From Octopus vulgaris (lineage: Eukaryota): 64,000 nt of DNA. The translations under genes and the position numbers were made by a program. The stretch covers positions 31,744,001 through 31,808,000 of the forward strand of contig OX597838.1 of NCBI GenBank assembly GCA_951406725.2. Direction: 5' to 3'. How positions within the stretch are numbered: the first letter of the stretch is position 1; every line of letters starts with the position of its first letter. Positions 1 through 64,000 of this stretch are shown piece after piece. The notes under the pieces are model-generated. The model saw only the letters and a list, made by a program, of their open reading frames with translations, made no database searches and was not told the DNA's origin.

Positions 1-179
1 AGGGTTAGTAGTGTGAGGGGTTAGAGAGAGTGATAGTCAAAGGGGGTTGATTTGTAGGAGGTGCAGTGTGCCACCTCATGTTATAGATAGGTGGGTAGAG
101 CAATGTGTGAAGGTGTGACAAGATGATGGTGATGATGATGATGATGATGATGATGAAGAGCATATCCTGAAGTTAACAT

Positions 180-550
180 GTCCAAGAGAGCATGGCCTCT
201 GAAAAATTAGAGCAGGGTGAGAATAGGGGGTGCTAGAATGTAGTTCCCTTTTTCTCGTGATTCTTGTATCATGATTCAGAAGGATAGAAATTGCAAAGAA
301 TACCTTGATACGAGTGATGGAAATAGGAGGAGGAGGAGGGGTATATTCAATATACATAAATGGATGCTTTCCAACAAGTTACAAGTGTTATGTTACAGTG
401 AAGAAGAGAAGGGCTGATGAGGGGGATAAGAGGATTTAGAATACTGCAGGTAGGAGAATAGATGGCAGGAAAATGTGAGGGTATAGAGTAGGAAATAGGG
501 GGAAGCGTGTACTGAGTAACAGGCAGGTGTAGATGCAGGTACCATTTCAC
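180..550 (-). mobile_element. Highly decayed CR1/Jockey-like LINE ORF2 fragment (region N-terminal to RT)
   Basis: Minus translation PTCSILNPLIPLISPSLL..ITLVTCWKASI and a downstream KKGN-like stretch resemble the LINE motif CAPELxxPLxxLFxxSLxxGxxPxxWKxAxVxPIxKKG; frameshifted and interrupted. Confidence 0.35.
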
Positions 551-659
551 TATTTTTAAATGGGTATTTATCCAAGCTTTCTTAGATCAGGCCTTATGTG
601 TGTATATAACATACGTGTTCATGCATGCACGCACTCACACACACACACACACACACAGA

Positions 660-808
660 AACATGGTTGTGTGGTTAAGAAGTTTGCATTGCAACCACTT
701 GGTTTGGGCTCAATCCCATTGGATGGTACCTTGGGAAAGTGGTTTTTACTGTAGCTCTGAGCTGGTCAAAACCGGTTGAGTGAATTTAGTAGGAAGAAAC
801 TGAAAGTA
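660..808 (+). mobile_element. SINE family B, degenerate 5' half
   Basis: tggttgtgtggttaagaagtttgc...ccttgggaaagtg...ggaagaaactgaaag, homologous to the head of 36769-37185. Confidence 0.7.
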
Positions 809-886
809 TTTCAATACATACATACATATACACACACACACACATGCATACATACATCCATTCATCCTTACATACATACACATATA

Positions 887-1235
887 TCATCATCATTTAA
901 TGTCCATTGTCCATGTTGGCATGGGTTTGACCAGAGCTGGCAAGCTGGAAGGCTGCACCAGACTCCAGCCTGAATTGGTATGGTTTTCTACAGCTGGATG
1001 CCCTTCCCATCACCAACCACTCCGAGAGTGTAACAGGTGCTTTTATGTGACACTGGCACAGGTGCCATTTACATCACACCAGTATCTGCCAAGACTGAGA
1101 TTTTGCTCAGCTTGATGGGTCTTCTTCCCAAGCACAACATAATTCCAAAGGTCTCAGTCATTGCCTCCACGAGGCCCAGCACTCCAAAAGAACTCAACCA
1201 CTTTGCCTCTGTGAGGTCCAATGCCCGAACAGAAC
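887..1235 (-). mobile_element. Family C non-autonomous RTE-tailed retroposon
   Basis: (cat)n tail then ttgtccatgttggcatgggtttgac...ctacagctggatgcccttcc, shared with 9386-9759 and 59745-60136. Confidence 0.8.
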
Positions 1236-1259
1236 ATCTTTATTATTGAGCAGCCTCTT

Positions 1260-1680
1260 AGATGTTTTTATACATTGATGGTCATAATGTGCTTCTATTT
1301 TCTCCTGAGGCTGCACAGTTCTCTTTCCATGTGGTCTCTTCCAATCTCTTGCATACTGCCTGACAACTGCACAGGTCCACCTTTTTCTTTTCCTGAGCCT
1401 TACACCATGTTCAATACAACAGAAATTGTGCGTTCAATATTCTGCAATTACATCATTACTCCACTCCTTTCTTCAATTGTCTCCTTTTGGTTATGTTCCT
1501 GCAATGATATTCTTCGCATGGATCTCTCCATAGTCGTCTGTGTTGTACCAGTTGCTGTTACATATATAATAAATTGTGTGTGTGTGTGTGTTCACTCCTG
1601 CATTCCATCACTCATGAAAATGGCCCCAAGGTACTTTAACTTCTCCACATGCACAACTGGGTTGGAAATGGTGTCAGAAC
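1260..1680 (-). mobile_element. Decayed RTE-clade LINE fragment
   Basis: Minus translation VEKLKYLGAIFMSDG (typical V..FKYLG after the RT core) plus downstream MRRI-like motif. Confidence 0.5.
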
Positions 1681-1694
1681 TGGCAGATGCTGGA

Positions 1695-1945
1695 TCATCA
1701 TCATCATGGTTCAACATCTGGTCTCCATGCTGGCATGGGTGGGATGGATTGACATGGAGCTGGTTAGCAGGGAGCTGCCTGGATTCCAACTGTTTGTTGT
1801 GTCATTGTTTCTATGGCTGGATGCCCTTTCTAACACCAACCACTTAACAGATTGTGCTGGGTGTTTATGCAGCACTGGCATGTGTGCATTAATGCAACAC
1901 CCTCATGAGTGCTTTTTAAGTGGTACCAGCACCTGAAAGGACAAG
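1695..1945 (-). mobile_element. Family C retroposon, diverged
   Basis: (cat)n, ccatgctggcatgggttgg, ctatggctggatgcccttt. Confidence 0.7.
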
Positions 1946-1994
1946 CCTGTATGTATGGAAGACAGTGATCAATCTTCTGGAATTTACAGAGGGC

Positions 1995-2208
1995 ATGGTA
2001 GCACGCCGGGTGAAATGCGTAGCTGTATTTCGTCTGCCGTTACGTTCTGAGTTCAAATTCCGCCGAGGTTGACTTTGCCTTTCATCCTTTCGGGGTCGAT
2101 TAAATAAGTACCAGTTATGCACTGGGGTCGATATAATCAACTTAATTCGTGTGTCTGTCCTTGTTTGTCCTCTCTGTGTTTAGCCCCTTGTGGATAGTAA
2201 AGAAATAG
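1995..2208 (+). mobile_element. SINE family A (tRNA-derived head, conserved central box)
   Basis: B-box-like gagttcaaattcc followed by gcctttcatcctttcggggtcgattaaataagtaccag...ctggggtcgat; dozens of homologues in this window. Confidence 0.9.
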
Positions 2209-2219
2209 GTATACTTCAT

Positions 2220-2390
2220 GGCTTGTCAGAAGGTGATCTCTCACATGCATTTGATAGGTTTTGCAGCCAAGCGCTGTTCAACAGGAGCACTAAAAATCAG
2301 TGCTGCAAAGTCTGAGTCACTCGTCCTCTCTGGGAAGATAGTGCAACGAATAATGTTATTGGTGAAGACTAGAGCAAATTATGTAAGTCT
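2220..2390 (+). mobile_element. RTE (Expander-like) RT fragment, decayed
   Basis: Translation SEGDLSHAFDRF..(frameshift)..LKISAAKSESLVLS resembles the RTE motif SxxDLQxALDRFxxECxxxGMKISxxKSExMVL. Confidence 0.5.
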
Positions 2391-2467
2391 TTAAATGAAG
2401 TTGTCATATCAGTGGTGCAGTGGATACAGGATCAAGATACACGAGAGGATGAACTGTTGACCTGTCT

Positions 2468-2500
<33 letters not shown>

Positions 2501-2660
2501 GTTTAACGTCCGTTCTCCATGCTAGCATAGGTTGGACGGTTCAGCTGGGGTCTGGGAAGCCAGAAGGCTGTACCAGGCCCAGTTTGATCTGGCAATGTTT
2601 CTACGGCTGGATGCCCTTCCTAACGCCAACCACTCCATGAGTGTAGTGGGTGCTTTTTAT
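2468..2660 (-). mobile_element. Family C retroposon, 5'-truncated
   Basis: (cat)n gtttaacgtccgttctccatgctagc...ggatgcccttcctaacgccaaccactcc. Confidence 0.9.
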
Positions 2661-3044
2661 GATATGAACAGGAAGAGGCTAATAGTCATTGGTTTGAAGA
2701 TGCTGGTGATGTATATGTCTACATCTATCATATATATATACAAGCACTTGTCATCCCTATGCCTTCCAGAGTAATGTCACGACTTCTCTAGCAGGGTTAT
2801 CTTTTCTTTAATTTCATTTCCTTAAGCGATCATTATGTACATGTTCATTCCAACCCCCAACCCCAACCCACCCCTGCACACACTATCATCATCATTATCA
2901 TCAACATAAAGCAAGGAAGGAATACTAAAGAAAACATAAGTCATACTTGTAAAGTTGTTGAAATACCATGGGAAGGATAAAGATTACAAATACTCACTCA
3001 TGCACGCACACAGACAGACAGACACACACACAGACAGACAGACA

Positions 3045-3079
<35 letters not shown>

Positions 3080-4183
3080 AAAAAAAACAAGGGAGCAGGC
3101 AAATTCATGGAGAATTGAAAAAGGTCATACATTTTATTTGTTTATTGAAGTATTATCTCACTACTACTACTACAACAACAACAACAACAACAACTACTAC
3201 TACTACTTCTGTTGGTGGTGGTGTTTCTTATAAGTGTCCTCCCTCAGTGGAAGTAATTATAGTTAGTTAAAAAGTCTTTGCAATTTGACTTTGATGAAGA
3301 AAACAGAAAAGGGAGAGACGTGTGTGTGTGGGGGGTACTAGATATATGGTGGTGTGGTGGTGGTGATGGTTCTAGCAGAGCTGTTCGGCTCTGTTGGCTT
3401 TGATTTCTTACTAAAGATGACATAAAATCATGGAATTGTTGATTTACTTAGAGAGAGAGAGAAAAGTAAGAAAATAAGGGAGCTATTAGAGAGAGAGAGA
3501 GTTAAGAAGCAATGAGAATAGAAAGAGAAGTAGACTTTATGCAATGAAAACATTCTATCTTTTTGAGTAAGTTTTTTTTTTCTTTTGGGTTCATGCATGC
3601 ATGCATGTGTGTATGTATGTGTGTGTGCTTCTGTGTATGTATAAATATATGCATGTATATATTTTATCTTTATCTTTTGATTACTCAGATTCTTTCTTTA
3701 AAAAAGAAACTGGTTCCTGGCAATGGGATTTGGTTAACGAAAATGATAAAAAGTTACATGTCAAACTTTAGAAAAGTCTTACATATCTTTACTGTACCAC
3801 TTATGGGCCGTATTTGTAAAGTGTGAGTTAGTCACCTAGTCTGCCTGAAAATCCCTGGTTTTCAAGTCAAGATTGGTGCCAGGTACACCAATATGTATTA
3901 TAAACTGAATTTGTAATCTGAATAAGGAAGCTATAGGTTTCTTGAAGGCAGCAATCTGTAAACATTGTCTTCTTCACTGAATTTGAATAAAATGCTCATA
4001 TCTGCTGGGTAGCTGACCCCTATGACCGTACATAATTTTTTCTTTTCTGTCCCTCACAATTATATCAGGTTATTTATTTATTTATTTGTTTGCGTTTGGC
4101 AGAAGTGTTAATGGGAATATTCCTTGTGCTCTCTCACACACACACTAATATTCCTTTTATTCAAACACACACACACACACATA

Positions 4184-4588
4184 TACTCTTTACTCTTTTA
4201 CTTGTTTCAGTCATTTGACTGCGGCCATGCTGGAGCACCGCCTTTAGTCGAGCAATTCGACCCCGGGACTTATTCTTTGTAAGCCCAGTACTTATTCTAT
4301 CGGTCTCTTTTGCCGAACCGCTAAGTGACGGGGACATAAACACACCAGCATCGGTTGTCAAGCAATGCTAGGAAGACAAACACAGACACACAAACACATA
4401 CATATATATATATATACATATATACGACAGGCTTCTTTCAGTTTCCGTCTACCAAATCCACTCAAAAGGCATTGGTCGGCCCAAGGCTATAGTAGAAGAC
4501 ACTTGCCCAAGATGCCACGCAGTGGGACTGAACCAGGAACCATGTGGTTGGTAAGCAAGCTACTTACCACACAGCCACTCCTGTGCCT
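4184..4588 (-). mobile_element. SINE family B, full length (tRNA head, CORE-like box, internal TA/CA tract, gtaaaaga tail)
   Basis: Near-identical to 32275-32678, 36769-37185, 39339-39757 and 41558-41954; minus-strand head ggctgtgtggtaag...ggttcagtccc, then cttgggcaagtgtcttct. Confidence 0.9.
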
Positions 4589-5106
4589 ATATTTGGAATG
4601 TATGTTTGTGAGGCATGTATAAATTGAAATTTGTATAACACTCTACATTTAGTTACATACACAAATACACACACACACACACACACACGTATGAATTAAT
4701 ATTAAAATTAAACTGCTGTTGTATGAAACACCTATATCAGTTGATTCATTAGGTGATGAGTGAATTAGAAGGCTGATTTGTCTGTTTAATGATTTGTTCA
4801 TAACTGCGAATGCTCAATGTTGCAATCCGTGTAACAAACAAACACAGCAACATAGAAATAAGAAACTACAAAAAAAAAAAAAAAAAAAGGAGAATTGTAT
4901 TAAGACGATGTTGAGGTGATTATTTTAGTGTTGTCTGTACTTTTGTATTGGTAGACCATCATTATCACCATCATTTTTATCATCATCGTTATCATTACCA
5001 TTGTCATCTTCCTCCTACATTATCATTTGTCTTCATTTTTATGCTTAAGGAACAATTGTTACATTCATTTGAATGTGCATTGTATTGCTGCTTCGCTTGC
5101 TGCTGC

Positions 5107-5108
<2 letters not shown>

Positions 5109-5173
<65 letters not shown>
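5109..5173. repeat. (CT)n microsatellite
   Basis: Direct reading. Confidence 0.95.
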
Positions 5174-5293
5174 AAGGTACACATTCACACAAACAGATAT
5201 TTACATTGACACATACATTCAGACATAACGCCCACTCACATGTATTTACAAGTGAGTGTGGAGAGGCACATCTCACCACTATCTATGCACCCC

Positions 5294-5301
5294 TATATGT
5301 A

Positions 5302-5332
<31 letters not shown>

Positions 5333-5354
5333 GTGTTCAATATACCCCCCACAT

Positions 5355-5408
<54 letters not shown>

Positions 5409-5434
5409 TCGATATACCCCCCACATATACATAC
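5294..5434. repeat. Local duplication of atatgtgttc(a/g)atataccccccacatatacatac around a (TA)n tract
   Basis: Two copies at about 5329 and 5401. Confidence 0.8.
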
Positions 5435-6909
5435 AGATGTCAGCATTACTGCAGACACCCATCAATCTTCTCCCTCTCTCTCTCTCTGCCCCCACTCAGA
5501 CACAATTGTGCTGAAGATAGAATTAATGAAATGGACAGAATCTAAAATTACTCTCTGAATAAAATCAGAAACCGTGTGTCTGTTAGGAAAAGATGTTCAA
5601 ATATTGAATTGTTTTACAGTGCTGCTGCTGCTGCTGATTGCCATTTCATTAACATAGTGTTGACTGTAGGTTGTTTTCTTTTGTGTAAAAAACACAGGCA
5701 GGGCTGCTTCACAATCACATGGTTTTTTGGTTACAATCTACTGTACACCACCTTGGGCAAGAATTTTTACCATAGCCTCAGACTAACCAAAGACTGAAGA
5801 ATGAAAGTTGATAGATAGAAACTGTGTAGAAACCTGGTGGAGGGACTGACCATTCCTGCTCTTGAGAGACAGACTTAATCTGTCATCAAGGAAATGGATT
5901 AAGCGCCAACACCTAGTCCTCGGCTGTCTTCAGTGGGGTACAGTCTGTTACAAGTACTTGCACTGGGTCTAAGGGCAATCACCTCTTCAAAGGTTTTGAA
6001 AATGGTCATAGGTGCTGTTTTTCCATCTCTAAGTAATAAAACGAAACAGAGATTAGTGGATAAAACACTGAGCTAGCAACCTAGAGATGTTGTGTTCAAA
6101 TAACGTAATATAAAAATATTAGTTGACTAAATTTTTTAATCTCTTCCTTCATAATTATTTTAATGCTTACTGTATTAAATCAGTTAACACACTAACTTAA
6201 CTATTATTTTCCATTGTGTTCATGTTCATAGGGTTATACAATTAATTCTGGTTTCCTCATATGACTTAGTTCTTTGAAATGCCTGATTGTTTGGAAATAG
6301 AAACTGATACACAATTTTTTTGCTTCAAATTTTTAAAGGTTTCTTAGCATCTATGTGTTTGTGTGTGTCTGGAAGTTTAATAGAGACTAGTAGCTTCTTC
6401 CAGAGTTCATAAGGACTCTTTCAAAGGCAGAATAGCTTCAGTTCACATTATTCGTACGTATTTCATTGTTTCTGATCAGGACACCTAATTGTACACACCT
6501 ATTAGAAACAAAGTTACTTCTTTTATGTGCTCTCTCTCTCTCTCATCAAGGACCCCAGGTACTATACAGCTTGGTGATGATTCTGAGCCAGAATGTCTAT
6601 CAAATCTCAGCACCACCACCACCACAACCTCTACCACCACCAAACCTTTCTGTTGAAGAATTAGAATAAAGTACACTTCATTTGTATTTTATAAATTAGT
6701 CAAAAATTGTAGGAAATATCTGTGACCTTTCAAGGTCATCTGCAGGTCAGTATCTGAAAGAACGAGGAGATGGAGAGTGAACTGCAGACATTTGATCCAG
6801 TACTTGCAACAGTCTGTTAAAAGCATCTGGAATCAGTATTAGTCTTATGCCATGAGTGTTTAGGATTGAGATGTGTAGAAATTTACTGTTTTAAAAATGC
6901 ATCCAGTCT

Positions 6910-7299
6910 GGATGGAAGCACTCCGTCGATTACGATGATGAGGGTTCCGGTTGATCCGAATCAACGGAACAGCCTGCTCGTGAAATTAACGTGTAAGTGG
7001 CTGAGCACTCCACAGACACGTGTACCCTTAACGTAGTTCTCGGGGATATTCAGCGTGACACAGAGAGTGACAAGGCCAGCCCCTTGAAATACAGGTACAA
7101 CAGAAACAGGAAGTAAGAGTGTGAGAAAGTTGTGGTGAAAGAGTACAGCAGGGATCACCACCATCCCCCGCCGGAGCCTCGTGGAGCTTTTAGGTGTTTT
7201 CGCTCAATGAAAACTCACAACGCCCAGTCTGGGAATCAAAACCGCGATCCTATGACCGCGAGTCCACTGCCCTAACCACTGGCCCATTGTGCCTCCACT
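6910..7299 (-). mobile_element. SINE family D, full length, with 10-bp TSD
   Basis: Minus-strand tRNA-like head (gtggaggcacaatgggccagtggttagggc...ggttttgattccc); TSD catccagtct at 6900-6909 and 7300-7309. Confidence 0.9.
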
Positions 7300-7378
7300 C
7301 ATCCAGTCTATAGGAACATAGAAAAAAGTGGAGCCAAATGAGAATTCCAGCCTTATTAGCTGAAGGTTTTATAGTTTA

Positions 7379-7556
7379 TTCTTTTACTTGTTTCACTCAT
7401 TTGACTGCAGCCATGCTGGAGCACCTGCCTTGGAGGATTTTAGTCAAACAAATTGACCCCAGGACTTATTTTTTAAGCCTAGAACTTATTCTATCAGTAT
7501 CTTTTTGCTGAACCGCTAAGTTACAGGGATATAAACATAGCAGCACCATTTGTCAA
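7379..7556 (-). mobile_element. SINE family B 3' fragment
   Basis: cttttacttgtttcactcatttgactgcagccatgctggagcacc...gaaccgctaag; ends where the Helitron begins. Confidence 0.8.
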
Positions 7557-7862
7557 TTTTTATGATCTAAAGGCTAACTCCATGAGTAAATTAAAAACAT
7601 TCCAGGCCGAATCTGGACCTGCAATCCTGAAATTTTGGATTCCTATGTCTTTATTACCGCGATTATTTTTGGCTATTTTTTTTACATGATTTTTTTTGTG
7701 ACGAATATAATCATCATTGGGATATGACTCTGGAGGAAGCAATTGCAACAAATTCTCCAAAACAAGTCAGAGATCTGTTTGCAGATCTTCCCATTCAGGG
7801 TCAGTTACTTAAAAGCTATATACTAACTTAAAAGCTACCCGATAGGGTGACTTTTGAGCTAG
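7557..7862 (+). mobile_element. Non-autonomous Helitron retaining a RepHel coding remnant
   Basis: 3' hairpin (aagctacccgatagggtgacttt) then CTAG at 7859-7862 followed by T; 7703-7783 translates EYNHHWDMTLEEAIATNSPKQVRDLFA, matching the RepHel motif EDDxxWxxTLxEAxxxxxPxQLRxLFA. Confidence 0.8.
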
Positions 7863-8374
7863 TATTTGCTATAAATATGATTGTGTGGTTCTCCTAGCTG
7901 GCAGTGTGTGTCTTTGATGGCATTTGAACTAGACACACACATTTTTCCATACCGTGAAACCTAATACAAGGCACTTCAAAATACTTAATAGCAAGTATAT
8001 CTATTGTATCATCAGAACTAAAGTCTTGTTCCTGGCTTTGGAGATTTTTCTACACACCTTACATATATATATAAATATATATATATATATATTCAATTTC
8101 ATTAAGGTATTTTGATAGAACCATACTGCTTGTTATTTTGGAAGATTCTTGATGTCAGTTAAATTACTGGTATTAGGGTTTACAGTACCATATTTCTCCT
8201 GAATGTTAATTGGAAGGTGAGATGATGAAGAAAAGTCAAAATCTAGGTTCTATGTTAAGTAAATCATTTACCAAGAAAGATTTGTGAGACAAGCCTAGGT
8301 GTGCAAGTGCGGCCTGCATGCGTGTGTATGTACATACATACATACATACATGCATATATATACGTATACATATA

Positions 8375-8408
<34 letters not shown>

Positions 8409-8987
8409 CATATTGAAAAAACTGGCTGTAACTGATAAATCATAAAGAAATAATAATGAAAGTTAAGATTAAAATAAAACAAGGAGTATGAGAATCAAAA
8501 TGAAGGAAAAAAAATGAAGAAAATACAAAAAAAAACCCAAACTAATTGGACTAGAAACAAGTAATGAGAGAGAGAGAGAGAGGGAGAGAGATTGTGGTTT
8601 TCTATATTGTTAGTGAGAACAAATTACTAATCCCTGTTTTAGTGAAGATAAATTAGACCTGAACAGCCTGTGAAATAGATGGAAGAGACCTCATTACGGT
8701 GTGTGCATAAGTGTAAGGGGAATTGTACTGACAAAAGTGTGATTATTCTTGTAGATTACACTAATTAAGTAACCTGCTCCTGCTAAAGAAGTTCCATCAG
8801 GTTTAACAAAATGGTTCATCACTTTATCCCTACTTCTCTCTTTCTTTATTGTCTCCATTCCTCACTTCTACCTTTCTACTCATTCATCCATAATGACCTT
8901 GGCTTCACAGGTAGGAATATAACAAGGTAGCAAAGGGAACTAGATACACACACACACACACACTATATATATATATATATATTATGT

Positions 8988-9157
8988 GAAGATGCATGGC
9001 TTAGTTGTTAGGGTATTCAGTTTCCTGATTGTAAGATCATGAGTTCAATTCCTGGTGACATGTTCTTGAGCAAGACCCTTTATTTCACATTGCTCCAGTC
9101 CACTCAGCTGGCATAAACGAATAGTACCTGTGTTTCAAAGGGCCAGCCTTGTCACAC
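8988..9157 (+). mobile_element. SINE family D-related 5' part
   Basis: tggcttagttgttaggg...gagttcaattcctgg...tttcaaagggccagccttgtcacac, the latter shared with 7060-7095. Confidence 0.7.
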
Positions 9158-9250
9158 TGTCCTTATGTTTACAAGGGGGGCGAAACTAGTCTCTGGATGC
9201 AGGCTTAGCTGGGTGGAGGTGCTTGTCTCCCCCTTGTAAACATAAGGACA
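9158..9250. repeat. Perfect 22-bp inverted repeat (hairpin or mini-MITE)
   Basis: tgtccttatgtttacaaggggg ... cccccttgtaaacataaggaca. Confidence 0.85.
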
Positions 9251-9385
9251 CAAGAAATGTGTCAAGGCCAACAGGAAGTGTTGATGCTTCCTAGGGCTAA
9301 ATAGCAGTGGTGTGATTCCCTTCATGGGACTGTCACATTAAGTTGACAGTATACAACTACTCTATATATATATACATATACATAT

Positions 9386-9759
9386 TGAAATCGAAATTGA
9401 ACCAATCCTATGACTGGCACCCGGAAGATGCCAGGACCCCTGGACTGGTGGTACATAAAAAGCACTATCCGAATCGTGGCCGATGCCAGCGCCGCCTTGA
9501 CTAGCTTCCGTGCCGGTGGCATGTAAATTGCACCAATCCGACCGTGGCCGTTGCCAGCCTCGCCTGGCACCTGTGCGGGTGGCACGTAAAAAGCACCCAC
9601 TACACTCACGGAGTGGTTGGCGTTAGGAAGGGCATCCAGCTGTAGAAACATTGCCAGATAAGACTGGAGCCTGGTGCAGCCTTCTGGCTTCCCAGATCCC
9701 CGGTCGAACCGTCCAACCCATGCTAGCATGGAGAACGGACGTTAAACGATGATGATGAT
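9386..9759 (+). mobile_element. Family C retroposon with internal ~55-bp repeats
   Basis: ggtggcacgtaaaaagcac units, gttaggaagggcatccagctgtagaaac, (gat)n tail; probable TSD atatacatat. Confidence 0.9.
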
Positions 9760-10917
9760 ATACATATAAAGGCCTTTTGGCTTTGAAATAGCATAAGACA
9801 AGACCTGCAGAAGTAAACACAAATAGGAAAATATTCTATAAAGCTTGAAATGGAAAGTAGAGAAATAGAAAGGATAAACTGAAATATGTACACAATGAGA
9901 AGGAAAACAAAAATTTAATGACAATTGTTGGCAATTCTAAAGAAGGAGGCGGTACTATTTCAAGACATCAAGAATAAAGTTTTGATTTGAATAACATCCT
10001 TGGGGAAAAGGACAATGTCATCTTTAAGAGATAATTGGTTGCTATGGACACGTTGTTGTGGTCTCAGTCCACAGGAAGTGGCTGACCATGAGAAGTTACC
10101 AACTGTAGGTTACACTGCTAGGAAGTGGTATACTGGGAGAAGAAAAAAATATTTACTTGTGGTTGGGAGCAACTAGAATACAGGTAGGTAAATAGAGCTG
10201 TGGTATTGAGATAATTAGATCAAAGGTGATGGCACAGGTTAGTGTTGGCTGTGATATACAATACTGTGTAATAAACCATTCCAAGCATAAAGAAGCTAAG
10301 GAAGTTGTTTGGTTTAGGAATTTCAAAGAAAACGTGCTGAGTATTCTGTGAGAAATTGCATAGCAAAATAAGCACAGTAGAGCCATTAAGTAGGTGTAAA
10401 ACAGCTGTTGTTGTTGTAGCAAGCAGCAGTAGTCGGTTGGGTGGGTATATTTTTGTGTTGATTACTCATTCACTAATTTAGTTTCTCTTGATCCTGTCAT
10501 TAAATCTGCAACAGTTTCTCTTCCCCCTTACTGGTTGGTGTAAACTCTATTCATAAAAACCGAAACTAATTACGTCAACAGTAGAAACAATTCTTAGCAC
10601 TGATACTGTAACCGTCTGTTTATTGGGAGTTTTAGAAAAAAAATCTCTCTCTCTCTGTTAAAGTTTGTCAATTCTTGTTTTAGTATCAACTTGGTAAATG
10701 GTAGCCACAACCCAGCCCACCATTACCTAATACTGTCAATCACTGGTCCTCCACTGTCTTATGTATCATTCACCTCCCTGCTCTTCTTACCTTCTTTCCA
10801 CAATACAGCTTTTTAGCCTTTTGTCCTCCACTGACCTATATATTACCTCTGTCTCTCCTAATGAACCAAACTCTCAAATTATCGCACACACACACAAACA
10901 CACACACACACACACAA

Positions 10918-11070
10918 GGTGGGTGTGTTATTAAAAAGTTTGCTTTCCAACCACATGATTTTGGGTTCAATTGCACTGCATGACACCCTGGGCATGTGTC
11001 TTTTACTATAGACCTGGACCAAACAGTCTTGCAAGTGGATTTAGTCAATGGAAACTGAAAGAAGCCAATC

Positions 11071-11075
<5 letters not shown>
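10918..11075 (+). mobile_element. SINE family B 5' half, diverged
   Basis: aagtttgctttccaaccacatg...ggaaactgaaagaagcc. Confidence 0.75.
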
Positions 11076-11113
<38 letters not shown>

Positions 11114-11144
11114 CATGCACACACATACACTGATATTTTTTAGG

Positions 11145-13076
11145 TTGGAGGGGTGGCTAGTCAATTACATCAACCCTAGTGCTCAACTGATCCCTATTTT
11201 ATCAACCCTAGAAGGATGAAAGCTAAAATCAACCTCAGTCATATTTGAAATGAGAATGTAAAAGCAGAAGAAATGCTACAAAATATTTTGTCTGGCTTAC
11301 TAACAATCCTGCCATGTCACTGCCCTATAATAATAATAATAATAATAATAACAACAACAACAACAATCCTTTCTACTAAAGGCACAAGGCCTGAAATTTT
11401 TGGGGAAGGGACTGATCGATTTCATCGACCCCAGTGTAGAACTGGTACTTACTGTAAAAACCCATGTAATTTGTACACCTGTGTAATCTATGCAGGTGAT
11501 TTTCAGGATAAAATTTGTTGAAAAAAGCTTCTACTCATGTAAAATTTGTACCCAAAAGTTTTCAGAATTGCCAATATAGCCAGGGGAAAAAGGTTTTCAA
11601 TTTAGTTATATGTAGCATAATTTCACTTGCTTATGATTAGATTTTATTAAATTTTTGTTAAATAAAAATAATTTCTGTTTAACGGATATCACATTGAAAG
11701 CTGTTAAATTATAAAGTGTTTGTGTTGTTTATAATAAACTTTATTTTACATTTCTTGCCCACAAGAGATTATGTTTGATCTTCAGCATTCTTCTGTATGT
11801 CTTCTCAAATCACGATCACGGAAAAAGTTAAGAATTACCAAGAAAAACAAAACTGATAAATACACACAGGTGTTGCAAATTAAGTTTAATTACCAATAAA
11901 CATCAGCTTGGATGACACTTTACTCAACCGACAGAGTAAGGTGACCGATCAAACTGATTATGTAAACAGAATTCTTTTCCCCCCCTATTCTTGTGGGAAC
12001 CTTTGATATGGAGTATTGAAATTTTAATCCCTTTTACTCTTATAAAATGTTAAGCAAACTTTAATATTTGTCATTACTGTTATTGTCAGTATGGGCAGAA
12101 ATTATGAATCATTTACTGCGAAAGAGAAATTAAATATGTTGAATATGTGTTTGAATGTGGCAATAGAGCTGCTGGGAGGCATTTTAATGTTAATGAAGCT
12201 AATGTTCAAAATTGGCACAAACAGTATGACAAACTTAAAACTGTGCTTGGTAATAGACAGACAAAACTAAAAACATACAATCAAAATTATCTATATCATT
12301 ACATTTTTTCTGTCTGGAATATCCATATTACTATGTATGTCAGTGGTGCTCCATTGCGTTAGGAAGAAACTCCAAGCAATGTAAAATAAACGTCAGACTT
12401 CAAAAAGTAGTTAACCATTTAATGGTTTTAGTAAATTTATACAGAAAAAGTAAGCATTATACTGTCCAGCATAAATAAAAGTCAGCTTCCTTATATTTAA
12501 GCCATTATTTTTTCTGTAAAAACCTATTCTGACATTAAATGAGTTAACTTCTGGTACAAATGTTTACGTTTTGTACATCTTTTTCCAACAAAAAAATTTC
12601 AAAAAAATTTCTGGAAATGATTTACTCATAGTTTATGTACCTAAAGTTTATTTTTGTTTTTGTGAAGGAAGTGCGTAAATTACAGGAGTTTTTAAGGTAT
12701 TTTATTGACCCCCAAAAAGATGAAAGCAAAGTCAACCTCAGTGGAATTTGAACTCGGAAAGTAAGGATGGATGAAATGTCACTAAGCATTTTGCCTGGTG
12801 TGCTAACGATTCTGTCAGCTCACCACCTTTACAATAATAATAATGATAATAATAATAACAATCCTTTCTACCAAAAGCACAAGGCTTCAAATTTGGAGGA
12901 AGGGATTAAGTCAATTATATTGACCCCCAGTGCATAACTGGTACTAATTTTATTGATCCCGAAAGGATGAAAAGCAAAGTTGACCTCGGCGGAATTTGAA
13001 CTCAGAACGTAACGGCAGACAAAATACAGCTACGCATTTCGCCCGGCATGCTAACGATTCTGCCAGCTCGTTGCCT
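11145..13076 (-). mobile_element. Chain of three family A SINEs (about 11145-11325, 11365-12830, 12860-13076); the middle one is split by the pogo element
   Basis: Repeated gaccccagtg..actggtactt..gaaaggatgaaag.caaagt..acctc..ggaatttgaactc, joined by (aat)n/(aac)n. Confidence 0.85.
11452..12697 (+). mobile_element. pogo/Tigger-type (Tc1-mariner) internally deleted DNA transposon with Brinker-type DBD remnant
   Basis: Imperfect ~27-bp TIRs (ctgtaaaaacccatgtaatttgtacac / gtgcgtaaattacaggagtttttaagg); TA duplicated at 11450-11451 and 12698-12699; SINE A resumes on both sides; ATG at 12091 MGRNYESFTAKEKL/EYVFECGNRAAGRHFNVNEANVQNWHKQ resembles the BrkDBD of POGK-like transposases. Confidence 0.85.
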
Positions 13077-13089
13077 TAATAATAATAAT

Positions 13090-13472
13090 GATGATGATGA
13101 TGATCATCATCATCGTTTAGCATCCGTTTTCCATGCTAGCATGGGTTGGACGGTTCTACTGGGGTCTGTGAAGCCAGAAGGCTTCATCAGGCCCAGTCAA
13201 AACTGGCAGTGTTTCTACGGCTGGATGCCCTTCCTAACGCCAACCACTCCGTGAGTGTAGTTGGTGCTTTTTACGTGCCACCTGCACAGGTGCCAGACAG
13301 AGCAGGCAAACGGCCACAAACGGATGGTGCTTTTTATGTGCCACCGGCAGGAGGGCCAGTCGAGGCTGGCAATGGACATGAATGGATGGTGCTTTTTACG
13401 TGCCACCGGCACGAGGCCAGTCGGGGCAGCGCTGGCAACGGTCACGAAACGGAAGGTTCTCTTACATGCCAC
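13090..13472 (-). mobile_element. Family C retroposon with about four internal repeats
   Basis: (cat)n tail, ggatgcccttcctaacgccaacc, repeated ggatggtgctttttacgtgccacc. Confidence 0.9.
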
Positions 13473-14310
13473 GATGATAATAATTCAGCATTAGCTGTTA
13501 AAATGTTGCTTTGTTGAAATGAAGCTTAAAATGCACACGAATACACTTAGAATATAGCTATGACTGCTGAAGTTGTACTTTCTCAAGACATATTCAGTTT
13601 ATATTCAGCTTTAAACAATTTCTCTACATACTTTTGGACACATAAGACCGATTGAAATTTCTTTGCTTGTCGGTGTTGTTTGTGCTCAGTGAACCATATC
13701 CAGAATCCGGTTTGAAGCACTTTCTTTTCTCATGTGTCAGACTTTAGTTATAAACATATTGCAACAACCTTTCAGAATCACCACAAATATACAGCTGTTG
13801 TCATTGTTGTTGTTTAACTATAGCTTGCAGTTTAATGTTGACTGAGGAAACCATGCAATCAAAAGAATTCTAGGAAATGACTCCTATCCTGTATTTTTAG
13901 GGTTTATCTAGGGCTACATAATCCACTGTGTTTTGAAGACGGTGAGGTGTGATTCGAGGAAGGTTTGGTTGATATTTCCAGCAAGTCATGTAACCATGTA
14001 GAGACACCTTCGGTGACTAATAGAGCATTGTGTGTTAAAGTGGGTTGGGCTATTAGGAGACAGACGGGTGGAGTGGAGTAAAATATAGGTCAGTGGTAGT
14101 CCATTGGTTGGAGAGTTGCACCATAGGAGAGACAGGGATGTAATATAGATCAGTGGTTGACTAGTAGTCAGAGTTAGGAGGGAGAGTATGGCAGAGGTAG
14201 GTGAATGGAAGAACATTGGCTTGAAACAGTATGTATGATTGAGTGTTGCGTTAGTACCTACTGAATTTTTTGTGTTGGAAGAAAGGACCAGACCCTGTCA
14301 TAATAATAAT

Positions 14311-14900
14311 AATCCTTTCTACTATAGGTACAAGGCCTGAAATTTTTGGTAGGGGATAGTTGATTTCATTGACCCCAGTGTCTCACTGGTACTTAATTTA
14401 TCGACCCCCGAAAGGATGAAAGGCAAAGTTGACCTTGGTGGAATTTGAACTCAGAACGTTGCAGCAGATGAAATACCACTAAGCATTTTGCCTGGTGTAC
14501 TCACCACCTTAATAATAATAATAATAATAATAATAATTAGTAATATAGACATGGGTTTAGAAATTTAGTGGAGGGATGGAGTTGGTTAACTTGATTCGAG
14601 TACTTATTTAATTGAATCTGGAAGGATGAAAGGCAAAGTTGTCCTTGACAGAATTTGAACTCAGAACATACAGGACCATGTTTAAATACTGCAAGACATT
14701 CTCTCTGTCACTCTATTGATTATGTCCAAAGTCAGCAATTTGGAAGATAAGTTAGTTGATTAAATTGACCCCAGTACTTGACTGGTACTTCAGTTCTTGA
14801 CCTTGAGGGAAGGAAAGGTAAAGTTGACTTCATTGGGATTTCAATTCAGGTGGTAAAGAGCCAGTTCAAGCACCACAAGGCATTTTGTTTGATGCTCCAA
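14311..14900 (-). mobile_element. Chain of three family A SINEs of increasing divergence
   Basis: aaggatgaaaggcaaagttg at about 14412, 14622 and 14810. Confidence 0.8.
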
Positions 14901-15614
14901 CTCTGTTTATCTCTCCCTCAGTGGCCCAGAACAAGAAATGGGTCTGACAAGTTTATGAAATGCTCATCAGTTAAACATTACTTATTGAGGTGAATTATAC
15001 CTAATGATGTTACCTATCTACAGCCAGATGTACTGAGTCATTGGAAGTTAAGTTTCTTGGTCAGGGGCACAGAACAGCATCTATGATGCCACAGACACTT
15101 CGATAGCACATTGGGATTCTCGGTGCCAGTCACTGGCATAACCCCTAAATTATTCATCCGGGCATGAAAGCAGGTTGGGGTACTGTCCCTCCTCATATTA
15201 ATTTGCACAAAAATAAAATATAGAACAACAAATATTGTTGCTATCTTTTTTTTTTCAGACTTTTGAACTTGTCTCAATAATATATTGCCAAAACTACAAT
15301 CCACCCTATTCCTTTCCTATACGATTAAAGACTATCCAGTTATGACCATCCTATGTCTTTGTATAGCAGAGATTATGTTATCAAATGTGTCCTTTTTAAA
15401 AGAGTGTAGGGTATCATTTGATTAGGATTCAGCATTAATGTCAACCGTGTGGAGTATTATAATAACTTTGTCTCTTATACATAAGGAATCTGTCATGCAG
15501 AGAGGAGTGACTGTTGGTAGTCATGGTGGTGGTGTTGGCTATAGAGACAAGGATGATGATGATGAAAGGGAGTAGGGGAGAGATGTTTGTTATTAGAGTT
15601 GTTGTGTAAGTTAA

Positions 15615-15797
15615 CCCTTTAGCATATAAACTGGTTCAAATCACACAGATCTAGTCTCTTACACTTACCCTACAATGTCATTCTAAAATTAAACAATCCC
15701 GATCTCAAACCTAGGAGATAATGCACGACTAATTGAAAACAACATGAATAAATAATTATTAAATGTGATGACAGAGTAATCTCTGAATGCTAAAGGA
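15615..15797 (+). mobile_element. piggyBac-type MITE, subfamily E1
   Basis: TTAA-ccctttagca ... tgctaaagga-TTAA. Confidence 0.8.
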
Positions 15798-15799
15798 TT

Positions 15800-16012
15800 A
15801 AGGTGGTGAGCTGGCAGAATAGTTAGCATACTGGACAAAATGGTTAACGGCATATGTTCTGAGTTCAAATTCCATCAAGGTTGACTTTGCCTTTCATCCT
15901 TTCAGGGTCGATAATGTAAGTACCAGTGGAGCACAGGAGCGGGGTGTGGCAATGTAATCAACTTATCCCTTCTCCTAAAATTGCTGGCGTTGTGTCAAAA
16001 TTTGAAACCATT
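15800..16012 (+). mobile_element. SINE family A
   Basis: aaggtggtgagctggcagaa...gcctttcatcctttcagggtcgat. Confidence 0.85.
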
Positions 16013-16746
16013 ACAACTGTTGTGTAGGTTGGTGGTGGTGGTGAGTAAAATTTGGAATAAACACTTAGACATGTGTCACACATCAATGATTTCAACTTTG
16101 ATATGCCAGATTATAATGAAGCTTAAACTCTGAAGATTTTATGGAAGACAGTCATGTTTTTTTAGTACAAAATAGAGACTGATTAAACTTTCATAAAATT
16201 AGTTAAAACAAAATCTGATTGATTTAATTTTATTTTCATTATACATTGTCAGACACCTTGAAAAATTAGCTGACATTTAAATTAAACATGAACTACAATA
16301 TGTTGATATAACACTACTTATATGTATTCTTAGATTTTGTGGTGATTTCTCAGAGAAGATGAAAAATTCCTGTTTTCCATAGTAGTGGTAGTGATGGTAA
16401 CTGAAATTTATATTTTGAAAAATTGTCTCTGATTTAATGCATGGCTAAGACTGAACTTAACGATTCTCTTTGTAAATTTCAACATTTAAAAAGTGACTGT
16501 TACATTGTTTATTGGTGGCAGTGATGGTGGTGGAGGAGGTGATATTTGTTTCTTTGTTGTCGGAGTGGTGGTGGTGATGGTGGTGGTGGTGGTGGTGTTG
16601 GTTTCTAGTGGTAGTGGCAGTTATAGGTAGTAGTAGTATAGCTATAGCAACATTGTTCTCTTTTCTTTTTTTTTTTTCTTTTTACTATTCATTACAGTGA
16701 TTTTATATAACGAAGATAAATTTCCACAGATTTGACTTGTTCATCG

Positions 16747-16812
16747 AAATGGTATAGAATATTGATTTAAATGGCATAAAGTATTGATCTAAATGGTATA
16801 GAATATTGATCA
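16747..16812. repeat. Three copies of a ~22-bp tandem unit
   Basis: aaatggtatagaatattgatt / aaatggcataaagtattgatc / aaatggtatagaatattgatc. Confidence 0.75.
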
Positions 16813-18253
16813 AAATAGTAAAAGTTAGTTCTTTTTTTTGTTCTGAGTTCAAATCCTGCTAAAGTGCTTTATCCCTCTATCAGCAAAAAAGTTAGTACCA
16901 GTTATATACTGTTGTTAATTCAATTAACTGTCTCTCCCTGTGGAAAATTTATTTTACATGGGTCTACAGTGAAGTGTCTATACAATCACCGGACCTGCAA
17001 GAAATAACAATCAAAGTCCTTTGAAACTGCACTTTACCATACTTAAAAATAAAGGACTTGTGTAGTTCCAGATAGATTGTTTGAAAATAAGATGTGATAG
17101 CCGTGGATGGAATACTTTGGTAATAGAGGTTTGCTCGATCAGATTTGACCTGGGTCGAACTACTAAATTTATATTGAAATCGTTAATCTTCCAGACTATT
17201 AACCTCATCGTTAGAGTTTATATTTATAATATATCTCCACTTATCTGTTTCAATGAGTTTAATCTACAGTCACCGTCATCGTCGTCTGAGCATCAAACTG
17301 ATCAATAAATAGTGTAAATATACACTCTAACCATGAAGTTATTGGCCCGGAAAATTATAATCTTGTTATGACTATCTTGTTGCTGAAGACTGTGTTTTTG
17401 GAATTGCTTTCACCTCATTCTTGGCAGTCATATCATTTATTTCCCTCCGAATGTTCCTTCAACTCCAGTTAGATATTCTGTAAAGAACAGGAATTGTATT
17501 TTATTTTATTTTATTTTTTTCTGTTTGATCAAAAAGAAGACAACATTAGTGGCATAGTGGATGTGAAGGCTGTCAATCAGTTCTGCTAAGCACGCATAAG
17601 CCTATACAACAAACACAGCAGGGTTTCTTACTCATATTTCACACATACACCTACAAATTCTTCAGTTCACACTAAACACATCAAGCTTTCTAAGCCATTT
17701 CACACATACAACTCCACATTTTTCGTATTCTCAGGAGCCAAAATTGACTGATCAAGTTACAGATGAACCAATTATTTCATCTATTGATTTTGTCCCTCAC
17801 CTCTCTCTGTCTGTCTCTCTCTCGCTTGATTTGTGTCTTTTTTTAATTTTTGTTTTTGATATTGGCATAAAATATTGGTACAGAAGAACAGTTGTAGAAC
17901 ATTTAAACTGTGAACCACATCTTTATTGCAAAAACAAAATGTCCAAAATAGACATAATAGCTTGCAAAGTAAATAGAGCTAATAGTTTGAAAAAAAAAAA
18001 AAAAAAAAAGAAAGAAAGGTAGCAAACTGATCCTTGTATTGACTAGTTGTTGTCTGAGGAAAGAGTTCACACCCAAGCATGAAGTGTCTGGGGTATAACC
18101 CTAAATTACATTACTCACTTATCTAATGCCATTATCTCTCGGCTGTACAACCAATGATATATTGCACCTATGGAGTTTTATGAGTTTCCCAAACATTGAA
18201 GCTAGGTTATAAACTGAATTATATTGTTATATTAAATTAATATGCACATACTT

Positions 18254-18306
<53 letters not shown>

Positions 18307-19113
18307 GTATGTGTTTGTAAATGTTTGGTAAGTACAGGCGTGGCTGTGTGGTTAAAAAGTTTGCTTCCCAACTGTGTGGGTTTAGGTTCAGTCTCATTGC
18401 ACAGCACCTTGGGTATTTCCTAACCAAAGCCATGTTAGTAGATTGGGTAGAGAGAACTGAAAAAGGTCCATCATACATGTGTGTGTGTGTTTACATTTGC
18501 ACTTCTCTGAAAGCACTGAGCTGCATGCAATGATATGTTGCCGTTTTCCATGTCTACAAAGCATCTGCTGGCTTTGCATCTTCAAAGATGTGTGGAATAA
18601 GAGATCTCTTGAAAAGCTGGTAAGAATTAGCAACAGGAAGGATATCTGGCTCTAATGCAATACCTCCATAATGCATTTGTCTAACCTAATCAAGCATGGA
18701 AAAAGGGACATGTAAACAAGTGGAATTATAATTAATATCTTTAGCTGAATGAAATTTTGTAAGGTGGTGCATATTGCCCTGAGTTCTTGTTATGTAAAGT
18801 TGTAACGTAGAGGAGGGAATAGAAATTGATTCTGAAATAAGCACTGTGATCAAATATTATCATAAGATGATGTATGCATACAACCATTATGTTCAAAGAC
18901 CTCATATATGTGTGTATGTGTGTATATATATATACATACATACATGCAACATATGTGTGCACATGTACATGTCTTTCTATCATATGTGGACACATGAAAC
19001 CTTGTTTTCACTCTTGTCTATCAAAATGGTTGAGTTACCTCTATAACTGGAACTATGATTGAATAATGGTGAATATATTCATATGAAATCATTGATATTA
19101 ATACTACTATTAA

Positions 19114-19336
19114 CCCTTTAGCATTTAAACCGGCCATATCCGGCCAAAAATATTCTACCTGTTTTATGTTCAAACTGGCCAGATCTGGTCTCTCACACCA
19201 ACCCTACAATATCGTTTTAAAAATTAACAGCTACCTCATCAAAATCTCATAGCTACAGGATAATGTATAATTTTATTTCAAAACAAAGTGGATAAAGAAG
19301 CATTAATTTTGGCAGAATAATGCGAACACTAAAGGG
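19114..19336 (+). mobile_element. piggyBac-type MITE, subfamily E2
   Basis: TTAA (19110-19113) ccctttag ... ctaaaggg TTAA (19337-19340). Confidence 0.9.
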
Positions 19337-19484
19337 TTAAAGGAAATTATTCATCTACCAATGTTGGCCACTTGCTCTTTATATTCTGGGTCTCCATCAT
19401 AACCCCTTCTCCTGGATCACATTACCTACTCTCATTGCCCTATCTTTTTTGGCCATGTTGCCTTCACTCTATGTACATGTCTTT

Positions 19485-19825
19485 TATTCTTTCATTTGTT
19501 TCAGTCATTAGACTGTGGCCATGCTGGAGCACCACCTTGAAGAATTTTTAGTTGAATGAACCTATCCCAGTAGGCTTTTTTTTAAAAGCCTAGTACTTAT
19601 TCTATTCATCTCTCTTGCCAAACCACTAAGTTACACTGACACTGGTTGTTAAGCAGTGGTGACACACACACACACAACAAGCTTCTTTCAGTTTCCATCT
19701 ACCAAATCCACTCACAAGGCTTTGGTCAACATGAGTAGTAATAGAAGACACTTGCCCAAGGTGCCACGCAATAGAACTGAACCCAGAACCATGTGGTTGG
19801 GAAGCAAGCTTCTTACAGACAGCCT
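19485..19825 (-). mobile_element. SINE family B, older copy
   Basis: gtttcagtcattagactgtggccatgctggagcacc...agacacttgcccaagg. Confidence 0.85.
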
Positions 19826-20819
19826 TGAATATTCTTATCACCTGTATTTCTTACCACTTGTCATTATCATTCATACCACTATCTTTCATGCTTCTATCGC
19901 ATTAAGAGTACATATATCTGTGGGATATCCAGCCACCTGTGAAGGCCTGAATTGGTTGGTGATAGGAGCAAGAGGAGGAGGGTAGCAACAGTCATTGGGG
20001 GTAGAGACAGGAAGGAAATGGTGGTCAGTAGCAGAGATGGACATAGCAAGAGTGGGTGATGGACAGGTCCTCTTTGGGAAAACTTGTTTTATGTTTGCTT
20101 GATTGAGGATAACACTGCAGAAGACATCCCATCCCCTTCCTTGAAGAAAGTAGAAGCAGACAGAGAAAAAAAGAAGGAAGGAAGACATGTTCTGTAGAAA
20201 AACACCCAATGAATAAATATCTCTGTTAGTTGAATTAAGATGTGCTTTGTAAGGTTCTTGTGTCTCAGCATGTATGTGTATGTATGTATATATATATATG
20301 TGTGTGTGTGTGTAATAATAAAAACCACAAAGAGCCTTGTGAAATACACGTATGTATATATGTATGTATATCTTCCCCTCCCTGGTAGAATGAATACACA
20401 GAGATTGAAAGATGGAGTTAGTTTTGTCTGTGAGAGACACTTCTCAGATTTCTCATGGATATTAGATTAATATCTTTGTTTATACATAGCTAAAAGGTTC
20501 TAAATTCCTGTCTGGAAACTCTGTATTAGCATTAACCATTTATAGAATCTCGACTACCCACTGTGAGACCATTTTCTTTGATAAGCTTTGCATTATGTTC
20601 CTCAATTGTTTAGTCATAAGGCAGCTGTTTATATCTTTATTTATAACTCACTTTGTAACAATTCTTTTTGAATATATTTTCATTATTATGCATGAGATAT
20701 CCAATCAACTGAAAAATAAATCCATTATGTCTTCTCAACCACCATAGCAACAACAACAACAACAATAAGAGCAGCAGCATCAATTATTATAACAGATGCA
20801 ATAACAATATCAACAACAG

Positions 20820-21190
20820 AGTCTCCATGTGGCTGCTTGACCTGCTAGAACTACTAGTCAAATCTCCCACAAATCACTTCCTATCCTCTTTTAAAAGGTG
20901 ACAGACACATTGGATGATGTCATTGTGGATATCCAGAAAGATACAAGATGGCCACAGCTTGAATCATCATCATCATCATCATCATCGTTTAACGTCCGTT
21001 TTCCGTGCTAGCACGGGTTGGACGGTTCGACCGGGGTCTGGGAAGCCAGGGGCTGCACCAGGCTCCAGTCTGATCTGGCAGAGTTTCTACAGCTGGATGC
21101 CCTTCCTAACGCCAACCACTCCGCGAGTGTAGTGGGTAGGTCAGCTCATTCAGAATTAAATCTCAGTGCTAAACAACTAGATAGCAACAA
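20820..21190 (+). mobile_element. Family H old SINE-like element ((caa)n tail) interrupted by a young family C copy (20964-21137, minus)
   Basis: gacctgctagaa..caaatctccc.caaatcac motif recurs at about 13950, 16995, 24920, 25200, 46035, 47860, 53250 and 55070. Confidence 0.7.
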
Positions 21191-21761
21191 CCACAGCGGT
21201 AGCATCAACAACATCAATGGTAATCATAGCCACAACAACAATAACAATAACAACTACAACATCAGTAACATCAACAATAACAAGAGCCAGTAGCAACAAA
21301 AACTTCTGATGTCACCGAAGCTCTGGGAGGCTTTTAAGGACCACTGCTTAGCCCTAGTTTCCTGACCTGAAGCAAATCAGAGATAAATCTGCTACCCTTG
21401 CCCCTTACACTACTAGATTGGCCTCCATCTTGTTACAAGTAAATATTCCTCCCTTGGCTTTTTGATCTTGTTTGGCCTAAGAGCAATGCCTGTACCTCAA
21501 CTTGTGTACAGTACTGCCAACGATGACTCTGTGCCTACATGCATACCCTACCAATAATAGCCGTGTTCCTACCCCCACCTCCTTCTGTATACCTCCTGCA
21601 GCATTGGGCATGTCCTTCCATGCCATCCATGTTATCTTTTGTTCTGAATTAGTCATGCTCCATGCACTGATTATTGATGCTGCTTGCTGCTGCAACATGA
21701 CACAGTTTAAAACCACAGAATTGGAGAAAAGAAAGGAAAACAAAAAACACACAGAACATTT

Positions 21762-21795
<34 letters not shown>

Positions 21796-22943
21796 GAGGC
21801 TAAGACATTGATTTTAATGAGTGTTAATTATTCTGTTACATCGTTCAACTGTATCTCTATTAGCATCCAGTTAACATCTTCTGGCATTGATCCAAACTAC
21901 TTCCCTCGCACAGTATCTCACCTTGATCCACAACGATGCCTCACATCACTACCTTACCACTCTTCCCTTTCCTCATCATCCTCCCCCTCTCTCTCTCACA
22001 CACACACACTTTTCTCCCCCCCCCCCCCCCGCATTTTGGTACTACCCTCTCCCCTAACATCTCAATTCTCCACATTCCTTTGTCCCTACATCTCACTTAA
22101 CAACCCAGCCCCCACTTCTCTCCCACCAACACCCCTCGCATTACGACCTCTTTTTATTTTTAACTCCCACTTCAACCCTTCATTCCACTTCCCACACCTC
22201 ACCATCCCAACACTCTTCCTCACTCCTACATACATTTTCCTTCCTCTTCAGCCCTTTCATAGTCATCCCTCTTCACCATCATCCTACCTCACTTATTAAA
22301 CACCCTGTTCTTCATTACTGATGTATTAAAGCCATATAAAACGGGAGAAGGACCTTTGACTTTGCTTCTAATGAAGGATGTAACTGAGATTTTTAACTTT
22401 TATTATTAGTCAGAGGAGGAAGGTCATGGATCCTTTTAGGGTTTTTTGTGAAACTTGTTAGAGGAAGGGACTAGGGACCTCATCTAAATGTTTGCAATAG
22501 AATGGATTCTGCTAACAGCACCCAAAGATCAGGTAGTGGTGTTAGACCAGGTAATGGAGTGCATCTATCCCCAAAGAATAAGAATGGCCCCTCTCAGAGA
22601 CCTATACTATTTCCATCATCCAAATTTCTTCAGTAAAGCTTTTAGTCAAAGATACTGTATCCATAGTGCCATACAGTGGGTTTGCTTATGAAACCATATC
22701 GTACAGGTTGCTAACTTCTGTGGTTGACTTGGCATGCAAGCAAAACCTAATTATTGCTCAATATACCTTTTAGGTAACATCACAACGATGCTGATGCTGA
22801 TGTTTTGCTGTTCCTCCTTTGCTGAAGGACATTGTCAGATATGTTGTCTTGACCCACTTGTTAGAAGTCAATGTGTGCCTCAGCAGGTTGTGACATTTGT
22901 GATGACCCCACTCCCACCCCCAAGGTTTTATATCAGACTTTTC

Positions 22944-23362
22944 GGATCTTTTCAGTTTGAACGGCAGTTTTTAACATAATTTCTAGGTAACTAAAAAAAT
23001 TTTTAACTTCGTATACTGGTAGAATGTGTTTATAAAACATCTTTTTCTCTTGGCTTTATTGAGAAAATTCTATAGTTTGTAAGATATTTGTTGTTTTTTT
23101 TTTCTTCAATTTCTGCAATTTCAACCAATCACTGACGTCCATTGAGGTAAAATACATTCTGTGCCGTATGAATATGTCCCTCGTTTAAGAAACAGATTGG
23201 GTTTATTTACATTTGTGAAGAAAAAATGATACCCTTCCCCCCACCCCTAACCCTAACCCGAAAACAGATTGAAATGCAATAGATTGATTCTAGGGTCATA
23301 ATTATGGGTGACAATTTCATATGACACCGCTAGAAAAACTGCCGTTTAAACCGAAAAGATCT
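22944..23362 (+). mobile_element. Merlin-like MITE with internal (CCCTAA)n
   Basis: ~28-bp TIR ggatcttttc(a/g)gtttgaacggcagtttt; degenerate 8-bp TSD gacttttc/gaatttcc; second copy at 30537. Confidence 0.8.
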
Positions 23363-23979
23363 GAATTTCCTTTTAAACAAATGCTGCACTGGCAGTTTAG
23401 TAGGTATATAACAATCAAGTTTAAGGTGGTTCAGTCTACAATGATTCTATCTATTGGTACAAGATAAAAATTTCTTTAAGGTGGAACACATTCAATTGAG
23501 CTGATCCCTTTATATTCTTGTTGGTAATTTTATTTACCACCAGTGACTGAGCAACAGTTTCCTATAGTAGGATTTGAACTCAGAACAGAGGTTCAGATGT
23601 TAATAGTGAAAGGTATGTTCTTTGGCACATTACTGTTTTTGCATTACATCATGCAACTCTGCTTTAAAGCCTCAAATTTATTGACTTTAGTTAATGAAGG
23701 GATCAGAATAAGGTTAATCAAGCCATCTTCAGTACATAACTGGTACAAGTGTCTTAATGACCTCCTCCTATTAGAGTGTGGGATAAAATTAACTACAACA
23801 GTATTCAAACTCAGAACAGAGGAGTGTGAGACTGCTGGGAAGTAACTGACAGCATGACCAGCCACCTGAGAATGCTCCACTGAATCAACTAACAAGGTGA
23901 TCAGTCAACCATATCTACTCACTGAACCAACTGACTGTATCTGAAGCATCCTAGTTTTTTTTAGTAATTTTGATTCAAA

Positions 23980-24382
23980 GGATATGGATGTACAACATGG
24001 ACTCTAACAAAGTGTATTGAAAAGATAATTGATGGAACTTATGCCAAAAAGCTTCAAGCTGCTCTGGACATCTCCTGGTAGGAAAGAATTTTTCTATGGT
24101 AATTTATCACTAATGTCACATGTCATCAAAGAAAGAAGAGCAAGATTCGCTGGACATTGCCGGAGAGTAAAGGATGAAATCATCAGTGATGTTCTTTTTT
24201 GGGAACTGATGCATGGGGGTGCAAATGTCGGTAGACCACATCAAACCTACATAAAGCAAACTTTGAGGATTCCAAGTGCATCTGAGAAGACCTACCATGT
24301 GCAATGGTGGGCTGAACAGACTGGAGAGAATGAGTCATGGTGGTCCATGCAGTAAGCTTGACCAGATAATGATGATGATGAT
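23980..24382 (+). mobile_element. RTE-X LINE 3' end
   Basis: YGCTTWTLTKCIEKIIDGTYAKKLQAALDISW* / IKERRARFAGHCRR..ISDVLFWELMHG..VGRPHQTYIK; (gat)n tail. Confidence 0.9.
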
Positions 24383-24554
24383 TCAAAAAAGGAATGCAGT
24401 GCAGTGGTTCTCAGTAGGATTTGAACTCATTACTGTAAATAGGTTGATGATGTGTTTGATGAATTTACAGTGTTACTGTTGCATATAGCACCTAGATACA
24501 GTGAGGTGGACTGGGCTATTTTGAAGTTAAATATCTTGACCCATGGACACAACC

Positions 24555-24707
24555 CAGTGCTCTGCAACCTTTTTCTTACTTGCTATACATTTATATTCTT
24601 TTCAAAATTTGGCGGCACACCTGAACTAAAAATACAAAAAACTTATATTTGGGTTACACTGTGGCACACCTAGCATCGTCTCATGGCACACGAGTTGCGG
24701 AGCACTG
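24555..24707. mobile_element. hAT-like MITE
   Basis: TIRs cagtgctctgcaac / gttgcggagcactg; subterminal ggcacac repeats; no clear 8-bp TSD. Confidence 0.55.
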
Positions 24708-25749
24708 CACTGAAAAAACATAGTACCCTAATTAGTGTTAGGAGTGTGACTAATGGAACTGCATGATGTCTACCTATCTGCACAAAAATTTTTGTTGTTT
24801 ATCCCCAGTTGGGCCCTGATCCAGCAGACTTCCCCATCAAAAAAAATTTTCAGCCCTGGTCCTCTTGTCTTTCTTTTTCAGACTTAGTCTGAAGACAGTA
24901 AGGTGTGAGTTGAAGATTTGGCTGCTATTTCTAGCAATGTGAACAGCCAGCCTCATAAAGGTTCCCCCATTGGCAGTGGTGTTGATGGTTTAAGTATTGC
25001 TACTGATGTGTTATTAATTGTTGTTATTGCTCATATTGTTATGTCAACCTTTATTTAGTAGACTCAATATCAAACACACTTCAGTTGTGACCATCTTGTC
25101 TTTTATTCAGACAGCATCTTTGGTAACATTGTCCAATATGCCCCCTTTTTTTTTTTTTGGAGACAGTGGGGCATTTGAATTAAGGGAGAGCAAGACGTGA
25201 CTGCTATTTCTAGCAAGTTGAATGACCACATAGAGGCTCCCATATTAGTTTGCTGTTCAGAAATTTAGATGAGATCATTGACAGAGGAATGAAGGGTTTT
25301 TCTTTCACCTTTTCCCTCCCCCCACCGATTCATTTATTCATCAGCATGCCCACCCATATACCCGTATACACCCTTCATCTTCTAGTTCCTTCCCTCCCAT
25401 CCAATATACCCTATTTATTGTTCTGTTGTTTCCATGGTTACCAACACACATCAACTGACATGAAAAACATTTTTTCACATCACTTGCTTAGATGAGAGAT
25501 CAATTATAATCATGATTTCTCCCTTTCAGTGATGGTTGTGGCTTGGGGGTGGTCAGTTGGGGGGGTGGGGTAGCCAGTCGGTGGGGTTGGGGGAACTGAT
25601 CCTTGTCCTTAACTCTGCTTCCACCACCACCCCTTCCTGCTTCCTCATCTTCCTTCTCGTTTTGTCATCTTTTCTACACTCTTCAGAAATGTAAGTAGCT
25701 GTATATGTTGTTTGTATGTGTTTATTTACTATATATGCATGTGTTTGTG

Positions 25750-26088
<339 letters not shown>

Positions 26089-26479
26089 CTAAACCGACTG
26101 CTTTAATGGTTGTAAGAACAGTTTTATAGTCTGTGTTTGCTCAAGGTTCCTTGTAATTCCTTGCAGCAGTTTGAACCAGTTGCAGCAAGAGGTATTTTTC
26201 TGCAACATGTGTATAATAAGCACGACAACACTTCTCCTTAGAGTTGTTTACTATCCCTGAACCTATAATTAAGGCACACAACTTTTTCACATCTTCAGAA
26301 ATATGTCTGGGAAAGCAGCTGCCAATCTTTTCATCACTAGCAATTTCAGTTACCCAGAGATTGATGGGGAAACTTTTCAGTGGCCACAGTGCTGGGTTCA
26401 AACAGGCCTCAAGTAGTCATGTCTCCCTTAAGAGGTAACAATACTTTGGATCTGTTACTTACCACTGCTCCTGAAACTA

Positions 26480-26672
26480 TTGCCGGGCGAAATGTGTTGC
26501 TGTATTTCGTCTGCTGTTACCGTCTGAGTTTAAATTCTGCCGAGGTCGACTTTGCCTTTCATCCTTTCGGGGTTGATAAATAAAGTACCAGTTACACACT
26601 GGGGTCGATATAATCGACTTAATCCCTTTGTCTGTCTTTGTTTGTCCCCTCTATGTTTATCCCCTTGTGGGC

Positions 26673-26708
<36 letters not shown>

Positions 26709-26942
26709 TTAGCGTCCGTTTTCCATGCTAGCATGGGTTGGATGGTTCAACTGGGGTCTGTGAAGCCGGATGGCTGCATCAGGCCCAGTCAGATCTGGCA
26801 GTATTTCTACGGCTGGATGCCCTTATTAATGCCAACCACTCCGTGAGTGTAGTGGGTGCTTTTTACGTGCCACCCGCACAGGTGCCAGACGGAGCTGGCA
26901 AACAGCCACGAACGGATGGTGCTTTTACATGCCACCGGCACA
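26480..26942. mobile_element. SINE A (+, 26480-26674) tail-to-tail with family C (-, 26675-26942)
   Basis: Diagnostic motifs of both families on either side of (cat)n. Confidence 0.85.
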
Positions 26943-27761
26943 TCAGTATCACTACTGAAGAACCTTTAAGTGACTCTGACCCCCCCCTATAAACATTGCC
27001 AGTCTGTTTCTTAGGGGCCAAAAGGAAAACTGCCACCACTGCTAAACTGCTTGCTTTGATTGGAACGAAGCTGACTGGGATTCCTTTTGTACTGGGTTAC
27101 TGTACCCAGACTGGTTCTAATATTACAACTCTGGAGATGTCAGTTCTGTCCTTCAGCTTGTCGTTAATTCAATCGCGGCTTCATCCGAAACATCAGTCCC
27201 ACGTAAATGTATTAGAAGCTTCAAAATTGTAATTTGGGAAACTGCAGCAGTCCACTTTGCCAGGAAAGAATGACAAAATGCTGAACGTAAATACAGATTT
27301 CATAGAAGTAGATGCAATGGAGCATCCAGCCATATCAAAAAATGACAGTACTTAAATTTGAACTATGCTTAGCAACCAGCATAGATGGTAAAGGCTTCTA
27401 GAAATATGTGCATTCAAAACAAGGGTCTTACTTTACAGTTGGCCCTCTGCAATTCCTACACAGATCATAAAACTCATGATCCCCCAAAATGCACAGAAGT
27501 TATTACTAAATGCTATGCCGGTAATTTTTGGCTGAAGAAAATCCAAATGTCCCATTTACTCCGTTTCTGACATTTAATTCCTGAACGTCTTTTGAATTTA
27601 CTCCTGCAATGCTACAACATCACCTCAAGCCTATGTGCAGCTATGCTTCATTTTGGTCTTGATGAGGTATTTTTCTGCTTCTCAAATCTGGGCTCTTTCT
27701 ACTGTGCAGTTTTTACTCTTCTTTCAATTCTGCCTTAATAACTGTGGTACTCCCTTAAAAT

Positions 27762-27980
27762 ATTCTTTTCTACTTTAGGCGCAAGGCCTGAAATTTTTGG
27801 GGAGGGGGACCAATCGAGTAGATCAATCCCAGTGCGCAACTGGTACTTAATTTATCAATCCTGAAAGGATGAAAGGCAAAGTCGACCTTGGCAGAATTTG
27901 TATTCAGAACATAAAGACAGATGAAATACTGCTAAGCATTTTACCCAGCATACTAACATTTCTGCCAGTTCGCCATCTTA
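27762..27980 (-). mobile_element. SINE family A
   Basis: tggtacttaatttatc..gaaaggatgaaaggcaaagtcgacc. Confidence 0.85.
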
Positions 27981-28372
27981 CCCCCTTAGAATATTGGAAA
28001 ATTGGTGTTTAAAAAGAGTAGCTTTTTTTGAATAGGGAAATATGTACATTACTTTCCAGTTAGTCTCACTTTTCAGTTAGTCTCATCAAATTGATGAATT
28101 CTGAAACTTCTGGAATCTCATAATTTTATTCAATCTTCACAGTTTGGATTTGTCTCTAGCCTTAGCTGCTGTGGCAAGTGGTCAGCTCATTTTCCCTTTA
28201 GCATTTAAACTGGCCAAATCCTGCCCAATAGTCTATCAATTTTATGTTCAAACTGCCAATATCCAGCCTCTCACACCTACCCTACAGTGTCATTCTAAAA
28301 ATATACGATCATATCACCAAAATCTTATGGTTTTGAGATAATGCATGATTAATTCAAAACAATGTCAATAAA

Positions 28373-28627
28373 ACAATTGCAGCGTGGAAGGTGTTTGTAA
28401 GCGATTTAAGAAACACTCAAAAGCTGTTCGATTCACTTCAACATTTAAATTTAATTTGTCAAAATATTTTCGTCGCTTTAAGACTGCGACGTGTTCACTG
28501 ACAAAAATCTGTGCTGCATCTCAGCATGGATTTTTAAATGGCTTACAAACACCTTCCACGCTGCAATTGTTTTCGTTTCAGCACACGATCTCAGATCAAA
28601 TCACTTGCTATGCAAGTACATCTCCGT
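28373..28627. mobile_element. Fold-back retroelement (Penelope-like inverted pseudo-LTR), copy 1
   Basis: Inverted arms (acaattgcagcgtggaaggtgtttgtaag / cttacaaacaccttccacgctgcaattgt); one arm has a ~55-nt extension; TSD aatgtcaataaa/aatatcaataaa; contains a hammerhead. Confidence 0.75.
28455..28505 (-). ncRNA. Minimal type-I hammerhead ribozyme, G3-C8 core variant
   Basis: UUUGUCA-GUGAACA-C-GUCGC-aguc uuaaa-GCGAC-GAAA-AUAU-UU-UGACAAA: stem I 7 bp, stem II 5 bp, palindromic stem III. Confidence 0.7.
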
Positions 28628-29123
28628 AATATCAATAAATAAATAAAGATTACTTTTGACAGAGTAATCTGAATGCTAAGGGGTTAAAAGTCCATGAAGA
28701 CATCACCTAAATCACACATGGTGGCTCATGGGTTGATTTAATTAGTCTCAACTTCACCAAATCCTTTAATTGGACGTAGCAAGTCAAATATGGATGGCAG
28801 CGCTGGTGGTCAACTGGGAAAATAACTAAGAAATGAAGGGTTCAAATCATGTCATCCACTGGCGCTGCATTTTAGACTTTGTCATGACACTTGATAGTCA
28901 AATGTGTCGGTCACTGTAGCCAATTAGAACAACTCATCCCTCTAAAAGTTGCTCCTTAGCTTGCAGTACTAAGTTCAATCCCACTTATGGTTTGTATCTT
29001 GAAGATGGATACCCTTGATACAACATGTAGGGACAGAGCCCTGTTGTGGGGTACCAACAACTCAGTGAAACTATGTACCCCACCAGTGTAGTAGGGTACA
29101 TAAGTCAGCCTTTATAAACTTAC

Positions 29124-29147
29124 CTTTCTCCACACTATTGAATATAT
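29124..29147 (-). other. Candidate 24-nt microexon of an unidentified host gene
   Basis: Minus strand tttcag|ATATATTCAATAGTGTGGAGAAAG|gtaagt; frame-preserving; open in two of three phases. Confidence 0.3.
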
Positions 29148-29749
29148 CTGAAATCATGAAGTACTCTGAGTATGTGGAGTGGAATAGCTTACACTGGAGA
29201 ATTGACTGTATGATAGAAACCAGTTCACCAGGAGCTCACCATCTCACTGTTTTCATTAGTGTATTTTAGTATTTCTTTTTCATTTTTGTTTCCGTCTTTG
29301 TTTTGTCCCCCCACCCACCCTAAAATTAGTTGCAAATGGAATAGGAAAGAGAATTGCTGAGTCATTGATAGACTTCAAATGACTGACTGACTATTTCATC
29401 TGTGGACTTGGTGATTCCTAAGTACTGGCTCAACACCAAATTGGTTCACGTTCATTTTCTTTATACCACACACACACACATACACACACACTCTCACACA
29501 CACACATTTGCAATAAAAACCTAACAAAAGGCTGATACACACACCTTGCACCTTTCTCTCTCTCTTTCTGTGTGTGTGTGTATGTGTGTGTGTGTGTGTG
29601 TATTAAACAAGAGGATAGGTGAGAGCAGTTGATGGAAACAAGTGGTTGGAAGGGGGTAAATTATTAGAACTTGTAAACAACTGAAATATAGCTTGAGGTG
29701 TGTTTCTGTAGACATTACTACTCCACTGCTGTTGTTGTTGCTATCATCA

Positions 29750-29787
<38 letters not shown>

Positions 29788-30536
29788 TCTGAGAAGCAGA
29801 GCTATATTCAGAAGCTAATTGGCCACTTTGATAATAAAAGGGAGACGTAGAATGAGTAAGAGGAGAGGACATTGGTAGTAAGTGTATTGATTATAGGTAG
29901 ATATTATCTGTTGTCCAATTTATCTTCCTCTGCTCCCCTCCCCCCAGTACCAAAACTAGACACAAAATAGACTTTAAAACAGAACCATATATAAGAGAAG
30001 CTGCGTTCAGACAGCAATATTGTCACCCCCTCCTCCCTACATCCCTGCTTTTTGTGCACCGTAGTGAGTGTGTGTGTGGGTGGGGGTGATAACCTGAAAA
30101 ATGTTCCAGTACATATGTCTTAATTTTCTCCAAGAATATCTTGTTCCTGTACCTAGTTTAAAATATCCGCGGTGGTGTCGTATCTCAGTGGCAATCCCAG
30201 AAAAAAAAAAAAAAATTAGTGACTGTGACATACATGCTTTTCCAGAACATTATTATGTGTGATTGCAGCCAATGATAAAGCCTCTGTCTGATTCACTGTC
30301 AAGTGTTGTCATAAATTAAGAAAGACAGGTTGGATAGTGAGGTCTAAGATACACCGAATCTGTTAAAAGGATGGGATGGATACAACTGAAATGCTTTTTG
30401 ATTACAGATCTACTGTGTCAGAGCTGACCTTAAGTTAAACAACAATTGTTCTACAATAATCGTTCATCAACATGCTGTACCAGGCGATGATCTCTGCTGT
30501 ATAATAGTTCCAATACCTTTGAACTTACCAAATGTG

Positions 30537-30957
30537 GGATCTTTTCGGTTTGAACGGCAGTTTTTAACATAATTTCTAAGTAATTAAAAAATTTTAAACT
30601 TCGTATACTGGTAGAATGTGTTTATAAAACATCTTTTTCTCTTACCTTTATTGAGAAAATTCTATAGTTTGTAAGATATTTGTTGTTTTTTTCTTCAATT
30701 TCTGCAATTTCAACCAATCAGTGACGTCTATTGAGTTAAAAAACATTCTGTGCCGTATGAATATGTCCCTCGTTTAAGAAACAGATTGGGTTTATTTACA
30801 TTTGTGAAGAAAAAAAGATACCCTTCCCCCACCCCTAACCCTAACCCTAACCCTAAAAGAGATTGAAATGCAAGAGATCGATTCTAGGGTCATAATTATG
30901 GGTGGCAATTTCATATGACACCGCTAGGAAAAACTGCCGTTCAAACCGAAAAGATCC
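30537..30957 (+). mobile_element. Merlin-like MITE with internal (CCCTAA)n, intact copy
   Basis: TIRs ggatcttttcggtttgaacggcagtttt / aaaactgccgttcaaaccgaaaagatcc; perfect 8-bp TSD caaatgtg (30529-30536, 30958-30965); ccctaa repeats at 30833-30856. Confidence 0.9.
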
Positions 30958-30990
30958 CAAATGTGTAACATCCACTATCCAAACCTGCCA

Positions 30991-31026
<36 letters not shown>

Positions 31027-31289
31027 CCCACTGTCTTTTACAGCCATTAGCAAACTGCAACCTGCTGGACTTTCTGAATGGCAAACCTTAGAATTACCTT
31101 GAATTTTCTTCTAAACCAAACTTTAAAGACTATGGGCATTGTTCCTCCTCCTGGTCCCCCATATTTTTCATTGAGTACACTGTAAACTATGGCTGCAGTG
31201 GTATCACAGGCACAGGGTGACAGAAGAAAGACTTGGTCTGCAGCAGATTCACAGGGAGAGGAAGTTAGAGTACGCATGACATAAAATCT

Positions 31290-31400
31290 TCCAAATGCTC
31301 TGAAGGCTTCTTCTTGGTTGTAGTAGCTTGGTGCCCTAATTAACGGAGAGGAGAGTTCCAAGAGTATAGCAGTTCCAAAGTAAGAATAGAATGGAAAAAG
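31290..31400 (-). mobile_element. Possible CR1-like LINE 3' remnant
   Basis: Minus HSILTL..YSWNS..P..YN resembles SFFPRT..LWNSLP..VFP..YN. Confidence 0.3.
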
Positions 31401-32274
31401 TTCAGGGAACTCTTACTTTGGCTGGCAAAAAAAATAATTTCTCTCTGCTAGGGAAGGTTAGATTACATGATGCCTGTGTATGAAGTGCAATGTTGCATGG
31501 TCATGAAACATAAGCCTTAGGCGCAGAGAATATATGAAGGCTCAATAGAAAATAAGTGAGCATTCTCTGCTGAATGAATGTTAGTATGAATAAACAATGG
31601 AGTGTAAATGAGTTGAGTGAGTGCAAAACAGGGTATAAGACAAATCTAATGCAGTGTGTAAATGAGAAAACTGCTTGTACAGATGTGTATGAAGTAGTAG
31701 TTATAGTAGTATGGAGGCATGTGCTGTAGTAGCTTGTTGTTGCATCCACCATTTCTCGATGGTTCCCTACTCTTGGTGGCTGACACCTTTGCTCCACTCA
31801 GGTGGCAACCTTCCAACCCATGGGTCTGTTTGTGTAGTTATTGCTGGTGAAGGTTTTTACAAGATCAGAGTACAGATCCTACCACAATGTCATTTAGTTG
31901 CCTTTTCTGATAAACACTGAAAATTTTGTGTCTATTCTTCGACATGCAGGTCCCCACAGTAACATGAAATGAAGTGTTTTGCTCAAGAACACAACATGCT
32001 TCCCAATGCGGGTATTGAATCCACGATCAGGCAGTCACGAATGCAACACTCTGACCACTAGGCTACTCACATTTAAATAAAGGTTTTCCTAGATATCCAA
32101 GTGGATGGAACCTGAAGAAGAGGAGAACAAAAAAGACATGGGTAGTGGTGAAGATTGATGTAATGAGGCTGGACATCACCTCACATGCAATGCAAGCATG
32201 CACACAGGGTGCACCAAATAGTGAGATGTTGCGCTGGAGAAGAGCAATCAAATCCATGGAAATTCTTCTGTCTT

Positions 32275-32678
32275 TCTTTTCTTTTACTTGTTTCAGTCAT
32301 TTGACTGCAGCCATGCTGGAGCACCGCCTCTAGTCGAGCAAATCGACCGCAAGACTTATTCTTTGTAAGCCTAGTACTTATTCTATTGGTCTCTTTTGCC
32401 AAACTGCTAAGTTTTGGGGACATAAACACACCAGCATCGGTTGTCAAGCGATGTTGGGGGGACAAACACAGGCACACAATGATACACACACACACACACC
32501 CACACACACATATATATATATATACACATATACGATGGGCTTCTTTCAGTTTCCATCTACCAAATCCACTCACAAGGCTTTGGTCGGCCCGAGGCTATAG
32601 TAGAAGACACTTGCCCAAGATGCCATGCAGTGGGACTGAACCCATGACCATGTGGTTGGTAAGCAAGCTACTCCTGCA
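32275..32678 (-). mobile_element. SINE family B, full length
   Basis: As 4184-4588. Confidence 0.9.
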
Positions 32679-33341
32679 CTTATGTGGAAAATAAATCTGG
32701 AAACAATGATGATTATACACACATACCTTTCTATCTTAGAATTTATCTTACTTTAATGTAGAATGACATTCATACATTTCCCTTCATGAGAAAGGCTGAT
32801 GGTATGTGGAATATGAACTCAGATTGGAAAAAGCCAGAATAGATACCTCACGGTAGCTCATCCAATTCTCTAACAATTTTGCAAACCTACCATACTGGAC
32901 TGGTACTTTATTAAAAGCAGAAAGAATAAAAGACATCGATGGCCTTGGTGTGATTTGAACCCGAAGCTGGAACAAATACTACAATTAAAAATTTTTTTTA
33001 TTTTTAATTTAAAAAATTTTTTTATTATTATTACTATTATTGTTATACATACATACATATATACATACATGCATACATAATAATAATAATAATGATAATG
33101 ATAATAATAATGATAATAATGATAAGTGGGTGTAAACACATGAACAAAATAAGAATAAACAAATTACATGAACGTATATAAACAGAAGATACAAATATTA
33201 CAGGCATTCCCTGCCCCCACTAACTAAACATAGACACACATTGAGATATATGCATGCGCAAATGAAGACACATACAATAGAAATACAAAATGGCTGACAG
33301 TTAGTAAGGAGAGACACACAAATAAGAAAGAAGAAAGCAAA

Positions 33342-33386
33342 GGACCACTGATGCAGTCACAGGAGTGTGACGAAAGAACTCTGGCC
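33342..33386 (+). ncRNA. Degenerate minimal hammerhead-like motif (second family)
   Basis: ggACCA-CUGAUGCA-GUCAC-aggagu-GUGAC-GAAA-GAAC-UC-UGGcc. Confidence 0.5.
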
Positions 33387-33654
33387 GAAATAAGATTAAG
33401 ATTAATGTAAAAAATAAATAACGCTGAAGCAAAGTAACACCAAATATATAGTGCGTGTGATTTTATTGGCTAAACTGGCAAAATGACCATTCCTAAATAC
33501 AAAAATACTACAAGGTTTTCTATCTAATGCACTTTATGTATTGACTACTTTTACATTATGTGTGTGTGTATGTGTTATGGATAACACGTAAAAGAAAAAC
33601 TGCTTTTTTTTACCATTCCCTGTGGTGAATGCAGCTTTGTCTAGAAGGAATTGA

Positions 33655-34497
33655 TTTCTTCAGATTGTATCCAACAATCGTTGGTTGTTTCATCTCTGAA
33701 CCACAACACCCTTCCACTTGTGGGTTAGCAGAGGTGGCCAAATCGCTACTCCTCATCTCCCCTTGGCTTACAGCTTAACTCTTCTCTCTTGCTCCATAAC
33801 CAGCAAAGTGCTCTCTCTTGTTTCTTCCATCCTGCACACAGTCACCTTTCGCTGTTTTCCTCTTATTCCAATGGCTGTGTGAGCATCCTCCATGCCGACT
33901 GGGAAGGAAACTCCCTACAGCCAACCTCCACTGGCAAAACCCATGACTAACATCGCTTCTTCCTGCAATCCTGCTGAAGACTCTCTAGAATCGTTAGCAC
34001 GCCGGGCGAAATGCTTAGCAGTATTTTGCCTGCGGTTATGTTCCGAGTTCAAATTCCACCGAGGTCGACTTTGCCTTTCATCCTTTCGGGGTCGATTAAA
34101 TAAGTACCAGTTACGCACTGGGGTCGATATGATCGACTTAATCCGTTTGTCCCCTCTGTGTTTAGCCCATTGTGGGTAGTAAAGAAATTGTAAACTTGAT
34201 GAAAATTATTCCTCTTTAGCTTTTCAGACCACAAAATTACATCAGATCTTAGGGTTGCCTGGATGATCTTGAGAAACTGCAGTCTCTCTCCCAGGTCTGC
34301 TTTCATAAACCTATGATTAGGTCCCTTGTAGTAGACTATTTGTTCTCTTTGCAGTCCTCACTGGCTTTTCTCCTTCCTTCATGAACTTGATTGCTGGTCC
34401 TTTTTTCTCCTGCTGCTGTTGTTTTTTGAGCCTTTCTTGTTCCGCGGTATGAGTGTGGCAAATACCTTGTCAAGGTGCCGCGTGTATCTTCCTTGAG
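33655..34497 (-). mobile_element. HERO-clade non-LTR retrotransposon 3' end (RLE domain), interrupted by SINE A (33987-34188, +)
   Basis: Minus translations QGRYTRHLDKVF, IKFMKEGEKP, MKADLGERLQFLKIIQATLRSDVILWSEK, SLQQDCRKK..WVLPVEVGCREFPSQSAWRMLTAIG, WLWSKR match HERO motifs QGRYxWRHD, TxLRPDIVLWS, VEVGCRGF, SxWLW. Confidence 0.85.
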
Positions 34498-35302
34498 TAT
34501 ATATATGTGTTATACATGCAGAGAGAGAGAGAGAGAGAGATGTACATACAAGCACTCATACACCATATACACACAAACAAATGTGAGTGGGTGTGTGTAT
34601 ATATATATAAAGAGAGAAAAGGTGAATACAGGTGTATAGTTTATAGAAACAATATTACTATAACTTGTCTGTTTTCCACTTGTCATTGTAGCTTTTCAAA
34701 ATAAAAACAACCACAGCAGAAGAAAATGTGTAAAATTTGCTGCAACAATCTAACACTGTATAGAATTACAGCGTTACATGGAGGATAACACCTAGTTCTT
34801 TCTTTTTTTTTTTTCCTTCTTGTTCCACCTCTGTCTTCCACTTATTTCTGTCAAGGAAAAATAATAAAAAAAAATGGAAAGAAAGAAAGAACATATTCCT
34901 CTCCTAAAACTAACCTGATTTGTCTTCTTCTAACTGGAGAAATAGACTGACAGTAAATAGATAGTGGTGGTGGTGGTGGAGAGATGGGGATGGTTAACTT
35001 GAAGGAAGAATGGAGAGAGAGAGAGATTTAAGGATTTCTTATCACTAAACCAGCCTTCCTTGTTCCATGCCACCACCACCACCACCACCACCACCACCTG
35101 CCCACTGCTCGCCTTTTTATTGCTATTTTTCTTTTGGCATGACATCAAAGACCAGTTTTGTGTTACTGTGAGATCCATAGGAGGGAAATACAACTCTGGT
35201 CTTTGCAAACAGTGACCTTGCTGATTAAATGTTGAGCCAAGGAACTGCTGTTCTGCTATTGGTGATGGCAGCGGTGGTGAAGGTAGTGATGGTGATATAT
35301 GT

Positions 35303-35346
<44 letters not shown>

Positions 35347-35562
35347 CACCTCCCCTATGCTAAAGCTGTCTATATTGAATCTGAAAATGTTATGAAACTA
35401 GAGCAATCGATATCAGCAGAATTGTATTATTTGTTATCATGTGATATCTAATGCACCAGGGAGAGAGAAGGAAAGTGAGAAAGATGGATCTTGTCTTTTG
35501 AGTCTTGTAATATTCTTCTTTCTCTCTCCCATCTCTCCCTCAACACACACACACACATACAT

Positions 35563-35601
<39 letters not shown>

Positions 35602-35929
35602 CGCTTTGACTTTGTGGGTTTTTTTTTTTTTTTTTGTGTGTTAGTAAAAATGGGGATGTGTTGTCCTGCAGCTGAATTTAGCTGAAAATGCCATTAAATG
35701 AAAGGTGTGATAATGTTTATATCTATAGACTGTGTGTGTGTGTGAGTGTGTGTGTGTGTGAGTGTATACACTCTCTCTCACACTGGCAGGTTTTATATAT
35801 TAATATGGTGTTATACAGGGTTTATATATATATCTGTGTAAATATGTTGTCCAGTTGTAAATGCTGTTAATTGTCTGTGCGTGTGTGTATATATGTGCAC
35901 ACACACACACATACACTTTTGTCTTCTCT

Positions 35930-36440
35930 TATCCCTTACACGCATGGGTTAAATGGATCTTCTCCAACAAAATGTCTCGCCACTTGTTGCAGCCTCTTTT
36001 CATCTTCCTGAGGTTAAGTGTCCTGGGATCAGCCCTTCCGCACTTCTCTAGTCTTCCTCTTCTACCCTCTTCTTCCATTTTGGTCACTTGGCATTTCTTC
36101 ACCAAACCGTTATCTGTCATTATACACATCGTATGTCTCCACCAGTACAGTCTTCTTTCTGTCTTGTGCGTATTGCAGTTAATTCCTCCTTTACGCATTT
36201 TTGCATTCAGCCTATACTATGCACTCTGTCACTCAAGCATGCTAAACATTATGCATCCAGCAGATCATGTTCGCCTCATTTCTTTTCAGCTGCAACACAA
36301 TCCCCATATTAGATGCCCAGGTTTCTTTGTAATGCACTATAAACGTAATACACATATAATACACAATCTGCCCTTTGCTTGAAGAAGGAAACCCTTTGTT
36401 ACCAGCTGAAATAGTTGCTCCCTGAACTTTTACTACAGCT
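35930..36440 (-). mobile_element. RTE LINE C-terminal fragment
   Basis: ERRLYWWRHTMCIM..LVKKC...GRRGRL..W resembles RRLRWYGHVxR..RGRP..W; upstream FRELL..TKG..KGRL motif. Confidence 0.75.
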
Positions 36441-36768
36441 CTTCGCCATTATAGTTTGGCAACATCCACTTCCTAGGTCACCTAATATCAGCTACTTCTG
36501 TTGGTGAGCCATCTGGATATTTTAAAAATTTCACGAGCGCTCTTAGATATTAACTACTCCTATGCATCTGCTACATGCAAAGTCCTTTTGTTTATCAGTC
36601 AGCTTGTTGTGATCCCACTGAATCTTTAGCATACACAATAGAGAATTCTTCTTAGTCCTTTTCTCAATAACTAGCAGTAGATTTCTCTGGCCTTTCTTAC
36701 TAAGACTTAATTTTGTTAGGCTTATTTTTAGACCTCTTTAATCTAAGTGGTGGTATTTATTATTAATA

Positions 36769-37185
36769 AGGTGAGCAGGAGTGGCTGTGTGGTAAGTAGC
36801 TTGCTAACCAACCACATAGTTCCGGGTTCAGTCCCATTGCGTGGCACCTTGGGCAAGTGTCTTCTGCTATAGCCCCGGGACGACCAATGCCTTGTGAGTG
36901 GATTTGGTAGACGGAAACTGAAAGAAGCCCGTCGTATATATGTATATATATATATATGTGTGTGCGTGTATGTTTGTGTGTCTGTGTTTGTCCCCCCAAC
37001 ATCGCTTGACAACTGATGCTGGTGTGTTTACGTCTCCGTTACTTAGCGGTTCGGCAAAAGAGACCGATAGAATAAGTACTGGGCTTACAAAAGAATAAGT
37101 CTTGGGGTCGAGTTGCTTGATTAAAGGCGGTGCTCCAGCATGGCCGCAGTCAAATGACTGAAACAAGTAAAAGAGTAAAAGAGAG
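36769..37185 (+). mobile_element. SINE family B, full length, young
   Basis: tRNA-like head, ccttgggcaagtg CORE-like box, gtaaaagagtaaaagag tail. Confidence 0.9.
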
Positions 37186-37187
37186 AG

Positions 37188-37855
37188 AGAGTGGCAGAAA
37201 TGTTAGCAAAATGCTTAGTGGTATTTTGCCCATCGCTACTTTCTGAGTTTGAATTCCATCAAGGTCAGCTTTGTCTTTCATAGTTTTGGTGTCGATAAAT
37301 CAAGCACCAGTGAAACACTGGGGTCAATGAAATTGACTAGTCCCCTCTCCTCCCCCAAATTTCAGGCCTTGTGCCTTCAGAAGAAAGGATTATTATTAAG
37401 GTGGTGAGCTTGCAGAAATCGTTACCATGCTGGACAAAATGCTTAATGGCATTTTATCTGTCTCTATGTTCTGAGTTCAATTTTCACCGAGGTTAACTTT
37501 GCCTTTCATCCTTTTGGAGTTAATGAAATAAATACCTATTTCTTTATTACCCACAAGGGGCTAAACACAGAGCGGACAAACAAGGACAGACATAGGTATT
37601 AAGTCGATTACATCGACCCCAGTGCGTAACTGGTACTTAATTTATCGACCCCGAAAGGATGAAAGGCAAAGTCGACCTCGGTGGAATTTGAACTCACAAC
37701 GTAACGCAGACGAAATACCGCTAAGCATTTCGCCCGGCATGCTAACGTTTCTGCCAGCTCTCCGCCTTTACCAGTTGAGCACAGGGGTTGATGTGATCAA
37801 CTAGCTTCCCTCCCTGCAAAATTCAGGCCCTCTGCCTATAGTAGAAAAGATAATT
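37188..37855. mobile_element. SINE A cluster: two + copies, the second split by a young - copy (about 37534-37768)
   Basis: aaataaatacc...ttaccagttgagcac resumes after the inverted young copy. Confidence 0.8.
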
Positions 37856-38030
37856 ATTATTGTTAATAGCAAGGGGTGTAAGCACTTTTGAGTGACTGAA
37901 AGATCACTGCTTTATGAACGAAGATGCCTGAATGAAGTCACATATTCTATTGTCGCTCCTGCTATTGCAAAGGAAAATCTGTGTTAGGTTTGTTTGTTTT
38001 TTATTTTGGTGACTATGTACTGCAACTGGT

Positions 38031-38306
38031 CTCTATGGCAATCCCTCAAGGTCGAGGATGATGGTCTTTGTGCAAATTTATTGGTGAGTCTGCAGGTGAC
38101 TGATAAGACCAATTCTTGCTCGAAAAGATCGGTTACAGTGCGGACATCTAGTGCTGGAAGGGAGAGTCGCACGTGGTTGTTGTTCGTGCTCCTTCCATCG
38201 TCGTCTTTTCTCCTCCAGCTCTGCAGACCTTTTCGACTTGAAATTCGCCGTTCCCTCATGGATGGTGGTTTTCCAGAGTGGTCTGTTTTTTGCCGTTTCC
38301 TCCCAG
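38031..38306 (-). mobile_element. 5'-truncated RTE (BovB-like) LINE with C-terminal C2H2 finger and 14-bp TSD
   Basis: WEETAKNRPLWK..RCPHCNRSFRARIGLISHLQTH; TSD gtactgcaactggt at 38017-38030 and 38307-38320. Confidence 0.9.
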
Positions 38307-39338
38307 GTACTGCAACTGGTAGCTGACTGGGAGCTAGGAGTAGTGACACTACCGAGGAAGGATATGAACAAAGTAGAAGTAATAGATAACTTTATGCCCG
38401 TAAACTGCTAAACACAGTTAAAGATTTTGGCAAAGGTACTTGCAAAGAAGTTAGTACTTGTTATTGGTAGTGTACTGAGATGCATGAGGTTGTGTGATCC
38501 CTGGCAGATCTATGAGGACCTCCAACTTGTGCTGTGCATCTTAAAACAGGTCAAAAATAGGTGTGCTTTTAAAGGGACACTGATCAAGTTAGAACAGTTT
38601 GAAACTTTCCACAGAGCCAACCATTGCTGATTGATAGCTGTCTAAAGTTCAACTGGTTTTGGTCTCATCTTCCAAGGCTGGATCACAATAAAGGCCAAAC
38701 TAAATAGCCACCTATCAAAAGCTGGTTGTTTTGCATACTCAGTCCATCAAGTATATCTCATCTCCTCTCTTCTGTATGCTTTTGGTGTTGGAACCATTGC
38801 TGTAAAGATTGAAGACACCAAGAGCAATTCTGTTCAGATTAGAATCTGAGTTAGCTGGATTTGCATGTGTGAATAGTATCATTGTTATAGTGTTGGACAT
38901 ATTGAACATTAATGTGGTCAGTATCATACAAGAGAGGTAGGAGACAGTAATGAAAGCAGGCATTAACTAGGATAATAACAAGTGTACATGAGTCAGCTGA
39001 TTTTAGGGGTCAGTGAAGGACCAGATGAAGATGTAGTGAGATCTGATTTGGACCAGACCTCCAGGTGGAGAAAAACTGGGCAGTGGTTGTTAGTAATTTG
39101 GACAGTTTGGACAATAATGATAAAAACCATTTATTTTCTTTAAAACACAAGAGTGATAAATAAAGGGAATTACCAGAATAATTATAGGGGTTTTATGCAG
39201 ATCATAAAAAAAGGAAGTGAAGTGGAAAGCAAAAATATACAAAAAGTATGAAATGAAATATCCCAAAAGGACACAGCTCCCTAGAGTCATTCAAAGAACT
39301 CCATGGATCTAGGGATACTTTGATTATCAAGGGCACAT

Positions 39339-39533
39339 ACTCTTTTACTTGTTTCAGTCACTTGACTGCGGCCATGCTGGAGCACCGCCTTTAATCGAGC
39401 AACTCGATCCCGGGACTTATTCTTTTGTAAGCCCAGTACTTATTCTATCGGTCTCTTTTGCCGAACCGCTAAGTCACAGGGACATAAACACACCAGCATC
39501 GGTTGTCAAGCAATATTAGGGGGACAAACACAA

Positions 39534-39596
<63 letters not shown>

Positions 39597-39757
39597 TACG
39601 ACAGGCTTCTTTCAGTTTCCATCTACCAAATCCACTCACAAGGCATTGGTCGGCCTGGGGCTATAGCAGAAGACACTTGCCCAAGATGCCACGCAGTGAG
39701 ACTGAACCCGGAACCATGTGGTTGGTTAGCAAGCTACTTACCACACAGCCACTCCTG
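39339..39757 (-). mobile_element. SINE family B, full length
   Basis: As 4184-4588; inserted into an older repeat also present at 40900-41130. Confidence 0.9.
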
Positions 39758-39984
39758 TCAACTTTTATCTATTTTTTCTGGCTTAGAGGTACATACTAAA
39801 TCTCAGCCTGTTCCAGTGGACCATACTCACCAATCTCACTACCCTCAATTTGAACATGTTTTGGTAAATTCTCTAAAGAACAGTCAGTACTTCTCTTCCT
39901 ACCATCACTTTCCTTTCTAAATAAAACTTGAAAAAGTTGATGAGGACCTGGCCATAAAGGAAGATGTCTCTCTTCAATCCTTTC

Positions 39985-40024
<40 letters not shown>

Positions 40025-41557
40025 TTCCAGACAAAATTCTATAGATTCTGCTAATTTAATAAAACTCTTTCCTAGCAGTTAAAGAACACACAAAAGAGAT
40101 ATACTTACAAGGGGGGAAAAATCTAATAAATTTCAAAAGATATTTTTCTTGTTGCTGCTTTATTTGTTTGTTTGTTATAGTTGTTATGTTTTCTTCGACT
40201 CTGATCATAAGCAACAGAGGTTGGTGCCAATTATTTGAAATAGGTAAATAAATTGGTAATAAAGAAATAATAAAAAATCTTGTTAAAGACTGATATAAAT
40301 CATGTGCGTTTGTGTATATATTTGTGTGCGCGGCGCGTGTGTTTAATGTAGAATTAAGCATGGGATGTGAGTTAAACTTTTGAGAGCTGACTGTGAAATA
40401 ATCTATAACATGTGGTGAGGAAGGTAGGGAGGTGGTCTCTGTAGAAAAGGGAGTGTCTCCAACACTTGTATTGATTATCACAGCTTTTCTTCTTCTATTG
40501 AAATATAACTGTGTCTATTGCAATTAAATATCTATCTCCTCCATTTTAATTAATGATAAAGATTTCTAAGTTTAGTACAAAAGGTGGCATCATTTCTTCC
40601 AGTTCTTCACTAATTCTTATTTTATTGACCTCATGAAAGATGATCTTAGTAGGATTTGAGTTTCAGAATTCTACCAGCCAACCTGTCTGACACTTACCAC
40701 CCTGCTGGTTATTGCAATGATTTCTGCCACAGAAATGTGGCGGATGAGTATAGTCAATTGAATCAACTTCCAGTATATTACTAGTAGTTTTTTTTCTATA
40801 AGTTCTGGAAAACAGACCCTTTCAAAATTTGAATGTAAATAGATAATTCTGCTCTGACATGTTGGATGGTGCTGCTGCTTTTCACACAAACATAAAGCAT
40901 TAAATGAGACATCCCACAAGGGGCACAGCCACCCAAAGCCAGTCAAGAAACCTCACAGATCTAGGATTACTTTGACTATCATGGGCATATATCATCTTTT
41001 GCTTGTGTTTTTCTGGCTTAGAGGTGCATGCTAAGTCTAGGCCCATTTCCATGGGCCATTCTCACCAATCTCACTGCCCTTAAATATGCTTTTGTTTTGG
41101 TAATTGTATCAACTCACTACTTGTCCGGTCCATTATTTTCTCTAAGGGACAGTACTTCCTTTTCTAGTATCACCTTCTTTTATTCCACCTGATTGGCAAA
41201 AGTTACTGGCCAACACATTCCAACTTTTGACCCATAGATGCACTGTGTCTTTCTCTCTGGCTTTTATTACTGTTAACTCTAGTGACCTCTTCTCCTTGGA
41301 CCTAACTGATCTTGTGCCACCTCCACTAAAGTGCCTCTTCCACCCAGAATTCACTTGTCTCTCCTTCTCTTGCCACCTATATTATGTCCACACCCTCAGG
41401 TGTCCTAGTAATTGCTAGGACCATTCTTTCTTCCTCTGAACATCATTTGTAGAATCTCCCCCACCTTACCATTGTTTTTCCTACAATTTTACGACTCTTC
41501 AACATGCTGATCAAGAATGTTCTCCCCAGAGTGAAAGTTTTTTCCAGGTCACACCAT

Positions 41558-41954
41558 ACTCTCTCTACTCTCTATTTTACTCTTGTTTCAGTCATTTGAC
41601 TGCAGCCATGCTGGAGCACCACCTTTGATCGAGCAACTCGACCCCGGGACTTATTCTTTGTAAGCCCAGTACTTATTCTATCGGTCTCTTTTGCCAAACT
41701 GCTAAGTGACAGGGACGTAAACACACCAGCATCGGTTGTCAAGCAATACTAGGGGGACAAACACAGACACACAAACACACACGCACATATATATATATAT
41801 ACGACGGGCTTCTTTCAGTTTCCGTCTACCAAATCCACTCACAAGGCTTTGGTCGGCCCGAGGCTATAGTAGAAGACACTTGCCCAAGATGCCACACAGT
41901 GGGTCTGAACCCGGTTGGTAAGCAAGCTACTTACCACACAGCCACTCCTGCGCC
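41558..41954 (-). mobile_element. SINE family B, full length
   Basis: As 4184-4588. Confidence 0.9.
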
Positions 41955-42091
41955 CATTAATATTAATACAAATATATATTTAAAAAACTCCAGTTGAATA
42001 CTATAAAGGTTTTACAAGGACATTGTATAGTTTGTGGCAGTGTACCCCTTCCTCCCCTTCTGCCACTTCTTCCTCCTCATCATTGTCATCA

Positions 42092-42498
42092 TGCTGTATT
42101 TGACATTTGTTGACATGGTGAAAACCTCTGACAGGGTCTATTGCTCCATCATTTGGTGGTTGATATTGGATACTAAGGGTAACTGAATGGCTACTGAGCA
42201 CCATCCAAGCCATGTGCAGGAATGCTGTATGTGAGGTGAAAGTCAACAATGGGTATAGTAATGAATTTAGTGTGTAGGTAGGAGTGCTCTAAGGCTTGGT
42301 TTTCAGGCTCCTCTTGTTTATCATAGACCTTCAGGCTCCTCTTGTTTATCATAGACCTTCAGGCCATAACAGGAATTTAAAAACTAAGTTGCCCATGATA
42401 TTGTTCTTATAGTTGAATCTATAGTAGAATTAGAGAAGAAACTTTAGATGTGGAAGCAAGGACTAGAATCAAAGGGCCTTAAAGTTAATTTGCAAGCA
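42092..42498 (+). mobile_element. RTE LINE reverse-transcriptase core fragment (dead)
   Basis: LYLTFVDMVKTSDRV..IIWW / EWLLSTIQAM..EVKVNNGYSNEFSV*VGVL*G..LLFII / AHDIVLIVESIVELEKKL*MWKQGLESKGLKVN; stops, frameshifts and a 28-bp tandem duplication at about 42302-42362. Confidence 0.9.
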
Positions 42499-42900
42499 AC
42501 TTGTTGATTGAGATCTTTGGCATACGGATTATCAAGGTATGGTATATTTATGTATCTAATATAGAAGACAGAAAAGTGTTGCAGCATTGCTTACAAGCAT
42601 TGAATGCTGTAAAGTATTTAGCTTTTCAAAGTGGGAACATGTCTGTTGGAAACTGTATGACTTTTTTTTTTAAAGTAGGAACACGAAAGAAACTTTGAAA
42701 AGTGGCAAAGAGAAGTTAAGAATTTGGTTTGAGTGCTTTTTAGTTTCATTTGTAAATTCTGGTATTTCTACCTTACACACTCATACAGAGTTTTTGTTCC
42801 ACCCATTTACATAAATATTTAAGTCTGAGCAACAGAATCATCAATCTCACTTTGTGCAGGTCAGCAAAGGTCATTGGGGCTGCTGCCTTACCCTGTTTAA

Positions 42901-43121
42901 CCCTTTAGTGTTTGCATTATTCTGCCAAAATTAATCCTTTTTTATCCACATTGTTTTGAACTAATCATGCATTATGTTGTAGCTTTGAGATTTTGATGAG
43001 GTAACTGTTAACTTTTAAAATGATATTGTAGGGTTAGTGTGAGAGACCAGATCTGGTCAGTTTGAACATAAAACAGGCAGAGTACTTTTAGCCTGATATG
43101 GCCGGTTTAAAAGCTAAAGGG
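42901..43121 (-). mobile_element. piggyBac-type MITE, subfamily E2
   Basis: TTAA ccctttagtg ... ctaaaggg TTAA. Confidence 0.9.
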
Positions 43122-43361
43122 TTAAGAGAGAGAAACAGCAAAGCAGATAGCATATTTATGTTAGTAAGAATGAGGACATCACCTTCAGTTGTATTGAGTC
43201 AAAGCTTTAGTCAGATGTAAATGCGATAATGGAGATGTACTTGCATAGCAAGTGATTTGATCTGAGATCGTGTGCTGGAACGAAAACAATTGCAGCGTGG
43301 AAGGTGTTTGTAAGCCATTTAAGAAACACACAAAAGCTGTTCGATTTACTTCAACATTTAG

Positions 43362-43582
43362 CCCTTTAGTGTTCGCATTAGTCTGCCAAAATTAATGCCT
43401 TTTCATCCACATTGTTTTGAACTAATCATGCATTATCTTGTAGCTATGAGATTCTGATGAGGTAGCTGTTAATTTTTAAAACGATATTGTAGGGTTGGTG
43501 TGAGAGACCAGATCTGGCCAGTTTGAACATAAAACAGACAGAATACTTTTGGCCGGATATGGCCGGTTTGAATGCTAAAGGG
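43362..43582 (-). mobile_element. piggyBac-type MITE E2 nested at a TTAA in the fold-back element
   Basis: ttag ccctttagtg...ctaaaggg ttaa; the opposite arm preserves the empty site (caaattaaacttaaatgttg). Confidence 0.9.
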
Positions 43583-43592
43583 TTAAGTTTAA

Positions 43593-43643
43593 TTTGTCAA
43601 AATATTTTCGTCGCTTTAAGACCGCGACCTGTTCACTGACAAA
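43593..43643 (-). ncRNA. Minimal type-I hammerhead ribozyme, G3-C8 core variant
   Basis: UUUGUCA-GUGAACA-G-GUCGC-ggucuuaaa-GCGAC-GAAA-AUAU-UU-UGACAAA; mirror copy lacking the 5' strand of stem I at 43654-43697 (+) has stem II GUCAC/GUGAC. Confidence 0.75.
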
Positions 43644-44712
43644 AATCCGTGCTGTGAACAGGTCACGGTGTTAAAGTGACGAAAATATTTTGACAAATTA
43701 AACTTAAATGTTGAAGTGAATCGAACGGCTTTTGTGTGTTTCTTAAATGGTTTACAAACACCTTCCACGCTGCAATTGTGAATGCGATAATGTTTATGTA
43801 AACTGTATTTAATAGATGCTTATCTCTGGCCCCTTAAGTTACAATGGTTAACAACTCCTTCCTAAAGATATCCACCTGTAATATTATAACAAGCAGGTAA
43901 GCAGGTGAGTGGCAGTAGGTTAAGCTATATTGATTAGTTGCCCCCCATCCCAGTGTATTTACTGCCTTCAGCAGTACATTTGGCATAAAACACTTCTTTA
44001 TGGAAAGTTTGGGTTTCTGCTCGTTATTGGACAAGTTGTATGTACTTTGGGTGTGTTGGAATGTACTTGTGTGAGTTTGTGTCAAAATATTTGTGCATGC
44101 AATGCACGCACAACCTAATGCACACACGACCTAATGCACACACACACACAGAGGTATACACACATGCGCACACATATATATATAACTGAGTGTAGTTAGC
44201 TAATGTCAACCACACAAAACCTTTAAGTATGAAGAAATAATCCAGTTTACTGCCATGAAATTATGTTTGTATTTATGTAAGTCTATATGTAAGTGTATTT
44301 ATATATATATATATATATATATATACATGCACATACATTCATATGTATATATAATATTTTGTGAGTAATACATAAATTTAATATCTAGATACATGTGTGT
44401 GTATGTGTGTAAATAATTATATTTAAAAAAGAAAAAAGGACAATATGAAAAAGCCAGCAATATGTTTCCATTAACTTCATTGGTTTATTTGCAGCATTAT
44501 GGTGCCATTCTTGGGAATTTACAAAATAATCTCCTCAAAGACAGAACATTTGTCGAGCAGTTTTTATTTTAAGCTCTCTCAGCCAAATCAATAATATTTC
44601 CTGGCTTTCTTTATTGGATTTCTTTTAACACGAAATTGAATGCAAAAGATTGCGTCCCTATCGGAATATCTGACAAAAGTTCTGCTGCTTAGCTGATTTA
44701 TAAGATGTTGGC

Positions 44713-45025
44713 GTGGTTGTGGTGGTGGTGGTGGTGGTGGTTGTAGTGGTTATTGTTGGTAGTGGTTGTAGTGGTTGATGCTGTAGTCACTGTAGTGGTT
44801 ATTGCTGTTGTGATGTTGTTGTTGTTGGTGGTGGTTGTTGTAATGTTTGATGTTGTTGCTGTGGTGGTTGATGTTGTTTGATGTTGTGATGGCTGTAATA
44901 TTTGATGTTGTGGTTGATGTTGTCGCTGTTGTGATGGTGGTTAATGTTGTAGTTTCTATCATTACTGAGGTGGTTGGTGTTGTAGTTGTTGCTAATGTTG
45001 GTGTGTTAGTTGTTGTGGTTGCCAC
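44713..45025. repeat. Degenerate (GTT/GGT/GAT)n trinucleotide region
   Basis: Direct reading. Confidence 0.85.
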
Positions 45026-45799
45026 AGTTGAAGGAGAAGGAGAAATGAAAATTTAGATATTTTATTTTATTTTTTCGACATGACTTAGTAAGAAGAGAAA
45101 GGACAACATCCATGGATCTTTGAGACTAAGTGAATTGGGAAACAGGGAGAAAGAGATGTTAGATTCCTGGGTGTATTCCGTAGGAAGCAGTACATGAAGG
45201 CATTGACTTATCATTGGTCTATTTTGCTACAGATGCTCGAAGCAAAATTGATTCTATAAAAGATAGTCATATTCCAGGTGGAGCATCTGAAAGTGAGCAA
45301 TTGACTAGATTTATCGTCAAACAACAGGTGCAGTCTTTTAGATTGGCTTCCTAACAGTTTCCATCTACTAGATTTCAATCACAAAATTTGAGCCAACCTC
45401 CTGAAGCTATGGGAGAAGGTAATCATTTAAGGTGCTGTGCCATGAGGAATTACTGGTATCGAATGCAGAATAACATAAAGCAAACATCTTTATTGCACAG
45501 CCATGCCACAAAGGAATGTTGGAGATTGGTAGAATGCATTCTTTTCAACAATGGTCTTACAACTGGTGCCATGCAATCTGTAAGTTATTCATTGGATATG
45601 CCCTCCACAGTAGTGTACAAGGTATGGCAGTCTTCCATGTGGTCTGATATGCAGTGAATGTTAGTGTGCTATGTATAGAGGTGTGTCGTGAATGCTGGTG
45701 TGCCAGAAACAGCAGTGTGCCATCAATGTGTCACAAGAACTGATAGAACATAACACGAAAAGCTGAACATATTTGAAGCTGATGTTGTGCAGGCAGGTG

Positions 45800-45980
45800 G
45801 TTGTTGTTTAATTCCCCACCCCCCACTGTAGTCAGCCCTTATCCAGTAAACCTATCATCAAAGACATTCCAGTTGTGACCATCATGTCTTGTTGTTGTTT
45901 AATTCTCCACCTCCACTGTAGTCAGCCCTTATCCAGTAAACCTATCATCAAAGTCATTCCAGTTGTGACCATCATGTCTT
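45800..45980. repeat. 90-bp tandem duplication in a family H SINE tail
   Basis: atccagtaaacctatcatc at 45841 and 45931. Confidence 0.9.
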
Positions 45981-46476
45981 TTTTGGGGAGTATGTAAGAC
46001 TACATCCTCACTTAAAGCATGGGTTGACGGACATTTGGCTGCTATCTCTAGCGAATCAAGTGACCATATAGAGACTCCCCTCATTGATTTCATCCCTTGT
46101 AGATATGAATAGAGAAAATAACTGGGGCTGTTCTAAAGGAAATAAGGTTGTCATATAATGTTTTATTGGTCCTGCTGTCAACTGGTGAGTGTTTTTGAAG
46201 TTGATACAGGTGTGCAGCTGATTACACAAACACACACACACAATCACACACACATAGATATATGCAGAGAGAGGAGGAAGGTTGCTTGGGTAAGAGATAG
46301 AAAGGGACATAGGCCAAGGGACAGATGGATAAGTCAGATAGACAGAGAAGTGGATTGATAGACAGATGGGGTGGGGGGTTCCTTTTTCGTAAGTGCATAA
46401 GCTTGAGAGGAGTTTAAGAATAAATACAAATCCCTCACTCTATAGGAAGATATACATGGTCAGATACTGTTTCTTC

Positions 46477-46521
<45 letters not shown>

Positions 46522-46887
46522 GCACACACATGCTCCTCTTCACCACCACCACCACCTCCTCTGCTGCTGCCGCTGCCGCTGCTGTTTGTACCTGAATTCA
46601 ATTGCTGGCAACAAAATATTCCACTCCCCTTGTTATCTTGATCTATTTAGTCTGTTTCAATCTTTATTAATCACACACACACACACACTAACACTAACAC
46701 ACGCACACACACACACACATATCCAGGCACGCACATTTCAAGATTGGCTGACGCGTGTGCACACAACATGCTGCTCTCACACGTGCAAAGTGTCGCACTT
46801 CTAACACACTTGTGCAGTGTCGTGCACACGAACATACAGGGTGCATTATTACTCCTAAAGCACATACCGCACACGTACATGTGTCTA

Positions 46888-47238
46888 TACACACACACAC
46901 ACACACACACACATACGCATATGTGTGCATACTAACAGAACCACATGTGTACACACACATGTATGCATACAAAAGACACACACACACACACACATACGCA
47001 TATGTGTGCATACTAACAGAACCACATGTGTACACACACATGTATGCATACAAAAGACACACACACACACACACATACGCATATGTGTGCATACTAACAG
47101 AACCACATGTGTACACACACATGTATGCATACAAAAGACACACACACACACACACATACGCATATGTGTGCATACTAACAGAACCACATGTGTACACACA
47201 TATGTATGCATACAAAAGACACACACACACACACACAC
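46888..47238. repeat. 81-bp minisatellite, about four near-identical copies
   Basis: actaacagaacc at 46931, 47012, 47093 and 47174. Confidence 0.95.
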
Positions 47239-47525
47239 AACCACATGTTCACAGAGAAACATTCACACACACACAGTTGGCATAGCTTGTCACATGTTCA
47301 TGTAAAAACAACACACACACACACACAACACACACATGCACATACACACACACAGTCTTAAGGTAACTTGCTAGGTCGCACACACGTACACATAACTGAA
47401 CATTTGTGCCATAACACTCACACACACTCAGGGTTCCTTATGTTTATCAAATCTCACTGCTACGTACACAGGGTAGTTATGTCCACCCAGCCATTCGCAT
47501 AGTCACCCAGATTGATGTACAGCTG

Positions 47526-47558
<33 letters not shown>

Positions 47559-49849
47559 GTCACTGCACACAGACAAACATATTTTACATAAACACATCAC
47601 AAAGTTGTCTAAATACACACCATCACATCCACACACATTCTTACGTACACACATACTCTGCTATCACATGCGCAATACTGTCCTATATATACACATACAC
47701 ACACACACACACACTTGTACTTGGTAGTTGAAACAAGGGCTATGGCCCGAGTACTCTTTTCTTGACCCCATGCATGCATTAACACACACACACTCACATT
47801 CACACACACACACACACACACACACAGTTAACGAGGGACCGTCTTCACAGTCATCCAATATGCTAGAAATAGCAACCAAATCTTTCTCAATTCACATGCT
47901 AACGTCTAAAATAAAGGAAGGACAACAGATAGTGACACACCCCTAAAAAAAGATTTGTCTCAGCTAGAATCTCTTTGACCAGAGGCATACTGGATCAGAG
48001 TCAACCTGGGGTTAAACAACACCAATGTAGAAGGAGAGATCAGTGGTCATTCCTTTTCAGAAGTGACCACCGCACATTTCACATTGTCATCACTTCATTA
48101 GATCTCATTGTTTCTAATATCTCCATTTGTTCTCCTTTCATCAGACATTTTTGCTTTATACCTTACCCCCCTCCCCCTCCTCCTCCCTCCCTCCCTCCCT
48201 CCTCGTCATGTATTCCCCTCCCTCACTGTTACAGTCTCTCTCTCTCTCTCTTTATCTTCCTTGTTCTCTCCCTCCTCCCTCCCTCCTTCCTTTCCCTTCT
48301 CCTCCCCTACTTGTTCTCTCTCTCTTTCTTTCTATTATATAACCTTACCAGTCACCACACCTCCCTACTCATTGCATCACTTCTCTCTCTCTCTCTGTCC
48401 CCCTCTCTCTCTCTCTGTCCCCCTCTCTCTCTCTCTGTTCCTCTACTCTCTCTCTCTGTTCCTCTACTCTCTCTCTCTCTCCCTCTTTCTCTCAAATGTT
48501 TTTACTTTTCATTTATCCTTGATCCTCGTTTTATACATTCCACACACACATACACACACACACACACACACACTTGCAAGCAAGCATGTGCGCGCACTCA
48601 CACACACACAGACACAGACACACACACACCACCACCACCACCACCATCACCACCGCCACCCTTGTTTCGTTGTCACAATGGTGATCGACCCTTCATTTCT
48701 TGTGCTTTCTTCATTCTGATTTCTGTCATATTTTTGTATCAGTCTTCTTTTTTATTTTTCTGTTATAATCTCTACTACCATCACACTTTCTATAAACCAC
48801 CAGCGCCGTTCTTTTAGCAACGACCACCATCACCACCACCATCACCACCACCATCACCATCACCATCATCACTGCCATACTCATACAAACGTTATCAGCA
48901 TCATCATCATCATCATCACTCTCCTCCCCCTTCTACGACCATCACCATCACCGTCATCATTATTATTGTAAGTATTGATCACTGTCAAGAGAGCAATGTC
49001 GTAGCTGTCAGTGATCGGTTGGTGATGGTGGAGAGAGAGGAAGAGGCCACCGTTGGCCTTCTCCACATATTGACTATACTATCTCTCTCTCTCTTTCTCT
49101 CTCTCTTTTCCTCCTCCTTCACCCCCTACTCTCTCATGTAGACGTACAATCTCATCAGCTCTTTCTCTTCCTTACCTCTCGTATCCCTATTTATCCTTTC
49201 CCTCCTACATTTTCTTTTACATTTTCCCCCTCCCATCCCTGCCTTTCACTTCTTGCTCTCTCCCTCCTTCCCTCTCTCTCTCTCTCTCTCTCTCTCTTTG
49301 TGTGTCACTTCACCTCCCGCCATCTCTCACACCCCCTTCCTCCCTTCTTACTGCAACCTTTCACTGCCGTAACTTATTGATCATCTACATCTCCTTTCCT
49401 CCCTCCCTCCCCCCTCTCTCTCTCCCTCTCCTTCCTACCCTCACATTGTCTCTCTATCTGCTTCACTCATTCTACCTACTTCTCTGTTCTTTTCACTCTC
49501 ATCCCTCTCACCTCTCCCTCCTCACACCCCTACTCCTTTTTACTCATTCCTTCTCACCTTCTTCCTTACTCTTTCTTAAAACTTCCATTTTCCTCTCTGC
49601 TCCCCACCCCCCTTACTACCTACAAACCTTTCTCTTTTTCCTTCTTCAGATTCTCTTTTCTCTTCCTTTTCTAATCCTCCTCCTCTCCCTTTCCTACTTC
49701 TCCTTTTTCCTCTTATTCTCTTCCCTCTCTTTCCCACTTTTTCCTTTTCCCCACTTACTCTCCCCACTCCTTTCATCCCTCCCTGTTTCCATTCTCTCTC
49801 TTCCTCTCACCTTATCCCCGCCTCTGTATATCTCTCTTCCTATCACCAG

Positions 49850-50175
<326 letters not shown>

Positions 50176-50794
50176 ATTATCTAATCTACTCCACTTTCAT
50201 CTGCTTCTTTCAAATATTGCCATCTTTATAAATATTTCTCATTTCTGTCTTTTCTGACATTTCTCTTCATAGTTTCACTTCCACTCTGTGTGTGTGTGTG
50301 TGTGTGTGTCTCCTTACCTCCTACCACCTCACCTCATTACTATACCATCTCTCTCTCTATCTTTTAGTCTATTTTCTTTTACCTATTCTTATTTATCAGA
50401 TCCCCACCCCCCACCATCACTGTCTTCCTCTAATGGTTACTTCTGTGCAATCCCTCACCAGTCCATACACACGTGTGCACATATCCACCAGAACAAATAC
50501 ACCTGTACAGAAACACACACACACTGATCCATCACTTTATCCACAGAAACTCGTATACAGATCCAACTTTTATCCACACATATATACCAATATAACCCCC
50601 CCCCGCATCATACTCACACAGGGATTCATGACATTATCCTTTACATATTCATTCAGATTCTTCATCTTATCATTGTGTGTGTCTGTGTGTGTGTGGTGCA
50701 CCTTTCACTGAGTTTTCACGCTCAGGCGTCCCTGAGTTAATTGTGAAGTGGTTCTGATGAATTTGATTCGAGAGGTCACTTCTGGTTTATCTTT

Positions 50795-51337
50795 GATAGA
50801 TGGGGTACTGTGGGGGGTAGGGGTAAATTGGCAGAGGGGGAAGGAAAGCGTGTGCAACATTAGTTAGCTGGGGGTATTGGGGTAGATTAATGATGGGGAA
50901 ACAAGGGAAATTTGTATGACATTGCCTAACTGGGGGGTACTCAGGAAGATTGTTCGGGTAGCAAGAAGGCATATTTGTAAAACATTGGCTAGCTGGGATA
51001 AAGTGGTAGATTGTAATAAAGGAGATTTGTGCAAGATTGGGTAGCTGGGGTGTACATGGGTACATTGGGTGGGGTGGGAAAATGTAAGATTTGTATAACA
51101 TTGGTGAGTTGAGGAAGTGGGGTAGATTAACAGAGTGGAAGAAAGGAGTCTGTGTTATATTGGCTAACTGGGGTACTGCAGTTGATTGGAGGGGTGGGTA
51201 AGGTGGAAAATTTGTGTAATATTGAGTAACTGGAGTACTTAGTAGGGTAGATTGGTAGGGAAAAAGGTTTGTAAAAATAACATTGGGTTAACCAAGGAAC
51301 TGGGGTAGATTCTTGTGAGGAAGGTTTTTGTAACATA
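50795..51337. repeat. Old, degenerate ~60-bp G-rich tandem array (about nine units)
   Basis: Recurring atttgtataacattggctaactggggtac..ggtagattg core at about 50857, 50919, 50981, 51034, 51098, 51157, 51219 and 51279. Confidence 0.75.
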
Positions 51338-52414
51338 TGTCTTTCTACTTTACCTGGTTAATCCATTTCCCTTTCTCACCTTCACTTTTTTCTTCTCTGC
51401 ATCACTTCCTTTTTCCCCCTCTTCCTCATCCTCTCACTCCACCTAACTCTCTCTCTCCTTCTCTCTCTCTCTTCCCCCCACACTCCTTTCTTTATATAGA
51501 TATCTCTCACACTATTCCCCCTACCTCTTACTCTTCCTCCTGTTGTTCTGCTTGGCTTGTTCCATTTTTCTACCATTAATCATCTATTTCCATTCTCTTC
51601 TCCATTTCAACTATTCCTCTCCCCCTCCATCCCTCCTCCCTCCCCACCATTTCTTCTCACATATTTCTATCACATCTACCTTTCTCTCCCCCTCTCTCTC
51701 TCTCTCTCTCCTGCCACTATCCTTTCCCCATTTTTATCCTCTTCCTGCTCCTCTCACTATTTTCTTGTTTAACTTTCTCTTGTCTACTTTCCCCCTCTTC
51801 CTATCTCTCTCTCTCTTTCATATCTCTCTCTCCTCTCTGCCTGCCTCTCTCTTTCTCTTTTATTGTCGTCTCCTTCCTCTTTTATCTCATCTTCCCCTCA
51901 TTCTCTTCTCTTTCATAATGATGATAATGATGATGATGATGATCATCATCATCATCATCAACCTCTCCCTCTCTCTTGTCTTCTCACTACCGTTCCTAAC
52001 TTCTATCCTCTTTCTGTTCCTCCATCACTACCCCTCCCCTCACCCTACTCCCCCCCACCCGCAACCTTTTTATCAATCCCTTTTCTAACACAGACAAACA
52101 GACAGACATGTTTATTCCGTAACTATCTTCTTCTGCTTATCTTCCATTTTACTCCTCCATAATTTTCACTAGACTTCTTTCTTTTAACAACATTTTTCCT
52201 CCATTTCCTCTCAATTGCATTCGACTATCCTCTCACCACCACCACTCCTCCTTCTCTCCCTCCCTCCCTCCCACTCTCTCTCCACCTCTTACTAATTCTC
52301 TGTCTCCCAGTCCACTCCACCATCACCACCACCACCACCTTCACCATTACCACTGCTATTTCTAGACTGCTTTATTTAATCAAAATCCTTCCCTCCACAA
52401 TTGAACGGTGTCAA

Positions 52415-52469
<55 letters not shown>

Positions 52470-53782
52470 CATTATTATAATCTCTAATGTTGCTGATGTT
52501 ATATCACACACACACACACACTATACCATGGAAATGAATCATTACATTCTCCACACCCTGTCTCTCATCCTTCAAATACATACAAATCCACCCTCCCTCC
52601 CTCCCAACACCCCACCCCACCTTATCCATCACACCGTTCCCCCCACCACCATCTCTTTTAATTATATTTGTCTCCTTTATCTCTCATCTGCCCTCACTTT
52701 CTCTCCCTATCGCCCCCCTCCCCACCCCTCAGTTTTCTTTATCAATATTTTCCACCCTCCTCACATCTACCCCTCCCCTCCAATGCTACAATGCTGTTCA
52801 CAAATGGAACCAGTGAACCAAAATTCTTCACCACCAGCATTGCACCACCCCTCACCCCCTGGTGTCCCTTACTTTTCATCCACCCCTTCACACCCAACGT
52901 AAAAGCAGAAACTAGGTACATCCCCCCCATCACCCTCTTCCCCTCCCCTTCTGTCTGTTCCGGCTACCTTTTCCTTCCTCTCAACACCCTCCTCTTCCTC
53001 CACCTCCTCTCACTCGCATATTACCACCACCCGAACTACAGCCGTCATTTGACAGCAGCTGCACCACCACCACCACCACCACTGCAACCACAACCACTAC
53101 TGTAGCCAGAGCTACCACCAACCTCCACCATCACTATCTTTTGATGTCACCAGGAACATAACTGGTGCCACTCTTTTCCACCTTACTACTACTACTACTA
53201 CTACTACTACTGCAGAGCCACCTATGGAGTTTCTGTGTAGTTGCTTGACCTGCTAATAACAGCAGCCAAGTCTCCCAGTGAAGGAAGGGCACATTGGGTA
53301 ATACAGACTTATGTGCAATAACTTGGAACAGAGCAAAAAATTTTATAGTTTGGTCATGGTCGGAATGCTGAGTTTTAAGGTCTGTTGAATCCAAGTTGAC
53401 CTTGGGCTAAACAACAACAACAACAACAACAACAGCTATGGTAGCAACACTCTGCTAGTAATCACCACTAGTACAACCACCACTACTGTTATTACCAGCA
53501 CCAACATCACACCACCACCACCACCACCACCACCACCACAGGCCCCCCACGCCAGCGGCGGCACCGGCGGCACCACCGCCCATACACTTCAGAGTTAAGT
53601 AGTTTGTCTAACAACAAAAACCAGCAACTGACACAATTTTTCTAAGTCCTCTTGGAACAAACAGCAGGCACCTCCCCCCTGCTCCTCTTCCCCCCCCCCC
53701 CCCGTCTCTCCTTTTCCCTCCCTCCCTCCCTTCTCTTCTCTCTTTTCTCTTTGTTGTCTGCTCAATGGAAATTGTATCTGGC

Positions 53783-53817
<35 letters not shown>

Positions 53818-54129
53818 ACAACAGCAACATGGCACCAAAGGCAAGCTATGTTGACTGGTTGACTGGCAACTAAGTAAAAGCACAGGTAGCTGGGGTTTGT
53901 TTTTGTTGTTGTTGGTGTTGGTGTTGTTTTTGCTAGGTGGTGGTGGTGGGTGTGGGTGTTGATATGGTAGTCATGTTGGTTTGTGTTGGAACTGCTGATG
54001 GTGATCATGGAGGTGGTGGCAGTCATGGTGGGAAGTACTATGATGGTCTTCACCTTGGTCTTCTATCATATTTCCATTCGCATCCAAAGTTGTATTATAT
54101 AAACTTTGGTACTTCACTGCTATTTCCTT

Positions 54130-54457
54130 TCATTGACTTTGACCCCAGTGGGATTTGAATTCAGAACATAAGGGGCCACAAGCAGGTACCACAAGGCATG
54201 CTGCTTACTATTCTAACAATTCTTATTTCTTTATTGCCCACAAGGGGCTAAACATAGAGGGGACAAACAAGGACAGACAAAGGGATTAAGTCAAATACAT
54301 CGACCCCAGTGCGAAACTGGTACTTAATTTATCGACCCCGAAAGGATGAAAGGCAAAGTCGACCTCGGCGGAATTTGAACTCAGAATGTAACGGCTGACG
54401 GAATACCTCTCAGCATTTCGCCCGGCGTGCTAACGTTTCTGCCAGCTCACAGCCTTA
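54130..54457 (-). mobile_element. SINE family A: young copy (54224-54457) next to an older one
   Basis: Diagnostic central box and head. Confidence 0.85.
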
Positions 54458-54665
54458 CCCTGTTGGTCCACTATCTGTCATGTTAGTGGCATGGTCACAG
54501 TGATTTTGATGTTGGTGACGACGATGATGATGATATTAAAGTTTAGATGGAGGAAATGATGGGATCATGATGACAGATTGATGGTGATGTGCCCCCATTT
54601 TTTAAAAATCCAAACTGTCCTTCCTTTATGTTTTCATGATAGTAGGATCTGATTTAAGGTCTCTA

Positions 54666-55673
54666 TGAATGTTTGGGACAAAAGTCTTTAGTCTATTTTA
54701 TCAAAGTTAAAAGTTTCAGCATTTCCATATCAACTCCAAAACTGCCAAGACCTTACCTAACAATGGAGCCCTAACCAACAAGGAAGTCCTGACCAATGAG
54801 GCAGCTCTAACCAACAAGGAAGTCCGAACCAACAAGGGAACCCTAACCAATGAGGGAGTTCTAACCAATGCGTGAACCCTAACCAACAAGGGAACCTTAA
54901 CCAATATGCATCCCTAACTAATGAGGGAAACAACTACATGGAGATCCCCCTGATTGACTCATTACTGTTGTTGTTTAGCTCCAGATTATTCCTTCTTTTG
55001 GACATTGCATATGTAGGGCTACATCATCTTATGTATTTCTCCTTTGCAAGACAGCAGTGTTTAATTTGAGGGAGATAGTTCTACTATTTCTAATGGGCTG
55101 AACAACCACTTACAAATTTGTTTCATTAGTTAGGGATCCGTCATTGAATAGAGCTCCCTCATTGGTTAAAGCTCCCTTGTTTGCTGGAGACTCTTGTTGA
55201 TTAGGTCTCTTTCATTGGTTAATACTCCCTCATTAGTTAGGGATGCATATTGGTTGGTTAGGGTTCACTCATTGGTTAGAACTCCCTCATTGGTTAGGGT
55301 TCCCTTGTTGGTTAGGGTTCACTCATTGGTTAGAACTCCCTCATTGGTTAGGGTTCCCTTGTTGGTTAGGGTTCACTCATTGGTTAGAACTCCCTCATTG
55401 GTTAGGGTTCACTCATTGGTTAGAACTTCCTCATTGGTTAGGGCTCCCTTGTTGGTTAGGGTTCACTCATTGGTTAGAACTCCCTCATTGGTTAGGGCTC
55501 CCTTGTTGGTTCAGACTTCCTTGTTGGTTAGAGCTGCCTCATTGGTCAGGACTTCCTTGTTGGTTAGGGCTCCATTGTTAGGTAAGGTCTTGGCAGTTTT
55601 GGAGTTGATGTGGAAATGTTGAAACTTTTAACTTTGATAAAATAGACTTAAAGACTTTTGTCCCAAACATTCA
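54666..55673. repeat. ~1-kb inverted duplication whose arms contain an 18-bp TTAGGG-bearing minisatellite
   Basis: 54666-54927 is the reverse complement of 55225-55673 apart from array copy number; unit ttggttagggttcactca / ttggttagaactccctca / ttggttagggttcccttg. Confidence 0.9.
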
Positions 55674-56823
55674 ATTTTGGGATAATAGCAAAATAATTTT
55701 TGAATCGATTGTGTCTAAAGTCTATATGATATCTGGTTTTCACTTGATAGCTTTCTGTAATGGATGTACCGTGTAATATTCTTTATATAATCAAGAAAGA
55801 AATAAAGAAATCTGTTTTTATCTCATGATTCAAGAAAATTCTGCTATTGATCCAGACAGTTGATATTCTGGCGAGCAATGTCCTTTTCACATATATTCAA
55901 AACAGAAAAGCTTTTCTTTACTAGTAAGAGCCCTACTTGTAACCAAATAGGAAATTCTTGTACACCTAAATACATCACATTTTTTCTTGTGCTCTCTCTG
56001 TCTCTCTCTCTCTCTCTCACACACACACAAAAAGCACTATGTTGTCAAAACATTCTTCAGTTCTTCAGCTTTGAAGTCTCTCTGAAACCATATTTTAATA
56101 TTTTCTCAAACAACACTGGAAGTTAAAAAACAAAATAATAATTCATTAAAAAAATTTGTATGTATGTATGTGTATGTTTGTGTGTACATACACATGCATG
56201 TATGCATATACATATGTGTGTGTGTTTGTGTGTGTGTGTTATATAGATAAGTGCATGTGTGTGTGTGTGTGTATTGTGATAAAGTTCAAATAAATCCTTG
56301 CAATGATTTAAAGTAAATATTTTCCTTCGGAGTTAATCTCCCAATGTTGTTGAAGTTTCCCTACAAATATATCATCACCGGTCTACACCCACCTTCCAGG
56401 TGTGTTTTTAATTGCACCAGGTACGAAGTAGATCTGATCTCTGATGTAGATAAGGGAGAGAAAGTTATTCTTGCTGGTACCTAGCTGAAAGGCACCTTCA
56501 GTATCCACACCTTTGTGTGTGCATGTGCGCCTCCTCCACACACTCTCTCTCTCCCTCTCTCCCTCTCTCTCTCCCTCTCTCTCCCTCTCTCTCCTGCTCC
56601 CCCTCTCTTTGTCACACATTCACATATCCACTCACCCACACAGATGGAGGTGTTAGCCCAGAGCTAGAGAGCTTGCCTCAAACTGCAACTGATGCATCTT
56701 TATCTGCAAATTACGTGCAGTGTGGAAATATGTCTGATTAGTATCACCGCTGTCATGTTGCTGAAGACTTGGCCTTTAGATTCACATCTGCTTTATTCTG
56801 TTAACTTCCCTTTATCTCTTTAA

Positions 56824-57039
56824 CCCTTTAGCATTCAGATTACTTTGTCAAATGTGACGTTTGTTTATTCGTATTCTTTTGAATTAATCATGCTTTGTCT
56901 CTTGGCTCCAAGATTTTGATGATGTGAATGTTTATTTTTAGAATGACATTGCAAGACTGGTTTGAAAGGTTGGATCTGGCCACTTTGAACATAAAACAGG
57001 TAGAATATTTAGGCTGGGTACGACTTGTTTAAATGCTAA
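56824..57039 (-). mobile_element. piggyBac-type MITE E1, one end damaged
   Basis: TTAA ccctttagcattcagattac...gtttaaatgctaa. Confidence 0.8.
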
Positions 57040-57244
57040 TTTAAGTGGGAGATAGAGAATGGCAAAATATGAAGACAGAACTGCAAATGCAATATAATCA
57101 ACTGTCTCAGTTGGCCTTTGAAATGTAGTGTAACATTTTTCTGATCTCTATATACAGTGTTCCTTTGTAGTTGCCAGGGGCTCACCACAGTCAGCCAAAC
57201 CAGTCTAGCAAACTACAGTTTAATTAGCATCTACACCTTATTGG

Positions 57245-58105
57245 TGACCCTGCCAGTGATGGTGTCACATAAAAGCACCCAGTACACTCTGTAAAGTGGT
57301 TGGCATTATGATGAACATTCAGTTGTAGAAACCATGCCTAAATGGACAATAGAGCTTGCTTGGTACAGCTCCTGGCCTTGTCAGCTCCTGGCCTTGTCAG
57401 CTCCTGGCCTTGTCAGCTCCTGGCCTTGTCAGCTCCTGGCCTTGTCAGCTCCTGGCCTTGTCAGCTCCTGGCCTTGTCAGCCCTGCCTTGTCAGCTTGGT
57501 CTTGGCCCTGCCAGTGATGGTGTCACATAAAAAGCACCCAGTACACTCTGTAAAGTGGTTGGCATTATGATGAACATTCAGTTGTAGAAACCATGGCCTT
57601 GTCAGCTCCTGGCCTTGTCAGCTCCTTGCCTTGTCAGCTCCTGGCTTTGTCAGCTCCTGGCCTTGTCAGCTCCTGGCCTTGTCAGCTCCTGGCCTTGTCA
57701 GCTCCTGGCCTTGTCAGCTCCTGGCCTTGTCAGCTCCTGGGCCTTGTCAGCTCCTGGCCTTGTCAGCTCCTTGCCTTGTCAGCTCCTGGCCTTGTCAGCT
57801 CTTGGCCTTGTCAGCTCTTGGCCTTGTCAGCTCCTGGCCTTGTCAGCTCCTTGCCTTGTCAGCTCTTGGCCTTGTCAGCTCCTGGCCTTGTCAGCTCCTT
57901 GGGCCTTCTCAGCTCCTGGCCTTCTCAGCTCCTGGCCTTCTCAGCTCCTGGCCTTGTCAGCTCTTGGCCTTGTCAGCTCCTGGCCTTGTCAGCTCCTGGC
58001 CTTGTCAGCTCCTGGCCTTGTCAGCTCCTGGTCTTGTCAGCTCCTGTCAGACTGTCCAACCCATGCCAGCATGGATAATAGACATAAAATGATGATGATG
58101 ATGAT
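57245..58105 (+). mobile_element. Family C retroposon expanded by a 16-bp minisatellite (ctggccttgtcagctc)n and a ~90-bp internal duplication
   Basis: Arrays at 57367-57500 and 57594-58045; duplicated ccctgccagtgatggtg...gtagaaaccatg at 57248 and 57506; (gat)n tail. Confidence 0.9.
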
Positions 58106-58346
58106 CCCACCTCTTAATGGATTGTCTTTGATATGGTTTGGTAGTTTTATGCACAACAGAGAGTTTCTGTAGCTTCTGATGTGATGTCATGTTAGCACAT
58201 GAAACATTGGTAGAATGTTTTGTCTCTTGTAGAATTATTGAATTATAAAGATTCCGTCACCAAATATCAGATGAATCCACTTTAAAGTGACAGTAAAAGA
58301 TTATTTCAGATTCCATTCCTCATCCAAGTCAGTCTTTATTTATGAA

Positions 58347-58743
58347 CTAGCAGTATCGCCTGGTGTTGCTCGGGTTTGTAAGGGAAATAACTATATAAGC
58401 ATTTTTAGAGAGTTATAGCCAAAAAATAGCAAAAAATGCATTAAAAATGGAAAAAGAATTATGGTAAATTTTTTTTTAAATCGTTGACTCATCGTAGACA
58501 TTTTTAGAGAGTTACTTCCCTTATATAATAGCGAAAAAATGCATTAAAATGGAAAAAAATGATGGTAAATTTTTTTAAAGATCATAGACTCATCGTAGAC
58601 GCGTGCTAATACCCAGAAGGGCTCGATATGAATCACGGCTATAAGATACCCGGTTTTGGTTAAACTGCACTGCAAAATGTGGGAGTAGTTAGGAATCTAA
58701 ATCGAAGGGGACAGACACACAACTTCACTTTTATATATAAAGA
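58347..58743 (-). mobile_element. Non-autonomous Helitron
   Basis: Minus strand A|TCtttatatataaaag ... hairpin cccgagcaacaccaggcg ... CTAG|T; no TSD; internal ~100-bp tandem duplication. Confidence 0.9.
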
Positions 58744-58859
58744 TATGAAACTTGAATCCTTATTATGCCCACAATCAAGTTTGAGGACTGCTACACACAA
58801 GCTGTGCTGTTTCATTTTCTATGTCAGCTGTATGTAGAAAGTAATCAGTGAGCAATTCT

Positions 58860-59095
58860 ATAAGGAAATGTCCCCCTCACAAGCTGACCCTGGAAGATTG
58901 CTACAGCTCTGTGACATCCAGAGTTGCTCACCAGCCATGTTGTCATCTGGGAATTGGCTCACGGAAGGCTAAATTGTGGGTCTCCTTCCAAAAGCATGGT
59001 GAAGACTCTGATGGAGGAGAGTGGTACTTTGAATGCTGTTGAATTCAGGACATGAGTAATGGGACACAATCTGTAGGACGTGTTTATCATCATCA
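58860..59095 (+). mobile_element. RTE-X LINE 3' remnant
   Basis: HPELLTSHVVIWELAHGRLNCGSPSKSMVKTLMEESG resembles HPExxxSxLILWEPxHGxRxRGRPxxTYxxxLxxDxG. Confidence 0.7.
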
Positions 59096-59744
59096 GTGCA
59101 AATTGTAGATGACAAAAAACCCCCTCCTAAAACCCCACTTTTTGATGGTAGTTTGTTCAAAGGCAAACAAATGATGGAGGTATGGGGAACCCATAGTTAA
59201 GGCCAAAAATCATTAGAGCATTGTAAAAAATGCCTAGCAGTATTTGATCCAGCTCTTTACATTCTGAGTTCAAATCCTGCCGAGGGGTACTTTGCCTTTT
59301 ATCCTTTAAAGATTGATAAAATAATTGAACTAGTCAAGTACTAAGATCAATGTAATTGATAGCACCCCCCCACTGCTTCTCAAAATTGCTGGCCTTATGC
59401 ATAAATTAAGAGTTATAAACCTCAAAGATTCCTAGTTCAAATCCTGCCTGGCATTATGGTCTGGTACACATCCTGGAATATGACACCTGATGACAAATGA
59501 AGAAATATAATGTGAATGTGAATATTGAAAATGAATTAATTCTCTAAAAATGAGGTTAATAATCTGTTAAACCTTATTAACAGATTGTCTCAGACATTTA
59601 AATTAAAACTTTTTTTAGTTTCTTGACGAGCAAGCTTGTTTGCTGTGCTGGGGAAAATGTTTATCAAATTGATTTGCTTCTTGCAAGATTTTGCATGAAT
59701 GTAACTAATGATAACTAATCAATGAACTTTATGAATGGCATCTT

Positions 59745-60136
59745 TTGAGTGTTGGGCCTCACAGAAGTAATGTGGCTGATGCTGGTGTCATGTAACTGGC
59801 TTGTAAAAAGCACCTTACAAGTGTAGGGCCTCATGGAGGCAATGGCAAATGACTGAGACCTTTGGCAATATACTGTGCTTGAGTAGAAGACCCATCAAGC
59901 TGGGTGAAATCATAGTCATGGCAGACACTGGTGTCATGCAACTGGTACCTCTGCTGGTGGCATGTAAAAGCACCCATTACACTTTGTAAAGTGGTTGGTG
60001 TTAGGAAAGGCATCCAGCCGTAGAAACCATGCCAAATCAGACTGGAGTCTGGTGCAGTCCCTCAGTTTACCAGCCCTGGTCAAACTGTCCAAACTTTGCC
60101 AGTATGGAGAACGGATGTTAAATGATGATAATGATG
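59745..60136 (+). mobile_element. Family C retroposon, longer variant
   Basis: Shares gactgagacctttgg...gaagacccatcaagc with 887-1235; (gat)n tail. Confidence 0.85.
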
Positions 60137-60284
60137 AAATATATAATATGAAACTTTAACTTTGATCCTTAGTTATTTTGAAAATATGCAAAATTTAAAT
60201 CCTAAAATTTATTATCATGCAACGAACCCTAACTTCTTAAAATTTCTGGCTTTGTGCCAACTTTTGAAGCCATCATCATCATCA

Positions 60285-60321
<37 letters not shown>

Positions 60322-60773
60322 GCAATTTATTGTGATATTATAATCAGGTCTGTAAGAATGACACAGATGATAACGCGCTGATCATTTGCTGATTAATGAG
60401 TAAGCTAATTCTTACCTGTCAGTTTTGACACTGCATTTTATCTACCATTGGTCTGCAGGAAATACTTGCAATATTCAGGTCATTTAACTACAACTGTTCC
60501 AACACATAATCTAATCTCTATGTGTGCATATATGGGTACATATTGTATTATGCAATAGAAATTTATACACTTCAAGGGGGTCACTAAATGACCAGGGTAC
60601 ACCAAGACTCATGTAGTGGGCAGAAATGACAACAACAGGACTTTTTTTGCTTAGTCTATGTGATTTCTGTAATAATGGTCAGTCTTTCTTTAATGTGGCT
60701 ATGCTTACAATTCTTTCAAATGATGAACTTCTTCATCAGAGATGAAAATATTTTTCAATATTTACACCCCATT

Positions 60774-61212
60774 AAGGCGGCAAACTGGCAGAAACGTTAG
60801 CACACCGGGCAAAATGCTTAGCGGTATTTCGTTTTCCGCTACGTTCTGAGTTCAAATTCTGCCGAGGTCGACTTTGCCTTTCATCCTTAAATAAGTACCA
60901 GTAAAACACTGGGGTCGATATAATCGACTTAATCCGTTTGTCTGTCTTTGTTTGTCCTCTCTGTGTTTAGCCCCTTGTGGATAGTAAAGAAAGAAAAAGG
61001 TGGTGAGCTGGCAGAATCGTTAGCATACCCGGCAAAATGCTTAGCAGCATGTTTGTCTGCCTTTATGTGCTGAGTTCAAATTGCACCAAAGCCAACTTTA
61101 CCTTTTATCCTTTCAGGGTCGATAAAATAAGTACCAATTGGGCACTGGGGTAAATGTGATCAGCTTAGGCCCTCCCCTGAAAGGAGACCTTGTGTCAACA
61201 TTCAAAACCAAT
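60774..61212 (+). mobile_element. Two head-to-tail family A SINEs
   Basis: aaggcggcaaactggcagaa... and aaggtggtgagctggcagaa... Confidence 0.9.
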
Positions 61213-62599
61213 ATCCCCCCCACCCATTCAAACAGTTTGGTCTCATTCATCATTAGATATCTTATTTTGGGATGTGTTATTTAAAGTACCAGCCTGGATT
61301 TGAACTAAGGATCTCTATTTCTGAACTGAGAGGAATAGCATTTTTATCACTGAAGTCATTGCCACATTTATGTCATACATCAAACTGTAACTGCTAGATG
61401 TAAAGATGTAGATATTAATGTTTATTACATTGTTAATGATTCTGTTAATAGTCCCAAAAGTTATAAACCTTGTTAATAACTCATCTCTGACGTTTATCCA
61501 TTCATTGATAACTTATGGATTACAATTGAGATATTTTATTTATAGTAAATATTGTGTGTGTGTGTGTGTGTGTGTGTGTTGTTGGAGTGTAACGAGTAAT
61601 AATTGGAATGGAGTTATTCAATAATAAGGGGATCGTTTAGCATTAAATTCATCACATGCCTTTGGTTATTGGCATTTGGAGAGTAAATTATTTAAAAATT
61701 CTGAAGTCACTGACCTGTGAGTGTGTGGTGGAGGGGTGCATAGAAACTGGAGTGGGGACAAGCTGAGTATTATAGGCTGTGGATTTGGAGTGTCTGAAGG
61801 GTCTGGGGTGGGGCAAATTGAGTCCGGTGTATTATGCAGAGAGTGTTTGGTTAATAACTTCCAACACACACCTGTGTACAATGCATTCTGTATCAACACC
61901 TGCTTTTCTTGTACAGTTTTTATTAGTAGAGCTAATTAATACAGTGACATCAATGTTAACGAGAGAAACAGGTTGTTAACCTTTTAACTAAGTAAATGTT
62001 AATATTGCTACTCCAATTCTGACTGGAGAAGTGGTTCTTTTTTGTTTGTCATGGTAACCAACCGGCTTAATGTTATTTTGTGATTGTTAAAAACTTGTTC
62101 AAATCAAACTTTTACTTTGGTGGTGGTGGTGGTGGTGGTTGTAGTAGTAGTAGCAGCAGCAATTGTAACAAAATGGTATTAAACTTAGCAGAGAGGTGGT
62201 GGTAGTGGAAGTAGCAGTGATGACTTTCAAACTAAAGTCTCTTTAGAAATTAACATTTAATTTTAGTACTATTAGCAGCAATGGCAGCAGTGACAGTTGA
62301 AACAGAAAATGGTATTAGACTTAACAGAGGTGGTGGTGGTCGTGGTGGTGGTCGTGGTGTTACAGAGTGGTGGATTGGCAATGGGATTTTTACATTCTGT
62401 TTTCAAATCTTGCTGAGATCAGCACTGCCTTTCATCTCTCTGGGTTGTGGGGAGTAGTGTGGGGGGAGCAGGGGGAAAGAAGATCCCAATCAAATACCAG
62501 TATCAGTTTGACTACTGCCTCCTCAGAAATTTCAGACCTTGTAGAAACAGGTGTCATATCGGTGCTGGTTTGGCCAAATTGTTATGGTGTGAGAAAAAT

Positions 62600-64000
62600 T
62601 CCTCTTTCCAGCTCTTTACATTCTGAGTTCAAAACCTACTGAGATTAACTTTACCTTTCATTCCTCTGGGATCGACTAAATAAAGTACTGAAGTTGATGG
62701 CATTGGTGAAATTTCTCCTTCAAGATTTCTGGCCTTGTGCCTCCATCAGAAATCAAGGGCCATGAGATGGCACAATTGCTAAAACCTTGGACAAAATGCT
62801 TTGTTGTATTTCCTTAAGCTCTTTATGTTCTCAGTTCAACTTTGCTCTTCATCTTTCCAAGGTTGATAAAATAAAGTACCAGTTAAGTACCACTCCCCTC
62901 TGAGTTACTGACCTTGTACCTGAATTAGAAATCATTGTCATTATCATTAATTAATTAATTAAGGTGGGGGAACTGGCAGAATTGTTGGCATGCTGGATGA
63001 AATGCTTAGCAGTATTTTGTCCATCTTTACATCTGAGCCCAAATTCCACCGAGGTTGATTTTTGCCTTTCATCCTTTCAGAGTTGAAAAATTTAAGTACC
63101 AGTCAAGCACTGGAGTTGATGTAATCAACTAGCCCCACCCTCAGATTTCAGTCCTCGTGCATATAGCAGAAAGGATTGTATTATTATTAATTGTTAGTGT
63201 ACTGGACAGAATGTTTTGCAGTATTTGTTCCAGCTGTTTGTGCTCTGAGTTCAAATCCTACCAAGGCCAATTTTTCCTTTCATTCTTTTGATAAAGTCCC
63301 TGCCATGTACTGGGATTATTAACATAATTGATTAAACCTCTTCCTTCAAGTTTCTGGCTTTGCACCGAATTTAGAAACAGTGAAGGGCAATGAGAAATGA
63401 AAGGCCTATTAGAGCACTGAAGTAAATGCTTTGCAGTACTTTTTCCAACTCCTTACATTTTGAGTTCAAATCACACTAAAGTCATCTTCATTTTCTTGGA
63501 GTTGATAAAATAAACTACCAGTCACGAAATGGGGTTGAAGTAATTGACTGGTCCTTGCCACCTAAAACTGCTAGCTTTATACCAAAATTTGAAATAATTA
63601 TGAAAGGTAGTTAGCTAGCAGAATTATCAGAGCATCAGAAAAGAAAAAAAAAAAAAAAGAAAATGATTTGTGATAATTCTTCTGATTCATTAAATTCTAG
63701 GTTAGAGTTTCTTCAGGACCAACTTTGGCTTTCAACTCCAGAGAGTTGCTGGCTTTATGCCAAAAATTGAAACTATTATTATTATTATTTTGCTGAGGTT
63801 GACCTTGCCTGAAATAAGTAAAAACTGATTACTGGGGGTTGATGTAATTAACTAATTCCTTCCCTTCAAAAATTTCAGGCATTGTGCCTATAGTAATATT
63901 TGACCCTGCCTTTCATCCTTTCAGTGTCAATAAAACTAAGTACCAGTAAAACACTGGGGTCAATATAATCGACTAGTCTCCTCTCCCAAATTTTAGGCCT
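62600..64000 (+). mobile_element. Head-to-tail chain of about eight diverged family A SINEs, running off the window
   Basis: Repeated ttctgagttcaaat...cctttcatcc..gataaa..aagtaccag..ggccttgtgcc units, all on +. Confidence 0.85.

What the first reader, a model, noticed from the sequence alone, without database searches (positions are those of the whole stretch)
43216..43792. Fold-back retroelement carrying a compensatory G3-C8 minimal hammerhead ribozyme (Penelope-like)
Seen: three copies of the same ribozyme-shaped motif (28455-28505 -, 43593-43643 -, partial 43654-43697 +). Each has core GUGAACA, a 5-bp stem II, GAAA, palindromic AAUAUU and a UUU cleavage triplet; the two complete copies have a 7-bp stem I. 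Stem II stays paired across copies (GUCGC/GCGAC vs GUCAC/GUGAC), though CpG decay on both strands could produce this. Established: C3 and G8 of the CUGANGA core form a Watson-Crick pair, so G3/C8 is the compensatory swap; minimal type-I hammerheads with a palindromic stem III typify Penelope-like pseudo-LTRs and are thought to cleave as dimers. Both elements have inverted arms ending at the same point (acaattgcag) on one side, a ~55-nt extension on the other, and 12-16-bp TSDs, which fits retrotransposition rather than cut-and-paste. Inference: a ribozyme-bearing non-autonomous PLE family that CUGANGA-based searches would miss and that is likely annotated as a DNA MITE.
Basis: partly seen in the sequence, partly recalled or inferred. 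Interest (0 to 1): 0.8.

Follow-up and report, generated by a model that had tools for sequence, protein, structure and literature searches.

The report
Penelope retroelement hammerhead with flipped core
This fold-back repeat is the cut-short end of a Penelope-like retrotransposon with thousands of copies in this genome, and it carries a small hammerhead-ribozyme motif whose core base pair is flipped (G-C instead of the usual C-G), likely a natural variant that standard searches miss, though its self-cutting is untested.

Summary
The three motifs are present at the stated coordinates. The element is the 5'-truncated, partly inverted end (pseudo-LTR) of a Penelope-like retrotransposon. Its coding parent sits elsewhere in the genome: RT, Cys-rich linker and C-terminal GIY-YIG, with the identical core about 1.0 kb after the stop and just before the next start codon. 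At least 4,548 copies match the motif's 5' half. G3-C8 is the family state; only 2 genome copies read C3-G8. In eight related families (three from this genome, five from metagenomes) positions 3 and 8 always pair: C-G 4, U-A 3, G-C 1. Stem II also covaries, so the hammerhead reading is well supported. Corrections: the stem II 'covariation' inside the window is CpG decay; an extra base follows A9; a separate TTAA-flanked MITE is nested in one arm; the copies are truncations of a coding family, not a non-autonomous family. Cleavage is untested, and no copy begins at the predicted cut. I found natural G3-C8 in no paper I could read, but a key paper (Lünse 2017) was unavailable. This scan earlier noted similar G3-C8 candidates in two other genomes.

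The parts
43220..43231 (+). Left target-site duplication (12 bp)
   Evidence: Exact repeat at 43781-43792
43232..43285 (-). ~55-nt Penelope-type 'tail' (3' extension of the long arm), inside the first 30 codons of the parent ORF
   Evidence: Reference positions 170-225; 110 of 115 copy 3' ends fall at one of the two ends of this stretch
43286..43361 (-). Long arm, part 3' of the nested MITE; holds the predicted start codon (43318-43316) of the parent ORF
   Evidence: Matches reference 96-170; the reading from here resembles the N-terminus of the intact sister ORF and runs on into ORF remains in L135
43362..43582 (.). Nested, unrelated MITE with CCCTTTAG/CTAAAGGG ends and TTAA target duplication (left copy TTAG); piggyBac-like by recalled criteria
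   Evidence: Other copies at 42896-43126, 19107-19341, 28194-28688 (split) and 56816-57039; the intact arm reads through a single TTAA
43593..43643 (-). Minimal type I hammerhead motif: stem I 43643-43637 with 43599-43593; G3 43636; C8 43631; A9 43630; extra G 43629; stem II 43628-43624 with 43614-43610; G12 43609; palindrome 43606-43601; U17 43600; predicted cut between 43600 and 43599
   Evidence: Sequence and fold; pairing across families
43644..43654 (-). 5' leader of the long arm, truncated a few bases downstream of the AG where most copies begin
   Evidence: Reference position 28; 5'-end cluster
43654..43780 (+). Inverted, 5'-truncated short arm (no tail); starts at G3, so its hammerhead is incomplete
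   Evidence: Reference 46-170
43781..43792 (+). Right target-site duplication
28373..28627 (.). Second insertion of the family: short arm on - (28524-28373) with a complete hammerhead motif, tailed piece on + (28531-28627); 12-bp duplication with one mismatch
28455..28505 (-). Second complete G3-C8 hammerhead motif (extra base C)

Best explanation
The repeat is a 5'-truncated, partly inverted insertion of the pseudo-LTR end of a Penelope-like retrotransposon (RT followed by a GIY-YIG nuclease), and it carries a minimal hammerhead motif with a natural G3-C8 core pair that likely cuts its own RNA only weakly, predicted to need a second copy or the element's protein. Shown: the parent ORF, the motif's place between the stop codon and the next start codon, two fixed 3' ends ~55 nt apart, variable target duplications, frequent (TA)n flanks, and Watson-Crick pairing of positions 3 and 8 in all eight related families examined. 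Inferred from published work on other Penelope-like elements: the nuclease nicks AT-rich DNA, reverse transcription starts at either of two internal RNA sites, giving arms with and without the tail, and early termination gives the short single or fold-back copies. Inferred: the 6-nt palindrome is too short for a monomer stem III and pairs between two motifs. Cutting does not set the copy ends: the templates copied were uncut.
For: Parent: a 1,025-aa open frame in L127 with RT motifs (YSRYVDD), a C-x3-C-x2-C linker and GIY-YIG above the Pfam cut-off; the same core lies about 1.0 kb downstream on the same strand in L127, L128, L129 and L146. All 6 widely spaced inverted pairs fetched hold RT or nuclease coding remains. 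L135 has the motif running into ORF remains. Ends: 110 of 115 pieces end at reference 165-174 or 221-226; 26 of 28 inverted insertions combine one long and one short arm, among 52 insertions, the arrangement described in PMC8557442 and explained in PMC11167929. Motif: stems I and II have pair probabilities of 0.69-1.0 in the 205-nt unit. In 8 families the 3-8 pair is CG 4, UA 3, GC 1; all 48 cells of that pair and stem II are paired; covariation score 1.15 with 0 of 500 shuffles as high and slid controls 0.27 or less. Variants shared by 15% or more of copies hit 0 of 41 core and stem positions, 4 of 8 loop II positions and 10 of 127 other positions. The engineered C3G/G8C form of another Penelope-like hammerhead keeps partial activity (PMC11167929).
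Against: No cleavage data. None of 80 mapped 5' ends lies at reference 80-84, the predicted cut; 41 of 80 lie at 19-31, upstream of the whole motif (part of this sample was selected on the motif). The folding model extends stem I by a G3-U17 wobble with probability 0.67, which would compete with G3-C8. The palindrome duplex is worth only -0.2 kcal/mol and the two-strand minimum-energy folds did not use it. Relatives show other core departures: C9 in family B and L177, G4 in L183, which may mean relaxed catalysis. The 0/41 versus 10/127 contrast is only p = 0.056, and the loop II count is inflated by a 1-nt indel. G-C rests on one lineage; the eight families are related and were parsed with the hammerhead in mind (L183 and L185 by eye); L179-L181 and L186 showed no motif in the DNA held. 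Within the family there is no 3-8 covariation: 13 of 33 double changes pair, about 10 expected from the margins.
Confidence: 0.6

Rival explanations
1. Same element, but the motif is a hammerhead-derived fold that no longer cuts. It is kept as a structural signal (protein binding, dimerisation or translation control before the start codon), and G3-C8 is tolerated because only the fold matters.
For: Copies come from uncut RNA. Predicted G3-U17 pairing. A9 is replaced by C in family B, whose ORFs are intact. In PMC11167929 hammerhead mutants did not affect insertion in vitro and no RNA-seq reads began or ended at the cut site.
Against: The 3-8 pair is a contact of the active conformation (established knowledge; PMC3088659 section 8), and it stays Watson-Crick in 8 of 8 families. 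G5, A6, G12, A13, A14 and A15.1 are invariant in that alignment.
Confidence: 0.3
2. The short units are a separate non-autonomous family (retrozyme-like) that spreads through self-cut, circular or tandem RNA and borrows the RT.
For: Head-to-tail arrays of ~215-265-nt units exist (L004-L006, L014). Short copies outnumber long ones: 4,548 motif matches against 261 exact matches to the upstream 24-mer. Many 5' ends pile up at one point.
Against: Unit borders do not fall at the predicted cut. Array units are separated by (TA)n of varying length and each ends at the tail. The main loop II variants are also found on long copies.
Confidence: 0.08
3. A cut-and-paste DNA MITE with long terminal inverted repeats, in which the hammerhead likeness is chance.
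For: Fold-back look of the two window copies; many copies sit in TA runs.
Against: 24 of 52 insertions are single arms; arms are unequal and variably truncated; target duplications vary in length and sequence; the arm is the end of an RT and GIY-YIG element.
Confidence: 0.02

Closest known systems
Minimal type I hammerheads in pseudo-LTRs of Penelope-like elements (Cervera and de la Pena 2014, PMC4209133)
   Same: Position in the pseudo-LTR, extra base between 9 and 10.1, G10.1-C11.1, palindromic stem III, no loop-loop contacts evident, candidate intron end just 5' of stem I as in Drosophila virilis Penelope.
   Different: G3-C8 core. Their Fig. S3 lists 56 motifs: 53 C3-G8, 2 U3-A8, 1 U3 with G8, none with G3, but their descriptor started from the C3 core. 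Stem I here is 7 bp, longer than most in that figure.
C-terminal GIY-YIG Penelope-like elements with a CX2-5CxxC linker (Neptune and Nematis clades; Craig et al. 2021, PMC8557442)
   Same: RT then linker then GIY-YIG, two cysteines inside the GIY-YIG motif, (TA)n targets, inverted 5'-truncated copy, tail on one side.
   Different: Tail ~55 nt against the 30-40 bp described. Neptune versus Nematis not resolved: no named reference sequences were available.
Poseidon element PAc of Anolis (PMC11167929)
   Same: Hammerhead beside the ORF start; tail lies within the ORF start; copies derive from uncut RNA.
   Different: PAc has C3-G8, and G3-C8 was only an engineered partial-rescue mutant. Here it is the wild type of thousands of copies.
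Natural U3-A8 hammerheads (Perreault et al. 2011, PMC3088659; Cercyon in PMC4209133)
   Same: Natural compensatory change of the 3-8 pair.
   Different: U3-A8 is two transitions and keeps a purine at 8; G3-C8 is two transversions and puts a pyrimidine at the residue whose 2'-OH is proposed as general acid (PMC6155905 passage).
Animal non-LTR retrozymes (bioRxiv 10.64898/2026.07.22.740005)
   Same: Short tandem units with type I hammerheads related to Penelope pseudo-LTRs.
   Different: Tandems are a minority here, have (TA)n spacers and end at the tail, not at the cut site.

Membership tests
Penelope-like element, C-terminal EN+ | Single ORF with RT followed by GIY-YIG nuclease, linked to the repeat | tested here: met
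   L127 1,025-aa frame: GIY-YIG above Pfam cut-off. RT read from motifs and from atlas neighbours carrying RVT_1, HTH_animal and GIY-YIG; Pfam RVT_1 itself did not hit L127. No full-length intact family-A ORF among the copies fetched.
Penelope-like element, C-terminal EN+ | Pseudo-LTR: the 3' end repeats the start of the ORF | tested here: met
   The unit's 3' part reads like the intact sister ORF's N-terminus; L135 runs from the motif into ORF remains
Penelope-like element, C-terminal EN+ | 5' truncation, inverted partial copy, one-sided tail, variable target duplication | tested here: met
Penelope-like element, C-terminal EN+ | Retained spliceosomal intron in the pseudo-LTR | tested here: inconclusive
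   Branch-point-like CTAAC, pyrimidine run and AG just 5' of the unit (261 exact matches); no spliced join seen, so splicing is not shown
Neptune or Nematis clade | CX2-5CxxC linker before the nuclease and CCHH motif | tested here: met
   C-x3-C-x2-C before the GIY-like motif, two Cys before YIG and two downstream His in the L127 translation, read by eye (criteria)
Neptune or Nematis clade | Placement in an RT tree with named references | not tested
   The tree held no named Neptune or Nematis sequence
Minimal type I hammerhead ribozyme | Core U4 G5 A6, A9, G12 A13 A14, A15.1-U16.1, H17 with stems I and II | tested here: met
Minimal type I hammerhead ribozyme | Literal C3 and G8 | tested here: not met
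   G3 and C8 in 90 of the first 100 listed copies, none with both changed; 2 C3-G8 copies genome-wide
Minimal type I hammerhead ribozyme | Watson-Crick pair between positions 3 and 8 | tested here: met
   8 of 8 families: CG 4, UA 3, GC 1
Minimal type I hammerhead ribozyme | Palindromic stem III able to pair in a dimer | tested here: inconclusive
   Palindrome present; duplex only -0.2 kcal/mol and not in the two-strand minimum-energy folds
Minimal type I hammerhead ribozyme | Self-cleavage 3' of position 17 | not testable with these tools
   Needs an in vitro assay or raw RNA ends
DNA MITE | Symmetric terminal inverted repeats and fixed target duplication | tested here: not met
   (met only by the separate nested MITE)
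Non-LTR retrozyme | Tandem units bounded by ribozyme cuts, circular RNA | tested here: inconclusive
   Some tandems exist but their borders are not at the cut; circular RNA not testable

The most novel reading that the evidence does not exclude
A natural, active G3-C8 hammerhead ribozyme, not reported before, fixed in a high-copy animal retrotransposon. It belongs to a Penelope-like lineage in which the catalytic 3-8 pair flips freely among C-G, U-A and G-C, so that all three states live in one genome and CUGANGA-based surveys have undercounted these ribozymes, perhaps also in elements called hammerhead-less.
Probability: 0.4. Interest if true: 0.62.

Novelty: new variant of a known kind. Interest (0 to 1): 0.45.

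Why it matters
The C3-G8 pair was established from structure and engineered double mutants, and in the papers I could read only U3-A8 is reported as a natural alternative. A wild-type G3-C8 core in thousands of copies, with C3-G8 and U3-A8 sister families in the same genome, is natural evidence that the pair and not the letters is conserved. It gives a ready three-way test of whether Penelope hammerheads need to cut at all, and shows that search descriptors should allow any 3-8 pair. The element itself is an ordinary Penelope-like retrotransposon.

Tried and rejected
Rfam scan of the window: no match. Stem II covariation inside the family: rejected as CpG decay. A canonical C3-G8 subfamily: none; 33 copies have both positions changed, 2 to C-G, 3 to U-A, 8 to A-U. 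Spliced form at the best-looking donor: 0 genome matches at up to 1 mismatch. Sequencing runs: no RNA holder listed on record. Four guessed-RNA contig sets laid on L063 showed no splice-like joint and cannot show ends or levels; the depth step near the predicted cut coincides with loop II differences and is not used. Dimer through the palindrome: not recovered by minimum-energy folding. Solved-structure search with the 45-protein profile: one weak RT hit, E 0.0012. The tool for DNA around public proteins was closed, so none of the 67 homologues was checked for the motif. Of 16 metagenome loci, the descriptor found 3 motifs and I read 2 more by eye; the rest are short or showed none. Weak descriptor hits in L136, L137, L141 and L143 away from ORF ends were set aside as chance. 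Literature: seven searches ran; 'hammerhead' with 'G3-C8' gave one paper, on an engineered variant. Lünse 2017, Przybilski and Hammann 2007 and Martick and Scott 2006 were not held. Figure-only supplements, part 3 of the Cervera supplement and the supplements of Craig 2021 were not seen and could hold a natural G3-C8 case.

Full report
Observation. The three motifs, the arms, the extension and the target duplications are in the window as described. The second element, 28373-28627, is inserted into another copy of that MITE family. Rfam has no match at gathering thresholds.

Copy number and anatomy. The window lies in a 2.8-Gb genome. A 24-position pattern over the motif's 5' half has 4,548 exact matches and its control 0; an arm 23-mer has 6,499. 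For three sets of 30 loci taken in list order from pattern searches, 110 of 115 distinct pieces end at reference 165-174 (50) or 221-226 (60). Of 52 distinct insertions from two of these sets, 24 are single arms and 28 inverted pairs, 26 of them one long and one short arm. Flanks are often (TA)n; where unique, duplications of about 10-14 bp with different sequences are seen. Head-to-tail arrays also occur. This is the layout given for Penelope-like elements in PMC8557442 (passages). PMC11167929 (passages and the second half of the main text) ties the tail to two internal reverse-transcription start sites.

The parent. A conserved 24-mer upstream of some units (261 matches) led to six inverted pairs 2-5 kb apart, all holding RT or nuclease coding remains. 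A protein search of the genome gave about 30 matches at 78-100% identity and over 100 at 62-73%; I fetched 20 regions. L127 has a 1,025-aa open frame with RT motifs, a C-x3-C-x2-C linker and GIY-YIG above the Pfam cut-off, and the G3-C8 motif lies about 1.0 kb after the stop on the same strand in L127, L128, L129 and L146. The unit's 3' part reads like the N-terminus of the intact 1,312-aa ORF of sister family B, and in the decayed copy L135 the motif leads into ORF remains. So the unit is the pseudo-LTR end and the extension is the tail. No intact full-length family-A ORF was among the copies fetched. By eye, family B matches public protein P0002, which its source labels Octopus vulgaris, so the genome is probably an octopus.

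Is the motif a hammerhead? Inside the family, variation looks like decay after insertion. G3 and C8 are both present in 90 of the first 100 listed copies; 33 copies genome-wide have both changed, 2 of them to C-G, with no excess of pairing (13 against about 10). The evidence comes from relatives. At the same place before the start codon, family B has C3-G8 with C9, and family C has U3-A8 in most of about 25 copies shown. Five of 16 metagenome loci carry the motif just after the ORF: L178, L183 and L185 with C3-G8, L177 and L184 with U3-A8. On an unforced MAFFT alignment of one motif per family the 3-8 pair and the five stem II pairs are paired in 48 of 48 cells, five of six pairs change on both sides, and no shuffle of 500 or slid control approaches the covariation score. 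These families are kin and the shuffle ignores kinship, so this is not a probability. In the protein tree families A, B and C form one supported clade (95/97), and C-G and U-A are both scattered among the outside lineages; G-C is seen only in family A and is most simply derived. The older relative L136 also has G3, with A at 8. Shared subfamily variants avoid the core and stems (0 of 41 positions, against 4 of 8 in loop II and 10 of 127 elsewhere; p = 0.056 for the last contrast).

How it most likely works. Shown: the element, its ends and the pairing pattern. Inferred: transcription of a tandem or read-through copy, nicking of AT-rich DNA, reverse transcription from one of two internal sites and early termination, giving short single or fold-back copies. 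Inferred: the motif cuts weakly after U17 when two motifs pair through the palindrome or when the element's protein helps it fold; PMC4209133 reports low activity of dimers, and PMC11167929 reports protein-assisted cutting and partial activity of C3G/G8C. Against strong or necessary cutting: none of 80 mapped 5' ends is at the predicted cut and 41 lie just upstream of the whole motif; the model predicts a competing G3-U17 wobble (0.67); the palindrome duplex is marginal; relatives carry C9 or G4. In fold-back copies a read-through RNA would pair arm with arm and probably mask the motif (inference). My odds: element identity about 0.95, hammerhead homology about 0.9, measurable cutting about 0.6.

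Comparison and novelty. It is a Penelope-like element with a C-terminal nuclease of the Neptune or Nematis type, and its motif meets the minimal hammerhead features except the literal C3 and G8. Natural U3-A8 is published (PMC3088659 section 8 and passages; PMC4209133 main text parts 1-2 of 4 and supplement parts 1-2 of 3). The 56 motifs of that supplement include none with G3. Searches for G3-C8 or C3G/G8C returned only engineered cases (passages of PMC8495972 and PMC3884650). Passages of PMC10085705, PMC6155905, PMC6765202 and PMC6466107, and part 1 of 5 plus passages of bioRxiv 10.64898/2026.07.22.740005, showed no natural case. Lünse 2017, the likeliest place for a prior report, was not held, so 'not reported' is limited to what I could read. 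Two earlier notes of this scan describe G3-C8 candidates beside Penelope-like RTs in other genomes; they are unchecked and are not counted as support. The piggyBac label for the nested MITE and the Hertel numbering are recalled knowledge.

Verdict. Observation confirmed; interpretation largely right, but the family has a coding parent and cutting is unproven. New variant of a known kind; interest 0.45.

Noticed in passing
window 43362-43582, 42896-43126, 19107-19341, 28194-28688, 56816-57039, 15634-15801: A ~220-bp MITE family with CCCTTTAG ends and TTAA target sites (piggyBac-like by recalled criteria). It sits inside one Penelope copy and hosts the other, so the two families overlapped in time.
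   Followed up: partly
L131-L134 (G000 C15, C17, C22, C1): Sister family B has several copies with an intact 1,312-aa ORF and near-identical UTRs, so it is probably recently active. Its hammerhead has C in place of A9 in all copies printed; L177 also has C9.
   Followed up: partly
L142:5373-5420, L147-L176: Family C: an older, abundant Penelope-like family with a U3-A8 hammerhead and a stem I of about 3 bp.
   Followed up: partly
L062 unit start; genome-wide copies: 5' ends of short copies pile up within a few bases of AG|ATGCAG, which follows a branch-point-like CTAAC and pyrimidine run. No upstream exon is joined in any of 58 copies lacking that upstream stretch. A splice acceptor, a transcription start or an RT stop would each fit; unexplained.
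   Followed up: partly
L004-L006, L014: Head-to-tail arrays of 4-5 units with (TA)n spacers of varying length; natural substrates for a dimer test.
   Followed up: no
L061:1220-2108 (-): A mariner-like transposase remnant (recognised by eye, not scanned) inserted in a Penelope copy.
   Followed up: no
L183:1672-1722: Relative with C3-G8 but G at position 4; a single contig, so it may be a decayed copy.
   Followed up: no
window 54687-55651, 57310-58030, 46814-47299: An 18-bp minisatellite present in both orientations, a 16-bp array and an 81-bp array.
   Followed up: no
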